The notes under the pieces are model-generated. The model was given only the letters and a program-made list of their open reading frames with translations. It had not been told where the DNA came from and did no database searches. From Thermofilaceae archaeon (lineage in GTDB: Archaea > Thermoproteota > Thermoprotei > Thermofilales > Thermofilaceae): 64,000 nucleotides of DNA. Below are positions 1 through 64,000 of the stretch, piece after piece. The position numbers and the translations under genes were made by a program. The first letter of the stretch is position 1; each line of letters begins with the position of its first letter. The stretch covers positions 128,001 to 192,000 of the forward strand of contig JAWCCZ010000003.1 in assembly GCA_038861545.1 (NCBI GenBank), in the 5' to 3' direction.

Positions 1-516
1 GCGACAATCGATACCAACCAGATACAGAAAATAGCTAAGGCTTTTCTATCACCAGAGGAGGAAGCTCTTCGGATTTTTGAGGGGTTAAACGTTACATACG
101 TAGTGGTTTTTGAACCTTTCCTATCCGCAACTTTACCCAACTTAGGCATTACAGTATATTATTCACCAGCAGGAAGCGCATACGGAGGAGACTTAGCCAA
201 GAGCTACCAAATGGCCCGTTGGATTGGGGCCGATACAGAGAAGTACCTCGGGTTCGGATACGTTGACAGCTACCCCATTATAGTGCCGAAGGATAATGAT
301 GAAGCTCGTAATGCTACACTTTATCGGCTACTTTTCTCTAGGGCTACTGGGAGGTACTTCTACATTTTTGATCAACAGCTATCTTACTGGATAAGCTACG
401 AGGGTCCCCGCCCGACGATACCAGAGCCCGAGCACTTTGAACTTGTATTTGCTTCGTCACCTAACAGGTGGGTATTAGTATATAAGGTCATTTACCCTGA
501 GCCGAAGACTCCCTAA
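1..516 (+). CDS. aglB: Oligosaccharyltransferase AglB/STT3, C-terminal part (5' truncated by window edge)
   Basis: Frame is open from base 1 (ATIDTNQIQKIAKAFLSPEEEA...). GGDLAKSYQM matches the DK motif (DxxKxxxM), and the protein ends in a typical 'FELVF..S..WVLVYKV' segment. Confidence 0.8.
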   Translation, partial: ATIDTNQIQKIAKAFLSPEEEALRIFEGLNVTYVVVFEPFLSATLPNLGITVYYSPAGSAYGGDLAKSYQMARWIGADTEKYLGFGYVDSYPIIVPKDNDEARNATLYRLLFSRATGRYFYIFDQQLSYWISYEGPRPTIPEPEHFELVFASSPNRWVLVYKVIYPEPKTP

Positions 517-673
517 GTAGCTTCATAGCTCTCCTGTACTTGCCATACTTATCTTCTGGGGAAAATTTCGGTGGATGTGGTATCCGAATATTACCGCCAC
601 AATGAGGGCACTTATCGGTTTTTAGCGTATATCTACCGCAATCTAAGCATTTTCTCAACAACCATCGACTCAT
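488..673 (-). CDS. nop10: H/ACA RNP protein Nop10
   Basis: CxxC..YTLK..CPxCGG...HPPKFSPEDKYGKYRR; lies downstream of aIF2alpha. Confidence 0.95.
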   Translation of the reverse strand: MSRWLLRKCLDCGRYTLKTDKCPHCGGNIRIPHPPKFSPEDKYGKYRRAMKLLRESSAQGK

Positions 674-679
674 AGTTGC

Positions 680-1495
680 CTAATCCCTCTGCTTTTCAAA
701 ACTAGCTTGGCATCCCTCTTCCAATGCTTTCTGTAACAAAATTTTTTCTAATTCATTAATGAAATTCTCCAAGTGTTTGGGATCGAAAGCTTCAGCTTCT
801 AATCTATACTTAGGAGACCCTTCAACATAGAATCGGGCTTTAATCTCAGGATGTTTTTCTTTTACCTCTTTCCATGCTGTAAGGATCGCTCGAAGCCTAT
901 TAACACCGTCCCCTTTAGAGCACCTAACCGTGAATATGCATCTAACTTTAACCTTAGGTACTCTAACATAATTCTCTGCTAATTCCAAAAAAGTTGATAA
1001 CCAGGGCTCTTTCACACCGGCTTTTTCGAGAGCTTTTCTCCCTTCCCTGACAGCGGCTTCGAATCCTGTGAAGATTTCTCCGTAGGTTTTCTCCAGCTTT
1101 TCTGCTTCACGGGTTGCTTCGCTTAGTGATCCCCCCAGTTTCCTGGCCGCAAGCTCGAGTAATTTCGCAGCCCTCTGGGATCTCTTCCATTCTTGAAGCT
1201 TAGCTCTTCTTTCATTTTCAGCTACGCGTTTTAACGATACATCTACATGTTTTCTTTTAGGATCTATTCTAATAACTTTAAAAACTTTCTTTTGGCCAAT
1301 TTTCAAAACTTCTCTTATATTCTTAAACCAAGAATGAGATACTTCATTAAACGGTATATATGCTTCTAAACCCCCATACTCGTCCAGTGTAATGAATGCT
1401 CCATGATCCTCTATTTTCTTTACGGTACCGACCACTAGTTCAAAGAGCTTTGGAAGCTCATGTGTTGACAAACAACTCACCGCCATTAATTTCAA
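680..1495 (-). CDS. eif2a: Translation initiation factor 2 subunit alpha (true start may be a few codons downstream)
   Basis: N-terminal S1 domain (ELVVGTV..GAFITLDEY..IPFNEVS..KVIRID..VDVSLKRV); conserved gene context. Confidence 0.95.
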   Translation of the reverse strand: MKLMAVSCLSTHELPKLFELVVGTVKKIEDHGAFITLDEYGGLEAYIPFNEVSHSWFKNIREVLKIGQKKVFKVIRIDPKRKHVDVSLKRVAENERRAKLQEWKRSQRAAKLLELAARKLGGSLSEATREAEKLEKTYGEIFTGFEAAVREGRKALEKAGVKEPWLSTFLELAENYVRVPKVKVRCIFTVRCSKGDGVNRLRAILTAWKEVKEKHPEIKARFYVEGSPKYRLEAEAFDPKHLENFINELEKILLQKALEEGCQASFEKQRD

Positions 1496-1692
1496 TCAAG
1501 TGTTTTAAGCACTTCTCCCCCAATCGATGCTCTACCGCCTGTAGGTTTAACTAAAATACGACCACACATATGACACGAAACATTGTACGTCGCATGGGTA
1601 AATATAATCTGTTCGTTACCACAGTCAGGGCACCGTACTAAGATAAATTTGCTACGAGGAAATGGTACAAGTATTTTACCAAAGAGCGGCAT
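1492..1692 (-). CDS. rps27e: 30S ribosomal protein S27e
   Basis: PRSKFILVRCPDCGNEQIIF..CHMCG..LVKPTGG. Confidence 0.96.
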   Translation of the reverse strand: MPLFGKILVPFPRSKFILVRCPDCGNEQIIFTHATYNVSCHMCGRILVKPTGGRASIGGEVLKTLD

Positions 1693-1980
1693 TTATGACA
1701 CCTTTTCAGCAAGCTCAAACTTTCTTAACCTACCAAGGGATTTATGCCGCATATAGCCACAAACGCTGCATTTTAGCCTGATTACCTGCTTTTTTGTAAC
1801 TTTGGCGAATTCCTTTTGTTCGGGTTTTCTCTTTGAACCATATCCTTCTTGTTTACGAAGGTATCTACGTTGACCAGCGGCAAGCGTTCTTCTCTTACCG
1901 GCTTTATATACCGATACTTGGTGTTTAGTATAGGCTTTGCAACGGGGACAGTACGATCTAACTTCCTTGGGAAATCTCAA
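1693..1980 (-). CDS. rpl44e: 50S ribosomal protein L44e
   Basis: YCPRCK..H.V..YKAGK...GQRRY.RKQ.GYG..AKVTKK..LKC. Confidence 0.96.
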
Positions 1981-2046
1981 GCTTTAACCCCCAACCTTGC
2001 ATAGGTATGCAGTATTAAGCGTTACGCGCTTTTGCACACGTTTTAT

Positions 2047-2610
2047 CTAACTGTCATTTAAGTCTACAATTTTTTTCGCTACGCCTGCTCTCTCGAGCTC
2101 TGCTGCATCTGTACTTGGAATAATAGCTACATCGTTCATAGAGAATGGACCGAGAATTCTTCCGTCACTTAATACCACTTTTGAGTAAGGTTTAGAAAAT
2201 GATACTATGGATAGCTTTAAAACTTTTCCTTTATTTTGAGATGAACTAGCCTCTAATTTAGAAATACTGGATAGCGTTTCAAGTATTTTATCTAGGATTT
2301 CCGATTCTTCTTTAGGCACTACAATATTGGGTTTCTCTCCCTTAAACCAAACATATAGTAGCTCCTTAGTTAACCTTAAGAGTAGTATACTATGCACTGT
2401 ACTGTGCACCCTTTTAATCCATTCTTCTAGTAGCTCCTTGCTAATTTCGCCGCTAACTGTGACATTGTGTATCTCAGATAGGCGAGTCTTTATTTTAACA
2501 TAGAAATCAACCTCTAGAGGATAAACTTCATTGCTTTCGATTTCTCTTTTAAGTATATTTTGAAGGTAGCTTTCCACGTCGCCTATACCGGACATTTGGT
2601 CGAGTACCAT
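2047..2610 (-). CDS. DNA replication GINS subunit (Gins51/Gins15-like)
   Basis: Helical A domain (REIESNE..L..DFY) plus C-terminal B domain (DGRILGPFSMNDVAIIP..DA..L...GVA); canonical position after priS. Confidence 0.8.
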   Translation of the reverse strand: MVLDQMSGIGDVESYLQNILKREIESNEVYPLEVDFYVKIKTRLSEIHNVTVSGEISKELLEEWIKRVHSTVHSILLLRLTKELLYVWFKGEKPNIVVPKEESEILDKILETLSSISKLEASSSQNKGKVLKLSIVSFSKPYSKVVLSDGRILGPFSMNDVAIIPSTDAAELERAGVAKKIVDLNDS

Positions 2611-2661
2611 ATCCCTTACGGCTTATATAGACTCTTCGCTAACGCTTTTTTACTCTCTTAG

Positions 2662-3780
2662 TTATAATACTTGGAAGTTAACAACTTCTGCTCCGTTAAG
2701 CAATAAATATAATGCAGCGTATAAAGGGATCTTTCCCTCATTCTCTTTTAGATTTACATCAAGCATGACTTGTGGAACTCTTTTCGCTTCGATGAAGGCT
2801 TCTCCTCTAAAGGCTTTAACTTTATCGAGGGGGTTTTGGTTTTCTAATTCCTGAATGCTAAAAGTAGCGGCTTTAAGCCCGGTCCTGCCGTGCAAGCTAT
2901 TTTTTAGCCTTATTAGTCTATGTATATCCACTGTTACCTTTTCATCAATAGCTGCTTTCTCGCTTGAAATGCAATTCTCGATAATGATCTGCCAAGTTTT
3001 CAGATCCGTTACAAGCTCGTTGCTAGAAGAATGCAACATAGCCCAGCGAACTATGCGTCCATACCAACCAGGGCTACTTGAATCAAATCTAAGTTTGTAT
3101 CCCCCAGGAACCCGAATGAGTACTTGCCTATAGTCTAACCCCACCCCTCTAATATAATCAACAATCTCGCGCCTGCCATCTTGCCCGAGGCTTTTAACAG
3201 CCTCTGATTCAACATGTACGTGAAATCCCCTATGACCTGAGAATGTAACAATCATTTCGTTTTTAGATATGCCGAAATCATTCTCTAAAAATTCGTTTAG
3301 CTTCAATACTTCATCCCGAGCTACATTAATGCATGTCTCACAAATCCAAACCTCTCTCTCTATACTTTCACTACCGCACCTAGGACATTTCTCGCATGTA
3401 CCCCACCCCGTGGCTCCACATTTCTTGCATGACCATCGATCATGGAGCTCTTTACAAGGAGTTTCAACATGATCTACGTCTATATCGAAAACTAAGTCCG
3501 CACCCCGCCAACCCTTTGAATCCATATCTTTAGCCGAGGGATTAGCGTAGTAGGCTGATGAATGGTAGACGTGACGCGGAACGGAGTAGCGTAGTTGCTC
3601 AATAAGATCTGCTGGGGTATAAAAAGAAACGTGCCTTTGCATTCCGGCTCCTTCAAAGTAGGAGAATGCGAACTCACGCATCGAGAAAGAACTGATGTTT
3701 ACATCTTCTGGGTTAAGTTTTCTATAATAATCTCGAAAAAGGATCTTTCCTATCGTAGCAGGCTTGGAGCATCTGTTCAT
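2662..3780 (-). CDS. priS: DNA primase small (catalytic) subunit
   Basis: REFAF, GADLVFDID, FSGHRGFHVHV and IDEKVTVDIHRLIRL..SLHG motifs. Confidence 0.96.
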   Translation of the reverse strand: MNRCSKPATIGKILFRDYYRKLNPEDVNISSFSMREFAFSYFEGAGMQRHVSFYTPADLIEQLRYSVPRHVYHSSAYYANPSAKDMDSKGWRGADLVFDIDVDHVETPCKELHDRWSCKKCGATGWGTCEKCPRCGSESIEREVWICETCINVARDEVLKLNEFLENDFGISKNEMIVTFSGHRGFHVHVESEAVKSLGQDGRREIVDYIRGVGLDYRQVLIRVPGGYKLRFDSSSPGWYGRIVRWAMLHSSSNELVTDLKTWQIIIENCISSEKAAIDEKVTVDIHRLIRLKNSLHGRTGLKAATFSIQELENQNPLDKVKAFRGEAFIEAKRVPQVMLDVNLKENEGKIPLYAALYLLLNGAEVVNFQVL

Positions 3781-4826
3781 ACTTTATCTCGCTTGGAGGC
3801 TATATGGGGTCGCAGCGATTTCCAGTAGTACTGAAGAGGATGTTTAACGCCACATTCAGCTATGCAGAGACCTAAGGTTTTCATGTTATCACATTTGTAT
3901 GGTGAGTACTTTTTCCTAGAACCCCTCATTCCAGCTATGTGTTCAATTTGGTATCTAGTTACTTGTTCTTTAAAATCGGGCGCGACTCTAAAGACTTCAA
4001 GGACTTCTTCTACGTTTAATCCTATGTTTAACATAAATGACGCAAGCATAAACCTTGCGCTATGTGGTATGTTTTTTCCAGCCTTCACACTATCTATAAT
4101 GGCTTTTACACAAGGAGGTAGAGCCTTTTCCCAGTTATCGACTTCAACTATCTCCCAGTTTTCTTTAATATTCCTTAGATATGTACCCCATTCAGAGCTT
4201 AATCTTTCAGCTAAAGAGTATAGGGAGTCAGGAATTTGTAGCTCTTCTACTTCGACTTCTTCTACTCTTTTTTCAATTAGAGCTCTTAACCGTTCCTCTC
4301 CAAGCCTAATAGTTTCTACCCTATTAACATAAACCCAGCCTTTGTCGACTACGCGGTGAACAAGTTTCCATGAGCCTCTCCTTTCTGGTATACTGTCTAA
4401 ATAATCGAAAACACTGATAGATAAAGGATAACCGAAAACGTTTCCCTCATACCTAACTTTAATCCCTAAACTGTTAAGAAGATATAGTAGTTTATCTAGC
4501 TCTTCTCCACTCAAGAAAAACCGGGTTCTCCTAGCAAAGGTTGTAGCGAACCGTCTAACGAGTAAGCGATCACCTATTAATTTTAAAACTAGTAAACTTG
4601 TCATAAAAGAAATTATCTCCTCGTCGCAATCTCCAGCAGGTGGAGATATCTCAGAGTTTCTTATAGAGGCTTCAATATATTGACTTGCTCTCTCAATTAT
4701 ACTTTTTAAAGCACCACTAGCCATGTCGGCCAGTGTTAACCCCAACTCTTTTACTCGCTCTATTGCAATTGGTAGAAAAGGGTATTTACGCAGGTCATCA
4801 TCGGTTATTAATAGTTCGCTCTTCAA
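3777..4826 (-). CDS. priL: DNA primase large subunit
   Basis: KYPFL N-terminus; C-terminal Fe-S domain (PPC..H.ARF..PDF..TRYQIEHIAG..Y..CDNM..GLC..C..KHPLQYY). Confidence 0.95.
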   Translation of the reverse strand: MKSELLITDDDLRKYPFLPIAIERVKELGLTLADMASGALKSIIERASQYIEASIRNSEISPPAGDCDEEIISFMTSLLVLKLIGDRLLVRRFATTFARRTRFFLSGEELDKLLYLLNSLGIKVRYEGNVFGYPLSISVFDYLDSIPERRGSWKLVHRVVDKGWVYVNRVETIRLGEERLRALIEKRVEEVEVEELQIPDSLYSLAERLSSEWGTYLRNIKENWEIVEVDNWEKALPPCVKAIIDSVKAGKNIPHSARFMLASFMLNIGLNVEEVLEVFRVAPDFKEQVTRYQIEHIAGMRGSRKKYSPYKCDNMKTLGLCIAECGVKHPLQYYWKSLRPHIASKRDKV

Positions 4827-4832
4827 GGCGTC

Positions 4833-5585
4833 TTATGCCTCTAGCCTCGGGGCTAGATAATACCTCAGAGTTCCGCCTCCCACGATTTCAAAACTTAACG
4901 ACAAAGGCTTGTTTGAAGAGAACTCAACAGTTACTAGTTCGCTTATCCTGTAAGCTTTGCTGACGATGTCATCTAAGTAATTTAGGCTATAGCTTGCAAT
5001 AGATGGCTGTCTCACCTCATATTCTATAAGAGATCCGCTTTCCGGCGAAAACTTAGCCTCTAATTCTCCTTTATCGCTTTTCGCGATAATTTTTAGCGTG
5101 TTTTCCTCCCCTATGAATTTAACAGTATCACTTATCATTTCAGCATCTTTTAACGAATCTCGAAACGTATCTGATAGCATTTTAGCAACAACATCAAACG
5201 TGACCCTGGGTGTTGGTAATTCCTCTCCCATAACATCGATGAGAGGAAGCGAAAAACTCCTCTCAGCTTTGCCGGCAAGTATTACCTTAAACCTTCTTCC
5301 TTCAATCTCGAAGATTATTTTATCTTCGGCTTTAGCCCTTCTCAGAACTTTATTAAGATCATCAAAATTGACCCCTATCTTAACTTGACTTTCCCCTATA
5401 TCATATATACTAAAGGCCTCTCTGGGGACATGTAAATCAACCATTGCTATTCTTGAGGGGTCTAATGCACGTAGCTTTAGAGCCTCACCATCCATTATGA
5501 AACTCGCCTCATCGACAATTGCATTTAGGCTTTCCATCAAATACCTCCAGTCCCTAGCATCCTGAAATTCAAACCTAATGGGCAT
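4833..5585 (-). CDS. pcn: Sliding clamp PCNA
   Basis: LRALDPSRIAMVDL, YSLNYL and YYLAPR C-terminus; 250 aa. Confidence 0.97.
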   Translation of the reverse strand: MPIRFEFQDARDWRYLMESLNAIVDEASFIMDGEALKLRALDPSRIAMVDLHVPREAFSIYDIGESQVKIGVNFDDLNKVLRRAKAEDKIIFEIEGRRFKVILAGKAERSFSLPLIDVMGEELPTPRVTFDVVAKMLSDTFRDSLKDAEMISDTVKFIGEENTLKIIAKSDKGELEAKFSPESGSLIEYEVRQPSIASYSLNYLDDIVSKAYRISELVTVEFSSNKPLSLSFEIVGGGTLRYYLAPRLEA

Positions 5586-5755
5586 AACATTCCTCGGAAT
5601 ATTGTTTCCTTTGATGTACTATTTATACTAGTCGTCCATTCTTCTCTTTATCTAATCGGCTGTTGAGTTAGAAATTTGAAAGTAATATCTTTAGATAAAT
5701 TATATATCTAGTTATAATGTTTTATATAAGCGGTGTTCTATGAAATTGCTTACGT

Positions 5756-6091
5756 TCACTGATATTCACGCCATACATAACCACATTTGACGCACTTGAA
5801 AAACCTAGTAGCCGGTTCGTCACCCGCTCTAGTTTGCATTTCCCAATAATAAGCTTCTTCACTCCTACAGCGGGGGCATTCGATCTTCGTTTTGGGTAAG
5901 ACTTCCACCTTGACATTGCTATCAATGACGAGTATTACATCATCTGGTTTGCGCTGTACAGTTCGCTTAACTTTATAAGCCTCTTTGTTATCAGCTAAGG
6001 ATTCGTATCCGCACCTTTGGCATCTTAGTACTGTTTTATCGTTTCTCCTTTGCGGTAACATTAGGCTACCGCACTTTGGACAATACTTCAT
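5756..6091 (-). CDS. tfs: Transcription factor S (TFS/RpoM)
   Basis: Two zinc ribbons; QTRAGDEPATRFFKC carries the catalytic DE pair. Confidence 0.95.
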   Translation of the reverse strand: MKYCPKCGSLMLPQRRNDKTVLRCQRCGYESLADNKEAYKVKRTVQRKPDDVILVIDSNVKVEVLPKTKIECPRCRSEEAYYWEMQTRAGDEPATRFFKCVKCGYVWREYQ

Positions 6092-6276
6092 GGCTAACCC
6101 AAGGGGATCTAGTAATCACCTTTAGCTTTTTCCGTTCAATATTTGAGCAAGTAGTTAAATTTTCTGATATCTTCAGAACTATTGTTTTGGATAGACGGTG
6201 TCATCCATAAAAGCTAGTTTGAACTTTCTAAAAGGCTTGACGGCAACCCTATATACTGGTTTGTGTCTATGGTCGC

Positions 6277-6696
6277 GTGGAACAATGTCTAGAGTATAAC
6301 ATACTACTAGAACGAGCTTATAAAATGATACCTTCGAAAAGCATAGTGAGGGAGCGGTTCGAAGTAGAAGAACCCGAAGTGATGGTTACAGGAAAAAGAA
6401 CTTTTGTCTTAAACTTTAAGAAAATATGCGATGACATGAACAGAGAGCCAGAGATCCTTCTGAGGTACTTGCTGAAAGAGCTGGGAGCGTCGGGTAACCG
6501 AGAAGAAGATGTAGCAGTTATATATGGAGTATTTTCCTCTAAGATGATTAAGGAATTAATTAATTTGTTCTTGAAAAGCTACGTGTATTGTTCAGTATGT
6601 GGTAGTCCGGATACTATTCTAAGAAGAGAGGAAAGGAAACTGATGCAGTTAAAATGTATGGCATGCGGTGCTTTAACTCCAGTTAAACCATTTTAA
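6277..6696 (+). CDS. eif2b: Translation initiation factor 2 subunit beta
   Basis: LLERAY..ERFE..NF..I...NRE..YLLKELG..YVYCSVCGSPDT..CMACGA. Confidence 0.95.
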   Translation: MEQCLEYNILLERAYKMIPSKSIVRERFEVEEPEVMVTGKRTFVLNFKKICDDMNREPEILLRYLLKELGASGNREEDVAVIYGVFSSKMIKELINLFLKSYVYCSVCGSPDTILRREERKLMQLKCMACGALTPVKPF

Positions 6697-6744
6697 CTTG
6701 GTATTGCAGGCGTAAAGGCTTTATTCATCCATAGTTAAACATAG

Positions 6745-7071
6745 ATGATGAACGAATTACCCAGCGACGCTGAAGTTCTCATGAACCGAATAATAGCTAA
6801 AGCGGCATGGCTCATGCATGAGGGACGTATAATTAAGATAAGCGATAAAATGTACTACGTGGTTGGGAGGAAAAACAGGCACATTGTTAGGGTGAATAAT
6901 GAAGAGCTTTCATGTACTTGCGATGGCTTCAAAGAGAGGAGCGTATGTTCGCATGTAATAGCTGTTTCGACAATAATTAAATTTGGTGGGGGGGAAGAAC
7001 GTTTTGATGAGTTCGTAAGGAATCGAGTATTGAGGGAGCTTAAGCTCCTGGGCCGACAACCTATAAGATGA
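6745..7071 (+). CDS. SWIM zinc finger protein
   Basis: CTCDGF....CSHVIAV matches the CxCx(n)CxH SWIM motif. Confidence 0.8.
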   Translation: MMNELPSDAEVLMNRIIAKAAWLMHEGRIIKISDKMYYVVGRKNRHIVRVNNEELSCTCDGFKERSVCSHVIAVSTIIKFGGGEERFDEFVRNRVLRELKLLGRQPIR

Positions 7072-7166
7072 TCATAGAAGGTGCGAAATTATTTGACTAA
7101 TTTATCAGGGAACTCCTCAAACCCTATGCTGCGAAGAGCGCCAATGAGCTCACGCATCAAATATTT

Positions 7167-7220
7167 GGGTCTGACGGTTTGGTACACTTCATAGATCAGT
7201 TCACGGACGCTCGTCATCCC
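7167..7220 (-). ncRNA. Box C/D methylation guide sRNA
   Basis: Minus strand reads GGG-AUGACGA(C)-GCGUCCGUGAA-CUGA(D')-UCU-AUGAAG(C')-UGUACCAAACCGU-CAGA(D)-CCC. It is 54 nt, has a terminal GGG/CCC stem, is intergenic, and has an AT-rich TATA-like tract about 25-30 nt upstream. Confidence 0.8.
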
Positions 7221-7428
7221 CTAATTCTATACTTACATTACTATTTTAAAAATATTTATAGTGGTAGGATTATTAAGACCAGTAAACCCAATCAATGGTA
7301 ACTACGTGAAACATTTATATTTTCACCATAGTTTCCACGCTTGAAACTTTTAGCGCAACTTTACAGACTATTGTGAAAAATACTAGGGTAATCCTTAAAA
7401 CATCACATGTACTCCCCTCCCGAGAGGC

Positions 7429-9915
7429 ATGGCTAAGGATAAGGCAACGAAGATAATATTATGGTTCGAAGAGCTGACAAAAGAAGATGTCCCCCTAGTT
7501 GGTGGCAAATGTGCTAATTTAGGTGAAATGAGCAGAGCCGGTATACCTGTCCCACCAGGTTTCGCCGTTAGTGCTTATGCTTACAAACGTTTCATAGAGG
7601 AAACTGGTATCAAAGATAAGATACAGGATATTTTGAGAGAACGGGTAAGACCAGGCGCCTCCGCTCCAGAGGATTATATAGAAGCTAGCAAAGAAATTAG
7701 AAAATTGATAGAGAGCACATCCATGCCTAAAGATATTGAAAATGAGATAAAGAGAGCTTATAAGGAGCTCAGCAAGCGTGTAAGTAAAACTGAAGAGTTT
7801 GTAGCTGTACGAAGTAGCGCTACAGCAGAAGACTTACCCGATGCAAGTTTTGCAGGGCAGCAAGAAACGTATCTTAACGTGAAGGGAGAAGATGACGTTG
7901 TTGACAAGGTTAGGAGATGCTGGTCCAGTCTATTCACCCCTAGAGCCATATTTTACAGGGAAAGTAAAGGGTTCTCGCACGAGAAGGTTTTGATAAGCGT
8001 AGCTGTACAAAAGATGGTCAACTCCCGTGCGGCAGGAGTTATGTTTACAATACATCCGGTCACCGGAGAGCAAGATAAAATAGTAATCGAAGGGTCCTGG
8101 GGGCTTGGCGAGAGCGTCGTATCTGGGAAAGTCACTCCCGATGAGTGGGTTGTTGATAAAAATACATTAACCGTAGTCGACAGGAGAGTAGCTGAGAAAA
8201 ATTTTGAGATAGTAAGAGATAAGTTGACTGGCCGAAACTTAGAAAGGGAGGTTGAACCGGAACGAAGAACAAAACCGGTTTTAAACGATGAAGAGATACG
8301 TAAGTTAGCAGAGCTCGCTGTAAAAATCGAGAAGCACTATGGCAGACCAATGGATATAGAATGGGCCATCGATGGAGATTTAAAATTCCCTGAAAACGTG
8401 TTTATTGTCCAGGCGAGACCGGAAACCGTATGGAGTTCTAAGGGTATTGAAGCTGAACCAGCAGAGGCTAAAGGCGTAAGATTAGCTGAGGCTAAAGCAG
8501 TAATAAAAGGTCTTGCTGCCAGTCCCGGCGTAGCATTTGGCAAAGCTAAAGTTTGCTTAACCCTCGAAGATGCAAAGAACTTGATGCAGAAAGGGGATGT
8601 CTTAGTTACCAGGATGACCGATCCTGACTGGGTACCGTACATGAGGCTGGCGGCAGCGATTGTGACCGACGAGGGGGGTATGACTGCCCATGCGGCTATA
8701 GTTAGTAGAGAGCTTGGGATCCCGTGTATCGTAGGCACGCGTGAGGCAACTAAGTTAATGCAAACAGGGAATGAATACACAGTCGACGCCAGAGCTGGAG
8801 TTATTTACGAAGGGTATGTTGAGGATCTTTTAGGCAAGAAAGAAGAGAAACCAGCGGCTATAACGGCACCCTTAGAGCTTGTAGTAAAACCGGCTACTGC
8901 TACAAAGATCTACATGAACTTGGGAGTACCAGAAAAAATCACAGAGTATAAGAATTTGCCATTCGATGGCATTGGGTTAATGCGTGTTGAATTCATAATG
9001 GCCAGTTATGTTGGCGAACACCCATTATATTTGCTTGAAATTGGAAGGGGTGACACCTTAGTTAACAAGATGGCTGAGGGTATTGCAATGGTAGCTAGGG
9101 AAATATATCCTAGACCCATTGTCGTTAGGTTCAGTGACTTTAAGACCAACGAGTATAGGCAGTTAAAAGGAGGTGAAAAGTATGAACCGCATGAAGATAA
9201 TCCAATGCTGGGCTGGCGAGGAGTAAGCAGGTATATCAGCCCACAGTATGAGAAGGCTTTCAGGCTTGAAGTTCAAGCGATAAAGAAGGTTAGGGAGGAG
9301 ATGGGGCTCGGCAATGTATGGGTAATGGCACCCTTTGTGCGAACTCTCTGGGAAGCAGAAAAATTTGTAAAGCTTTTAGCTGAAGAGGGGCTTGAGAGTG
9401 GCCGAGACTTCAAGATATGGGCGATGGCAGAGGTCCCAAGCATAGTTTTCTTAGCCGAAGAGTTCTCTAGGTACTTTGACGGATTCAGTATAGGTAGCAA
9501 TGACCTTACACAGCTTACCTTAGGTACTGATAGGGACAGCGCTATTCTACCAAAAATTGATCCACGATACTTTGACGAGCGCGATCCAGCGGTTAGAACT
9601 GCTGTAGCTATGTTAATCGAAAAAGCTCACAATTCACCGTATGGCTATAGGACAGTGAGCATTTGTGGCCAAGCGCCTAGCGTTTATCCAGAATTCACAG
9701 AGTTCTTAGTTCGAAGCGGGATCGATAGCGTAAGTGTAAACCCTGATGTTGTAGCTAGAACTAGAGAGCTTGTATCCTCTATTGAACGCAGAATAATGCT
9801 TGAAAAACTGCTTGGTATTGAACACTGTGACGACGATCTAGGTTGGCCTATGAGACGCCCTAAGAAAGGTCTGCCGAACGTTTGGGCACGCCGGGTCGAT
9901 GAATTAAACCTATAG
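7429..9915 (+). CDS. ppsA: Phosphoenolpyruvate synthase (pyruvate,water dikinase)
   Basis: VGGK.ANLGE, VAVRSSATAED..SFAGQ, phospho-His motif GGMTAHAAIVSRE, FSIGSNDLTQ, SICGQ. Confidence 0.97.
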   Translation: MAKDKATKIILWFEELTKEDVPLVGGKCANLGEMSRAGIPVPPGFAVSAYAYKRFIEETGIKDKIQDILRERVRPGASAPEDYIEASKEIRKLIESTSMPKDIENEIKRAYKELSKRVSKTEEFVAVRSSATAEDLPDASFAGQQETYLNVKGEDDVVDKVRRCWSSLFTPRAIFYRESKGFSHEKVLISVAVQKMVNSRAAGVMFTIHPVTGEQDKIVIEGSWGLGESVVSGKVTPDEWVVDKNTLTVVDRRVAEKNFEIVRDKLTGRNLEREVEPERRTKPVLNDEEIRKLAELAVKIEKHYGRPMDIEWAIDGDLKFPENVFIVQARPETVWSSKGIEAEPAEAKGVRLAEAKAVIKGLAASPGVAFGKAKVCLTLEDAKNLMQKGDVLVTRMTDPDWVPYMRLAAAIVTDEGGMTAHAAIVSRELGIPCIVGTREATKLMQTGNEYTVDARAGVIYEGYVEDLLGKKEEKPAAITAPLELVVKPATATKIYMNLGVPEKITEYKNLPFDGIGLMRVEFIMASYVGEHPLYLLEIGRGDTLVNKMAEGIAMVAREIYPRPIVVRFSDFKTNEYRQLKGGEKYEPHEDNPMLGWRGVSRYISPQYEKAFRLEVQAIKKVREEMGLGNVWVMAPFVRTLWEAEKFVKLLAEEGLESGRDFKIWAMAEVPSIVFLAEEFSRYFDGFSIGSNDLTQLTLGTDRDSAILPKIDPRYFDERDPAVRTAVAMLIEKAHNSPYGYRTVSICGQAPSVYPEFTEFLVRSGIDSVSVNPDVVARTRELVSSIERRIMLEKLLGIEHCDDDLGWPMRRPKKGLPNVWARRVDELNL

Positions 9916-10051
9916 CAACGATAAGCATTAATCTTTTTTATTACTTTACTAACCCTGACAGTTTTTACTAATGATTAAATTGAACTCAGGTAAAGACCCC
10001 TTTTAAAAATAACACAAACTTTATGTATGATATCCACTCCAGCCTTTAGGC

Positions 10052-10294
10052 ATGTCACGTAGAATTAATATTTTAGAACATGAACTTGTACCGCAGCATA
10101 TCCTCCTCAGCGAAGAGGAGGCCTCTAAAATTTTGAAAAGAATAGGTGTGTCCAGACGGCAGTTACCATGGATCCTTGCCTCGGATCCTGTGGCCAAAGC
10201 CATCGGTGCAAAACCGGGCGATGTAGTCATGATCATTAGAAAGAGTCCGACGGCAGGAGTATCAGTTGCTTTAAGATACGTGACCAGAGGGTGA
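10052..10294 (+). CDS. rpoH: RNA polymerase subunit Rpo5 (H)
   Basis: HELVPQH..QLPWI..SDPV..GDVV.I.RKS.TAG. Confidence 0.97.
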
Positions 10295-13200
10295 TTCGAA
10301 TGAGTTGGAGATATTCAAGGGATGATGCTTGGTTGTTAGTTCAAGCTTTTATTAAGGAGCATGGTTTAGTAAGGCAGCACCTGGATTCGTACAATAAATT
10401 TGTAGAGAAAACCTTACAAGAAATAGTAAATGAGGCGGGACCCGTAGAGTCCGGCATTCCCGGGCTAGTTATCGGTTTAGAGAAGATATCGGTGGAGAAT
10501 CCCAGGGTCAAGGAGGCGGACGGATCTGAAAGCTCGATCATGCCGATGGAGACAAGAATTAGGAACTTGACTTATGCTGCACCCATTTTTCTAGAAATGA
10601 CTCTTATTGAAGACGGTGAAGAAAAAGATAGAGCAAAGGTATACATCGGCGATCTTCCGATTATGGTCAAATCAGTGAAATGCCCTCTATCTAAAATGAG
10701 TGAGGAAGAGCAAGTAAAAGTTGGCGAGGATCCTCGGGATCCCGGTGGCTATTTTATTATTAATGGATCAGAAAGGGTCCTAATAGTACAAGAAGATTTG
10801 GCTGTAAACAAGGTTCTGGTAGACTATGGACCTAGCGGCAGCTCAGTAACTCATGTCGCCAAGGTTTTTTCGTCGACAGCTGCATACAGAGTACCCATAA
10901 CTGTTGAGAGAACCAAGGATGGACAATTATACGTGACTTTCCCAGCAATTCCGACAAGGATTCCGATAATGGTGATGATGCGTGCTCTTGGATTGGAAAG
11001 TGACAAGGAGATAGTTAATGCAATTACTGATGACCCAGATATTTTAAACGAGTTGTATCCAACCCTTATCGAGCAAAGCAGGATCACCCCCTCAGTAGAC
11101 GAGGCATTAGATTACCTAGGCGCCAGAGTTGCCGTTGGTCAACCTAAGGAGGTGAGGGTTGAACGGGCGCAGCAAGTAATAGACCAGTATTTCCTTCCTC
11201 ACATAGGTTTAAAGCCGGAAAATAGAGTGGATAAAGCGTACTTTTTAGGTCAAATGGTTGAAAAGTTAATTGAATTAGCTCTCGGGAGAAGAGGTCCAGA
11301 TGATAAAGATCACTTAGCGAATAAGAGGTTCAAACTAGCGGGAGATTTAATGGCTTCCGTCTTTCGTCAAGCTTTTAGGCAATTCGTTAGAGACTTAAAA
11401 TATCAACTCGAGAAAAATCGAAGCAAAAGCAGGGAAGTTAACCTACACACGCTTGCAAGAGCTGACGTGATAACAGACAAGCTTCGAAACGCGTTGGCTA
11501 CAGGCAATTGGCCTGGTGGACGTACGGGCGTTAGTCAGATCTTGGACCGAACGAACTACTTGTCTACTATTAGTCATCTCAGACGAGTTGTTTCACCCCT
11601 CAGCCGAACGCAGCCCCATTTCGAAGCTAGAGAGTTGCACGCGACTCAGTGGGGCATGCTGTGTCCAGTGGAGAGCCCTGAGGGACAGAACTGTGGTCTA
11701 GTGAAGAATTTAGCTTTGCTTGCCATGATATCGATAGGAATTGATGAGAAAGATGTATATGAGCTGCTTGTATATAGGCTTGGAGTTGTTCCAATAAAGG
11801 AGGCCAGAGAGAGAGACGTTAAAGGTAGTAAGGTATTTCTGAACATGAGGCTTATAGGCATTCATGAAGATGGAGCTGAGTTAGTGAAGGTTTTAAGGGA
11901 ACTAAGAAGGCAGGGCAAGTTACACCACGAAGTTAATATAGCCCATTACAGAAGCGAACATATAGACGAGGTTTACGTTAACTGCGATAGTGGCAGAATA
12001 CGAAGACCTCTACTAGTTGTTGAAAACGACGAGTTAAAATTAAAGCCTGTACATCTAGCGAAGCTACGCAATGGAGAATGGGGCTGGAGTGATTTAATCA
12101 GAAAAGGAATTGTTGAATACCTGGATTCAGAAGAGGAAGAAAATGCACTTATCGCGGAAAATGTCGACTCTATAACACCAGAGATAACCCATGCTGAAAT
12201 AACGCCTGCCGCTATATTAGGAGTGATCGCCTCTGTGATACCTTATCCTGAGTATAATCAGTCACCGCGCAATAGTTATGAAGCTGCTATGGCGAAACAA
12301 GCGCTTGGTTTCCCTGCAGCCAACTTTATTCATAGAATGGATCCTCGTATGCACTTTTTACACTATCCACAGAAACCGTTGGTGAGGACCAAGGTATTTG
12401 ATTTAGTTAACTTGGATGATAGGCCCTTCGGACAAAATGTTATAGTAGCGGTCTTAACCGGTGGTGGGTACAACATTCAGGATGCCGTAGTGATGAACAA
12501 GGCTTCGATAGAAAGAGGATTAGCGCGTTCCACTTTCTTCAGGACCTACGAGGCTGTAGAAGTTAAATACCCCGGAGGTCAGGAAGATAAAATTGAAGTA
12601 CCCTCTGAAGATGTAATGGGTTATAGGTCTAAAGACTCATATTTGAAATTAGATCCGAGAGATGGTATTGCTTTTCCCGAGTCGGAAGTAAAAGGCGGCG
12701 AGGTTATCATAGGTAAAACAAGCCCACCACGCTTTATGAGCAGTTTCTTTGACTACCGGGCAACTACAAAAAGAAGGGATACCTCCGTCAGTATTAGGCT
12801 CAACGAATCTGGCATTGTCGACAGGGTCACAATAGCAGAAGACGTTGATGGGAATCGATTAGTGAAAGTTAGGGTTAGAGATCCTAGGCCTCCTGAGCTA
12901 GGCGATAAATTTGCATCACGGCACGGCCAGAAAGGAGTAGTGGGTTTAATTTTGCCAGCAGAAGATATGCCGTTTACAGAGGAGGGCATTGTTCCAGATG
13001 TCTTGATAAATCCACACGCTATTCCTTCTCGAATGACTGTAGGACAGTTATTGGAATCGATAGCTGGAAAAGTCGCGTCTTTAACTGATACCAGCATTGA
13101 TGCAACTGCTTTTGAAGGTACTCCGGAGGAGCAGCTTCGAGAGATGCTTCAAAAGCTTGGGTTTAGAAGCGATGGTAAAGAAGTACTCTATAGTGGAATT

Positions 13201-13647
13201 ACTGGTGAGCGACTAGAGGCCGAGGTATTTATCGGAATAACCTACTACCAGAAGCTCCATCATATGGTTGCGGATAAAATCCATGCGAGAGCTAGGGGGC
13301 GCGTTCAGATACTTACTAGACAGCCGACAGAGGGAAGGGCTAGAGAAGGTGGATTAAGGTTTGGTGAGATGGAGAAAGATTGCTTAATTGGGCACGGAGC
13401 CTCAATCCTGTTGAGAGAACGGCTTTTCGAATCGTCAGATAAAACTCTAATCTTTGTCTGTAATAGGTGTGGTTTCTTAGGATGGTATGATGCCAGGCGG
13501 AATGAGTACATTTGCCCAGTATGTGGTGATCGTGGTGAACTTAACCCGGTTTATGTTTCCTATGCCTTTAAGCTTCTATTACAAGAACTCTTAAGTTTGG
13601 GAATAGCACCTAAGGTAATTCTAGAAGATAAGGTTGGGGTGGTGTAA
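10291..13647 (+). CDS. rpoB: RNA polymerase subunit Rpo2 (B, unsplit)
   Basis: [32 protein letters not shown] and C-terminal zinc ribbon; 1118 aa. Confidence 0.99.
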
Positions 13648-13649
13648 AT

Positions 13650-17524
<3,875 letters not shown>

Positions 17525-17610
17525 AGGGATGACGCGGTAAATTTATAGCTAATGAATTAGTAGGGGTTCTGCAGCAAAAGTATGTTGAACACGGTTGAAT
17601 CAGCGCTCTG

Positions 17611-17925
17611 GTGGTCAATATGGATATAGTTCGTGAAATACAGGCGGCAATCAAAACAGGTAAAGTATTATTCGGTTACAGGCAAACGCTAAAATCCATC
17701 GTCAATAACCAAGTGAAACTGACAGTAATTTCATCAAATGTGCCGGAGCAAATTCGTAGGGATATTACAAAACTCTGTAAATTATCAGGTATACCCATAT
17801 ACGAGTTCCCTGGAACTTCCTGGGATCTCGGAGCAGTATGTAATAAACCCTTCATGGTAACCACATTGGCAGTTCTAGATCCAGGCGCAAGCGGTATCAT
17901 TGAGCTAGCTAAAGGTGCTCAGTGA
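17611..17925 (+). CDS. rpl30e: 50S ribosomal protein L30e
   Basis: KTGKV.FG..TLK...LG..C.KPF....AVLDPG.S.I. Confidence 0.95.
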   Translation: MVNMDIVREIQAAIKTGKVLFGYRQTLKSIVNNQVKLTVISSNVPEQIRRDITKLCKLSGIPIYEFPGTSWDLGAVCNKPFMVTTLAVLDPGASGIIELAKGAQ

Positions 17926-18360
17926 ATGGCTGGTGTTAAATTGACAGAAAACGAGCTGCAACATATATCGATATTTGAAGCGATAACACAAGTAGAAGCA
18001 CTAGATTGCATATTGGACGAAGATGATAATAGGGTTATATTCGTAGTGCGCAAGGGAACAGCTGGAAAAGCAATAGGCAGCAATGGAACCAATGTTAGAA
18101 CGCTCAGGCAAGTCTTGCGCAGAGAAATTGATATAGTAGAGAAAGGGGAAACGCTGGAGGAGCTGGTTTCTTCGGCCCTTTTCCCTGCTGCTATTAGATC
18201 AATTGAGGTTAAAAAAGATAATAATGGTAGAAGTTCTATATTAGTCGAGGTACCTTTCGACCAGAAAGGCTTAGCGATAGGAAAGGGTGGAAGGAATGTG
18301 CGAAGGGCAAAACTACTTATTAAGAGATACTTCGGCATCGACAACTTAGTACTTAAATAG
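17926..18360 (+). CDS. nusA: Transcription elongation factor NusA (archaeal, two KH domains)
   Basis: Two GxxG KH loops (AIGSNG, AIGKGGRNV); conserved context. Confidence 0.95.
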   Translation: MAGVKLTENELQHISIFEAITQVEALDCILDEDDNRVIFVVRKGTAGKAIGSNGTNVRTLRQVLRREIDIVEKGETLEELVSSALFPAAIRSIEVKKDNNGRSSILVEVPFDQKGLAIGKGGRNVRRAKLLIKRYFGIDNLVLK

Positions 18361-18481
18361 AAAACCTGACTAATTTTATCTATCTGTCACTAATTTAGTG
18401 GTCAGAAGGGTTCAGCTTGGAATTTTAATTACCGTACCCAGGCTAAAATTTTTATCCTAGCAAGTCTCTGCCGGGCAGGCT

Positions 18482-18925
18482 ATGCCAGGTTCGAAATCAC
18501 CCAAAGGAATGTTCGCGGCTAGAAGGCTGGTTTCAAAGAGAAAAAAGTTCAGATGGAGCGATGCTAACTATAAGACTAGGATGTTAAATCTTAGGAAGCG
18601 CTTCGACCCCCTTGAAGGTGCACCCATGGCAAGAGGAATCGTGTTGGAAAAAGTAGGAGTTGAAAGTAGGCAACCGAATAGCGCGGTTCGTAAATGCGTT
18701 AGAGTTCAATTAATAAAGAATGGGAAGGTTGTAACTGCATTTCTTCCAGGTGACGGGTCATTACTTTTTGTGAACGAACACGATGAAGTAGTTATAGAAA
18801 GGATAGGAGGACCTGAGGGGAAGGCCTATGGCGATCTTCCTGGCGTTAGATTTAAAGTAACTAAAGTTAACGGAGTTTCATTGATAGAGATACTTCGGGG
18901 GAAGAAACAAAAGCCAGTACGTTAA
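18482..18925 (+). CDS. rps12: 30S ribosomal protein S12
   Basis: [29 protein letters not shown]. Confidence 0.98.
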
Positions 18926-18939
18926 TTGGGGGCTTTACC

Positions 18940-19794
18940 TTGAGTAGAATTGAAATGAGTTTCCGAAGGCTGGAGGAAAATTATGCAGAATTTATAGTGG
19001 AAGGTATTACCCCAGCGATAGCGAACGCCATTAGAAGGACCATAATATCGGATGTGCCGACATTGGCGATAGACGAAGTTGCAATTGTTGAGAATTCTTC
19101 CGTACTTTTTGACGAAATTATTGCCCATAGATTAGGGTTAATCCCCTTAAAAGTCGACGTCGAAACCTATGACGTTTTGCTTGAATGCTATGAAGAAGGT
19201 AGGGCAGATGACTGTGTCGCCACGCTAGCATTAGAAGTGGAAGCTGAGAAGCCCGGGACAGTGTACTCAGGACACTTGAATTTCACCGGTTTTATAGGAG
19301 AGTTTGCACGATTGACTCCTATAGAGGTGAAACCTGTATCCGATTTAGTGCCTATTGTAAAGCTCGCAGCTGGACAGAAGCTTGTATTAGAGGCTTACGC
19401 TAAAATTGGTATAGGTAAGGAGCATGCGAAATGGCAGCCTGTATCCGTTGCTGCGTATAAATACTACCCTGAGATCAGAGTAATTAAAAGAGAGTGTGGC
19501 GAGGAAGGTAAAAAGTGTGCGGATGCATGTCCAAGAGGTATATTGAAGTGGAGCAACGGGAGACTTGATGTAATTTCTGAAAAAGTGGAAGAATGCACAA
19601 TGTGCAGAGCTTGCGAAGAAGCATGTTCCGAAGTAATCAAGATTTCCTGGGATGACAGTAAATTTATATTTAGAGTTGAAGGTTTAGGCATGATTCCACT
19701 AGCTAAGGTTATTGAAACTGCTTTAAAGAGACTGATTAGAAGAGTGAACTCCTTCATGGAGGAGTTAGAGAAGACCATTCAAACTCAATCATAG
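18940..19794 (+). CDS. rpoD: RNA polymerase subunit Rpo3 (D) with ferredoxin-like Fe-S insert
   Basis: ANAIRR..VP.LAID..NSS..DE.IAHRLGLIP; HAKWQP; CADACP and CTMCRACEEAC. Confidence 0.97.
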   Translation: MSRIEMSFRRLEENYAEFIVEGITPAIANAIRRTIISDVPTLAIDEVAIVENSSVLFDEIIAHRLGLIPLKVDVETYDVLLECYEEGRADDCVATLALEVEAEKPGTVYSGHLNFTGFIGEFARLTPIEVKPVSDLVPIVKLAAGQKLVLEAYAKIGIGKEHAKWQPVSVAAYKYYPEIRVIKRECGEEGKKCADACPRGILKWSNGRLDVISEKVEECTMCRACEEACSEVIKISWDDSKFIFRVEGLGMIPLAKVIETALKRLIRRVNSFMEELEKTIQTQS

Positions 19795-19836
19795 GGTAAG
19801 AAAATTTTTAATCATAGAATCAATGATGGGCGAGTT

Positions 19837-20199
19837 ATGAGAAGGACAGGACCAACGAATGCTTACTTAAGAAGGCTAATAGGGTATCTAAGGAAGAAAG
19901 CAAGGGAGAATGAAGCTCCAATATGGTATACAGTGGCCGAGAATTTAGAGAAACCGGCTAGAATCAGGCCAGAGGTAAATGTTAGCAGAATCAACAGGTA
20001 CACGTCACCCGGCGATATTGTAGTAGTACCTGGTAAAGTGTTGGGTAGTGGAGTACTTAAACACCAAGTTGTTATAGCAGCTTTCTCATTTACTAAAAAA
20101 GCTCGCGAAAAAATTGAAAACGCTGGGGGTAAAGTATTAACTATTCCACAATTGATCAAAGAGAATCCAAGGGGTAAAGGTGTGCGTATAGTGTGCTAG
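19837..20199 (+). CDS. rpl18e: 50S ribosomal protein L18e
   Basis: TGPTN..VNVSRINRY..VVVPGKVLGSG. Confidence 0.97.
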   Translation: MRRTGPTNAYLRRLIGYLRKKARENEAPIWYTVAENLEKPARIRPEVNVSRINRYTSPGDIVVVPGKVLGSGVLKHQVVIAAFSFTKKAREKIENAGGKVLTIPQLIKENPRGKGVRIVC

Positions 20200-20257
20200 C
20201 CGTAAAATTAAAAACACCGGTGTATAGCGCCAACTGAAAGTTACATGGTGGCTAGTA

Positions 20258-20701
20258 ATGGATAAAGTGCTAGTAGTTGATGCAACCGGTTTAATAGCTG
20301 GTAGGTTGGCTAGCATAGTTGCTAAGAGATTGCTGAGAGGGGAGAGTGTGATCATAATAAATGCGGAAAAGGCTATAATAACTGGTAAAAGGGAGAGAAT
20401 AAGGGATTGGTACTTGAAGAGAGTATCGGAATGGAAGACGCACTTTAACCCGGAAAAGAAGGGGCCTAAAATTCCTAAAAGGCCAGATTTAATTATGAAA
20501 AGAATGATAAGGAACATGCTTCCATACAAGAAGCCCAAGGGTAGAGAGGCGTTTAAAAGGTTACGAGTATTCATTGGTACACCACCAGAGTTAGCAGATA
20601 TCACCAAATGGATACCTGAGGAAGCCAGGCTTCAAAATACCACTGTAGACTTCATTACTTTAATGGAACTTGCTAAGGCTGTGGGTGGTAAGGTTGGTTA
20701 G
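20258..20701 (+). CDS. rpl13: 50S ribosomal protein L13
   Basis: VVDATG..GRLAS.VAK.LL.G..INAEK..GP..P.RP..R.MLP. Confidence 0.97.
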   Translation: MDKVLVVDATGLIAGRLASIVAKRLLRGESVIIINAEKAIITGKRERIRDWYLKRVSEWKTHFNPEKKGPKIPKRPDLIMKRMIRNMLPYKKPKGREAFKRLRVFIGTPPELADITKWIPEEARLQNTTVDFITLMELAKAVGGKVG

Positions 20702-21098
20702 AGTAGTAGTGGTTTCCGCTAGGAGGAAGACCGCTAGATCCAGGGTAATAGTCAGGGAAGGCAAGGGTCGAGTATTAATTAATGGCATCCCGCTAGAAGT
20801 ATTGGAGCCGGAAATCATTCGATATAAAATCTATGAGCCTGTGTACCTTGCTGGGAACGAAGTTATAAGTAAGGTTGACATATTCGCCGAAACCGAGGGG
20901 GGTGGGCTTATGGGACAAGCTTCCGCTATACGTACCGCTATAGCTCAGGCACTTGTTGAGTGGACAGGATCAGAGGTGCTTAAAGAACTTTACAGCAAGT
21001 ATGATAGACGCTTGCTAGTGGAAGATCCTAGGCAGACAGAACCAAAGAAGCCAGGTGGTAGATCTGCTAGGGCCAAGAGGCAAAAAAGTTATAGATGA
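20694..21098 (+). CDS. rps9: 30S ribosomal protein S9 (likely TTG start at 20694)
   Basis: RRKTA..GKGRV.ING..GGG..GQA.A.R..DPRQTEPKK.GG.SARAKRQKSYR. Confidence 0.97.
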   Translation: MVRVVVVSARRKTARSRVIVREGKGRVLINGIPLEVLEPEIIRYKIYEPVYLAGNEVISKVDIFAETEGGGLMGQASAIRTAIAQALVEWTGSEVLKELYSKYDRRLLVEDPRQTEPKKPGGRSARAKRQKSYR

Positions 21099-21108
21099 TT
21101 ATAAATTC

Positions 21109-21309
21109 TTAACCATAAGTTTCATATTTTAATACTTCATCTATTAATTCCACGTGAGAAAGCAACATTCTCCTACAACAATAGCGTTTAATATTAAGTT
21201 CGTCGAGAATTTTGCTGGGGTTCTCTCCTCTTTTTACACGTTCAGAGAATCTCTGCCACTTATCACCTATTAGCGCACCACATGTAAAGCATCTAACCGG
21301 TATAATCAC
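21109..21309 (-). CDS. rpoN: RNA polymerase subunit Rpo10 (N)
   Basis: [11 protein letters not shown]...[12 protein letters not shown]. Confidence 0.98.
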
Positions 21310-21331
21310 GTGAACCCATGAAAAATTATAG

Positions 21332-21919
21332 TTATACGCTTTTCGCTTGATGAGCCAATTTTACACAGAAGGTAGATAAACGTGCCTTTGACCGAAGGAG
21401 GACTGTGTTAACCTTATCAATCAAGTATGCAAGAACGTGTGGGTTAATACAATCCACACCTGAGAGCTTGAGTGGCATTTCAATACGATCGGAGGAGACT
21501 ATTTCAACTACTGCACGTTTCCCAACACCTTGGATCCCGCTGTGCTTCAAGCCGGAGTTTCTAGCGGTAATTAGTAGGAATTGAGCTGCATCTAAAGTTC
21601 TGCATACGATATGCATTATTGGGCCCTGAACAGATAACCATAAGCTAGGGTATTTTGCATACCGTGTAACTTTATCAAGCTCATATTTTTCGATTGGTCT
21701 ATGCCACTTAGCTACTACTACCATTATTCCTTTCTCTCCAGGTGTTTCAGAGGCAGAAACCTGTATCCTACCACTACAACTGCTGGTAGTGTAGTAGTCT
21801 GGATGGTAATTTATAATTGATAAAAGTTCAATTATATCCGGATCTACTTTTCCAGTTTCTAATTCTCGTAAGAGGTTCCAAGCAGCTTTTCTTTTTTCTA
21901 GCTCGAATGTGTAACTCAT
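21332..21919 (-). CDS. taw3: tRNA wybutosine-synthesis methyltransferase Taw3/Tyw3
   Basis: [30 protein letters not shown]. Confidence 0.92.
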
Positions 21920-21932
21920 AGCTTATGAACAA

Positions 21933-23405
21933 TTAAGGAAATAACCTTGAGGCCAATTTCCAGGCATCTATCTGGGCTGACACCGTCATAACCTCTCTAC
22001 GCAAGTTGAGGGTTGCTAACCGCAACTGAGTGTAGCTATATTCTTTAAGTTTCTCGATTATTCCCCGCTCTTCCACTATACGTGTATCATAATCTCCTCT
22101 CATAAAGGCCGGATCATTTAACAACAGATGCATGAATGCTATATTTGTCTTTACGCCTTCAATAATCGTTTCCTCAAGAGCTGTGATAAGTCTTCTCCTT
22201 GCCTCATCACGTGTTAACCCCCAGCATATCACTTTCATTATAAGAGGGTCGTAGTAAATGGGAACATGAGCCCCTGCGTAATAACCGCTGTCAACTCTAA
22301 CGTAGGGCCCTGAAGGTTCCCTGTACTTGGTTAACTGTCCTGCAAACGGAGTAAAGTAAGCAAGGGGATCTTCTGCGTAAACTCTTGCCTCTATAGCATG
22401 GCCCTTTATATTAATTTCATTTTGCTTGAAAGTAGGGTTCTCACCAGCAGCGACTAAGATTTGTTCTCTAACTATATCTACGCCCGTTACCATTTCAGTG
22501 ACAGGGTGTTCAACCTGTAGACGCGAGTTAACCTCAAGTAAATAGAAGTCTTGCGTAGTAGGATCATATAGGAATTCAAAGGTTCCCGCATTTTCATAGC
22601 TACAGGCTTTAGCGGCTTTAAGAGCTAGATCCAAGAGTTTTTTTCTGAGTTCTGTATTCAGTGCTGGAGATGGAGCTTCTTCTATCACCTTTTGAAACCG
22701 CCTTTGCACAGAACACTCTCGCTCATATAAATGATACACAAAGCCTTTATTGGTCCCTATTATCTGGACTTCAATATGCCTCGCTTTAGGTAGGTATTTC
22801 TCTAAGTAGATTTCTAGTTGACCAAAAGTCTTTCCGGCCAACTGAGCTGCTGTGTTTATAGCTTTGAGCAAGTCTTTCTCGGACCAGACAACTTGTATTC
22901 CAATTCCACCACCTCCACCTGCTGGTTTGATTATCACTGGGTACTCTAGCTCTTCAGCTATGCTAGGAGCGTCTCGCACATCTATAGGGTTAAAGGTGCC
23001 AGGAATAACGGGCACTCCGACTCTATGGAAAAAATTTCTAGCACCAAGCTTATCGCCAACTAGTCTTTGTGTGTGTGCTGAAGGACCTATAAAAATCACT
23101 CCCTCCTCCTCCAAACGCTCAATGAAATCTGCGCGCTGCGATAGAAAGCCGTAGCCCGGGTGCACAGCTTCGGCGCTACTAAGTTTAGCCACCTGCACTA
23201 TGGCTTCAATATTCAAATAGTTTTCGGTTGGCTCAGACCCGCCAATTCTGTAAGCTTCATCTGCAACTAATGTGTGAAGGGCGTTACTGTCAGCATCAGA
23301 GTATATAGTGACGGTTTTAATGCCTAGGGCTTTCGCCGTCCGAGCAATTCTTACAGCCACTTCTCCTCTGTTTGCTATTAGTATCTTAGAGAATGGCGCA
23401 TCCAT
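21933..23405 (-). CDS. Biotin carboxylase subunit (AccC/PycA-like)
   Basis: ILIANRGEVAVR, HPGYGFLS, GGGGIG, ERECSVQRR.QK, EVNSRLQVEHPVTE, VRVDSG, YDP. Confidence 0.95.
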   Translation of the reverse strand: MDAPFSKILIANRGEVAVRIARTAKALGIKTVTIYSDADSNALHTLVADEAYRIGGSEPTENYLNIEAIVQVAKLSSAEAVHPGYGFLSQRADFIERLEEEGVIFIGPSAHTQRLVGDKLGARNFFHRVGVPVIPGTFNPIDVRDAPSIAEELEYPVIIKPAGGGGGIGIQVVWSEKDLLKAINTAAQLAGKTFGQLEIYLEKYLPKARHIEVQIIGTNKGFVYHLYERECSVQRRFQKVIEEAPSPALNTELRKKLLDLALKAAKACSYENAGTFEFLYDPTTQDFYLLEVNSRLQVEHPVTEMVTGVDIVREQILVAAGENPTFKQNEINIKGHAIEARVYAEDPLAYFTPFAGQLTKYREPSGPYVRVDSGYYAGAHVPIYYDPLIMKVICWGLTRDEARRRLITALEETIIEGVKTNIAFMHLLLNDPAFMRGDYDTRIVEERGIIEKLKEYSYTQLRLATLNLRREVMTVSAQIDAWKLASRLFP

Positions 23406-23509
23406 GTATGTTACACCCGCTTAGAGAAAATCACAGATAATATAAGGGATGCTGTGAATAACCTACATGTATTTTTCCGCATATCAGCTTATTAAGCTTC
23501 ATCATAGAT

Positions 23510-24064
23510 TCAACTACACCTCAGCTTCATCAATATATGCTCAACAATTAGGTGTGGAACCTCATCCCGGTTATGCAGTGTTAGCGATATCACACTTATA
23601 TCCTTTCTTGAAAGTACCATACGACCAAAGGAATCCTCGTGTGCTCTGAAATGTATAGTTGCTATAACCGGTTTAGAGGAGTTAAGGGCTTTCACCACAG
23701 CCTTCCTAAATAGTGGAGAGTAGAGCTCCATAGGTCCTATTTCATCAATCACTATAACATCAGAGATTTCAAGAGCTTTGATAATGGCTTTAACTCCAAC
23801 TCTCTCTAGTTCACCTACAAGCACAACGTACTTCCCTATCCTAGGTAACCCCTTTCCCACGCGGGCGAGGTACGCTTCTTCACCTGTGGACAAATCTACT
23901 ACTACGAAACCAGTTCTAACTCCGGATTCTCTAATTTCTCGTGAAATAAATCCGCCTACATGAATTCCCAGCTTTCTGAGTTCTTCTGTAACTTTTAATA
24001 CGGCCGTGGTCTTGCCAACGCCCGGGTGTCCAGTGATTAACAGGTTTTTAGTAAAATTTTTCAT
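23510..24064 (-). CDS. THEP1-family nucleoside triphosphatase
   Basis: ITGHPGVGKTT, GGF...E.R..G.R.GF, IGKY.V, VIDEIGPMEL. Confidence 0.93.
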   Translation of the reverse strand: MKNFTKNLLITGHPGVGKTTAVLKVTEELRKLGIHVGGFISREIRESGVRTGFVVVDLSTGEEAYLARVGKGLPRIGKYVVLVGELERVGVKAIIKALEISDVIVIDEIGPMELYSPLFRKAVVKALNSSKPVIATIHFRAHEDSFGRMVLSRKDISVISLTLHNRDEVPHLIVEHILMKLRCS

Positions 24065-24086
24065 TGGAAGTATATTTGGACTAGTT

Positions 24087-24563
24087 TTAAAGGTTCTGTG
24101 CTATATTTTCAAGCGCTTTCATAGTTTCGGTTAACTCTTCCCTTTGGCATACAGCTAGTAAAACCGTTAAGGGTTTTCCCAACCGCAACTCCCTTACAAG
24201 TTCTCGGTTGAGGTGGATAGCTGCTTTATCACTGTTTACAGCTATGGTGCGTCCATCAATGTAGAAACTTTTACGAACTACGATTGAAGTTTTACTAGTG
24301 AAGCTTAACTGAGGGCTCCCGTAGCCTTTAACAATTTCGACTGTTGAGTCACACTTCAGAAGAATGATCACACATACATCGTTGCTAGTGATGACACTTT
24401 TAAACTGAGAGGATAAATGTGCAGCAGCTTTATTTGCTGATACTCCTATAATGCAATCACCCCTGGGTGTAACAAAGGAATCCCTAGTAATTTCAAAAGT
24501 AGTTTTATGTAGGGCTTTAACAGCAGGGTGGCCACTAGCTTCTATTCTCTCTACTACTATCAT
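24087..24563 (-). CDS. DUF371 family protein
   Basis: GHP.V.A.H.TTFEIT.D..TPRGDCIIGV.A..VVRKS.YID.RT; ATG at 24563 is the likely start. Confidence 0.88.
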   Translation of the reverse strand: MIVVERIEASGHPAVKALHKTTFEITRDSFVTPRGDCIIGVSANKAAAHLSSQFKSVITSNDVCVIILLKCDSTVEIVKGYGSPQLSFTSKTSIVVRKSFYIDGRTIAVNSDKAAIHLNRELVRELRLGKPLTVLLAVCQREELTETMKALENIAQNL

Positions 24564-25227
24564 GGTGACCATACCTGCCTCTAAGCGAGACGAAGACACA
24601 ATAGGTAACTTGACGGTGAGTTACCTTATCACCGTCGCGATTCACCGCTAATAACGTCTGATGCCAGCGGGGACCTACTGGTATCACCATTACGCCCTTA
24701 TCGGCTAATTGTTTAATAAGAAGAGGGGGGATTCGGGGGGCAGCCGCCGTAACCATGATTTTCTTGAACTGATATCCTTCTCTAACTGGGGCCCCCAAGC
24801 TTCCATCGGCTACCAATAGGTGAACTCGTTCATAGTACCCGGTTTTCTTCAAGTTATCTCTGGCGTAGTAAGCTAGTTGTTTTATAAGCTCTATACTCAC
24901 TATGATACCCTCAATACTTTCATCACTAGGCGAAATTATCTCTGTGCAGAGCGCGACATGGTATCCGCTACCTGTGCCTATTTCGAGCAGCGTGTCACCT
25001 CTAGTTAAGCCAGCTGCTTCACACATTATTGCACACATATGTGGAGCGGATATTGTTTGGTTTTCTGGAATAGGTAGAGGGCGATCTTCATATGCCTCAT
25101 CCTTGTATTCGGGCGGAACAAATTCCTCTCTAGGTACCTTTAGCATGGCTATCTTTAAAGATGAACTTTTGATAACACCCTCTAGTTCTAGCGCTTTAAC
25201 GAGGTTCCGGCGTTTCTCTTTATACAC
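24535..25227 (-). CDS. pcm: Protein-L-isoaspartate O-methyltransferase
   Basis: VPREEFVP..AY.D.PL.I..QTISAPHM..LEIGTGSGY..VTAAAP..P..QL..G..VIPVG. Confidence 0.95.
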   Translation of the reverse strand: MYKEKRRNLVKALELEGVIKSSSLKIAMLKVPREEFVPPEYKDEAYEDRPLPIPENQTISAPHMCAIMCEAAGLTRGDTLLEIGTGSGYHVALCTEIISPSDESIEGIIVSIELIKQLAYYARDNLKKTGYYERVHLLVADGSLGAPVREGYQFKKIMVTAAAPRIPPLLIKQLADKGVMVIPVGPRWHQTLLAVNRDGDKVTHRQVTYCVFVSLRGRYGHHDSSRENRS

Positions 25228-25275
25228 TAGCTGAAATTTGGAGAAAACAGTTTTAAAACTACCCTTAAGTGAAGG

Positions 25276-25572
25276 GTGGATATGCCCAGAGTTTTCGACA
25301 TAGGCAGGTTATGTGTTAAAATAGCGGGAAGAGAGGCTGGTAGGAAGTGCGTAATAGTAGATACCATAGATAATAATTTTGTTCTTGTAACTGGTCCCAA
25401 GGCTGTTACCGGAGTAAAGAGGAGAAGGGTTAATGTAAAGCATCTAGAACCAATAAACCAAAGAATTGACATAACTAGGGGTGCGAGCGACGAAGAAATA
25501 ATGACTGCTCTCGAAAAAGCCGGGCTTCTCGAGGAGATGAAACAACCGCTTAAGCCACTTGTTAAGACATGA
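25276..25572 (+). CDS. rpl14e: 50S ribosomal protein L14e
   Basis: [39 protein letters not shown]. Confidence 0.97.
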
Positions 25573-26555
25573 CCGCATCTATTAAGCATACCAGAGAAGT
25601 CCTAGTAAGGGATGATGAATCCCCTTCAGAGTTTGGAAAACGTCCGGAGGAACGTGATATCTCGGAACTTTTAGAACTGGGCGTCATAAATTTAGACAAA
25701 CCCCCCGGCCCTTCCAGCCACGAAGTTGTCGCTTGGTTTTCTAGGATAATTGGAATCAGTAGGATAGCTCATGGTGGCACGCTAGACCCCAAAGTCACCG
25801 GTATTCTACCGGTGCTACTTAACCGCGCCGTAAAAGTTGTACGTTTTCTCCTCAACGAGGATAAAGAATACGTTGGAGTTATGAAGTTGCATGGCGATGT
25901 GTCGGGAGAAGAAATTGTGAGGACTTTAGCAATGTTTAGAGGACCCGTGTACCAGAAACCACCTCTCCGGTCCGCAGTTAAAAGAACTCTTAGAGTTAGA
26001 CGCATACACGATGTAAAAGTACTTGAAGTTTCTGGGAGGAATGTCCTTTTTTGGATATGGTGTGAAGCCGGGACCTACGTTAGGAAGTTCTGTTATGACG
26101 CTGGACTAATTCTGGGAGTTGGAGCACACATGCAGGAGTTGAGGAGAGTTAGAAGTGGATGCTTCACTGAAGCGGAGGCTGTTACAATGCAAGAAGTTGT
26201 AGATGCATTCACGATATGGAAGGAGAGCGGGAACGAAAGTTATCTCAGAAAGGTCGTTAAGCCAGTAGAGCAAGCTGTACAGCATTTACCTAGGGTAATT
26301 ATCAGGAATGCAGCAGTAGATGCAGTAGCTCACGGCGCTCAACTAGCTGTTCCAGGTGTTCTTAGAGTGGATGCAGGTGTAAAAGTGGGGGACATTGTTG
26401 CCATACTTACGTTGAAGGGCGAGCTAGTAGCTATAGGTAAGGCTGAGATGAGAAGCGAAGAAATGGTCATAGCAAAGAAGGGAATAGCGGTTAAGCCTCT
26501 GGCAGTTACAATGAAACCTGGCGTTTATCCTAGCTTATGGAAGAAGCATAGGTAA
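25569..26555 (+). CDS. cbf5: H/ACA pseudouridine synthase Cbf5
   Basis: [34 protein letters not shown] and a PUA domain; the ORF is uninterrupted. Confidence 0.97.
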
Positions 26556-26644
26556 GGCAAGTAGGAGACGCGTGTAGAGAATTTATATTTTTACATATGA
26601 TGAGCTTACTCGATCAGCTAATTCTTTCAGGCGCTTCTTGACAA

Positions 26645-26658
26645 GTAGGAATATAAAG
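26645..26658 (+). promoter_or_regulatory. Putative BRE/TATA promoter of tRNA-Ser
   Basis: gtagga-atataaag located about 24-37 nt upstream of the tRNA 5' end. Confidence 0.5.
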
Positions 26659-26681
26659 TCCTTCGACAACAGGATGTCAAA

Positions 26682-26778
26682 GCCGGGGTGCCCGAGTGGA
26701 CTAAGGGGGTGGCCTGGAGTGGTTTTAGAGAGCCACTGTCCTCATCAGGACGCCCGGGTTCGAATCCCGGCCCCGGCG
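26682..26778 (+). tRNA. tRNA-Ser(GGA) with 11-nt intron at 37/38 (26720-26730)
   Basis: Acceptor GCCGGGG/CCCCGGC, discriminator G, anticodon stem GTGGC/GCCAC, loop CT-GGA-G[intron]A, long variable arm GTCCT-CATC-AGGAC, T arm CCGGG-TTCGAAT-CCCGG. CCA is not encoded. Confidence 0.95.
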
Positions 26779-26844
26779 CTGTCGCCTTGTTAGTATATTG
26801 GCTTAGCAAAACTAATAAACCCTTGCCAGTGAGGCGGGTTCGGA

Positions 26845-27297
26845 ATGAGTGAAGGCGAGTTCAAGTACATAGTTAGAATAGCTGATCGGGATCTCCCAGG
26901 AGACAAAAACATAGTGTATGCCTTGGCCTTAATCAAAGGCATAGGAGTTAATACTGCTTACGCTTTATGCCGTAAGCTAGGTATAAGTACTCGCAGAAAG
27001 CTCGGCTCGTTAACCGACGATGAAATTAAACAAGTTGATGGCGCTGTAAGGGAGCTTCAAAAGCTTGGCTTACCAGCATGGATGTATAATAGGAGAAGGG
27101 ATAGCTATTATGGAACAGATAGACATCTTGTGGGTGCAGATTTGGTGCTTACGGTGAAGGGGGATATAGAGCTGTTAAAAGAGCTTAAATGTTGGAGAGG
27201 TATCAGACATATGCTCGGCTTAAAGGTAAGGGGACAGCGTACCAGAACTACAGGTAGAACTGGATTAACTATAGGTGTAAAGAGGTCTTCAAAGTAA
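26845..27297 (+). CDS. rps13: 30S ribosomal protein S13
   Basis: YIVRI...DL.G..AL..IKGIG..WRGIRH..GLKVRGQRTRTTGR. Confidence 0.98.
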   Translation: MSEGEFKYIVRIADRDLPGDKNIVYALALIKGIGVNTAYALCRKLGISTRRKLGSLTDDEIKQVDGAVRELQKLGLPAWMYNRRRDSYYGTDRHLVGADLVLTVKGDIELLKELKCWRGIRHMLGLKVRGQRTRTTGRTGLTIGVKRSSK

Positions 27298-27330
27298 AAT
27301 AAATATAGTAGTGGTACCAGCTGACCAGCG

Positions 27331-27843
27331 ATGGGCGATCCTAAGAAGTCAAAAAAGAAATGGGAGGGCTCCCCGCATCCATGGAGGAGGGAAACCCTAC
27401 AGGCAGAATTAGAACTACTCGGCAAGTATGGACTACGCAATAAAAGAGAGCTTTGGATAGCTAGGACTTATTTAAGAAGGATTAGAGCCAGGGCAAGGAA
27501 ATTACTTGCTTTGCCTCCGGAGGAGAGGGAACTAAGGGGAAGGCCCTTGATTAACAGGTTGTACTTGGTAGGGATATTACCAAGCCTCGACTCTTCTCTC
27601 GACGACGTACTCAGGTTAACGGTCGAAGATATTCTCGAAAGAAGACTTCAGACGATAGTCTATAAGAAAGGACTTGCGAAATCCTACTACCAAGCTCGTC
27701 AGCTGATTGCCCATGGGCATATTGCTATTAAGGGTCGAAGAATTACAAGTCCCGGATATTTGGTATCACGCGAAGAAGAGGGTCACGTGAGCTTTTATAG
27801 ACTATCGCCATTAATAGGAGCTTCTAATACACCTACCTCTTAA
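27331..27843 (+). CDS. rps4: 30S ribosomal protein S4
   Basis: MGDPKK..P.HPW..YGLRNKRELW..LERRLQT..QARQLI.HGHI. Confidence 0.98.
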   Translation: MGDPKKSKKKWEGSPHPWRRETLQAELELLGKYGLRNKRELWIARTYLRRIRARARKLLALPPEERELRGRPLINRLYLVGILPSLDSSLDDVLRLTVEDILERRLQTIVYKKGLAKSYYQARQLIAHGHIAIKGRRITSPGYLVSREEEGHVSFYRLSPLIGASNTPTS

Positions 27844-27902
27844 AGTTAGGTGTAACTTCCCAGCGAAAAGGCCTTAAATATGGATAAACTATACCCTCCG
27901 CA

Positions 27903-28343
27903 ATGTCTGAGGGAGGAGTAAGCGAAAAAGTGGATAGAATACATCAATCAATGACTACAAGGAGTGATATAGGAATCGCATGGATATATGCTAGTTACAA
28001 TAATACGATTATCCATATAACTGATTTAAGCGGAGCAGAGACGATATCCTTCGTAACCGGTGGTATGATAGCGAAAGCCGATAGGGATAAGCCCAGCCCT
28101 TGGGCCGCTATGCAGGCTGCTATGCGTGCAGCCAGGATAGCGATCGATAAAGGTATCCGAGTTGTACACGTGAAAGTTAAAGCGCCTGGAGGAGCTGGTC
28201 CTAAAACTCCCGGTCCTGGTGCTGGTCCTGCGATTCGAGCTCTCGTACGAGCCGGTTTAATCGTAGATCGAGTTGAGGACGTAACACCTTTGCCGACAGA
28301 CTCCATACGTAAGCCGGGTGGCCGCAGAGGTAGAAGGGTCTAA
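27903..28343 (+). CDS. rps11: 30S ribosomal protein S11
   Basis: [38 protein letters not shown]. Confidence 0.98.
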
Positions 28344-28459
28344 AATTTAAGGTTTTTAACGCTAATATACGCAGAATATTCTTGCTTAGAATATCTTCCC
28401 TCCGTATACCATTAAAAAATACGCCAGGGAACCCTGACGACTTAGTCCGGAGTTAAAAA

Positions 28460-29215
28460 CTACAGGAATAAGAAGTCTAAAATTTCATCTACCGTATGGG
28501 GTTCAAGTTTTTCGTATCTCTCTGTTGATCCTAGATCATACCAGAATGCATCAGTGAAAAACGCTTCAACGTTGTAGCCTCTGCTCACGAGCAGGGGAAT
28601 AAAGTCACGCATTAGATCAACCTCTTTTAATTCTACAACCAAGTTTTCTAGGTAATTTAAAACGTTGACCCTAACTGCAGCTATACCGATGACTACAGGA
28701 ATATTAAGACGCGGTTTTTCCTCAAGTTTTACAATTCTGTTACCTTCAACTTCGGCTACACCCACACTTACCGAGTAATTTGTCGAAAGCGCTAAAGTAG
28801 CCGTTGCACGGTTTTCGACGTGCTTGCGTAGTAGCGCTGACAAATCTAAGCTAGTCAGTATGTCACCGTAGTAAATCACTATATGCTCATAGTTGTTGAA
28901 AATCCCTAGCCTGTAAGCATTATATATTGCGCCTCCGTTACCCTTGTAATTAGGGTTATCTTTGACATAAGCTAGCTTAACTCCAAAGCGGCTTCCATCA
29001 TCAAAGTAATTAATTATCTGTTCCGCTTTATAGTTTACAAGTAGCGTTATATCGGAAATTCCATGGTACTTAAGCAGTCTAATTATATATTCGAGAAGAG
29101 GTTTCTGTTTAGAGCCCACTGGTATCATTGCTTTCTGAAAATAGTAAGTGAGAGGTCTTAATCTAGAGCCGGTTCCACCACAAAGAACCACTCCTTTAAC
29201 TTTCTCTCCCATCAT
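28460..29215 (-). CDS. Sugar-phosphate nucleotidyltransferase (no left-handed beta-helix domain)
   Basis: VLCGGTGSRLRPLT..K, YGD, EEKP, WYDLG. Confidence 0.88.
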   Translation of the reverse strand: MMGEKVKGVVLCGGTGSRLRPLTYYFQKAMIPVGSKQKPLLEYIIRLLKYHGISDITLLVNYKAEQIINYFDDGSRFGVKLAYVKDNPNYKGNGGAIYNAYRLGIFNNYEHIVIYYGDILTSLDLSALLRKHVENRATATLALSTNYSVSVGVAEVEGNRIVKLEEKPRLNIPVVIGIAAVRVNVLNYLENLVVELKEVDLMRDFIPLLVSRGYNVEAFFTDAFWYDLGSTERYEKLEPHTVDEILDFLFL

Positions 29216-29437
29216 CCTAGATAATTCGATCTTCCCAATTAGTCTTTCGCAAGCTTCCCCTAACAGCTAATTGTTCAAGCCTTTGAACGGAACTTTAGAA
29301 TTAAATTATTGGTCTGCATGTTCACAGGAAGGATATACAACTCAAGCTTGATTAACTCGCATTTTCCGAAAATGTAACCAGAGAATTCTAAATTTTTGAA
29401 GCGAAGACTTTTATCGCTTAATTATATAGGTAAGAGC

Positions 29438-30748
29438 GTGGACGAATTGTATTATAGCGAAAATGATTTCACAATAGTTTCGGTTAAAGGTAGATGGGTC
29501 TTAGATTCGAGAGGAAACCCTACGGTTGAAGCAGATGTTGAAACAGCGGGAGGAGGATATGGTACAGCGATTGTACCAGCTGGAGCTTCTAGAGGAATGC
29601 ATGAAGCACTGGAACTAAGGGATGGAGACAAAGCTTTCCAGGGTAAAGGCGTAACAAAGGCTGTTAAAAACGTAAACGAGGTTATCTCCGAAAAGATCAT
29701 TGGCATGGATGCCAGAGACCAAGCGGCTATTGATAGGGCAATGATCGAATTGGATGGCACATCGAATAAATCGAAGTTAGGTGCTAATGCTATACTCGCT
29801 GTTTCGCTCGCAGTAGCTAAAGCTGCTGCAAGCACCTATGGCATGCCACTTTTTCAGTACCTGGGCGGCAAGATGGCTCGAGTGTTGCCAACACCGCTAA
29901 TGAATGTAATAAACGGTGGTAAACATGCAGGTAACGAATTAAGCATTCAGGAGTTCATGATAGTTCCAGTGGGCGCAGATAGTTTTTCTAATGCTTTAAG
30001 AATATCCTGTGAAGTTTACTATTGCCTTAAAGATATATTGCAGGGGAAATACGGTAAAAATGCAATTAACGTTGGAGATGAAGGCGGTTTCGCGCCACCT
30101 ATGAGAGAAAGCAGAGAGGCATTAAACGCTCTTGTCAATGCTATTAAGAAAAGCGGATACGAACCAGGCCGTGAGGTACTCTTAGCCCTTGACGCGGCCG
30201 CGTCTAACTTCTACTCAAATGGACAATATAGTATAGACGGTAAAAGCCTTTCTCGGGACGAGCTACTTGAGTACTACCGCCAGCTAGTTGAAGAGTATCC
30301 TATTATCTCCATCGAAGATCCTTTTCATGAAGAAGACTTTGAAGGTTATAGGTTGATAACCGATAAACTCCAGAGAAAGGGTATACAAATTGTAGGTGAC
30401 GATATATTCGTAACCAACGTTAAAAGGCTTGCCAAAGGTATCGAGGCTGGTGCGGGAAATGCACTGCTTCTTAAGGTAAACCAGATAGGCACGCTAACAG
30501 AGGCTCTGGAAGCAGCGTTTATGTCATTTCGAAACGGCTGGAATGTGATAGTATCTCATAGAAGCGGAGAAACGGAGGATGCGACTATTTCGCACTTGGC
30601 AGTAGCTCTAAGGTGTGGTCAAATTAAGACTGGAGCTCCGGCTCGCGGTGAGAGAACAGCCAAGTACAACGAGCTGCTAAGGATTGAAGAGTACCTTGGG
30701 AACGAGGCTCAGTTCTTAGGGGCGTCAGCTCTCAAAACTAGAAAGTAG
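29438..30748 (+). CDS. eno: Enolase (likely GTG start at 29438)
   Basis: LDSRGNPTVE, VGDEGGFAP, LLLKVNQIGTL, SHRSGETED, QIKTGAP. Confidence 0.98.
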   Translation: MDELYYSENDFTIVSVKGRWVLDSRGNPTVEADVETAGGGYGTAIVPAGASRGMHEALELRDGDKAFQGKGVTKAVKNVNEVISEKIIGMDARDQAAIDRAMIELDGTSNKSKLGANAILAVSLAVAKAAASTYGMPLFQYLGGKMARVLPTPLMNVINGGKHAGNELSIQEFMIVPVGADSFSNALRISCEVYYCLKDILQGKYGKNAINVGDEGGFAPPMRESREALNALVNAIKKSGYEPGREVLLALDAAASNFYSNGQYSIDGKSLSRDELLEYYRQLVEEYPIISIEDPFHEEDFEGYRLITDKLQRKGIQIVGDDIFVTNVKRLAKGIEAGAGNALLLKVNQIGTLTEALEAAFMSFRNGWNVIVSHRSGETEDATISHLAVALRCGQIKTGAPARGERTAKYNELLRIEEYLGNEAQFLGASALKTRK

Positions 30749-30759
30749 GATAAGTTTCC

Positions 30760-31554
30760 ATGAAGTTAAAACCTGAGTTTAATAGGTTTAACGCTTTTAT
30801 TTTTGATTGCGATGGAACTCTATGGATTGGGGAGAATCCCATACCCGGTGCCCTAGAGGCCGTAGAGAAGCTTCGAGAGCTTGGAAAAATAGTGCTTTAC
30901 GCTACTAATAACTCCACTTTATCAAGAAAGGGCTACCTGGCCAAAGTAAGGAAACTCGGTTTCACGGCTAAAATCCAGGAAATTTATTGTAGTAGTTACG
31001 TTGCAGCTATGCTAATGAAAAATTTAGGATTAAGGGATGTTTTTCCCTTAGGAGAGAAAGGATTAATCGAAGAGCTGATGAAAGTAGGTTTGCGAGTTCT
31101 AGATATTGAAAGTGACGAGACAGCCGAAGGGGTCTTAGTCGGATTGGATAGACGCTTAACATATAGAAAGTTACAGTACGCGTTTAGACATATTTTAAAA
31201 GGGGCTCTGTTTATCGCTACGAATAAGGATCCAACCCTTCCCATGGAAGATGGATTCACGCCAGGAGCGGGGGCTATAGTAGCCGCGTTGGAAACAGCGT
31301 TAGGTCGCAGTGTTGACATTCTTGTGGGCAAGCCTTCGCCCTACCTATTTATTGAAGCTATGAAGGAGTGGAAGTTAGATAGCTCTGAGGTCTTAGTGAT
31401 AGGCGATCGTCTCGACACAGACATTGAAGGTGCTAGAAGGGCTCGTTTAGCTTCAGCTCTAGTTGCTACCGGCGTCACGCAGCCGGCTGAGATTTCACTT
31501 TCTAAAGTTAAACCGAGCTATGTTCTTTCTACTTTGCTTGAAATATTCGAGTGA
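30760..31554 (+). CDS. HAD-superfamily IIA hydrolase (NagD-like phosphatase)
   Basis: FDCDGTLW, TNNS, ATNKD, GKPS, IGDRLDTDI. Confidence 0.92.
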   Translation: MKLKPEFNRFNAFIFDCDGTLWIGENPIPGALEAVEKLRELGKIVLYATNNSTLSRKGYLAKVRKLGFTAKIQEIYCSSYVAAMLMKNLGLRDVFPLGEKGLIEELMKVGLRVLDIESDETAEGVLVGLDRRLTYRKLQYAFRHILKGALFIATNKDPTLPMEDGFTPGAGAIVAALETALGRSVDILVGKPSPYLFIEAMKEWKLDSSEVLVIGDRLDTDIEGARRARLASALVATGVTQPAEISLSKVKPSYVLSTLLEIFE

Positions 31555-32145
31555 AATTTTAGGCATTACTATAGCACCGTCTACCCCCTCCAATACAGTC
31601 GCCTCGCCTTTCAAATACAACAGACCAACATAGGCTGCAGTGACGGCGTCAAGCTCGTCACCAGTTTGAGTATCGGTTAATCCTTTGATTCCTAGGGCCT
31701 CAAGGCCATTCTTTAGTTTTTCTAACCCCATACCCTTCCGGGGAATTCCTAACAAGTCCTGAGCTCCACCTGGATAAACTTCGATTACTATGAACCCGTA
31801 AGCTTCGAGAACGTTCTTAAGTCTGATCCCTCTAATGGTCAGAATTCTCATAGGTCCTAAGGTTACCGGGAAGAACCTGATACCCATCGCGAGCATAGTT
31901 TTATCGCATTCCCTCAGATGCGGGCCCCCAGCGTCGTTGATCCCTTTACGTCCATAAGGAATTGAGAGCGGGGCGTCAACTGCAACTACGTCAGGCGATG
32001 CTGATTGAATAAACCTGATCAACGAATTATCGGTATAAAGTACCTGGGTCTTGGCCGTCATTGTATCGTCTAGCAAACAGAGCCCCGTAGGTCTCTTTTC
32101 GCTTCCGGCTAGATCAACGCCCAGGGATTTAAAGGTGGACATCAT
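31495..32145 (-). CDS. DUF429 family protein (RNase H-like fold)
   Basis: GVDLAG, VAVDAPLS, R.CD, IEVYP, DELDA. Confidence 0.85.
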   Translation of the reverse strand: MMSTFKSLGVDLAGSEKRPTGLCLLDDTMTAKTQVLYTDNSLIRFIQSASPDVVAVDAPLSIPYGRKGINDAGGPHLRECDKTMLAMGIRFFPVTLGPMRILTIRGIRLKNVLEAYGFIVIEVYPGGAQDLLGIPRKGMGLEKLKNGLEALGIKGLTDTQTGDELDAVTAAYVGLLYLKGEATVLEGVDGAIVMPKISLEYFKQSRKNIARFNFRK

Positions 32146-32160
32146 TTCTTGGAACGCGAA

Positions 32161-33510
32161 TTACTTACCTTTCTCCCTAATTAATAGGTCGACCTCTTCG
32201 ACAAGTTTGTTTACGGCTTCCTGTGCGGTAGTACTTTCTTCGGCTACTATCTCCAGGGTCTCGCTTAGTGCGTTAATACCAACCCATACACTGTCAACGC
32301 GAACTCTAATTCCATTAAAAGCGACTACAGCGTCCCTGTGTTTTGAGCGTATAGCGTTAAGGATTCTAAGGTAATCCGCTCCTTTCAGCTTGACTGAAGT
32401 GCGGATTTCAGGGCGCGTCGGCAATCTCTCCCGTAAACCTGAAAGTTGATCCCCGGTTCTAGCGAGTAATTCGAGGGTTTTTAGGGTAGCAAGTAAGCCA
32501 TCTGGGGCTGGTGAAAAATCCAGGAATGCTACTTCGTTACCACACGTTACAGCCGCATAAGCTCCGATTCTTTTAGCAAATTTCTGCATTCCATAGAAAG
32601 AGCCCCGAACCCTAACTAGCCTTATTCCCCGCCTCTTAGCAAACTCTTCAACGGAGTCAGACATTGCCTCGGAAATCACTATACTGGCTCCAGAGGGGGC
32701 AGTTTCAAGCACTACTCCCGCAAGTTCCTCGCTTGTAAGAGGTCTTCCCTCATCATCTATAAGTTGCACGCGTGTTGCATCCGCGCAGAATGCAGCACCA
32801 AGTGCTGCATTCGCCGATCTAACAAGCCTAGAGAGAAGGGTGATGGAATCGGGACTTGGTATGTGAGCTATTATTCCTCTAGCGGGGGGTCGATGCGAGT
32901 TTAGAAGTAAACTTTCGGTACCAGCTTCTGATAGCAGAATGGGAAGAACTTCAGAGGAAGGGCCAAAATTCACGTCGCATACAATCATGAATCTTTTACT
33001 TGAAATGGAGTTCATATCAATGTAACTGGCTACGGCAGCCGAGTATATATCGTGGACGTATTCAGCATAGGTAACCCAACCTATCAAATTGGGGAGAGCC
33101 CTGACAACCCTCTTAGATTTGGCTCGCTGGTATATATCCTCAAGCTTATCTATGGGAAATACTAAGCCTTGGGAATCAAATAGCTTTGCTGCTATGCTTT
33201 CTCTCTCGACTGATGAGACCGTGAATTGGACGCCGGCTTTTGCGCCGAGTCTTTTAATCGCGAATACCAGTTCAGGGGTTGTTGCGGCGTGGAAATCCAG
33301 CACGGTGATACCTGTTGACATTAAACCGGCGGCAAAAGCCCGTTTAATCATTCTCGAAGGTGGATAATTGTCACGAGCTGTTACTACCACAGCTCCTTCT
33401 CCGACTATTGTGCCGAGAGCGCTGCCTAGTTCTGCTGCCAGCTCCGGTACAAGCGCGATGTTTACTGGACCATAAAATAGTCCCTCTTCAAATTCTAGCT
33501 CCCAACTCAA
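32161..33510 (-). CDS. Phosphoglucomutase/phosphomannomutase-fold protein with degenerate active site
   Basis: PGM-like scaffold (LG.A.G..RD..SRMIKRA..AGL..G..V.D..TP), but TASHN is replaced by TVSSV and DxDxDR by CADATR. Confidence 0.8.
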   Translation of the reverse strand: MSWELEFEEGLFYGPVNIALVPELAAELGSALGTIVGEGAVVVTARDNYPPSRMIKRAFAAGLMSTGITVLDFHAATTPELVFAIKRLGAKAGVQFTVSSVERESIAAKLFDSQGLVFPIDKLEDIYQRAKSKRVVRALPNLIGWVTYAEYVHDIYSAAVASYIDMNSISSKRFMIVCDVNFGPSSEVLPILLSEAGTESLLLNSHRPPARGIIAHIPSPDSITLLSRLVRSANAALGAAFCADATRVQLIDDEGRPLTSEELAGVVLETAPSGASIVISEAMSDSVEEFAKRRGIRLVRVRGSFYGMQKFAKRIGAYAAVTCGNEVAFLDFSPAPDGLLATLKTLELLARTGDQLSGLRERLPTRPEIRTSVKLKGADYLRILNAIRSKHRDAVVAFNGIRVRVDSVWVGINALSETLEIVAEESTTAQEAVNKLVEEVDLLIREKGK

Positions 33511-34657
33511 TCATGGTCACCGGTCTTTCTTTTCTTGGTTCAACTGAAACAACCTCACCAAAAACTTTTGCTTTATCGGGGATAACCGCTCCATCTTCAA
33601 CTATAGAGTACTTTACCTCTGCTCTCTCACCAATTTCAACATTAGCCCCGATGATGCTATTTTCGATAGAAGCTCCTTTTCTTACCTTTACATTATCCAT
33701 TAAAACTGATTCAGCTACTATGGCTTTATCGCAAATATGCACACCATCACCTAAGACCACATATGGGCCCACTACGACTTCTTCCTCAATTATTTCAACC
33801 TCACCTATAGCTGCAGGAGGTAAAACAGAGCCGTGAATCATACGGTAGGAGTTAAACCAAATCCCTCCGCTACATAACCCTCTCGGCTTCAATGGAGTTG
33901 CCTGATGATTCAATAGATCTATATTAGCTCTCAGATACGTACTTGGTAAGCCGGCGTCAATCCAATAATACGGACCCATATACCAGCTGTAAATGGGATA
34001 ACCCTCTTCTAAAAGGTAAGGGAACACATGCCTGCCGAAATCTAGAAGATGAGGGTTGTCCTCAAGCACGTCCAGCACGCTATACGATAGGGCATAAATG
34101 CCTGTATTCGCTAGATTGGCATGACAGTACTTGGATTTCATACTTTTCATAGCGATACTAGCCAAGTATAGCTCGAAGCTAGTTGGTTTCTCCAGGAATC
34201 CTATGATTCTATCATCAGAAGCTGTTACAGCTAAACCATAATGATTCGGCGTGTCAACATCTTTCAATACTATCATTGCAATGCTTTTCTTTCTTTCGAA
34301 CATCTTCCACATCGAACCGATATCACAGTTGGTAACTATGTCGCCCATAATCACCAAAAAGTCTTCGTCTATAACGTTACTTGCGCGCCGCACGGCATCA
34401 GCAGTATCTAACGACCTATACGTTAATGGTGTAACCTCAATACCTCGTTTATTGTTTTGAAGGTACTCCGCGATGGTATTTCCCATGTAATCGCAAAGGA
34501 CATAGACTTCGTCTATAACTCCACTCAGCTCTAACAGGTCAAGAACATAGTCTATTAATGGTTTATTAGCGATTGGCATTAATGGCTTCGGACGATGCAG
34601 TGTAAAAGGCTGAAGCCGAGTCCCCCTTCCCCCAGCTAAGACGACGGCAGTAACCAT
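33488..34657 (-). CDS. NDP-sugar pyrophosphorylase with C-terminal left-handed beta-helix (GlgC/Mpg-like)
   Basis: LAGGRGTRL.P.T..RPKP, TADAV, MGD, FLEKP, NTGIY, DFG.HVFP, YWID.G and hexapeptide repeats. Confidence 0.9.
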   Translation of the reverse strand: MVTAVVLAGGRGTRLQPFTLHRPKPLMPIANKPLIDYVLDLLELSGVIDEVYVLCDYMGNTIAEYLQNNKRGIEVTPLTYRSLDTADAVRRASNVIDEDFLVIMGDIVTNCDIGSMWKMFERKKSIAMIVLKDVDTPNHYGLAVTASDDRIIGFLEKPTSFELYLASIAMKSMKSKYCHANLANTGIYALSYSVLDVLEDNPHLLDFGRHVFPYLLEEGYPIYSWYMGPYYWIDAGLPSTYLRANIDLLNHQATPLKPRGLCSGGIWFNSYRMIHGSVLPPAAIGEVEIIEEEVVVGPYVVLGDGVHICDKAIVAESVLMDNVKVRKGASIENSIIGANVEIGERAEVKYSIVEDGAVIPDKAKVFGEVVSVEPRKERPVTMIELGARI

Positions 34658-34698
34658 ATACGACGCGAATAGTGGTAGTTGTTAGTACAAAAATTTTT

Positions 34699-35112
34699 CT
34701 AATCAAGACGAAGGCTTTTAGATAGTTTTTTCGAAATTTCGTTGCCTTCTTCAATACTTATTAATCTTCTGCTGTGTACAGTCCCCGGGTAGTATGGAAT
34801 TACATGAAAATGTATATGGAAAATCTCTTGTCCGGCTATAGATCCATTATTCTGAATCAACCTTACCCCCTCCGCTCCTAGTGCTTCCCGCTGAGCTCTG
34901 GCTATAGCCTTTGCTAGACGCACAAGCTCTGTTAATACATCATCCGGTGTTTCCAATATATCCCTGTAATGGTAGTTCGAGGCTATGAGTGTATGCCCCT
35001 TAGATACCGGGTATATATCGAGAAAAGCCATGGCATATGTAGTGCGGTAGATAATGTATGCAGGTGCTTCTCCAGCTACTATTGCGCAGAAAATACATTT
35101 TTTCACAGGCAA
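34699..35112 (-). CDS. HIT family hydrolase
   Basis: CIFC, AFLDI.P...GHTL, AGQEIFHIHFHVIP. Confidence 0.95.
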   Translation of the reverse strand: MPVKKCIFCAIVAGEAPAYIIYRTTYAMAFLDIYPVSKGHTLIASNYHYRDILETPDDVLTELVRLAKAIARAQREALGAEGVRLIQNNGSIAGQEIFHIHFHVIPYYPGTVHSRRLISIEEGNEISKKLSKSLRLD

Positions 35113-35179
35113 GCTTCATTTAGGAAGAATAAAATTTATACGCGTAATGTTTAAGGTTTAGATTTTAAGAGGCTATGCT

Positions 35180-35719
35180 ATGAAGGACTTAGAAGCATAT
35201 GGGCCTGGCGACAAAGCCCCTGAGGAAGTAAACATAGTTATCGAGATACCACAGGGCGGTGGCGTTAAGTACGAAATGGATAAGGAAACAGGTGTGCTAA
35301 TCGTTGACAGGATACTGTATACTTCAATGGTTTACCCCTTTAATTACGGTTTCATACCCGGAACTCTTGAAGAGGATAGAGATCCAGTAGATGTTCTACT
35401 GCTAAGTTACGAGCCTTTGCTACCCGGTTCCCTAATTAGGGGTAAACCAGTGGGTGTATTAATTACGAAGGATGAAAAGGGTCCTGACGCTAAAATTGTA
35501 GCTGTTCCCTCACCGAAAATTGATCCGAGGTTCACTGACGTAGACGATGTATCAAAGCTTCCTGAAGCTATAAAAAAGAAGCTTGAACATTTCTTCGAAC
35601 ATTACAAGGAACTTGAACCTGGAAAATGGGTTAAGGTAGAGGGCTGGTACGGGAGAAGCGAGGCGCTTAAAAGAGTTAAACAAGCTATTGAGCGCTATAA
35701 GGCTTTACGTGTCAGTTAA
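35180..35719 (+). CDS. ppa: Inorganic pyrophosphatase (family I)
   Basis: IEIP..KYE.DK..DR.L..YP.NYGFIP.TL.ED.DP.D..FF.HYK.LE. Confidence 0.97.
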
Positions 35720-35770
35720 GCTGAACCGCGCGGTTTATATAGTTTCAAAGTCTATCCAGGATGGTACATT

Positions 35771-36181
35771 GTGATGGCTGAAAATCAGTTTACCAGATCG
35801 TTCATCACCAACTTGGAGCACTGGGTTGAAACGCAGAAAATTGTATTGTCCTCTCTAACTAAGGTTGAGGACCAGCTAAGGGATGCAGATAGATTAGAGC
35901 TAGTATTAGCGGTCAGAACGGCTTTTAGGCACATGATACGCACTCTCGAAGCTTTCGATCGTTGGTTACAAGACCCCTTCATTATAGGTCATATGCCGCG
36001 AGAAATGCTTGAAGATGTTCAAAGGAAAACTTGGGATCTATTCAAACAGCTTTTAGAGCTAGACATAATTCATACAGTACAATTTAAAGACTACGTAGCT
36101 AAACTCGTTAGGGAAGGTAAACTAAACCCACTCCTTTCAGCGCAGGGTGGAGAAGAACGCAGAGTTCCAGGCGTGCTCTAG
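35771..36181 (+). CDS. DUF2153 family protein
   Basis: W...Q...ADRL.L...R.AF.HM.RTL.AFD.WLQDP...HMPREML; typically found upstream of crenarchaeal cdc48. Confidence 0.85.
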   Translation: MMAENQFTRSFITNLEHWVETQKIVLSSLTKVEDQLRDADRLELVLAVRTAFRHMIRTLEAFDRWLQDPFIIGHMPREMLEDVQRKTWDLFKQLLELDIIHTVQFKDYVAKLVREGKLNPLLSAQGGEERRVPGVL

Positions 36182-36210
36182 TGGGCGTATCTCGGAATGA
36201 AAGCCTTTAA

Positions 36211-38445
<2,235 letters not shown>

Positions 38446-38448
38446 TTT

Positions 38449-38682
38449 ATGACGCCGGTTGCCATAATCCTGCTAAGCGAGCTTTCTAGATTAAAGGGAT
38501 CAGCAACCGATAGAGAACTTTATGAAAACGTTAAAAAAGCAGTAGAATCAGTAGGGATCGACATATCTAGAAACGATTTCACGAAATTGCTAATGACTTT
38601 AGAGCTCAGAGGCTACATAAGAGTTGAGGGAATAAAAAGAGATTCCAGAATGGTTCATCTAGCAAAGACCAATAGTAAATAG
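38449..38682 (+). CDS. Small winged-helix-like protein downstream of cdc48
   Basis: TDRELY...F.K.LM.LE.RG.I.V pattern; starts 3 nt after the cdc48 stop. Confidence 0.75.
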   Translation: MTPVAIILLSELSRLKGSATDRELYENVKKAVESVGIDISRNDFTKLLMTLELRGYIRVEGIKRDSRMVHLAKTNSK

Positions 38683-38731
38683 GGAAGCTCTTTTAAGTCT
38701 TAACTCTTTATAATTGAGCCGGTGATCAGAG

Positions 38732-39766
38732 ATGGGCGTTAACTTGAGAGAGCTAGTAACGCCCGTAAAGATTGAAATTGAGTTGGAGCAGTTAGCAGGT
38801 AAAGTTATAGTGTTAGATGCATACAATGCACTTTATCAGTTTCTGACTACTATCAGGCAACCTGATGGAACCCCACTTATGGATGCTCTTGGTAGAGTTA
38901 CAAGCCACCTTAACGGGCTATTCTACAGAACCATAAACCTTCTTGAAAAGGGGTTAAAGATAGCATACATCTTCGATGGCAAGCCCCCTGAACTTAAAGC
39001 TGCTGAACTTGAAAGAAGAACCAAATGGCGAGAAGAAGCAGAAAGAAAGTACACTGAAGCATTGGAGAAAGGAGACTTAGAGGAAGCTCGATTATACGCG
39101 CAACAAGCATCGCGTCTGTCATCACTTATGGTTGAAGATGCAAAGACGCTGCTAAACCTCATGGGAATACCTTGGGTTCAAGCCCCTGCTGACGGTGAGG
39201 CCCAAGCGGCTTTTATGACTACGAGAAACGATGCTTGGGCAACAGCTAGCCAAGATTATGACTCATTATTATACGGGTCTACTAGGTTAATTCGAAACCT
39301 GACTATAACTGGAAGAAGGAAACTTCCAAGAAAGGACGAGTATATTGAAGTAAAGCCAGAGCTCATTGAACTTGATAAAATACTTAGAAGCTACGAATTA
39401 TCAAGGGAGCAACTGGTTTATGTTGCAATATTGATAGGCACAGATTTTAATCCAGGGGGCGTGAGAGGAATTGGTCCTAAAAAAGCCTTAAAAATAATTA
39501 AAGAATTTCCAAATTTTACAGTTATTGAAAAAAATATAGAGTGGAGTTTTCCGGTAAAACCTCACGAGATAGCTAAGATTTTTCTAGAACCTGAAGTAAC
39601 TGAAGATTATCAGTTAGAATGGAGAGCACCTGACAAGGACGGGATAATAGAATTTTTATGCAATGAACATCAATTCTCACGAGAGAGAGTAGAAAATGCT
39701 TTAGAAAGAATAGAGAAGGCAAGCAAAGTCTTGACAAAACAATCTACATTAGAGTCTTGGTTTTAA
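38732..39766 (+). CDS. fen: Flap endonuclease 1
   Basis: [36 protein letters not shown], and C-terminal PIP box QSTLESWF. Confidence 0.98.
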
Positions 39767-40041
39767 TGATGGAAAATTGGCAACAGCTAGAAGAGCTGTT
39801 TAAGGGGTGTAGAAAAGCTTTGAGGGTAATCCGAGTACTATTGCAGTATAAAACCCCAATGACTAAGTACGCGATCGAGAGTCAAGCTCTGGTTTACGAT
39901 ACAAGGTCGTTGTTAAAGAGGCTTGAAGAGATCGGAGTAATACATATAATTGATGGAAGACCGAGGCGTTACATGATTAACTTGGAGCATCCCTTAGTTA
40001 AATCACTTGAGAAAATGATGCTGGAAACAGGCTATCTTTAA
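39757..40041 (+). CDS. Hypothetical winged-helix protein
   Basis: LF.....RV..VL...MTKY.I...L.RL...GVI......Y.IN..HP pattern; overlaps the fen stop codon. Confidence 0.65.
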
Positions 40042-40053
40042 AACGCGCACTCT

Positions 40054-41226
40054 TCAGGACTTTGTATAAACAACAAACTTACCGATACTTAAAATGGGGG
40101 ACAACATCGCGAGTGGAGTGAATGACAGACCGATGGATAAAGTTGTGACGGTATAGCTAAGCATAGTTATGAAAGTGTACTCTCTAGGAATGATTACGAT
40201 TAGTTTCTCAAGAATAGATATCGCCATGCATAACGAAATCCACCTTGTGAAGCGGCCATTACCTGTAGCAAATGCTAAAAACCAACCTATAAAAGCTAGT
40301 AATGACACAGATGTTTCCATGCATAAAAGTATCCAGGTTAAATTTGCATGAATCTCGAGGGTATCGCTTAATCTACCCTCCGATAGAAGGTATTGATTCA
40401 TAGCCCTTAAAACACCCGCTGATAACAATAAACAGGTAAGCATGCGTACTTTACTGTTTACGTTGGCTTTAATCTCGACATACAGCATTAATAACCCTGA
40501 AATGATGAAAACTATAGTCCAAAGTATTTCATCGATTTTCTTCAAGGTATGTATCTGAAAGTCAATAAAATACACGGGATCTTCTGTGCTTAGTAGGCTA
40601 ATTACCCCATATAACATAAGGAGCAAAGCGTTGAGTTCTCCTCCGTATTTAATAATCCTGCTCCTAGCTAGCGATTTATGGAGTTTAGGACCTATTCCCT
40701 GAGCGGTAACTCCGAGAAGTATGAAAGGAAGTGATGTTCCCAGGGAAAAAGATGCAATGAGGAGAGTAATTGATCCTGTTCCCAATGCTGCCTGAGCGGC
40801 TAATGCCAGTATGGGTCCCGATGCACACGGCGCCGCCAGCAACGAAAAAGATAAACCCAGTAAAGCGGCACCCAGAACATCTGCTCTTTTGGGTCTCAGT
40901 GCTACTCTAGAAGCTAATATGCCTATCTCCTTAGCCGGTGTTAGCTGGACTACAGCAAGTATCAAGAAAATTGTTGAAAGTATAGTAGCTGCAGTGGAAG
41001 GGGTTAAGTTATACTTAGTTATCAACTCTTGGCCTAACACTGATGCTGTCAATGCATACGTAGCTAAGCCTAAACATAATGTTGTGACGAAGGAGAGAGT
41101 TACAGTTAGAGATTTTCCAACTCTTTTAGCTAGATACATTAGGTAAGCTGGTAAAACTGGGAAAAGACAGGGGGATAGAGACGTAAATAAACCGGCTAGG
41201 AACATTGTAAGGTATCCTAGGGGCAT
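40054..41226 (-). CDS. CcdA/DsbD-beta thiol-disulfide transporter with an extra C-terminal membrane domain
   Basis: LSPCLFP and AAPCASGP redox Cys pair; multiple TM helices; 390 aa. Confidence 0.82.
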   Translation of the reverse strand: MPLGYLTMFLAGLFTSLSPCLFPVLPAYLMYLAKRVGKSLTVTLSFVTTLCLGLATYALTASVLGQELITKYNLTPSTAATILSTIFLILAVVQLTPAKEIGILASRVALRPKRADVLGAALLGLSFSLLAAPCASGPILALAAQAALGTGSITLLIASFSLGTSLPFILLGVTAQGIGPKLHKSLARSRIIKYGGELNALLLMLYGVISLLSTEDPVYFIDFQIHTLKKIDEILWTIVFIISGLLMLYVEIKANVNSKVRMLTCLLLSAGVLRAMNQYLLSEGRLSDTLEIHANLTWILLCMETSVSLLAFIGWFLAFATGNGRFTRWISLCMAISILEKLIVIIPREYTFITMLSYTVTTLSIGLSFTPLAMLSPILSIGKFVVYTKS

Positions 41227-41228
41227 TA

Positions 41229-42950
41229 TTAGCTACCCCGGCGTTTTAGCTGTCGGATAAGGGTAAAAACAGCCAGCACTATAATCGCGATAGATACTGT
41301 CAGGTAAAAGAGTTGGCTGCCTACCCTTATGTTTACAACTAGGATTCTCTCTTCTCTAACTCCTTTACCAACTATAACTAAGGGGATATAATACCTTCCA
41401 TAGGCTGCTCTTTCCTCAGGGATTACAGTTACGGTAAATGAAGTGGAGCTTCCAGGCGGAAGATTTTCTACGATGCTGGGTATTACGTCTACATGCAGGC
41501 CTTCAGGTGAAGTACCGCCCACTTGAATTGTAAGATCATTAACAGGTATTTGTCCGTTATTCCTGACAATTAGTGTGAACCTTGCCGGCGCCCCATGCAT
41601 CGTCTCAATTTCCCAATTCGTCGCTTCAATCTCCACCGTGGCTTTCCCTTTAACATTTATTCCAAGCTCTATAGATGTACTGCTATTCAGCCCTACAGCT
41701 CTGAAGATGAACCCGATAGCTGTGGGGGGCGCGGTTCCCGGTATTTCAACAAATAGCATCATTCTCTGAGAAGAGCGCGGCGACAACCGGAGTGCAGAGA
41801 TTATGTTGCCTTGCTCATCCTTTAAATGCCACAAATAACCAACTGGTAGACCTACAGCATAAAAAGTTACTAGCGAAGCTCCTGTTCCATCGTTTCTTAT
41901 AGTCAGAGGTATCACCGCGCTATTGCCGGGTTCAGCATCTACGATAGGAGCAACCACCTCCATTGATATAGTATCGTATCTGCTTTCAATTCTCACCTGC
42001 AACGCAGCTTTCGATAGTGCATCCAAACTGCGCCCCTCTACAGTTACAGTGTAATTACCTGCAGCGGCGTTTTCAGGCACTCTTACTGTCAAGTTAAGCC
42101 ACATAAAAGAGCCAGGGTCCAGCGTTAGTGCATTCACATATTGGCTGTTTACCTCAAACCAGGCTGTCCACGATGAAGGTGCTGTAATGGATAAGTCGAC
42201 AGTACAAACTTCTTCTAGCGGGTTAAAAACTCGAAGAGGTATCTTGAAAATACTACCGGGGTATGCGGCAACCTCTGGGAATTTAAATTCTACAATCCTC
42301 CAATTTCTATGCTTTACATCAAAATTGACAGTTAAACAATGCTTCACGCCATAATAGCTCAGATATAGTGTTACATTCTTTGTTCCAATTTCTGTTGCCG
42401 GTATACGCGCCCTTAAGAAGTATTTATTAGAGGCGCCGGGCTCTAGCATAATGCTTCGCGCTATTAAACCGTACTCGCTCACCACTTCTGTCTCCCATCC
42501 CGTAGGCGCAGATAGATTCAACTCAGCCATGACAGTGTACGTTCCGATGTTAGTGATCCGTAAAGGTACTATTACATAGCTTCCCTGATATGCTACAACG
42601 TGACTGACTTCCGCAATTGCTTTGAGTGCATATTCCAGCTGGATTTTACCTAAATTTATAGTGCTAGTCCTTGAAGTATCAATCGTAAAATTTTTTTTCT
42701 CATATCCTTTTTTAAAAATAATTACATCGTAGATTTCTCCACTAGGTACATATATGGAAAAATACCCATTTGAGAATGTGGTACTTGAAGTCAGGAAAGC
42801 GCCTTTCCTGTATATCTCTACTGTGGTGTTATCCAAGGGCTGTCCCTCGCTATCCATAACTATTCCTACAAACGTTACCCATTCTGCGCTTACAGGTACG
42901 GGCATCACTATAATTAATGCGAGCGCTACTGTCAGAAACGCCTTTCGCAT
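41229..42950 (-). CDS. Membrane-anchored surface protein with carboxypeptidase-regulatory-like and repeated NEW3/Ig-like domains
   Basis: Signal peptide from ATG 42950 (MRKAFLTVALAL..SA); G.V.D..G.PL domain; repeated 'L.I.N.G...P.GW...L.PG' units; C-terminal TM plus KRRGS. Confidence 0.8.
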   Translation of the reverse strand: MRKAFLTVALALIIVMPVPVSAEWVTFVGIVMDSEGQPLDNTTVEIYRKGAFLTSSTTFSNGYFSIYVPSGEIYDVIIFKKGYEKKNFTIDTSRTSTINLGKIQLEYALKAIAEVSHVVAYQGSYVIVPLRITNIGTYTVMAELNLSAPTGWETEVVSEYGLIARSIMLEPGASNKYFLRARIPATEIGTKNVTLYLSYYGVKHCLTVNFDVKHRNWRIVEFKFPEVAAYPGSIFKIPLRVFNPLEEVCTVDLSITAPSSWTAWFEVNSQYVNALTLDPGSFMWLNLTVRVPENAAAGNYTVTVEGRSLDALSKAALQVRIESRYDTISMEVVAPIVDAEPGNSAVIPLTIRNDGTGASLVTFYAVGLPVGYLWHLKDEQGNIISALRLSPRSSQRMMLFVEIPGTAPPTAIGFIFRAVGLNSSTSIELGINVKGKATVEIEATNWEIETMHGAPARFTLIVRNNGQIPVNDLTIQVGGTSPEGLHVDVIPSIVENLPPGSSTSFTVTVIPEERAAYGRYYIPLVIVGKGVREERILVVNIRVGSQLFYLTVSIAIIVLAVFTLIRQLKRRGS

Positions 42951-42972
42951 CGTTACTAAATTTACAAGAGAG

Positions 42973-44571
42973 TTAAATAATCTCCGTCTCAGCTCGCTGC
43001 TCAATGAGCTGTAAGCAAAGCTCGTAGCCCCTTTTAAGAACCTTTGACGCAGGCATTTTTACTACATCCCATGGGTTTTTTTCGTTAGTATCCAGAGGGT
43101 CTATATACTTAGGCACTTTGAAGCCAGTTTCTCGCACAGCCCTACGCCAGCCACCTAATCCCCCTCCTGCTAATGCCCACCTTAAAAGCAATTCTGTGGC
43201 TTCGCTTCCTGCCCTACCAAGAACACATTGTACATAAGCCCAGAGCGGTTTATAGGGTCTTACCTCAGCTACCCCCTTTAATTCGTTTGCTATTGTTGAA
43301 ATTTTTCTTCTTAATTTTTTCCATTCTTCCATCCCGAACCATTGCATAGGTGTCTGTGGTTTGGGTACGAAAACGCTTAAACTGAGCTTCAGCCGTCTCC
43401 GACCTTTAAAATCAGATATAGTAGCAATCTTTGTAACTAAATCAATTATCCCCCTTATATCATCATGCTTTTCGCCTGGTAATCCCACCATAAAGTACAG
43501 CTTGATTTCATTGAAACCCAACGTCTCAGCCTCCTTGGCGATCTCTAACAGCTTATCCCTTAACGAGGGTTTACCTATAACGCTTGAGAGACTGGTAGAG
43601 GCGGTTTCCGGTGCTATGGTTAATGTTCTTTGTCCACTCCTAGATATCAGTTCCAATCTTTCTCTATGTAAAGTATCAAGCCTTAAAGAGGGTAACGAAA
43701 GCTTGCAGCCCATTTCAAGGAGTTTCGTTATTATTTCATCTGCTTGAGGATGGTCAAATAGGGAAAGCGCAATTAATGTGACATGTTCGGCTGAATTATA
43801 TTTATACCCTTTCTCCGCGATGTAAAGGATATCTGAAAGAGGTCTATCTCTTTTAGGCAAAAAAATATGTCCCTCTAGGCAAAACCTACATCCTCTTACA
43901 CATCCTCTAGAGACTTCGATCAGTGTAGTTTTCCTCCACCTATCATTAAGGGGTTGAACTTGTTTTATAGGATGGAACTCTAATGGAAGATTTTCTACGT
44001 AACTATATATTACATGTTCGTCACCTCTTGAGCCGATGTAAAACCCTTTCTCCGGGGGCAAGCAGTCTAGTATACTGCGTTTATCGTCAGCTTGCGAAGC
44101 TACGGCTTCCAGAATAACTGGTACAGTTTTCTCTATTTCACCTACGACTACTACATCTGCGATCTCACTTAGTGTTATAGGGTTGGCTATTACCGGTGGT
44201 CCTCCCACAACAACTATCTGGCTCCTCTTGCATGCTAATGGATGTACTCCTCCGCTCTGGAGAAGCCTAATTACGTTAACGTAATCTGGCTCGTAATGTA
44301 TCGAGAAAAGTATTAGCCTGAAATCGCGCAAAGGCTTTTTACTCTCAATGCTTAACGCGGGAGGCTCACTTCCATGCAACCTCTGTACTACAAATCTCTC
44401 GGCATAAAAATTTTCTAGGGAATTAATATAGAAGTACAGCATTTGAAAAGAAAGGCTCTTCGTCGCGACTTCGTAGATCGAAGGGTAGGCTATAGCGACT
44501 CCGAGTGCATGACTGCTTACCCTCTTTTTTAATACATTAATCTCTTTCAAAGGATTCCCCACCTGTGACAA
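42973..44571 (-). CDS. Radical SAM protein (B12-binding-like N-terminal domain, COG1032-type)
   Basis: IEVSRGCVRGCRFC (CxxxCxxC), VVGGP..NP, SLPSLR, TIAPE, LYFMVGLPGE, FVPKP.TP. Confidence 0.9.
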   Translation of the reverse strand: MSQVGNPLKEINVLKKRVSSHALGVAIAYPSIYEVATKSLSFQMLYFYINSLENFYAERFVVQRLHGSEPPALSIESKKPLRDFRLILFSIHYEPDYVNVIRLLQSGGVHPLACKRSQIVVVGGPPVIANPITLSEIADVVVVGEIEKTVPVILEAVASQADDKRSILDCLPPEKGFYIGSRGDEHVIYSYVENLPLEFHPIKQVQPLNDRWRKTTLIEVSRGCVRGCRFCLEGHIFLPKRDRPLSDILYIAEKGYKYNSAEHVTLIALSLFDHPQADEIITKLLEMGCKLSLPSLRLDTLHRERLELISRSGQRTLTIAPETASTSLSSVIGKPSLRDKLLEIAKEAETLGFNEIKLYFMVGLPGEKHDDIRGIIDLVTKIATISDFKGRRRLKLSLSVFVPKPQTPMQWFGMEEWKKLRRKISTIANELKGVAEVRPYKPLWAYVQCVLGRAGSEATELLLRWALAGGGLGGWRRAVRETGFKVPKYIDPLDTNEKNPWDVVKMPASKVLKRGYELCLQLIEQRAETEII

Positions 44572-44635
44572 CAGGGTACACTACTTTTAAATAACATCCC
44601 AAGGTTAAGAATTTTTAAACCATAAAGTAGGAAAC

Positions 44636-45604
44636 ATGGTGCTGACACCGGCTATATTCGGTAAAGTATCCGTTTACCCTCTAGCTGATGAGAGCTTAGG
44701 GGTAAGATCAATGGCGCTAGGAGTTGAAACACCAGATACGACGATATTGCTCGATGCTGGTGTGTCCTTAGCCCCTAAAAGGTACAGACTACCGCCTCAT
44801 CCAGAAGAATTCTCAGCTGCACGTGATGCCAGGAGGCGTATATTAGAATTCGCTAAGAGTTGTGAAGTAGTTACAATTAGTCATTTCCACTTGGATCATT
44901 ATACACCAAGCTATATCAGTTACTATGAATGGGCAAACCCAGAAGTATTTGAGGCTACGTATGCCGGTAAAACTGTGGTAGTTAAGAGACCGGACAACAC
45001 AGTTAGCTATAACCAGCGGAGAAGGGCAGCGGTGGTCTTAGGTCAACTCGGACAGCTTGGTTGCAAAGTGATGGAAGCCGAAAACGCCAACATAACGATT
45101 GGATCGACTAGGGTAACAGCGTTAGGCCCCTTCCCTCACGGAAGCGGAGAATTCATGGGATGCGTGATGGTTTTTTGTATTGAAAATGGGGATCAAAAGC
45201 TTGTGTATGCTCCGGATGTGCAAGGGCCCGTTGATCGAAGAACAACAGAGATACTTGCGTCGCTTAAGCCAACCCTTTTAGTCATAGGAGGTCCTCCAAC
45301 ATATCTGGAAGGATATCGTGTAGAACAAGTATCTGTGGAGGCGGGTTTAGAGAACTTAGCTACTTTAGCTAAGGTGACTAGCGTCGTGATCTCACATCAC
45401 ATGCTCCGAGAGCTAAACTGGAGGGAAAAACTAGAGAAGGTAGGCATTATTAACTTTCACACCTACGCTGGGATAGCGGGATTAAGTGAAAAATGCCTTG
45501 AGGCTAGACGGAGACAACTTTACGTGGAGAAACCACCCTCAACTAGATTTCGAGAGTGGTTAGAAAAATATCAGAGTGGGTTAAGGGAGCCGCCACCAAT
45601 CTAA
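44636..45604 (+). CDS. UPF0282-like metallo-beta-lactamase-fold hydrolase
   Basis: ESLGVRSM, DAGVSL.P.R..LPPHP.E, SHFHLDH, PHG, DVQGP, GGPP.YL, HH.LR. Confidence 0.87.
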   Translation: MVLTPAIFGKVSVYPLADESLGVRSMALGVETPDTTILLDAGVSLAPKRYRLPPHPEEFSAARDARRRILEFAKSCEVVTISHFHLDHYTPSYISYYEWANPEVFEATYAGKTVVVKRPDNTVSYNQRRRAAVVLGQLGQLGCKVMEAENANITIGSTRVTALGPFPHGSGEFMGCVMVFCIENGDQKLVYAPDVQGPVDRRTTEILASLKPTLLVIGGPPTYLEGYRVEQVSVEAGLENLATLAKVTSVVISHHMLRELNWREKLEKVGIINFHTYAGIAGLSEKCLEARRRQLYVEKPPSTRFREWLEKYQSGLREPPPI

Positions 45605-45663
45605 AAATCCAGAGTATTATCTAACCCCGTTGACTTTTTTATACACGGGAGTAAAGGGGATAT

Positions 45664-47034
45664 GTGTGGAGTGTACTGTACTATCTTCGAAATGATCCTG
45701 AAAAACTAAGGTGGTCCCAGAGAATCCGTGGCGACGACATAGGTTTAGTAAATAAAGCTTTGGAACTTGATGCAGAATGGAGAAAGCTCAGAGCGGAAAT
45801 TGATAGGCTGAGACACATAAGGAATGAGCTAGCAGCTAAGGTGAGCAAGGCAAGCCAGGAGGAGCGGATCAACCTTATAAATGAAGCAAGAAAGCTGAGC
45901 GAGGAAATAGAGGCTGCGGAAAAAAAACTGGCTCAGGTTGAGGCTGAAAGAGAGAGCGTGTTGCTGAGGATACCCAACGTCGTGCATGCTACTGTTCCGC
46001 TCGGTAAAAGTGAGGAAGATAACCAGCCAGTTAAGTTTTGGGGAAAACCTAAGGTCTGGGAAGGGTTCCTCGAATCTTTTACATCACAGATAAAGGGTTT
46101 CCAGGTACGCTACGAAGTTATAAACTGGAAACCTATAGGTCACGCCGACGTTAGCGAGGAGAAAGGCTGGGTTGATACAGTTAGAGCGGGAAAGGTTGCT
46201 GGAGCGAGGTTCTACTACATGTTTGACGACCTCGTATGGCTCGAGCAAGCACTTATACTATACGCGCTTGATAACTTATCCAGAAATGGCTTCACAATAG
46301 TGGTTCCACCTTATATGTTGAGAAGAAAGCCATTAGAGGGGGTTATAAGCTTCGGAGATTTCGAAGATGTAGTATACAAGATAGAGGGGGAGGACCTCTA
46401 CCTGATCGCTACGGCTGAGCACTCGCTGGCTGCCTTGCATATGAATGAAACAATCCCGAAGGAGGAGCTACCACTTCTCTACGCAGGCGTTAGCCCTTGC
46501 TTTAGGAAGGAAGCTGGAGCGCACGGGAAGGATACAAAAGGTATTTTCAGAGTCCATCAGTTCACGAAGGTGGAACAATTTGTTTACTGCTTACCGGAAG
46601 AATCATGGGAATTTCATGAAAAATTGATTAGGAATGCCGAAGAATTATTTCAAGGTCTCGAAATCCCATATAGGATCGTCAATGTATGCTCAGGAGACCT
46701 TGGTGTAGTTGCTGCTAAGAAGTATGACTTAGAAGCTTGGATGCCGGCACAAGGCAAGTATAGGGAAATGGTATCGTGCAGCAACACAACGGACTATCAA
46801 TCCTATAGGCTTGGCATCAGATTCGCTAAAGCTCGAGGAGCTCCGGCTGAAGGATACGTCCATACGCTAAACTCAACAGCGATAGCTACTTCTAGGACAA
46901 TAACGGCAATATTAGAGAACCATCAAGAACCAGATGGGAGGATACGAATTCCCCTCGTCTTAAGGAGATACCTAGAGCTTTTCGAAAGAGCTCCGCACGA
47001 CTACATTGAACCGAGGAGGGTAGCGAAAGAGTAA
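45664..47034 (+). CDS. serS: Serine--tRNA ligase
   Basis: N-terminal coiled arm, ATAEH, motif 2 FRKEAG..GIFRVHQF.KVE, EMVSCSN, HTLNST. Confidence 0.98.
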   Translation: MWSVLYYLRNDPEKLRWSQRIRGDDIGLVNKALELDAEWRKLRAEIDRLRHIRNELAAKVSKASQEERINLINEARKLSEEIEAAEKKLAQVEAERESVLLRIPNVVHATVPLGKSEEDNQPVKFWGKPKVWEGFLESFTSQIKGFQVRYEVINWKPIGHADVSEEKGWVDTVRAGKVAGARFYYMFDDLVWLEQALILYALDNLSRNGFTIVVPPYMLRRKPLEGVISFGDFEDVVYKIEGEDLYLIATAEHSLAALHMNETIPKEELPLLYAGVSPCFRKEAGAHGKDTKGIFRVHQFTKVEQFVYCLPEESWEFHEKLIRNAEELFQGLEIPYRIVNVCSGDLGVVAAKKYDLEAWMPAQGKYREMVSCSNTTDYQSYRLGIRFAKARGAPAEGYVHTLNSTAIATSRTITAILENHQEPDGRIRIPLVLRRYLELFERAPHDYIEPRRVAKE

Positions 47035-47044
47035 TTTTTATACG

Positions 47045-48145
47045 CTAAGGTATCCTTAGACCCCTCACCTTAATCCATTCCTTCAATTCTCCTTTTACAA
47101 CTATTGTCGCTCGCTTTAACTCTATTAGATTCTTTGACCCTGTCAAAAATGCGGCACGCCTCAGCCCCTCTATAACTCGCTCCAAGTACTTCACCACATG
47201 CGTATATCCTCCCTCAGCTGCAGCACGGATAACAGGATAAGCTAAACCGCACAGGTCTGCTCCTAGCCTAATTGCCTTAGCTACATCGATTCCATTTCTT
47301 ATACCTCCTGTGGCGATAACAAGCAGGTCAGTAGACGCGTTTCGTACCTCAATCACGCTTGCAGCAGTAGGTATCCCCCATTCAGCGAAGTCTTCAGCTA
47401 ATTCATAAAGCAATGTTTTTCCCTCGCTGAGGGCTCTTAATCCCTCGACTTTCGCGAAAGAAGTACCACCCGCCCCGCTAACGTCTACTCCTAGTACCCC
47501 TGTAGAGGCTATTTTTTCTGCTACTTCCTTGCTTATGCCGGCGCCTGTTTCTTTAACTATAATCGGTACTGGAGCTTCGCCCACAATATTTTCAAGCTTT
47601 CTAAGAAAGCCGGAGTATTGAGAGTCACCCTCTATCTGCAATGCTTCTTGCAAAGGGTTTAAATGAATAGCCAGTGCATCTGCCTCTATCATATCCACGA
47701 GTCTCTTTAATTCAGTTGGTCCCAGTTTTTCAATCACCTGGCTTGCTCCAATGTTCGCGATCACCGGAACACTGGTAGCATATTCCCTAACTATTCGAAA
47801 AGTCTTTTGAACTTCTGGCTTCTCTAAAGCTATACGTTGACTTCCCACTCCGACTGCTATTTTAAGCTCCTCAGCCACTTTAGCGAATACTGCATTAAAT
47901 TTCTCCGCAATATGAGTGCCTCCGGTCATTCCGGCGATCAGAAGCGGTGCATTAAGCTCATAGCCTAGAAAGCGAGTTGTAAGCTTGACATCATGAAGGT
48001 TGATTTCTGGGGTGGCGACGTGAACGAGATCCGCATACTCTAGCCACGACGTTTTAACAATGGGTTGCGATGCAGGCAGCAAAGAGTAATAGATATGGTC
48101 ATCTTTTCTATTGTAAACATCTAAATGCTTCTCCACGCTTAGCAC
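47045..48145 (-). CDS. fni: Type 2 isopentenyl-diphosphate delta-isomerase
   Basis: RKDDH, GMTGG, GVGSQR, HLNPLQE, KETG.G, G.GGTS, TGGIR.G. Confidence 0.96.
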   Translation of the reverse strand: MLSVEKHLDVYNRKDDHIYYSLLPASQPIVKTSWLEYADLVHVATPEINLHDVKLTTRFLGYELNAPLLIAGMTGGTHIAEKFNAVFAKVAEELKIAVGVGSQRIALEKPEVQKTFRIVREYATSVPVIANIGASQVIEKLGPTELKRLVDMIEADALAIHLNPLQEALQIEGDSQYSGFLRKLENIVGEAPVPIIVKETGAGISKEVAEKIASTGVLGVDVSGAGGTSFAKVEGLRALSEGKTLLYELAEDFAEWGIPTAASVIEVRNASTDLLVIATGGIRNGIDVAKAIRLGADLCGLAYPVIRAAAEGGYTHVVKYLERVIEGLRRAAFLTGSKNLIELKRATIVVKGELKEWIKVRGLRIP

Positions 48146-48990
48146 CTTAAAAACACCAGGCTGGCGTAACCGACGACAGATGAGTAATCACCAGTAATAT
48201 CTCCAGAATTGGCATACCTCAACAATTGAGCATTTCGGACTCCCAGCTCCTTAGAGGCAGAAATTAATGCCATTATAGCCCCATAGCCGCAGATAGTAGC
48301 ATCCCTCTCTATGATTATATCATACAACTCTCGCTCGTTAAGCCTAATGATCGCATCTATCGCTGCTTTATCTTTCTCAGCAGCTTTCCCGGCTTCCTCG
48401 TAATGAGTAAAGTCACTACTAGCCACTACATAAGCTTTTAAGCCGCTTTCATTGATGAGTTTAGCTAAAGCGCGCCCAAGGATTCTTGAGACTTCGAGGT
48501 TCTGCAAGTACATGGTTACCGGTACTATCTTAAAATCATTGCCAAAAATAAACTGCAGAAAAGGTAATTGTACCTCTAATGAATGTTCATACTTATGTGC
48601 GCTTTCATCAAAGGCTAAAATTCCGCTTTTCTCAATGAGTTGTTTTGCAGAATCTTTATCCACTTCTACCGAACCTAGTGGAGTCTCCCATGCATCTGCC
48701 TCTGAAACAGCCATAGGAACTCCTATTCCATGATGATTAGGGCCAAGCAACACAATAGTGTCCGGTACCCCGCTTCTAGCTAGCTCTGCATAGCCAAAGG
48801 CAGCTATGTAACCGGAGTAGACATAACCTGCGTGAGGAGCGATGATACCCGCAATCCTTTCTTCATACTTTTTTGAAGTAACTGGTTTACCGCCTGGACC
48901 TTTTGCAAAAGCTTCTTCAAGCTGTTTGATCAAACGCTCCCTATTAGCTTCGTAAAATAAACCTGCAACTACTGGCTTTCTGATCCTCAT
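48139..48990 (-). CDS. MEMO1 family protein
   Basis: P.VAG.FY, PHAGY.YSG, GPNH, W.TPLG, EHS.EVQLPFLQ, SSDFTHY, CG.G. Confidence 0.94.
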   Translation of the reverse strand: MRIRKPVVAGLFYEANRERLIKQLEEAFAKGPGGKPVTSKKYEERIAGIIAPHAGYVYSGYIAAFGYAELARSGVPDTIVLLGPNHHGIGVPMAVSEADAWETPLGSVEVDKDSAKQLIEKSGILAFDESAHKYEHSLEVQLPFLQFIFGNDFKIVPVTMYLQNLEVSRILGRALAKLINESGLKAYVVASSDFTHYEEAGKAAEKDKAAIDAIIRLNERELYDIIIERDATICGYGAIMALISASKELGVRNAQLLRYANSGDITGDYSSVVGYASLVFLRC

Positions 48991-49061
48991 AAATCCCCAG
49001 TGCTTGACTTGTTTAATAACCCATTATTTTTAGCTTTCTTTAGTATAAGGTCTGTTTTTGG

Positions 49062-49733
49062 TTAAACCTCACTAGTCAATATAACTTTCGCTTCAAATTC
49101 CTCGGGAGGAATCGGTAGTTCTCCTCCTGGCGGCAGTTCTCCCCTCTCCCGCAACACCTGCCTAGCCAGTAGCCAGTAGAGCAGAGCTAGAGACTTTCTA
49201 CCACGATTATTAGCTGGAATCACCACGTCAACGTTCTCGACTGAACTATCAGTGTCACAGAATGCTACTACTGGTATACCTATAGTTGATGCTTCGCTTA
49301 TTGCTTGAAAGTCAACTCTAGGGTCGGTAGCTATTAAAAGGTCTGCTTCAATATAATTACTAAATTGCGGATTCGTTAGTATGCCGGGGGGGAAACGGCC
49401 GATAATGGACATACAGCCGGTCAACGCACAGAATTTTTGAACTGGGGTAAAGCCATATTGTCTAGCAGATACAACTACGATACGGGCTGGGTCATAACGA
49501 GCTATAAAGCGGGATGCGATTCTAATCCTACGATCGATTTCTTGAACGTCTAAAAGGTAAAGTCCATCCGGCCTTATACCGTATATGAAGCGTTTCATGA
49601 ATCTACTTTTCATTCTAGTACCTATTCTAATACCAGTCACTAGGTAAAGTTCTAATGGTACCAATAGTTCAACTTCTTTAAGCTCCTCTTGAATCCTTGC
49701 TACATCTTTTGCCCTTTCTTCTTCTGTTGCCAA
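49062..49733 (-). CDS. rps2: 30S ribosomal protein S2
   Basis: YL..G..IG..M..FIY..R.DG..GRF.PG.LTN..DP..D.QA..EA..IP.NN.G.KSL. Confidence 0.97.
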   Translation of the reverse strand: MATEEERAKDVARIQEELKEVELLVPLELYLVTGIRIGTRMKSRFMKRFIYGIRPDGLYLLDVQEIDRRIRIASRFIARYDPARIVVVSARQYGFTPVQKFCALTGCMSIIGRFPPGILTNPQFSNYIEADLLIATDPRVDFQAISEASTIGIPVVAFCDTDSSVENVDVVIPANNRGRKSLALLYWLLARQVLRERGELPPGGELPIPPEEFEAKVILTSEV

Positions 49734-49737
49734 GTAA

Positions 49738-50490
49738 TCACCTTGTGCGGGTGTCCACTACTCCCTTAATATCTCTTACTCGCCTTTCTCCTATGTGTAG
49801 AAGCTTTATTTTATTGTCCCCCAGGTATATCATTGTGTGGGATGGTGGACGCCAGTAAGGAACACCTGGCATCCACGCATTTCTCCAACTACCTGTGTTT
49901 CCTATTTTAGAGGCAGGGTCCAAGCCGGATAGATGCGTATGTCCCATAAACAGCCACCAATTATCAGGTAACCGTAATAATCTCCTAAGTTTTCTCTCAA
50001 GGTATAGAGTCCTACCAAACGCTTCTGCTAACAAGTTAACTATAAACGCATGAGCACCGTTCTTCACTATTATATCTCCATGAGTTAGAAATGCTTTCAT
50101 TCCTCCCGCCTGAGCGATTAGTGCTCCAGGATATAAGTGAACTCTCGTATTATCTAAATACAGGTGGAGATCTCTGCTTAGTATCGGGTCGTGGCTAGAG
50201 AGGCTAGTCACATAATAGACCTCTAACTTATTTACATCGTTTCTCCTAAAAATAACCCTAAAAGCTCTGCTCAGCTCGTCTCTCGTAACTATACGGTGCA
50301 TATCGTCGAATAAGTCACCCAATACTACTAGCGAGTTAGCACCAACCTCATCTGTTAAGCGAGTTATCAGAGTCATCTTTTCATCGCTAAAATTGGTGTG
50401 GATATCTGAGACAAGTACTATGGGATCCTCGACGACCGTTACGTAATAGTTCACATCCAGCATTACACACCTATAGGTGGCTGTCGACAT
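49738..50490 (-). CDS. Calcineurin-like metallophosphoesterase
   Basis: SDIH, GDLFD, SSHD, THGD, GHTH, NTGSW. Confidence 0.85.
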   Translation of the reverse strand: MSTATYRCVMLDVNYYVTVVEDPIVLVSDIHTNFSDEKMTLITRLTDEVGANSLVVLGDLFDDMHRIVTRDELSRAFRVIFRRNDVNKLEVYYVTSLSSHDPILSRDLHLYLDNTRVHLYPGALIAQAGGMKAFLTHGDIIVKNGAHAFIVNLLAEAFGRTLYLERKLRRLLRLPDNWWLFMGHTHLSGLDPASKIGNTGSWRNAWMPGVPYWRPPSHTMIYLGDNKIKLLHIGERRVRDIKGVVDTRTR

Positions 50491-50550
50491 ACAATAAAAA
50501 CTCAGCGATTTAGCGAGGAGAACTTAAAAGACCAGGGTTTCAGTATAAGC

Positions 50551-52062
50551 GTGGGTCTACGTCTAGGTCTCATAGTAGTTGTTATACTGCTAGCCTGTAC
50601 CATTTGGACAGTCTCTGGAGCACCGGATCTCAGCTACTTCATAGAGGTTCAAAGAAACGGTAATGCTAGCGTAACATTAGTAGTGACAGATAGCAGGGGG
50701 TCGCGTTTTTACACATACTTACCACGTTTCGAGAAATGGAACTATACTGTATGGAGTGGGCAGCTGCTGAATATAACCGAAAAGGAAACACAGTATTACT
50801 TTTACAAAAATGTAAGTTTTAGCTATATAACAAATGAAGCAGGTTCATTCGGTATGAATGTTTCATACATGTTTCCCTTTGCTTCTCTTTGCATTGGAGA
50901 CAGAGGCTGGTTCATGTCTCCCTTATTAGGAGCACCACCCGAGGCTTATGTGAAAATACAAGTAAAGATCAGCGGTTTAGCAAAAATTTTGGACGTATCA
51001 CTAAACGATGCGCTAGTACGCTACAGGAGTAGCGGCGAGAATATCTGGATAGATGCTTCCTCGCAGGGCTTAGCTACTGGTGGGCGAGTTGTAGTAAATT
51101 ACAGACTGTCTGAACCCATAGCAGATGAAGTTTTCGAGTTTAGTTTTAACGGGGTAGTCACTAAAGTGAGATCACCCCCCCTCTATAGGGGGTTCGCGGG
51201 CACGATTTTTAACGTAACCAGTCTTGCGTTACCGAAGCTCAGTCAACATCTCGGATATGCGGTAAACGCGGTTGAGTTTGAGTTCTTTTTGCCTGCGCAG
51301 CTGGGTCTCAGTGCTCTAGGTTACGTGATCGGAGAAGATATCAATGTAGGAGGAGAAGGGGCAATACATCTGAACTTAGCCTTGTTAAGGTTTAAAGAAG
51401 GTTACTTAGAAGCCACAGTAGTGCACGAGCTTGTACATAAAGCGCTTGGAGCCGCAGGTATTCCGGCCAATCAAGAGCTTCGCTGGTTTCATGAAGGTGT
51501 TGCGCAATACGTTTCACTCAGGGTCTGCAGAGAGCTAGGTCTTGACGTCAGTGATGAGGAATCATCTCTAGAGAATGCAATTTGGATGTTTAAACAAGGT
51601 TTAGTTAAACCTGGTTTCGTTCAGAGATGGGCCCCCTCCGGAGATGAATCATCTTACTACACGGCCTCATACTACATCGTCTCCGAGCTGGCTAAGTCGA
51701 GAGGTGAAATGAACTTCATAGAGGCAGTAGTCAGAGAGATTAAAAAGAGGGGTGGCGTAAAAAATAATCAAGAATTGGTAGATGCTATTAGCTCGGCAGC
51801 AGAAGAGGATCTATATCCGCTATTCGCTGAATGGGGGTTTAGTATAGAAAGGCCAGCTAAAACGCCTGCAAACATAACAATAGTTGCAGCCTTAGCGCTT
51901 ATCATGGCTGTGGCGTTTTCCCTTTACATTATATTAAAGCAAAGAGAACATGCTAAATGTCCGTACTGTTACGCTGAAATTCCACGTGATGCTGTTTACT
52001 GTCCTTACTGTGCTTATCCACTCAAACCAACTGAAGACGGCGGGCCTAATTTATCAAACTAG
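50551..52062 (+). CDS. Membrane-anchored gluzincin (M1/MA-like) metallopeptidase with cytoplasmic zinc ribbon
   Basis: Signal peptide, HELVH..(18)..WFHEG, C-terminal TM followed by CPYC..CPYC. Confidence 0.8.
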   Translation: MGLRLGLIVVVILLACTIWTVSGAPDLSYFIEVQRNGNASVTLVVTDSRGSRFYTYLPRFEKWNYTVWSGQLLNITEKETQYYFYKNVSFSYITNEAGSFGMNVSYMFPFASLCIGDRGWFMSPLLGAPPEAYVKIQVKISGLAKILDVSLNDALVRYRSSGENIWIDASSQGLATGGRVVVNYRLSEPIADEVFEFSFNGVVTKVRSPPLYRGFAGTIFNVTSLALPKLSQHLGYAVNAVEFEFFLPAQLGLSALGYVIGEDINVGGEGAIHLNLALLRFKEGYLEATVVHELVHKALGAAGIPANQELRWFHEGVAQYVSLRVCRELGLDVSDEESSLENAIWMFKQGLVKPGFVQRWAPSGDESSYYTASYYIVSELAKSRGEMNFIEAVVREIKKRGGVKNNQELVDAISSAAEEDLYPLFAEWGFSIERPAKTPANITIVAALALIMAVAFSLYIILKQREHAKCPYCYAEIPRDAVYCPYCAYPLKPTEDGGPNLSN

Positions 52063-52082
52063 AAGAGCGTACAGCTTATCGG

Positions 52083-53483
52083 TTAACCATACCTGTCGTC
52101 AAGTTCCTCATCCTGTTCGTAACGCTCTCTTCTAGTAGTTTTTTCCAATGCCCTTCTTACCTCCCAGCCTAAGTAAAAAGCATGGTCGGCCGATAGGGAA
52201 GAAGCGAGGGCCTTTATAGACCGGTAAATCGGTTCTAGAGTCACAAGTTGACGTCCATCAGGGGCTCTATGCTCGATCTCTATTTGTTTGTCTTTGATGG
52301 AGATCAAGAAATTACCCCTCGGATCTGGGACGAATGCCGAAAGTATCTCATAGTAGTCGTGTACTAATTTCCAGGCTTTCTCCCAGTCGTGCTCGTAAAC
52401 GTGAGCAGAACAACTGATCAGAGTAACGACACCTAGTTTTAATCCCAGGTTTTCAGCAATGTTTTCAGCTAGTTTTAATTGTCCCCAGGCGTTGTAGGGC
52501 CATGCCCCGTATACATCGTTGCTCCTAACGAAGACCGTGTGATTGTAGAAGCCTTCCGTTACATCACCTTGTATCGCCAGTATGCATGGAGGCTCTGTAC
52601 TGTTTTTATCCACATTATGTTCCCAAAGGACAGCTAAGGCCCTACGAGTATCTGGGCAGTCTTTAAGCTTTCTGATCAATGTTTCAAGCTGGTCGCCTGC
52701 AATAGAATGAGCCCGTAACCTTTCACCGTAAGTGTAGGTAACGCCTTCAGGTTTTTGTGGCGAAAAGAGGCCGCGCAGGTGGGCTTCAAAACCACTGGGG
52801 TCTATGTATCTGGAGAACTCTCTCTCCAAGTTTAGTTGTTTACCGTAAGCATGAAGCGAAACAATAAGATTAAGCAGCTGTTTTTGGCGTTCACCATACT
52901 CGCTTTTCTTAACTGAACCGTAGAACATTACCGAGTACATAGCCTTAACCCAGGCTCTGAAGAGTGAGTCGTCCTGGACAAGCTGACCACTTATCGGTAA
53001 TGGCCATCCCTCTACAGCAATCTCGGTGAGTTCGAGTTCCACTACCGCCCGCTTTGGAGGTGAGGGATTATACAGAGAAGTAATAGTATTTTCAAGGGAT
53101 TTCCAGTCACCTTGTCTAAACGCCTCCCGGAGGTCAACTACTTTAATGTCGTTTATGACTGGTTGAACAATTTCAAGTGGCCACATAAGTGCAAAGGTAC
53201 GTTTTCGTTCTTGGAGAAATTTAATTAGCGCTTCACCGCTTCCCGAAAGATCCGCACCGAAGATTACAAGTGTGTTAACTTCAGGGTGCTCAGCTAGCGT
53301 ATGTAAAAGATAGTTGATTCCGTAAGGCGTGTAAAGCGTACCAACGGCCTGTACATTTCCGATTAACCCTCTCTGCTCAAGATAGCGAAGTATTATATCC
53401 TTTCGAGTCCATAAAGTCACTATCGCAATATTGGATCGAGAGTTAACGAAGATAACATCTTTATGTATCACCTTAATTCCCAA
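52083..53483 (-). CDS. Thymidylate synthase (ThyA-fold) fused to an N-terminal MtrA-like domain and a C-terminal DUF4346 domain
   Basis: YTYGERL, TRRA, PPC, RSND, AWPYN, SAHVYEHD; N-terminal IVTLW..G.LY..GI..L..HP..L.IFG.D; C-terminal DPRGNF.I..HA.YLG.E. Confidence 0.85.
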   Translation of the reverse strand: MGIKVIHKDVIFVNSRSNIAIVTLWTRKDIILRYLEQRGLIGNVQAVGTLYTPYGINYLLHTLAEHPEVNTLVIFGADLSGSGEALIKFLQERKRTFALMWPLEIVQPVINDIKVVDLREAFRQGDWKSLENTITSLYNPSPPKRAVVELELTEIAVEGWPLPISGQLVQDDSLFRAWVKAMYSVMFYGSVKKSEYGERQKQLLNLIVSLHAYGKQLNLEREFSRYIDPSGFEAHLRGLFSPQKPEGVTYTYGERLRAHSIAGDQLETLIRKLKDCPDTRRALAVLWEHNVDKNSTEPPCILAIQGDVTEGFYNHTVFVRSNDVYGAWPYNAWGQLKLAENIAENLGLKLGVVTLISCSAHVYEHDWEKAWKLVHDYYEILSAFVPDPRGNFLISIKDKQIEIEHRAPDGRQLVTLEPIYRSIKALASSLSADHAFYLGWEVRRALEKTTRRERYEQDEELDDRYG

Positions 53484-53574
53484 GAAAATTTGGAATACCC
53501 TAGAATATCGGCCTAAGTTCAGCTCTCCAGAAATTCCACGGTATTAAAGCGGTGTTTCATATCTAATGCCTATG

Positions 53575-54447
53575 CTAAACATTCTTAGTTTGGTTTAGCC
53601 CGTCTAGGCCATTCAAACCGCTTAAGTAGCTGGTAATTAATAGGCGGGCATGGTCGCTTCTTGGATGCGCTATAATTTCTCCCAATAGACCTTCCTCAAC
53701 TATGACTCCCTTATAGAGTATAACAGCTCGGTCGGCCAAATACTGTGCAACTGGTAAATCATGTGTAACAGTCACCATCGCTAATTCCAGCTTCTTCTGG
53801 ATATTACATAAAAGGTCTATAATCTGCGCTTGGATTGAGACGTCCAGAGCCGAAGTTGGTTCATCTAGCAGAAGCATTTCTGGATCATGAACAATAGCTC
53901 TGGCTATGAGAACTCTCTGCATCATTCCACCGCTTAACTGTGAAGGATAGTAACTTAGAATTGATTCGTGGAGCTGTACTATCCGAAGAGCATCCTTTAT
54001 TTTTTCTGTCTTCTCCCTTTCGCTTAGATCAACTCTAGCTAATGGTTCAGTCATAACGTCCGCTATTTTAAGCCTAGGATTCAGCGACCTTGCTGGATCC
54101 TGTGGAACATATCCTATTTGCCTTGTAACCCGCCATCGCAACCTAGCGGGTATTCTATAGATCTGCTCTCCAACGACTATGACATCACCTTGAAGAGGAG
54201 GGAGAAGTCCCAATATTACTTTCAGCAATGTAGTTTTACCGGATCCACTTTCCCCGATAATCGCTAGGCGTTCACCATCATTCACCCTCAAATCAATATC
54301 CATGATTACAGGTTTGAATATTTTTTTCAGGGTTTTGAAGCCCTCAGCTATGTAATAGCCCGCCGTAACTTTTCTAAGCTCGATTATCGCGCTGCTACCC
54401 GCGGTTGTTGTAGAGCCAGCACGCCACATACCGATCACCTTCAGCAA
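53575..54447 (-). CDS. Peptide ABC transporter ATP-binding protein (DppF/OppF-like; start uncertain)
   Basis: GESGSGKTT, LSGGMMQR, LLDEPTSALD, THDL. Confidence 0.92.
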   Translation of the reverse strand: MLKVIGMWRAGSTTTAGSSAIIELRKVTAGYYIAEGFKTLKKIFKPVIMDIDLRVNDGERLAIIGESGSGKTTLLKVILGLLPPLQGDVIVVGEQIYRIPARLRWRVTRQIGYVPQDPARSLNPRLKIADVMTEPLARVDLSEREKTEKIKDALRIVQLHESILSYYPSQLSGGMMQRVLIARAIVHDPEMLLLDEPTSALDVSIQAQIIDLLCNIQKKLELAMVTVTHDLPVAQYLADRAVILYKGVIVEEGLLGEIIAHPRSDHARLLITSYLSGLNGLDGLNQTKNV

Positions 54448-55369
54448 CTAAAAGCTCAGGTTTCTCAGCGGCACATTTTGAAAACCTGTAGGGACATCTC
54501 TCAAAGAAGGGACAGCCTTCATTAATACTGCCTGGCTTCGGAGGCTCGCCAAAGTAGTATTTAAACTCTTTTTTCACGCCAAGCGTGGGGATAACGTTTA
54601 CGAGCATCGACGTATACGGGTGAAGAGGCTTTAACAGAACTTCACGTACCTCGCCGATTTCTGCCAAGGAGCCCGCGTACATTACGGCTACTTTATCACT
54701 AACTCTGCTAGCGAGGAGAAGGTCATGTGTTATGAAAATTACAGTTAGTCTAGCTTCATCGCGAAGTCTGCGGAGAAGGTTTATAATTTGGAGTCTAAGG
54801 TGAGCATCAAGCGAACTAGTTGGTTCATCTGCTACTAAAACCCGTGCACCGGTTGAAAGGGCGAGAGCAATAGCGGCTCGCTGCTGCATACCTCCGCTAA
54901 GTTCGTGAGGGTACCTATCAAGAGTAGATGTTGGATCCAACCCGGCCATCTCCAGGTACTTTTTGGCTTCAGCCTTTGCCTCCTTTCTAATACTGCCTCG
55001 AAGGCTCTTCAACACGTAGTAGAACTGATCCTCTAACGTGAGGTAAGGGTTGAGACTAGTACCTGGACTTTGAGGAACATAGGTTACAAGTTTTCCTCTA
55101 ATTTTCTCGTAACTCCTTTCCTCCCCTTTTATAACCAGATTACCGTAAACGTAAAGTTCGCCTGCAGTCACCGCATGAGGGGGTAAAATGCCAGATACGG
55201 CAAGTGCAACTGTTGATTTTCCGGATCCGCTTTCACCCACTATGCAGTAAATTTCTCCCTCACTTACTTCGAAGCTGATTCCTTTCACAGCCCAGAGAAC
55301 ATCATCCCTCTCATCCAGGTAACCGATCCTTAATTTTTCGGCTTTTATGGCTAAAACCATAGCCTCCAC
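54395..55369 (-). CDS. Peptide ABC transporter ATP-binding protein (DppD/OppD-like)
   Basis: GESGSGKS, YPHELSGGMQQR, HPYT, GCPF..RC..C..C oligo-HPY tail. Confidence 0.94.
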   Translation of the reverse strand: MEAMVLAIKAEKLRIGYLDERDDVLWAVKGISFEVSEGEIYCIVGESGSGKSTVALAVSGILPPHAVTAGELYVYGNLVIKGEERSYEKIRGKLVTYVPQSPGTSLNPYLTLEDQFYYVLKSLRGSIRKEAKAEAKKYLEMAGLDPTSTLDRYPHELSGGMQQRAAIALALSTGARVLVADEPTSSLDAHLRLQIINLLRRLRDEARLTVIFITHDLLLASRVSDKVAVMYAGSLAEIGEVREVLLKPLHPYTSMLVNVIPTLGVKKEFKYYFGEPPKPGSINEGCPFFERCPYRFSKCAAEKPELLVAEGDRYVACWLYNNRG

Positions 55370-56256
55370 CTCCTTCTCATTTTCGGGTCGAGCTCTTCTC
55401 TCAGGCTATCCCCAAGCATGCTAAAGCCAAGAGCAGTTAACAGGATGAAGAGTCCTGGGAATAGGCTTATCCAGGGCATAGAGATCACGTACTTGAAGCC
55501 GTTTTGGACGATGATACCCCAGTCGGGGGCGTCCGGAGGCAATCCAAGCCCAAGGAAGTTTATAGCTGCAGCTTCGAGTAATATGCTACCCATGTCGGTA
55601 ATGGCCTGTACCAGTACGGGTGGTAGCACGTTTACTGCAACATGCTTGAATAACACTTTCCTAGCTGGTACTCCCGCCAACTTCGCCAGAGTAACATAAT
55701 CCATCTCTGTGATGCTTCGAGCGTACACGTACGCGACCCTGGCATACCAGGGCCACCATGTCAGAAGCAAGCTTCCGATAACCACGTGAAGCCCCTGCCC
55801 GAGGACCATTCTGAGTGCAAGAGCTAGGACAATTGCAGGTAAAGCTAGGAAAACTTCGGCGACATAGTTAACAATTGTTTCGATAGCTTGCCTATAGTAA
55901 GCAGCACAGATTCCCAGCAGTAAGCCCAGTGCTAAGCCAACCAAGATAACTGCTAGCGACTGAACCAGTGCCAGCCACGCCCCGACCAGTATCCTAGACA
56001 GTATATCTCTTCCCAAGTGGTCGGTGCCTAGCAAAAATTCCGAGCTCGGAGGTTTTCCCGCCCGCTCCGCCGCCTTAGGGGGTACAACTCCCCATCCATC
56101 GCTTGGGTAGGGGGCAATGAATGGTCCAAGAATCGCTACCATGACCATTGCTACCACTATAACTATCCCGGCCCTAAACCGTAAGCTCCTGCCCCAAGCC
56201 CTCTTTGCTAATTCCTCAAGTCCGCCTAAGTTAGAATGACGGCCTTCATTCATCAT
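55351..56256 (-). CDS. Peptide ABC transporter permease (DppC/OppC-like)
   Basis: LGTD.LGRDILSR..G, EAA loop, FLGLG..P.WG. Confidence 0.94.
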   Translation of the reverse strand: MMNEGRHSNLGGLEELAKRAWGRSLRFRAGIVIVVAMVMVAILGPFIAPYPSDGWGVVPPKAAERAGKPPSSEFLLGTDHLGRDILSRILVGAWLALVQSLAVILVGLALGLLLGICAAYYRQAIETIVNYVAEVFLALPAIVLALALRMVLGQGLHVVIGSLLLTWWPWYARVAYVYARSITEMDYVTLAKLAGVPARKVLFKHVAVNVLPPVLVQAITDMGSILLEAAAINFLGLGLPPDAPDWGIIVQNGFKYVISMPWISLFPGLFILLTALGFSMLGDSLREELDPKMRRRWRLWF

Positions 56257-57278
56257 AATTTCACCCTAGGATCCACGATAGCTTGTACAATATCTGCCAG
56301 GGTATTGGCGAGTACGTAGAATAAAGCAACCACTACCATTAACCCGATGGAGAGCCTAAAGTCACCGGTGTTAACAGAGTCGAATAGAAACCTGCCTAGA
56401 CCATCGCGTCCAAAAACATACTCAACAACCATCGCATCCACAAGACTGTACGCGAATGCAAGGCCTGAAACTTGAACGAGGCCAGCTAGTGCTGCTCTAA
56501 AAGCGTACCTCCATACGATGGCACGCTTAGAAACGCCCCAAGCAACCGCCGATTGTACAAAACCTTCTAAAAGGGCGTCTGCCATTAAAGCTCTAGTTAC
56601 TCGTGTGCATACGCCAACAGGGTACGCGGAGACCGCCAGCGCCGGTGGAAGTGTCCTAGTTAAAACATCTAAGAAAACTGGAAAGTTAAACTGCAGCAAC
56701 GCATCTAAAAGGTAAAGGCCAGTAATGCTTTTAAAGCCTGTTGCCAGTGCAAGTCTGGTATCCACCCTACCGTACGCGGTGATACCCGAGGCGTTGAGGA
56801 TCATAAAAATAGCTATACCGAGCCAAAAGGTTGGCGTGTTAGCTAGAGCAAGGCTTGCTGACTGTATAAAACCGTCCAGCCACGTGCCTCGGCGCAGGGA
56901 AGTTGTAACGCCAATGAACGCACCTAGGGGGATGGCTATAATATAAGCTAAAACGAGCAATTCCAGGGTAGCCGCTAAACCATGCCAGAGAATCTCGAAA
57001 ACCGGTTTTTTATAAGCGATTGAAAGCCCTAGGTCGCCGGTAAACACCATCCGAAGGAAGTTAAGTACTTGCAAGTAAAGGGGTTGGTCGAGACCTAGTT
57101 CTTTTCTCGCGTTCTCGATGGCTTTAGCTGCACCTGGACCACGAGGATTACCGGCCCACTTAATCGCAGGATCTCCAGGAGACAGTATTAATACAAGATA
57201 GGAAAAGGTAACAACCCCAGCTATTATTGTGATGCTCCAAGCGATCCGTTTAATTAAATAATTTAAACTAATCGGCAT
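56253..57278 (-). CDS. Peptide ABC transporter permease (DppB/OppB-like)
   Basis: PGDPA, LGLDQP, GDLG.S, AT.EL, P.FWLG, VE.VF...GLG. Confidence 0.94.
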   Translation of the reverse strand: MPISLNYLIKRIAWSITIIAGVVTFSYLVLILSPGDPAIKWAGNPRGPGAAKAIENARKELGLDQPLYLQVLNFLRMVFTGDLGLSIAYKKPVFEILWHGLAATLELLVLAYIIAIPLGAFIGVTTSLRRGTWLDGFIQSASLALANTPTFWLGIAIFMILNASGITAYGRVDTRLALATGFKSITGLYLLDALLQFNFPVFLDVLTRTLPPALAVSAYPVGVCTRVTRALMADALLEGFVQSAVAWGVSKRAIVWRYAFRAALAGLVQVSGLAFAYSLVDAMVVEYVFGRDGLGRFLFDSVNTGDFRLSIGLMVVVALFYVLANTLADIVQAIVDPRVKL

Positions 57279-58907
57279 TTATCCCTTTACTCTCACGTGT
57301 TGGAAGAAAACCACGTATATATATAACGGGTTCAACGCTCTCTCGGGTACTTCGACTCTAGAGCTGACAACGAAAGGCCTTACTTCTTCCCATAAACTTA
57401 TTCCTGCCCCTTCCTCGTAGATAATTCTTTGTGCAACTTTGTATAATTGCATCGCTTCCCCGTAATCACTACCCTCCATCTCGTAAGCTGCATCAACTAG
57501 CTCGTCAAATTCTGGGTTGCTGTAGCCAGCCCAATTCCACTCCGTTGACTCGCTATAGAAAAGGCCATAAAGGTAATCGTAGGGCGACGGAAGCGTGGGC
57601 CACCAATCATTGATTATCAGGTGGGGAGCGTTATCGGGATTGCTCCAAACCTCCTTGCCAGCTTCCTTTACAGCTGTCCAAGCCATCGGTTTCAACTCTA
57701 CAGTGATTCCCAGGTCGGCGAGCCTAGATTTCAGGAGCTGGGCGAACGCCGCGTTTTCCTCGTAATCGGCTTGGTAAACAAACTCAACTGTGACGGGGAT
57801 TTTTACTCCACTTTCTTTCAAGTATTCACTAGCGAGATCCAAATCGTAAGTGTATTTCAGGTTTCCATCGTAGCCCGGGAAATTGTAAGGTAACACTCCA
57901 GCTCCTAACCTCCCGAAGCCTTGAAGCACTACGTCTATCAACTCGCTCCAGGGTATAGCGTGCATCACAGCCAGCCGGAACGCAGCCACGTTAGTCGGAT
58001 ATCGTCTACAGTTAAACTGAAGAATATAGTTATGGAAAACACTCACGTTGAGTATCTGGAAACCTCTGGCTTTAAGGTCACCTAAATTTGCTCTCGGGAC
58101 ACTAGAGGCTATATCTATCTCGCCCGCAAGCAACCCATTGTATTGATCAAGTGGGTCCGTTCTAATTCGTATAATAACGACGTCTGGCGCCTCTGGGTTA
58201 TTTACCATGTTCCATCCCCACCATTTTTCAAATTTTCTTAGCCGCACTTCCGATTCTGGACTATAAGACTCGATCATATAGGGACCACTTCCCGCATCAT
58301 TACCAGCGTTAAACCATCTCTCCAAATTCGGGTCCAAGGGATTCTCTACTCCAGCTTTCTCCAGCGCCGATGGGCTGAAGATGTAGCCGGCATAAATAGC
58401 TGAGGCTAGCATGTCAACGCGTTGCGGATAGGCCAGCTTAATCTTAACCGAGTAATCATCTATAACTTCGACTTCATCTACAGCGTCCCAGATATAGCCA
58501 GCACCTCTGCCGAACTCTCTGTAGACATCTCTAGCCCTCTCAATGGATAATTTCACCGCCTTTGCATTAAAGGGGGTGCCATCATGGAATACAACATCTT
58601 GTCGCAGCCTAAATATCCACACTGTACCGTCTTCACTGCTTTCCCAGCTTTCAGCGAGCGCCGGTATATGCTCTCCTTTAACCGGGTCGTAGTAGAGAAG
58701 AGGTTCATATACTGAGCCCAGGACAACGATTCCCGTATCATCCTCGATCGAGGGATCAACGCCGGTTACCACATCTAAGTACGAGTAAACGACCACTTTT
58801 GGAGTTGGGACACGTTGTATGGGTTGCAGGTACCAAACGTACAGTAAAAGTAAAACAGAGACTACAACGATGACGCCAATTATACCCCATAAGGGCCCTT
58901 TTTTCAT
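57279..58907 (-). CDS. Peptide ABC transporter substrate-binding protein (family 5)
   Basis: N-terminal TM anchor; VYEPL..P.LAESW..DG.VW.F.LR..V.FHDG..FNA; GSGPY. Confidence 0.94.
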   Translation of the reverse strand: MKKGPLWGIIGVIVVVSVLLLLYVWYLQPIQRVPTPKVVVYSYLDVVTGVDPSIEDDTGIVVLGSVYEPLLYYDPVKGEHIPALAESWESSEDGTVWIFRLRQDVVFHDGTPFNAKAVKLSIERARDVYREFGRGAGYIWDAVDEVEVIDDYSVKIKLAYPQRVDMLASAIYAGYIFSPSALEKAGVENPLDPNLERWFNAGNDAGSGPYMIESYSPESEVRLRKFEKWWGWNMVNNPEAPDVVIIRIRTDPLDQYNGLLAGEIDIASSVPRANLGDLKARGFQILNVSVFHNYILQFNCRRYPTNVAAFRLAVMHAIPWSELIDVVLQGFGRLGAGVLPYNFPGYDGNLKYTYDLDLASEYLKESGVKIPVTVEFVYQADYEENAAFAQLLKSRLADLGITVELKPMAWTAVKEAGKEVWSNPDNAPHLIINDWWPTLPSPYDYLYGLFYSESTEWNWAGYSNPEFDELVDAAYEMEGSDYGEAMQLYKVAQRIIYEEGAGISLWEEVRPFVVSSRVEVPERALNPLYIYVVFFQHVRVKG

Positions 58908-58962
58908 CCCAGCGGGTTCGCTTAACCTACTTTTTAAACCTGTCCCTTAAGACAGTAATTAG

Positions 58963-59904
58963 GTGGACAGCGTGCAGGTGCTCGTAACCGGTGGTGCGGG
59001 CTTCATTGGGAGCCACTTAGTAAGGAGGTTAACAGCTGAGGGTTTTCAAGTGACTGTATTAGATAACCTTTCCTCGGGTAACTTAGGCAACTTAAGCTGT
59101 TTTTCAGAGAAAGTGAACTTCGTGGAAGGCGATGTAAGGAACCCCGATGTAGTCGAAGAATCTGCTAATGGCGCGGAAGCTATAGTACACCTAGCCGCGC
59201 TCATAGATGTAGCCGAGTCTATCAAGAAACCCCGCCTCTACGTAGATGTAAACGTTTCGGGAACCCTAAACGTCCTCGAAGCCGCTAAGAAAGCGGAGGT
59301 CTTTGTCTTTGCATCCAGTGCCGCTGTCTATGGAGAACCCCTTTCACTACCGATAGAAGAGCTACACCCGCTTGCCCCGCTTTCGCCATACGGCGCAACT
59401 AAGGTAGCCGGAGAAGCATTGGTGCAAGCATACGCCCGTATACGCGGGTTCCGCCCTGTGATACTAAGGATCTTTAACGTTTACGGACCGAAGCAGAGCA
59501 AAGCGTATGCAGATGTCGTGCTCGAGTTTACGAAAAGAGTTTTAAAGGATGAACCTCCGATAATTTACGGGGACGGTGAGCAAACCAGGGATTTCATATA
59601 CGTTGACGACGTAGTGGAGTGCCTCGTAGCGGCGATCAAGAATCGGCATGCATGCGGCGTGTATAACGTAGGTAGCGGGAAAGCTGTAAGTATAGGAGAG
59701 CTGGCGAGAACGGTTGCGGAGGTACTTGGAAAACCGAATCTAAAACCGGTATACGCCCCCGCTAGGCCCGGAGACGTTAAACACTCAGTAGCTTCAATTA
59801 GCAGGTTAAGGGAATGCTTAGGATACACACCTAGGTTTTCGCTTGAGCAGGGCCTTAGAAAGCTTTCCGAATATCTGCTTGAACTAGCTGGTAAAGGTTT
59901 ATAG
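58963..59904 (+). CDS. NAD-dependent sugar epimerase/dehydratase (GalE-like)
   Basis: VTGGAGFIGSH, SSAAVYG, YGATK, FNVYGP, GDGEQTRDF. Confidence 0.93.
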   Translation: MDSVQVLVTGGAGFIGSHLVRRLTAEGFQVTVLDNLSSGNLGNLSCFSEKVNFVEGDVRNPDVVEESANGAEAIVHLAALIDVAESIKKPRLYVDVNVSGTLNVLEAAKKAEVFVFASSAAVYGEPLSLPIEELHPLAPLSPYGATKVAGEALVQAYARIRGFRPVILRIFNVYGPKQSKAYADVVLEFTKRVLKDEPPIIYGDGEQTRDFIYVDDVVECLVAAIKNRHACGVYNVGSGKAVSIGELARTVAEVLGKPNLKPVYAPARPGDVKHSVASISRLRECLGYTPRFSLEQGLRKLSEYLLELAGKGL

Positions 59905-60810
59905 ATGTCTAATTCAAGGCGAACAGGGGATCGCTTGAAGGCGGTAATCCTAGCGGCGGGCTTGGGCTCTCGCCTTATACCCTATAGCAAGGAGATGCCG
60001 AAGGAGATGCTCCCGATACTTATAGTTGAAGACGATAAACCGGTGCTGAAGCCAATACTTCAAGCAGTCTTCGAGCAACTTTACGAAGCCGGTGTCCGCG
60101 ATTTCTGTTTCGTGGTGGGAAGGGGTAAGAGAGCGGTCGAAGACCATTTTACACCAGACTGGGATTACGTGGAGTTCCTAAGAGGAAAAGGTAAGCTAGT
60201 GGAAGCCGAGCTACTCGAGAAGTTTTATAGGAGAATCGAGAGCTCGAACATCATATGGGTGAACCAGCCAATTCCCAGGGGAACCGGCGACGCCGTTATG
60301 CAGGCAAGACACTTCGCCGGGAACGGTTACTTTTTTGTTGCAGCTGGCGATAACCTTTTCTTAGGCGATAACGTAGCGCAAAAACTGTTGGAACTGCACG
60401 GGAAGTTTAATTCAGCTGTAATGGCCGCTAAGCGAGTTCCTGATGCGAGGAAGTATGGTGTCATTGTAGGCCGCAGCCTGTCAGAGCGCGTGCTGAAGCT
60501 CGAAGCAATAATTGAGAAACCCGATAAACCGCCTACGAATCTCGCGAACACGTCGCTTTACCTGCTGCCACCAGAGATCTTCGATTCACTGAAGGAGTGC
60601 GAGCTCAGTCCGCGCGGCGAGCTTGAGATAACAGATGCTATTCAAAAGCTAGTCCAGCGTGGGATTGACATTTATGCTTACGATGTCGGAGACACTTATT
60701 GGGTGGACGTAGGAACTCCAGAAACTTACCTCGATGCCCTTCTCTTGTCGTTGAAAGTGAGTGGAAATCAGAAAGTAGTAGGACGGGCAGTTGAAGTGTT
60801 GAAGCTTTAA
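59905..60810 (+). CDS. UTP--glucose-1-phosphate uridylyltransferase (GalU-like)
   Basis: AVILAAGLGSRL.P.SK..PKEMLPI, GRGK.A.EDHF, Q..P.G.GDAV, EKP, GELEITDAI. Confidence 0.88.
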   Translation: MSNSRRTGDRLKAVILAAGLGSRLIPYSKEMPKEMLPILIVEDDKPVLKPILQAVFEQLYEAGVRDFCFVVGRGKRAVEDHFTPDWDYVEFLRGKGKLVEAELLEKFYRRIESSNIIWVNQPIPRGTGDAVMQARHFAGNGYFFVAAGDNLFLGDNVAQKLLELHGKFNSAVMAAKRVPDARKYGVIVGRSLSERVLKLEAIIEKPDKPPTNLANTSLYLLPPEIFDSLKECELSPRGELEITDAIQKLVQRGIDIYAYDVGDTYWVDVGTPETYLDALLLSLKVSGNQKVVGRAVEVLKL

Positions 60811-61721
60811 GGTGGCATAAAGGCTGGGCTTGAATCAGTAGGTATTTCCTTCACTGCGTTTAAAGTCTCCCTAACCTTACGCGGCAACTGGAACAGGAAC
60901 CTATGTGTATACCCGTCATAGAATTGGAGCTCTCCTCGCAGCAATCTCAGCCTAACGCTAATATCCTCCGAGTTAAACGAGAGTGGGTCTCTCTCTAAGC
61001 TACCTAGGACGAACCCCCAGAAGCTGAGAAAGCTTATCATTGGAGCAGTGTAGGGTTTAACTATTGGGAACGTAGCAGCTACGGCGTTTCGAATTTTCGC
61101 GAAAGTTTCAAGGGAAAAGCGGAGTGAGGTAGCTTGCGTCACCATCACACCGTTGTTGCTTAACCTGCGCTTAACCAGCTCGTAGAACTCCTTAGTATAC
61201 AAGAAAACTGAAGGAGTTCCTGGTATCGGATCTGTAAGGTCTAGAATAACAACATCGAACATCTCGTCGCTTTCTTCAATGAACTTTCTTCCATCGCCGA
61301 TAACGAGCTCGAAGCGAGGGTCCTCAAATGCACCTTGGCTCCACTCAGGCATGTAACTCTTACACAACTCTACAAGCTCTCTGTCGATATCAACCATGAC
61401 TACTTGCTCCACGCTCGGGTATCGCAGAACCTCCCTAGCGGTAGCCCCTTCCCCACCCCCAATTATTAACACTTTTCTCGGGTTGGGATGTGTCACCATA
61501 GCCGGGTGGACTAGTGATTCGTGGTATACCCATTCGTCATATTCGCTGCTTTGCAGCTTCCCGTCAAGGAACAGACATTTACCGAACGAGTAACTGTCTA
61601 CTATATCCACTTGCTGGAACTTAGTCTTCCCAGTGTAAATAGTCCTTTTAACTCCATGCAAATGCCCCTCATAGGGCATTTGCATCCATTCAATCACATA
61701 CCTCCAAGAAACTTCAACCAT
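60807..61721 (-). CDS. speE: Polyamine aminopropyltransferase (spermidine synthase)
   Basis: LDG..QS...DE..YHE.LVHP, IIGGGEG, VDID, DG..F, DLTDP. Confidence 0.95.
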   Translation of the reverse strand: MVEVSWRYVIEWMQMPYEGHLHGVKRTIYTGKTKFQQVDIVDSYSFGKCLFLDGKLQSSEYDEWVYHESLVHPAMVTHPNPRKVLIIGGGEGATAREVLRYPSVEQVVMVDIDRELVELCKSYMPEWSQGAFEDPRFELVIGDGRKFIEESDEMFDVVILDLTDPIPGTPSVFLYTKEFYELVKRRLSNNGVMVTQATSLRFSLETFAKIRNAVAATFPIVKPYTAPMISFLSFWGFVLGSLERDPLSFNSEDISVRLRLLRGELQFYDGYTHRFLFQLPRKVRETLNAVKEIPTDSSPAFMPP

Positions 61722-61755
61722 AAGAGTTATCCCATGGAGCCAGTAAAAAGTTTTG

Positions 61756-62157
61756 TTAATACTTGAAGAGCGGCGGCAGTAGCCTAGATTTTCTCCAAGC
61801 CTCTTCGACTTCCTCCAGCCTAGGTTGCTCGACCCCTAACTCCGATGCTCTCCTAGCAACCACGGTCAGCACGTAATCCAGTGGCCTGAGTGCAAGCTCC
61901 AAGGGCGTATGGATACCAGCTTCTATTAACAGCTCCGCTAGCTCAAGGCTAGCGACGCGACACATATCTGCAATTCTCACCAACTTTAGGAGCTCTCCCT
62001 CGCTAACTCCAACACTGCGAGCCAATGTTCTTCTATCTTGAGCAGTTACTGTTAACTCCACTAACTCCCACAAGCTATGTAGCCCGTAAGCTCTTAATGC
62101 TTTTACTATGCGTTGATCAGCGAACTTTAGCCGGTCTATGCCGACTGGATCACTCAC
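61756..62157 (-). CDS. DUF4332-like helix-hairpin-helix protein
   Basis: L...G......L......R..LA...GV....L......AD..RV....AELL.EAGI.T..EL. Confidence 0.65.
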   Translation of the reverse strand: MSDPVGIDRLKFADQRIVKALRAYGLHSLWELVELTVTAQDRRTLARSVGVSEGELLKLVRIADMCRVASLELAELLIEAGIHTPLELALRPLDYVLTVVARRASELGVEQPRLEEVEEAWRKSRLLPPLFKY

Positions 62158-62250
62158 AGTTTTCCAACAAATGACGGTTTAAACTTGCTACTCCCTGAAA
62201 CCGTTGAGGAAAGCAAGAAGTTTATGAACTGGCTACATGCATAAAGTATA

Positions 62251-62860
62251 GTGTCGCTCAAAGAGGAGTTCCTAAGGCTTTTAAAAGAAAACGAGGAGTT
62301 CAGGCTAGCAGTGGCAGTGTACCTAGACATCAAAGACTTAACACCGGTCCTCGATAGACTAGTACGGGCAGGCCACTCTCTCAGAAAGTCTATCGCTGCG
62401 CAAAGCGGGCAGCTGAAAAGCCAAACAGAGAGCATAAACTTATTCTAAAGCGCTGTAAAGTACCAAGGAGAAAAAGTTGAAACGCTTTAAAAAGCTCTGA
62501 GAACCCATGGTGAAAAACTCGACTCGCCTGAAAGCGCCGTAAAAGGGCTTGTGAAGGCTGTAAAGGTGTTAAGGGAGGCGAGTGCAAAACATGAGGAGCG
62601 GCTTACTAGGATCGAGGGAGATGTCCGCTCGATTAAGTCTAACCTTGACAAATACTTGATAAGCCTTGAAGAAGAGGCGAACGAGGTTATTGGTATCTCC
62701 TCAAGCAGAGAGGTTACCAATTATCCACGGATCCTGCAAGCTTTGACGCCAAGTATGAGTTAGATATCTGCGGAACAGACTGATACTTGACGGTTATCGG
62801 AGAGGCGAAGGTGAGAGCTGGTACGAGAACGATTAAATGGGTCTTTGAGAGAGCGGACAT
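62251..62860 (+). pseudogene. Decayed coiled-coil + PD-(D/E)XK protein gene (paREP/DUF3782-like multicopy family)
   Basis: N-terminus SLKEEFLRLLKENEEFRLAVA, coiled-coil piece (62551-62690), frameshift near 62692, then YELDICGTD*YLTVIGEAKVR with an in-frame TGA at 62781-62783. Confidence 0.75.
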
Positions 62861-62901
62861 TGGGGGAAAGTATTTGTATCCCTCTCCAGCAAGCACTTCC
62901 A

Positions 62902-63198
62902 ATGACGCGGGATCAGGCTATCGGAGCCGGTTTAATGGTCGGATCAATCGCCGGCATCGCCCTCTACGGTTGGCTGCTTACGACCCCGTACAGCTCCTTA
63001 GTCATTCATTTAACTGCCTTCATCGCCGTAGCGGGAGTCCTAGGCATCCTCGCGTGGATCGGCTACACACTAGCTACAACCCCACCTCCTAAACCAATCG
63101 AAGAAATCGAAAAGGAAATCGAAGAAGAGCTCAAAAAACTCGAGGAAGAAGCAAAGAAAGAGGGGGAAAGCAAGGAAGCTGCGGCGAGCACGGGATAG
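62902..63198 (+). CDS. Conserved small two-TM membrane protein with acidic coiled-coil tail
   Basis: MTRDQAIG...YGWLL...GILAWIGYTLATTPPPKPIEEIEKEIEEE; ATG at 62902. Confidence 0.85.
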   Translation: MTRDQAIGAGLMVGSIAGIALYGWLLTTPYSSLVIHLTAFIAVAGVLGILAWIGYTLATTPPPKPIEEIEKEIEEELKKLEEEAKKEGESKEAAASTG

Positions 63199-63208
63199 CG
63201 GGGGGAAC

Positions 63209-64000
63209 GTGGGTATACGCATCATTTTTCTCTTAACCTTATTCGTATTTTCAACTCTATTGTTAGTATCAATCGCAACAGCGCAAGCGTGGCTTACAGT
63301 AACCACTGAATTTGAAACCTACGAGCAGGGCGACGTAGTGGAAATCACCCTTCAAGGCCCCATTGGAGCAGAAGTCATGCTGGAGGTCAGGGATCCGCTA
63401 GGCGAATTAATAGATAGCAAGTACGTAGTGATATGGCCGGAAAGAACCGTTAATGTGAACTTACCGCTCAGCGAAGAGTGCACTGAAGGTGTTTACACAG
63501 TCACTGCCAGCTTCCTAACGTACACCGTTCAAACAAGGTTCACTGTTCTGCGGAAACCATCTCCCATTCTCGTCCTAGCGCCCCCCGGCAGCGCTCAAAC
63601 CGGTGAAGAGGTGACAGTAATCGGTTTTGTATACCCAGGGTTAAGCTTACCACTCGAAGCTTATATTAAGCTCCCCGGCGGCGAGTGGATCCATTTCGGA
63701 GAGATACAATCTAACGCTAGCGGTTGGCTGACGTTCTCGGTGAAGCCGGACGCGGAGGGTATCTATGAAGTTAAAGTCAGATACAGGGGCTCGCCCGAGC
63801 TCGCGCCCGTCATGACCATAGCTAACTTCACTGTTATGGTTTCCAAACCACCTGGATGCCGGGTGGAACCATTAGGCACCAAGCAGCTCAACGAAACCGC
63901 AAAGCTAGCCTGCAGGGAGTGCGAGGCAATAATTGCTAGAACTATACGCGGGGATCGACTGTACAAGCCGGGGGAAACGGTAAAGCTAGATACCCCCGGT
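63209..64000 (+). CDS. Secreted Ig-like beta-sandwich protein (3' truncated; absent from the ORF track)
   Basis: GTG at 63209 after a ggggg SD-like sequence. Signal peptide MGIRIIFLLTLFVFSTLLLVSIATAQA, then YEQGD.V.I..V.DP.G..G.YTV.A; frame is open to the window end. Confidence 0.8.
   Translation, partial: MGIRIIFLLTLFVFSTLLLVSIATAQAWLTVTTEFETYEQGDVVEITLQGPIGAEVMLEVRDPLGELIDSKYVVIWPERTVNVNLPLSEECTEGVYTVTASFLTYTVQTRFTVLRKPSPILVLAPPGSAQTGEEVTVIGFVYPGLSLPLEAYIKLPGGEWIHFGEIQSNASGWLTFSVKPDAEGIYEVKVRYRGSPELAPVMTIANFTVMVSKPPGCRVEPLGTKQLNETAKLACRECEAIIARTIRGDRLYKPGETVKLDTPG

What the first reader, a model, noticed from the sequence alone, without database searches (positions are those of the whole stretch)
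52083..53483. Three-domain thymidylate synthase: MtrA-like + ThyA + DUF4346
Seen: a ThyA core with catalytic PPC, RSND, the dUMP-specifying Asn (AWPYN) and AHVY. It carries a ~150-aa N-terminal domain (IAIVTLW..VGTLY..GINYLL..HPEVNTLVIFGAD..SGEAL) and a C-terminal DPRGNF..HAFYLG.E domain. Known: the N-terminal pattern resembles MtrA, the corrinoid-binding subunit of methanogen Mtr; DUF4346 also occurs fused to dihydropteroate-synthase-like and MtrA-like proteins; many crenarchaea use ThyX rather than ThyA. The MtrA cobalt-ligand His appears absent here (GADLSGSG). Inference: the extra domains may supply or recycle the C1 carrier, acting as a built-in pterin reductase analogous to DHFR-TS or as a corrinoid-linked methyl donor. 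That would be an uncharacterised route to dTMP. Similar fusions probably exist in other genomes, so the novelty is the chemistry rather than the sequence.
Basis: partly seen in the sequence, partly recalled or inferred. Interest (0 to 1): 0.75.

Follow-up and report, generated by a model that had tools for sequence, protein, structure and literature searches.

The report
Three-domain archaeal thymidylate synthase
This gene encodes a thymidylate synthase set between two extra conserved domains, and in this archaeal lineage it seems to be the only way to make the DNA base thymine even though the usual folate-cycle helper enzymes are missing.

Summary
Window 52083-53483 (-) encodes a 466-aa protein with three domains. 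Residues 1-160 are a true MtrA homologue. Residues ~161-383 are a minimal methanogen-type ThyA core with its catalytic residues intact. Residues 384-466 are a DUF4346 domain. The MtrA-like domain has lost the cobalt-ligand His84, Glu54 and the conserved meander, so MtrA-style cobalamin binding is unlikely.

The architecture is not unique. It occurs in Thermofilaceae, Vulcanisaeta, DPANN archaea, Nitrososphaerota and CPR bacteria, and databases call it plain "thymidylate synthase". This scan has flagged the family on other DNA many times.

Within the window's order, 26 genomes carry the long form and none of them has ThyX or SHMT. The 8 ThyX genomes all have SHMT and GcvT. This genome shows no DHFR, DHPS-like enzyme, SHMT, GcvT, ThyX or thymidine kinase. 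In CPR bacteria the fused gene sits beside dCMP deaminase, dUTPase and thymidylate kinase.

It is most likely the cell's dTMP synthase. The flanking module probably handles the C1/pterin cofactor, but that chemistry is untested.

Two caveats apply. Outside this order, about half of the fusion-bearing genomes also have ThyX. This genome also holds a second, divergent short ThyA paralogue.

The parts
52083..53483 (-). Whole ORF, 466 codons plus a TAA stop. The start is TTG at 53483, with an alternative GTG at 53471 (residue 5).
53004..53483 (-). MtrA-like Rossmann-type domain (residues 1-160). It lacks His84, Glu54 and the GAIPF/YxEN meander of MtrA. Its own invariant residues are L24, W25, Y51, G55 and G76, and D78, S82 and G83 are nearly invariant.
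52335..53003 (-). Linker plus minimal methanogen-type ThyA core (residues 161-383). Key residues are Cys300 (52584-52586), Arg280/281, Arg320-Ser321-Asp323, Asn331, His361/Tyr363 and Tyr252.
52086..52334 (-). DUF4346 (PF14251) domain, residues 384-466, with three beta strands and two helices. Asp387, Gly390, His434, Gln457 and Asp458 are invariant or nearly so.

Best explanation
The gene encodes a member of a widespread, biochemically uncharacterised three-domain branch of the ThyA family. In this Thermofilaceae lineage it is most likely the enzyme that converts dUMP to dTMP.

Shown here:
- The central domain is a minimal, methanogen-type ThyA core. It has the nucleophilic Cys, the inter-subunit Arg pair, the RSxD motif, the dUMP-specifying Asn, the H-x-Y motif and the Tyr94 equivalent.
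- The flanking domains are a His-less homologue of the corrinoid protein MtrA and a DUF4346 domain.
- In other organisms these two flanking domains form one contiguous ~270-290 aa protein. In the fusion, the ThyA core therefore sits between the two halves of a pre-existing MtrA-like/DUF4346 module.

Inferred:
- All minimal archaeal ThyA cores lack the E. coli 40-90 segment that contacts the folate. No DHFR, DHPS-like enzyme, SHMT or GcvT was found in this genome.
- I therefore propose that the flanking module forms the binding and handling site for the one-carbon/pterin cofactor. It would hold a salvaged, modified tetrahydropterin and probably help to reload or re-reduce it.
- The methylene unit might come from free formaldehyde, since a hexulose-6-phosphate-synthase-like gene is present.
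- The module no longer binds cobalamin in the MtrA manner.

Which cofactor is bound, and whether the module is catalytic, is not known.
For: Identity and domains.

Catalytic residues:
- They were mapped against E. coli ThyA.
- Conservation in 70 homologues: C300 70/70, R320 70/70, Y252 70/70, D323 69/70, N331 67/70, H361 64/70, Y363 67/70.
- The accessory domains are conserved as strictly: W25 70/70, Y51 69/70, G390 70/70, Q457 70/70, D387 69/70, D458 69/70, H434 67/70. This points to a functional site rather than decoration.

Thymidylate synthase role:
- This genome shows no ThyX, thymidine kinase or DHFR.
- Two dCTP-deaminase-type genes could supply dUMP.
- In the order (41 genomes), 26 carry the long form. 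None of these has ThyX or SHMT, and one has GcvT.
- The 8 ThyX genomes have no long form, and all have SHMT and GcvT. There are contrasts inside four different families of the order.
- In one genus all 8 genomes, four of them single-contig and all but two 99% complete, have the fusion as their only ThyA/ThyX-type gene.
- In three CPR lineages the fused gene lies directly downstream of dCMP deaminase. In one of them it is followed by dUTPase and thymidylate kinase.

Module origin:
- Standalone MtrA+DUF4346 proteins of 273, 282 and 290 aa exist.
- An Atlas cluster of 292-aa MtrA/DUF4346 proteins was also found.

Pterin link:
- DUF4346 is otherwise fused to DHPS-like pterin-binding enzymes, seen both in the Atlas and in G024.
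- DHFR was found in only 1 of 32 fusion-bearing genomes of other phyla, and DHPS-like enzyme in only 1 of the 41 genomes of the order.

Loss of the cobalamin site.
Against: - There are no biochemical data for any member of the family.
- Outside the order, 15 of 32 fusion-bearing genomes also have ThyX and 13 of 32 have SHMT. The protein is therefore not always the sole thymidylate synthase or independent of a normal C1 supply.
- This genome also encodes a standalone ThyA-family paralogue that could be the working enzyme.
- The score is below NCBIfam's equivalog cut-off (144.6 against 174.55).
- The position aligned with the phosphate-binding Arg21 is Tyr196.
- The best structural neighbours of the core are non-TS ThyA-fold enzymes (9IQC Z 23.6, MilA Z 22.1). 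True ThyA scores 20.9, a margin of about 1-3 Z units.
- No pterin- or redox-cofactor motif was recognised in either accessory domain.
- The genome is 92% complete, so absences are not proof.
- Related genomes are not independent observations.
Confidence: 0.5

Rival explanations
1. Corrinoid-dependent thymidylate synthesis. The MtrA-like domain still carries a cobamide, bound without a histidine ligand. It would deliver a methyl group directly to C5 of the Cys-activated dUMP, so neither a methylene-pterin nor DHFR is needed.
For: - The only characterised function of the MtrA fold is corrinoid binding and methyl carriage.
- The beta2-alpha2 loop that holds the cobalamin nucleotide tail is partly kept: GxLYTxxGINYLLRN in the fusion against GPCKTENLGIEKVIAN in MtrA, with Thr53, Gly57 and Asn64 equivalents in the family consensus.
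- One CPR relative (L104) joins a His-bearing, strongly MtrA-like domain (113 bits) to a divergent ThyA-like core.
- Cobalamin is used by these cells: a B12-binding domain is present in 40 of 41 genomes of the order, including this one.
- The idea fits the absence of DHFR, SHMT and GcvT.
Against: - His84 lies in a two-residue insert that is deleted in the fusions. 0 of 70 fusions have His at that position.
- Glu54 is Pro or Lys here, and the GAIPF/YxEN meander is missing.
- The three standalone MtrA+DUF4346 proteins examined are also His-less.
- Asp323, the equivalent of the pterin-contacting Asp169 of ThyA, is kept in 69 of 70.
- DUF4346 is linked to pterin enzymes, not corrinoid ones.
- No enzyme that could re-methylate Co(I) was found. 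PF00809, the pterin-binding methyltransferase domain, is absent.
Confidence: 0.12
2. It is not the housekeeping thymidylate synthase. It would be a ThyA-fold enzyme making another C5-modified pyrimidine nucleotide, or a conditional second enzyme. dTMP would then come from the short paralogue or from salvage.
For: - It coexists with ThyX in 15 of 32 genomes of other phyla, including cultured Vulcanisaeta and Anaerovirgula.
- A second ThyA-family gene is present in this genome.
- The top structural neighbours are a riboflavin-dependent dCMP monooxygenase (9IQC) and the CMP hydroxymethylase MilA.
- The score is below the TIGR03283 cut-off.
Against: - Asn331, which specifies dUMP, is kept in 67 of 70 homologues; it is Asp in only 3.
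- The long form and ThyX never co-occur among the 41 genomes of the order.
- It is the sole ThyA/ThyX-type gene in the single-contig genomes of genus g9.
- In CPR it sits in a dCMP deaminase / dUTPase / Tmk context.
- The short paralogue belongs to a separate long-stemmed clade. It co-occurs with ThyX in 3 genomes and is patchy. It is therefore the less likely housekeeping enzyme.
Confidence: 0.15
3. Flavin- or other reductant-assisted use of free formaldehyde. The Rossmann-like N-domain would bind a flavin or nicotinamide that supplies the hydride, so the enzyme would act like a ThyA-fold analogue of ThyX.
For: - The best structural match of the core is a ThyA-fold protein solved with FAD (9IQC, Z 23.6).
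- The N-domain has a Gly/Ser-rich loop (DLSGSG) at a helix N-terminus and invariant aromatics (W25, Y51) at the ligand face.
- A hexulose-6-phosphate-synthase-like gene, a possible formaldehyde source, is present in this genome and in 27 of 27 high-quality genomes of the order.
- No DHFR was found.
Against: - No recognised flavin or NAD(P) motif or family hit was found.
- The N-domain's only clear relative is MtrA.
- The HPS-like gene is equally present in ThyX genomes, so it does not discriminate.
Confidence: 0.1
4. The accessory domains are only structural or regulatory, for example in oligomerisation, thermostability or allosteric nucleotide sensing. The core would work as an ordinary methylene-pterin ThyA.
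For: - Short methanogen-type ThyA works without these domains in methanogens.
- SHMT is present in 13 of 32 fusion-bearing genomes elsewhere.
Against: - Polar and aromatic residues of both accessory domains are conserved at the level of catalytic residues across archaea and bacteria.
- The same two domains recur as a separate protein and next to nucleotide genes.
- DUF4346 recurs on pterin enzymes and on a ferredoxin.
Confidence: 0.1

Closest known systems
Methanogen-type minimal thymidylate synthase (NCBIfam TIGR03283; MJ0757 type, about 210-230 aa)
   Same: The core fold and all the active-site motifs listed above are shared. Both have the same deletion of the E. coli 40-90 folate-contacting segment. 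Sequence blocks such as YTYGERLR and SAHxYEHDW are shared.
   Different: This protein is flanked by two extra conserved domains. Tyr196 replaces the Arg of the methanogen 'DERG' block. It scores below the equivalog cut-off. In the core tree all 29 methanogen short forms make one clade with none of the fused cores inside it.
MtrA, corrinoid subunit of methyl-H4MPT:coenzyme M methyltransferase (PF04208; PDB 5LAA, 5L8X)
   Same: They share the Rossmann-type fold (Z 15.8, rmsd 2.2 A) and profile-level homology (E 1.7e-18). The conserved residues lie on the same C-terminal face of the sheet where MtrA holds cobalamin.
   Different: His84, Glu54, the meander and the membrane anchor are all missing. 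The organism is not a methanogen and no Mtr genes are present.
Bifunctional DHFR-TS of protozoa and plants
   Same: Both are a thymidylate synthase fused to another domain, in a context where the cofactor must be recycled.
   Different: The extra domains here are unrelated to DHFR. The ThyA core lies between them rather than at one end. No reductase activity or motif has been shown.
DHPS-like pterin-binding proteins with a C-terminal DUF4346 (archaeal H4MPT-pathway type)
   Same: Both carry the same C-terminal DUF4346 domain attached to an enzyme that handles a pterin (G024).
   Different: The catalytic domain is different (PF00809 rather than ThyA), and those proteins have no MtrA-like domain.
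ThyX, the flavin-dependent thymidylate synthase
   Same: The inferred cellular role is the same. The two show a mutually exclusive distribution within this order.
   Different: The fold is unrelated. ThyX genomes in the order keep SHMT and GcvT, whereas long-form genomes do not.

Membership tests
ThyA / Thymidylat_synt (PF00303, EC 2.1.1.45) | Profile score above the curated cut-off | tested here: met
   56.3 bits against a cut-off of 24.3. The fold matches ThyA structures at Z 19-21.
ThyA / Thymidylat_synt (PF00303, EC 2.1.1.45) | Nucleophilic Cys (E. coli C146) in the P-C motif | tested here: met
   Cys300 in PPC, conserved in 70 of 70 homologues.
ThyA / Thymidylat_synt (PF00303, EC 2.1.1.45) | dUMP phosphate-binding arginines R126'/R127' and R166, and the pterin-contacting D169 | tested here: met
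   R280/R281, R320 and D323.
ThyA / Thymidylat_synt (PF00303, EC 2.1.1.45) | Phosphate-binding Arg21 | tested here: inconclusive
   The aligned position is Tyr196, whereas methanogen short forms keep Arg. The alignment is weak in this region.
ThyA / Thymidylat_synt (PF00303, EC 2.1.1.45) | Asn177, which selects dUMP over dCMP | tested here: met
   Asn331, conserved in 67 of 70 homologues.
ThyA / Thymidylat_synt (PF00303, EC 2.1.1.45) | dTMP formation from dUMP and a methylene-tetrahydropterin | not testable with these tools
   This needs an enzyme assay.
Methanogen-type ThyA equivalog (TIGR03283) | Score above the equivalog cut-off | tested here: not met
   144.6 bits against 174.55.
MtrA (PF04208) | Rossmann-type MtrA fold and sequence homology | tested here: met
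   The family profile hits 5LAA at E 1.7e-18 and the fold matches at Z 15.8. The single sequence itself does not reach the Pfam threshold.
MtrA (PF04208) | His84 cobalt ligand with the Glu54 hydrogen-bond partner | tested here: not met
   His84 lies in an insert that is absent here. Glu54 aligns with Pro53. 0 of 70 fusions have the His at that position.
MtrA (PF04208) | Conserved meander GAIPF/Y-x-EN | tested here: not met
   The segment is deleted or shortened in this clade.
MtrA (PF04208) | Bound corrinoid | not testable with these tools
   This needs spectroscopy or metal analysis.
PterinBD-DUF4346 (PF14251) | Profile score above the curated cut-off | tested here: met
   35.3 bits against 29.6 at residues 387-458.
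Bifunctional DHFR-TS | A DHFR (PF00186) domain in the same chain | tested here: not met
   There is no DHFR hit in the protein or in the genome.

The most novel reading that the evidence does not exclude
The MtrA-like/DUF4346 module makes this a self-sufficient thymidylate synthase. It would keep its own tightly bound cofactor (pterin, corrinoid or flavin) and reload it without SHMT, GcvT or DHFR, for example from free formaldehyde or a methyl donor. That would be a third mechanistic route to dTMP beside classical ThyA and ThyX.
Probability: 0.2. Interest if true: 0.9.

Novelty: new variant of a known kind. Interest (0 to 1): 0.6.

Why it matters
How archaea without a folate cycle make thymidylate has been open since the 1990s. 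[quoted passage not shown]

This family gives that question a concrete target. In Thermofilaceae a single protein appears to carry the whole task. In the long-form genomes searched no ThyX or SHMT was found, and GcvT and DHPS-like enzymes were almost always missing; this genome also shows no DHFR. Two strictly conserved domains of unknown function sit beside the active site.

Cultured carriers exist: Thermofilum pendens and Vulcanisaeta distributa and Anaerovirgula multivorans. The chemistry can therefore be tested directly.

If the module supplies or recycles the C1 unit, it would change how DNA-precursor metabolism is reconstructed for DPANN archaea and CPR bacteria. If it does not, the protein is an ordinary ThyA with decorations.

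Tried and rejected
- Literature: 'DUF4346' gave 0 papers (a first try timed out). 'MtrA + thymidylate synthase + cobalamin' gave nothing relevant. Searches for the 9IQC enzyme found nothing. A Thermofilum pendens search found nothing useful.
- Price et al. 2021 (PMC7857596) predicts MtrA as methyl donor for MesA. It does not mention thymidylate or DUF4346.
- The N-domain as a single sequence finds nothing in the PDB. Only the profile does.
- DUF4346 has no PDB relative by sequence. By fold, the best VIA Z is 5.6 and Foldseek finds nothing at E<=1e-3. Its fold remains unassigned.
- Complex prediction of the N-domain with DUF4346 gave 'no answer' (score 0.00). This is not evidence either way.
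- I could not read the model's coordinates, so inter-domain contacts could not be checked.
- The search for related loci with the 70-sequence alignment failed for lack of a conserved stretch. It worked with 17 sequences.
- Among 48 fused loci the commonest flanking gene family recurs in only 8, so no widely conserved neighbour was found.
- I looked for the split form next to a short ThyA. A sample of 151 CPR genomes gave 12 MtrA-like hits, all in 474-797 aa frames; ten of the 12 were read and confirmed as fusions in the core tree.
- The three standalone MtrA+DUF4346 proteins found had no ThyA-like neighbour in their short flanks. One is followed by thymidylate kinase.
- The hexulose-6-phosphate-synthase-like gene does not discriminate between TS types.
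Full report
**1. What is there**

The finding's coordinates are exact. Window 52083-53483 on the minus strand is a 466-codon ORF. Pfam finds a thymidylate-synthase domain at residues 251-372 and PF14251 (PterinBD-DUF4346) at 387-458. NCBIfam's methanogen-type ThyA model covers 168-369 at 144.6 bits, below its 174.55 cut-off, and a weak MtrA hit covers residues 3-88.

The protein has more than 100 full-length relatives at 25-100% identity, so it is a real, conserved gene.

**2. The three domains**

An alignment of 70 homologues (A1) gave an AlphaFold model with mean pLDDT 95.7 and pTM 0.89.
- Against about 48,000 PDB representatives, residues 164-381 match ThyA-fold enzymes. These are 9IQC, a riboflavin-dependent dCMP monooxygenase (Z 23.6), MilA CMP hydroxymethylase (Z 22.1) and bacterial ThyA (Z 19-21).
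- Residues 5-146 match MtrA with cobalamin (5LAA_B) at Z 15.8, rmsd 2.2 A. The next fold scores Z 7.4.
- A profile of 47 N-domains (A2) hits MtrA structures at E 1.7e-18.
- 33 of 70 homologues pass Pfam MtrA on their own.

MtrA homology is therefore established, not merely a resemblance.

DUF4346 modelled alone (pLDDT 90.6; three strands and two helices) has no convincing relative. This holds by sequence and by fold (best Z 5.6).

**3. Is it still a corrinoid protein?**

Wagner et al. 2016 (PMC4915002) define the MtrA cobalamin site by three elements. These are His84 as cobalt ligand, its hydrogen-bond partner Glu54, and the meander 109-GAIPF/Y-x-EN. The nucleotide tail is held by Asp17, Lys52, Thr53, Gly57 and Asn64.

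In the profile alignment, His84 sits in a two-residue insert (GhiVG) that the fusion family lacks (GADLSG--SGEAL). Glu54 aligns with Pro53 here, and the meander falls in an MtrA-only insertion. None of the 70 fusions has His at that position.

The tail-binding beta2-alpha2 loop is partly retained (GxLYTxxGINYLLRN). A new set of invariant residues (L24, W25, Y51, G55, G76, plus D78, S82 and G83 at 87-97%) lies on the same face of the sheet. A ligand site evidently persists, but MtrA-style His-on cobalamin binding does not.

One CPR protein (L104) joins a His-bearing, strongly MtrA-like domain to a very divergent ThyA-like core. The MtrA-ThyA association is therefore old, and some members may still bind a corrinoid.

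**4. The core**

I aligned the core with E. coli ThyA, 8 methanogen short ThyAs and 11 short paralogues from the order. It keeps C146, R126/R127, R166-S167-D169, N177, H207/Y209 and Y94. These are conserved in 64-70 of 70 fusions, except that the second Arg of the pair (R281) is kept in only 44.

Like all short archaeal forms, it lacks the E. coli 40-90 segment that carries E58, W80 and W83. The position of Arg21 is Tyr196.

**5. Is it the thymidylate synthase?**

The window's genome is 1.63 Mb and 92% complete. Searches found none of the following:
- ThyX
- DHFR
- pterin-binding/DHPS-like domain
- SHMT
- GcvT
- thymidine kinase

It does have two dCTP-deaminase-type genes.

In the 41 genomes of its order, 26 carry the long form. 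None of these has ThyX or SHMT, and only G016 has GcvT. All 8 ThyX genomes lack the long form and have both SHMT and GcvT. The switch occurs inside four different families of the order, so it is not a single inherited event. In one genus all 8 genomes, four of them single-contig, have the fusion as their only ThyA/ThyX-type gene.

In three CPR lineages the fused gene directly follows dCMP deaminase. In one it precedes dUTPase and thymidylate kinase. Together these results support a dTMP-synthase role.

**6. Caveats**

In 32 fusion-bearing genomes of other phyla, 15 also have ThyX, 13 have SHMT, and only 1 has a (weak) DHFR hit. Cultured Vulcanisaeta and Anaerovirgula have all three of fusion, ThyX and SHMT. 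The fusion is therefore compatible with a normal methylene-pterin supply, and it is not always the only thymidylate synthase.

This genome also has a standalone ThyA-family gene (L001 1189-1983). In a quick maximum-likelihood tree of core domains, it falls in a separate, long-stemmed clade of short paralogues from the order (support 100). That clade is sister to the methanogen type. The window's core sits in a 26-member clade (support 99) of Thermofilaceae, with hot-spring Aenigmatarchaeota nested inside.

The short paralogue co-occurs with ThyX in three genomes, and its best PDB sequence match is MilA. I judge it the less likely housekeeping enzyme, but this is not settled.

**7. Origin and meaning of the flanking domains**

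An exhaustive profile search with DUF4346 found 2,146 representative clusters, 763 of them at E<=1e-10. Among the best hits are standalone proteins of 273, 282 and 290 aa with MtrA followed directly by DUF4346. All three are His-less, and one lies directly upstream of thymidylate kinase. The fusion is therefore a ThyA core placed between the two halves of an existing module.

By structure, DUF4346 also occurs on DHPS-like pterin-binding proteins of archaea and on a small 4Fe-4S ferredoxin in Nanobdellota. In G024 of this order it sits on the only DHPS-like protein found. The common thread is an enzyme that handles, and in both ThyA and DHPS releases, a dihydropterin-type compound.

I therefore favour a role in binding, reloading or re-reducing the pterin C1 carrier.

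A hexulose-6-phosphate-synthase-like gene (186 bits against a cut-off of 200) could release formaldehyde as a C1 source. It is present in all high-quality genomes of the order whatever their TS type, so it does not discriminate.

**8. Novelty**

The protein is annotated as 'thymidylate synthase' in public records. I found no paper on the fusion or on DUF4346.

This scan has noted the family 146 times in at least 131 genomes, often reading it as B12-dependent. My data for this clade argue against MtrA-type cobalamin binding, and they add the ThyX/SHMT/GcvT complementarity within one order.

It is a new variant of a known kind: a ThyA with an uncharacterised, strictly conserved cofactor-side module.

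Noticed in passing
L001:1189-1983 (G000 contig 2, outside the window): This is a second, standalone ThyA-family gene (264 aa; TIGR03283 151.9 bits). It belongs to a long-stemmed clade of short paralogues found patchily in the order, sometimes together with ThyX. Its best PDB sequence match is the CMP hydroxymethylase MilA (5.6e-14), ahead of ThyA (about 1e-10). Its substrate is unclear.
   Followed up: partly
L104:1327-3003 (CPR genome G097): A 558-aa protein joins a strongly MtrA-like domain that keeps the His84-type 'SGH' loop (Pfam MtrA 113 bits) to a very divergent ThyA-like core (QPC, MRANDV, PAN). It has no DUF4346 (hhalign probability 98.9 against the fusion family).
   Followed up: partly
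L016, L018-L020, L022-L025 and L031 (hot-spring Aenigmatarchaeota) compared with Thermofilaceae loci: In the core tree these DPANN sequences are nested inside the Thermofilaceae clade (support 96-99). This suggests gene transfer between Thermofilaceae and co-occurring Aenigmatarchaeota.
   Followed up: no
G059:C4:62457-64476, and likewise in G061, G062, G063 and G065: In several DPANN genomes that also carry the fused ThyA, ThyX and SHMT lie within about 0.3-0.4 kb of each other. This looks like a ThyX-SHMT gene pair.
   Followed up: no
Atlas cluster (row 8); no locus fetched: A family of 193-aa proteins in Nanobdellota fuses a 4Fe-4S ferredoxin domain to DUF4346. This hints at a redox link for the domain.
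   Followed up: no
P0255 (786 aa): The best-scoring DUF4346 hit in the whole library is a 786-aa protein with two DUF4346 stretches and a ThyA match. It may be a tandem or doubled fusion.
   Followed up: no
window 50551-52062 (+): A 503-aa predicted membrane protein has an HExxH-like VHELVH motif and a C-terminal zinc ribbon (PF13240). It converges on the ThyA gene, with its stop only 20 nt from the ThyA stop.
   Followed up: partly
G000:C5:99848-100477 (L085:1486-2142): A 3-hexulose-6-phosphate-synthase-like gene scores 186 bits, just under the 200-bit cut-off. It is present in 27 of 27 high-quality genomes of the order. It may serve reverse-RuMP pentose synthesis, which releases formaldehyde.
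   Followed up: partly
window 53575-57278 (-): Directly upstream of the ThyA gene lie four co-oriented genes. The two nearest encode ABC-type ATPases, one with the oligopeptide/dipeptide-transporter C-terminal domain. The two beyond look like permeases by eye and were not checked. There is a 91-nt gap before the ThyA start. No functional link is apparent.
   Followed up: partly
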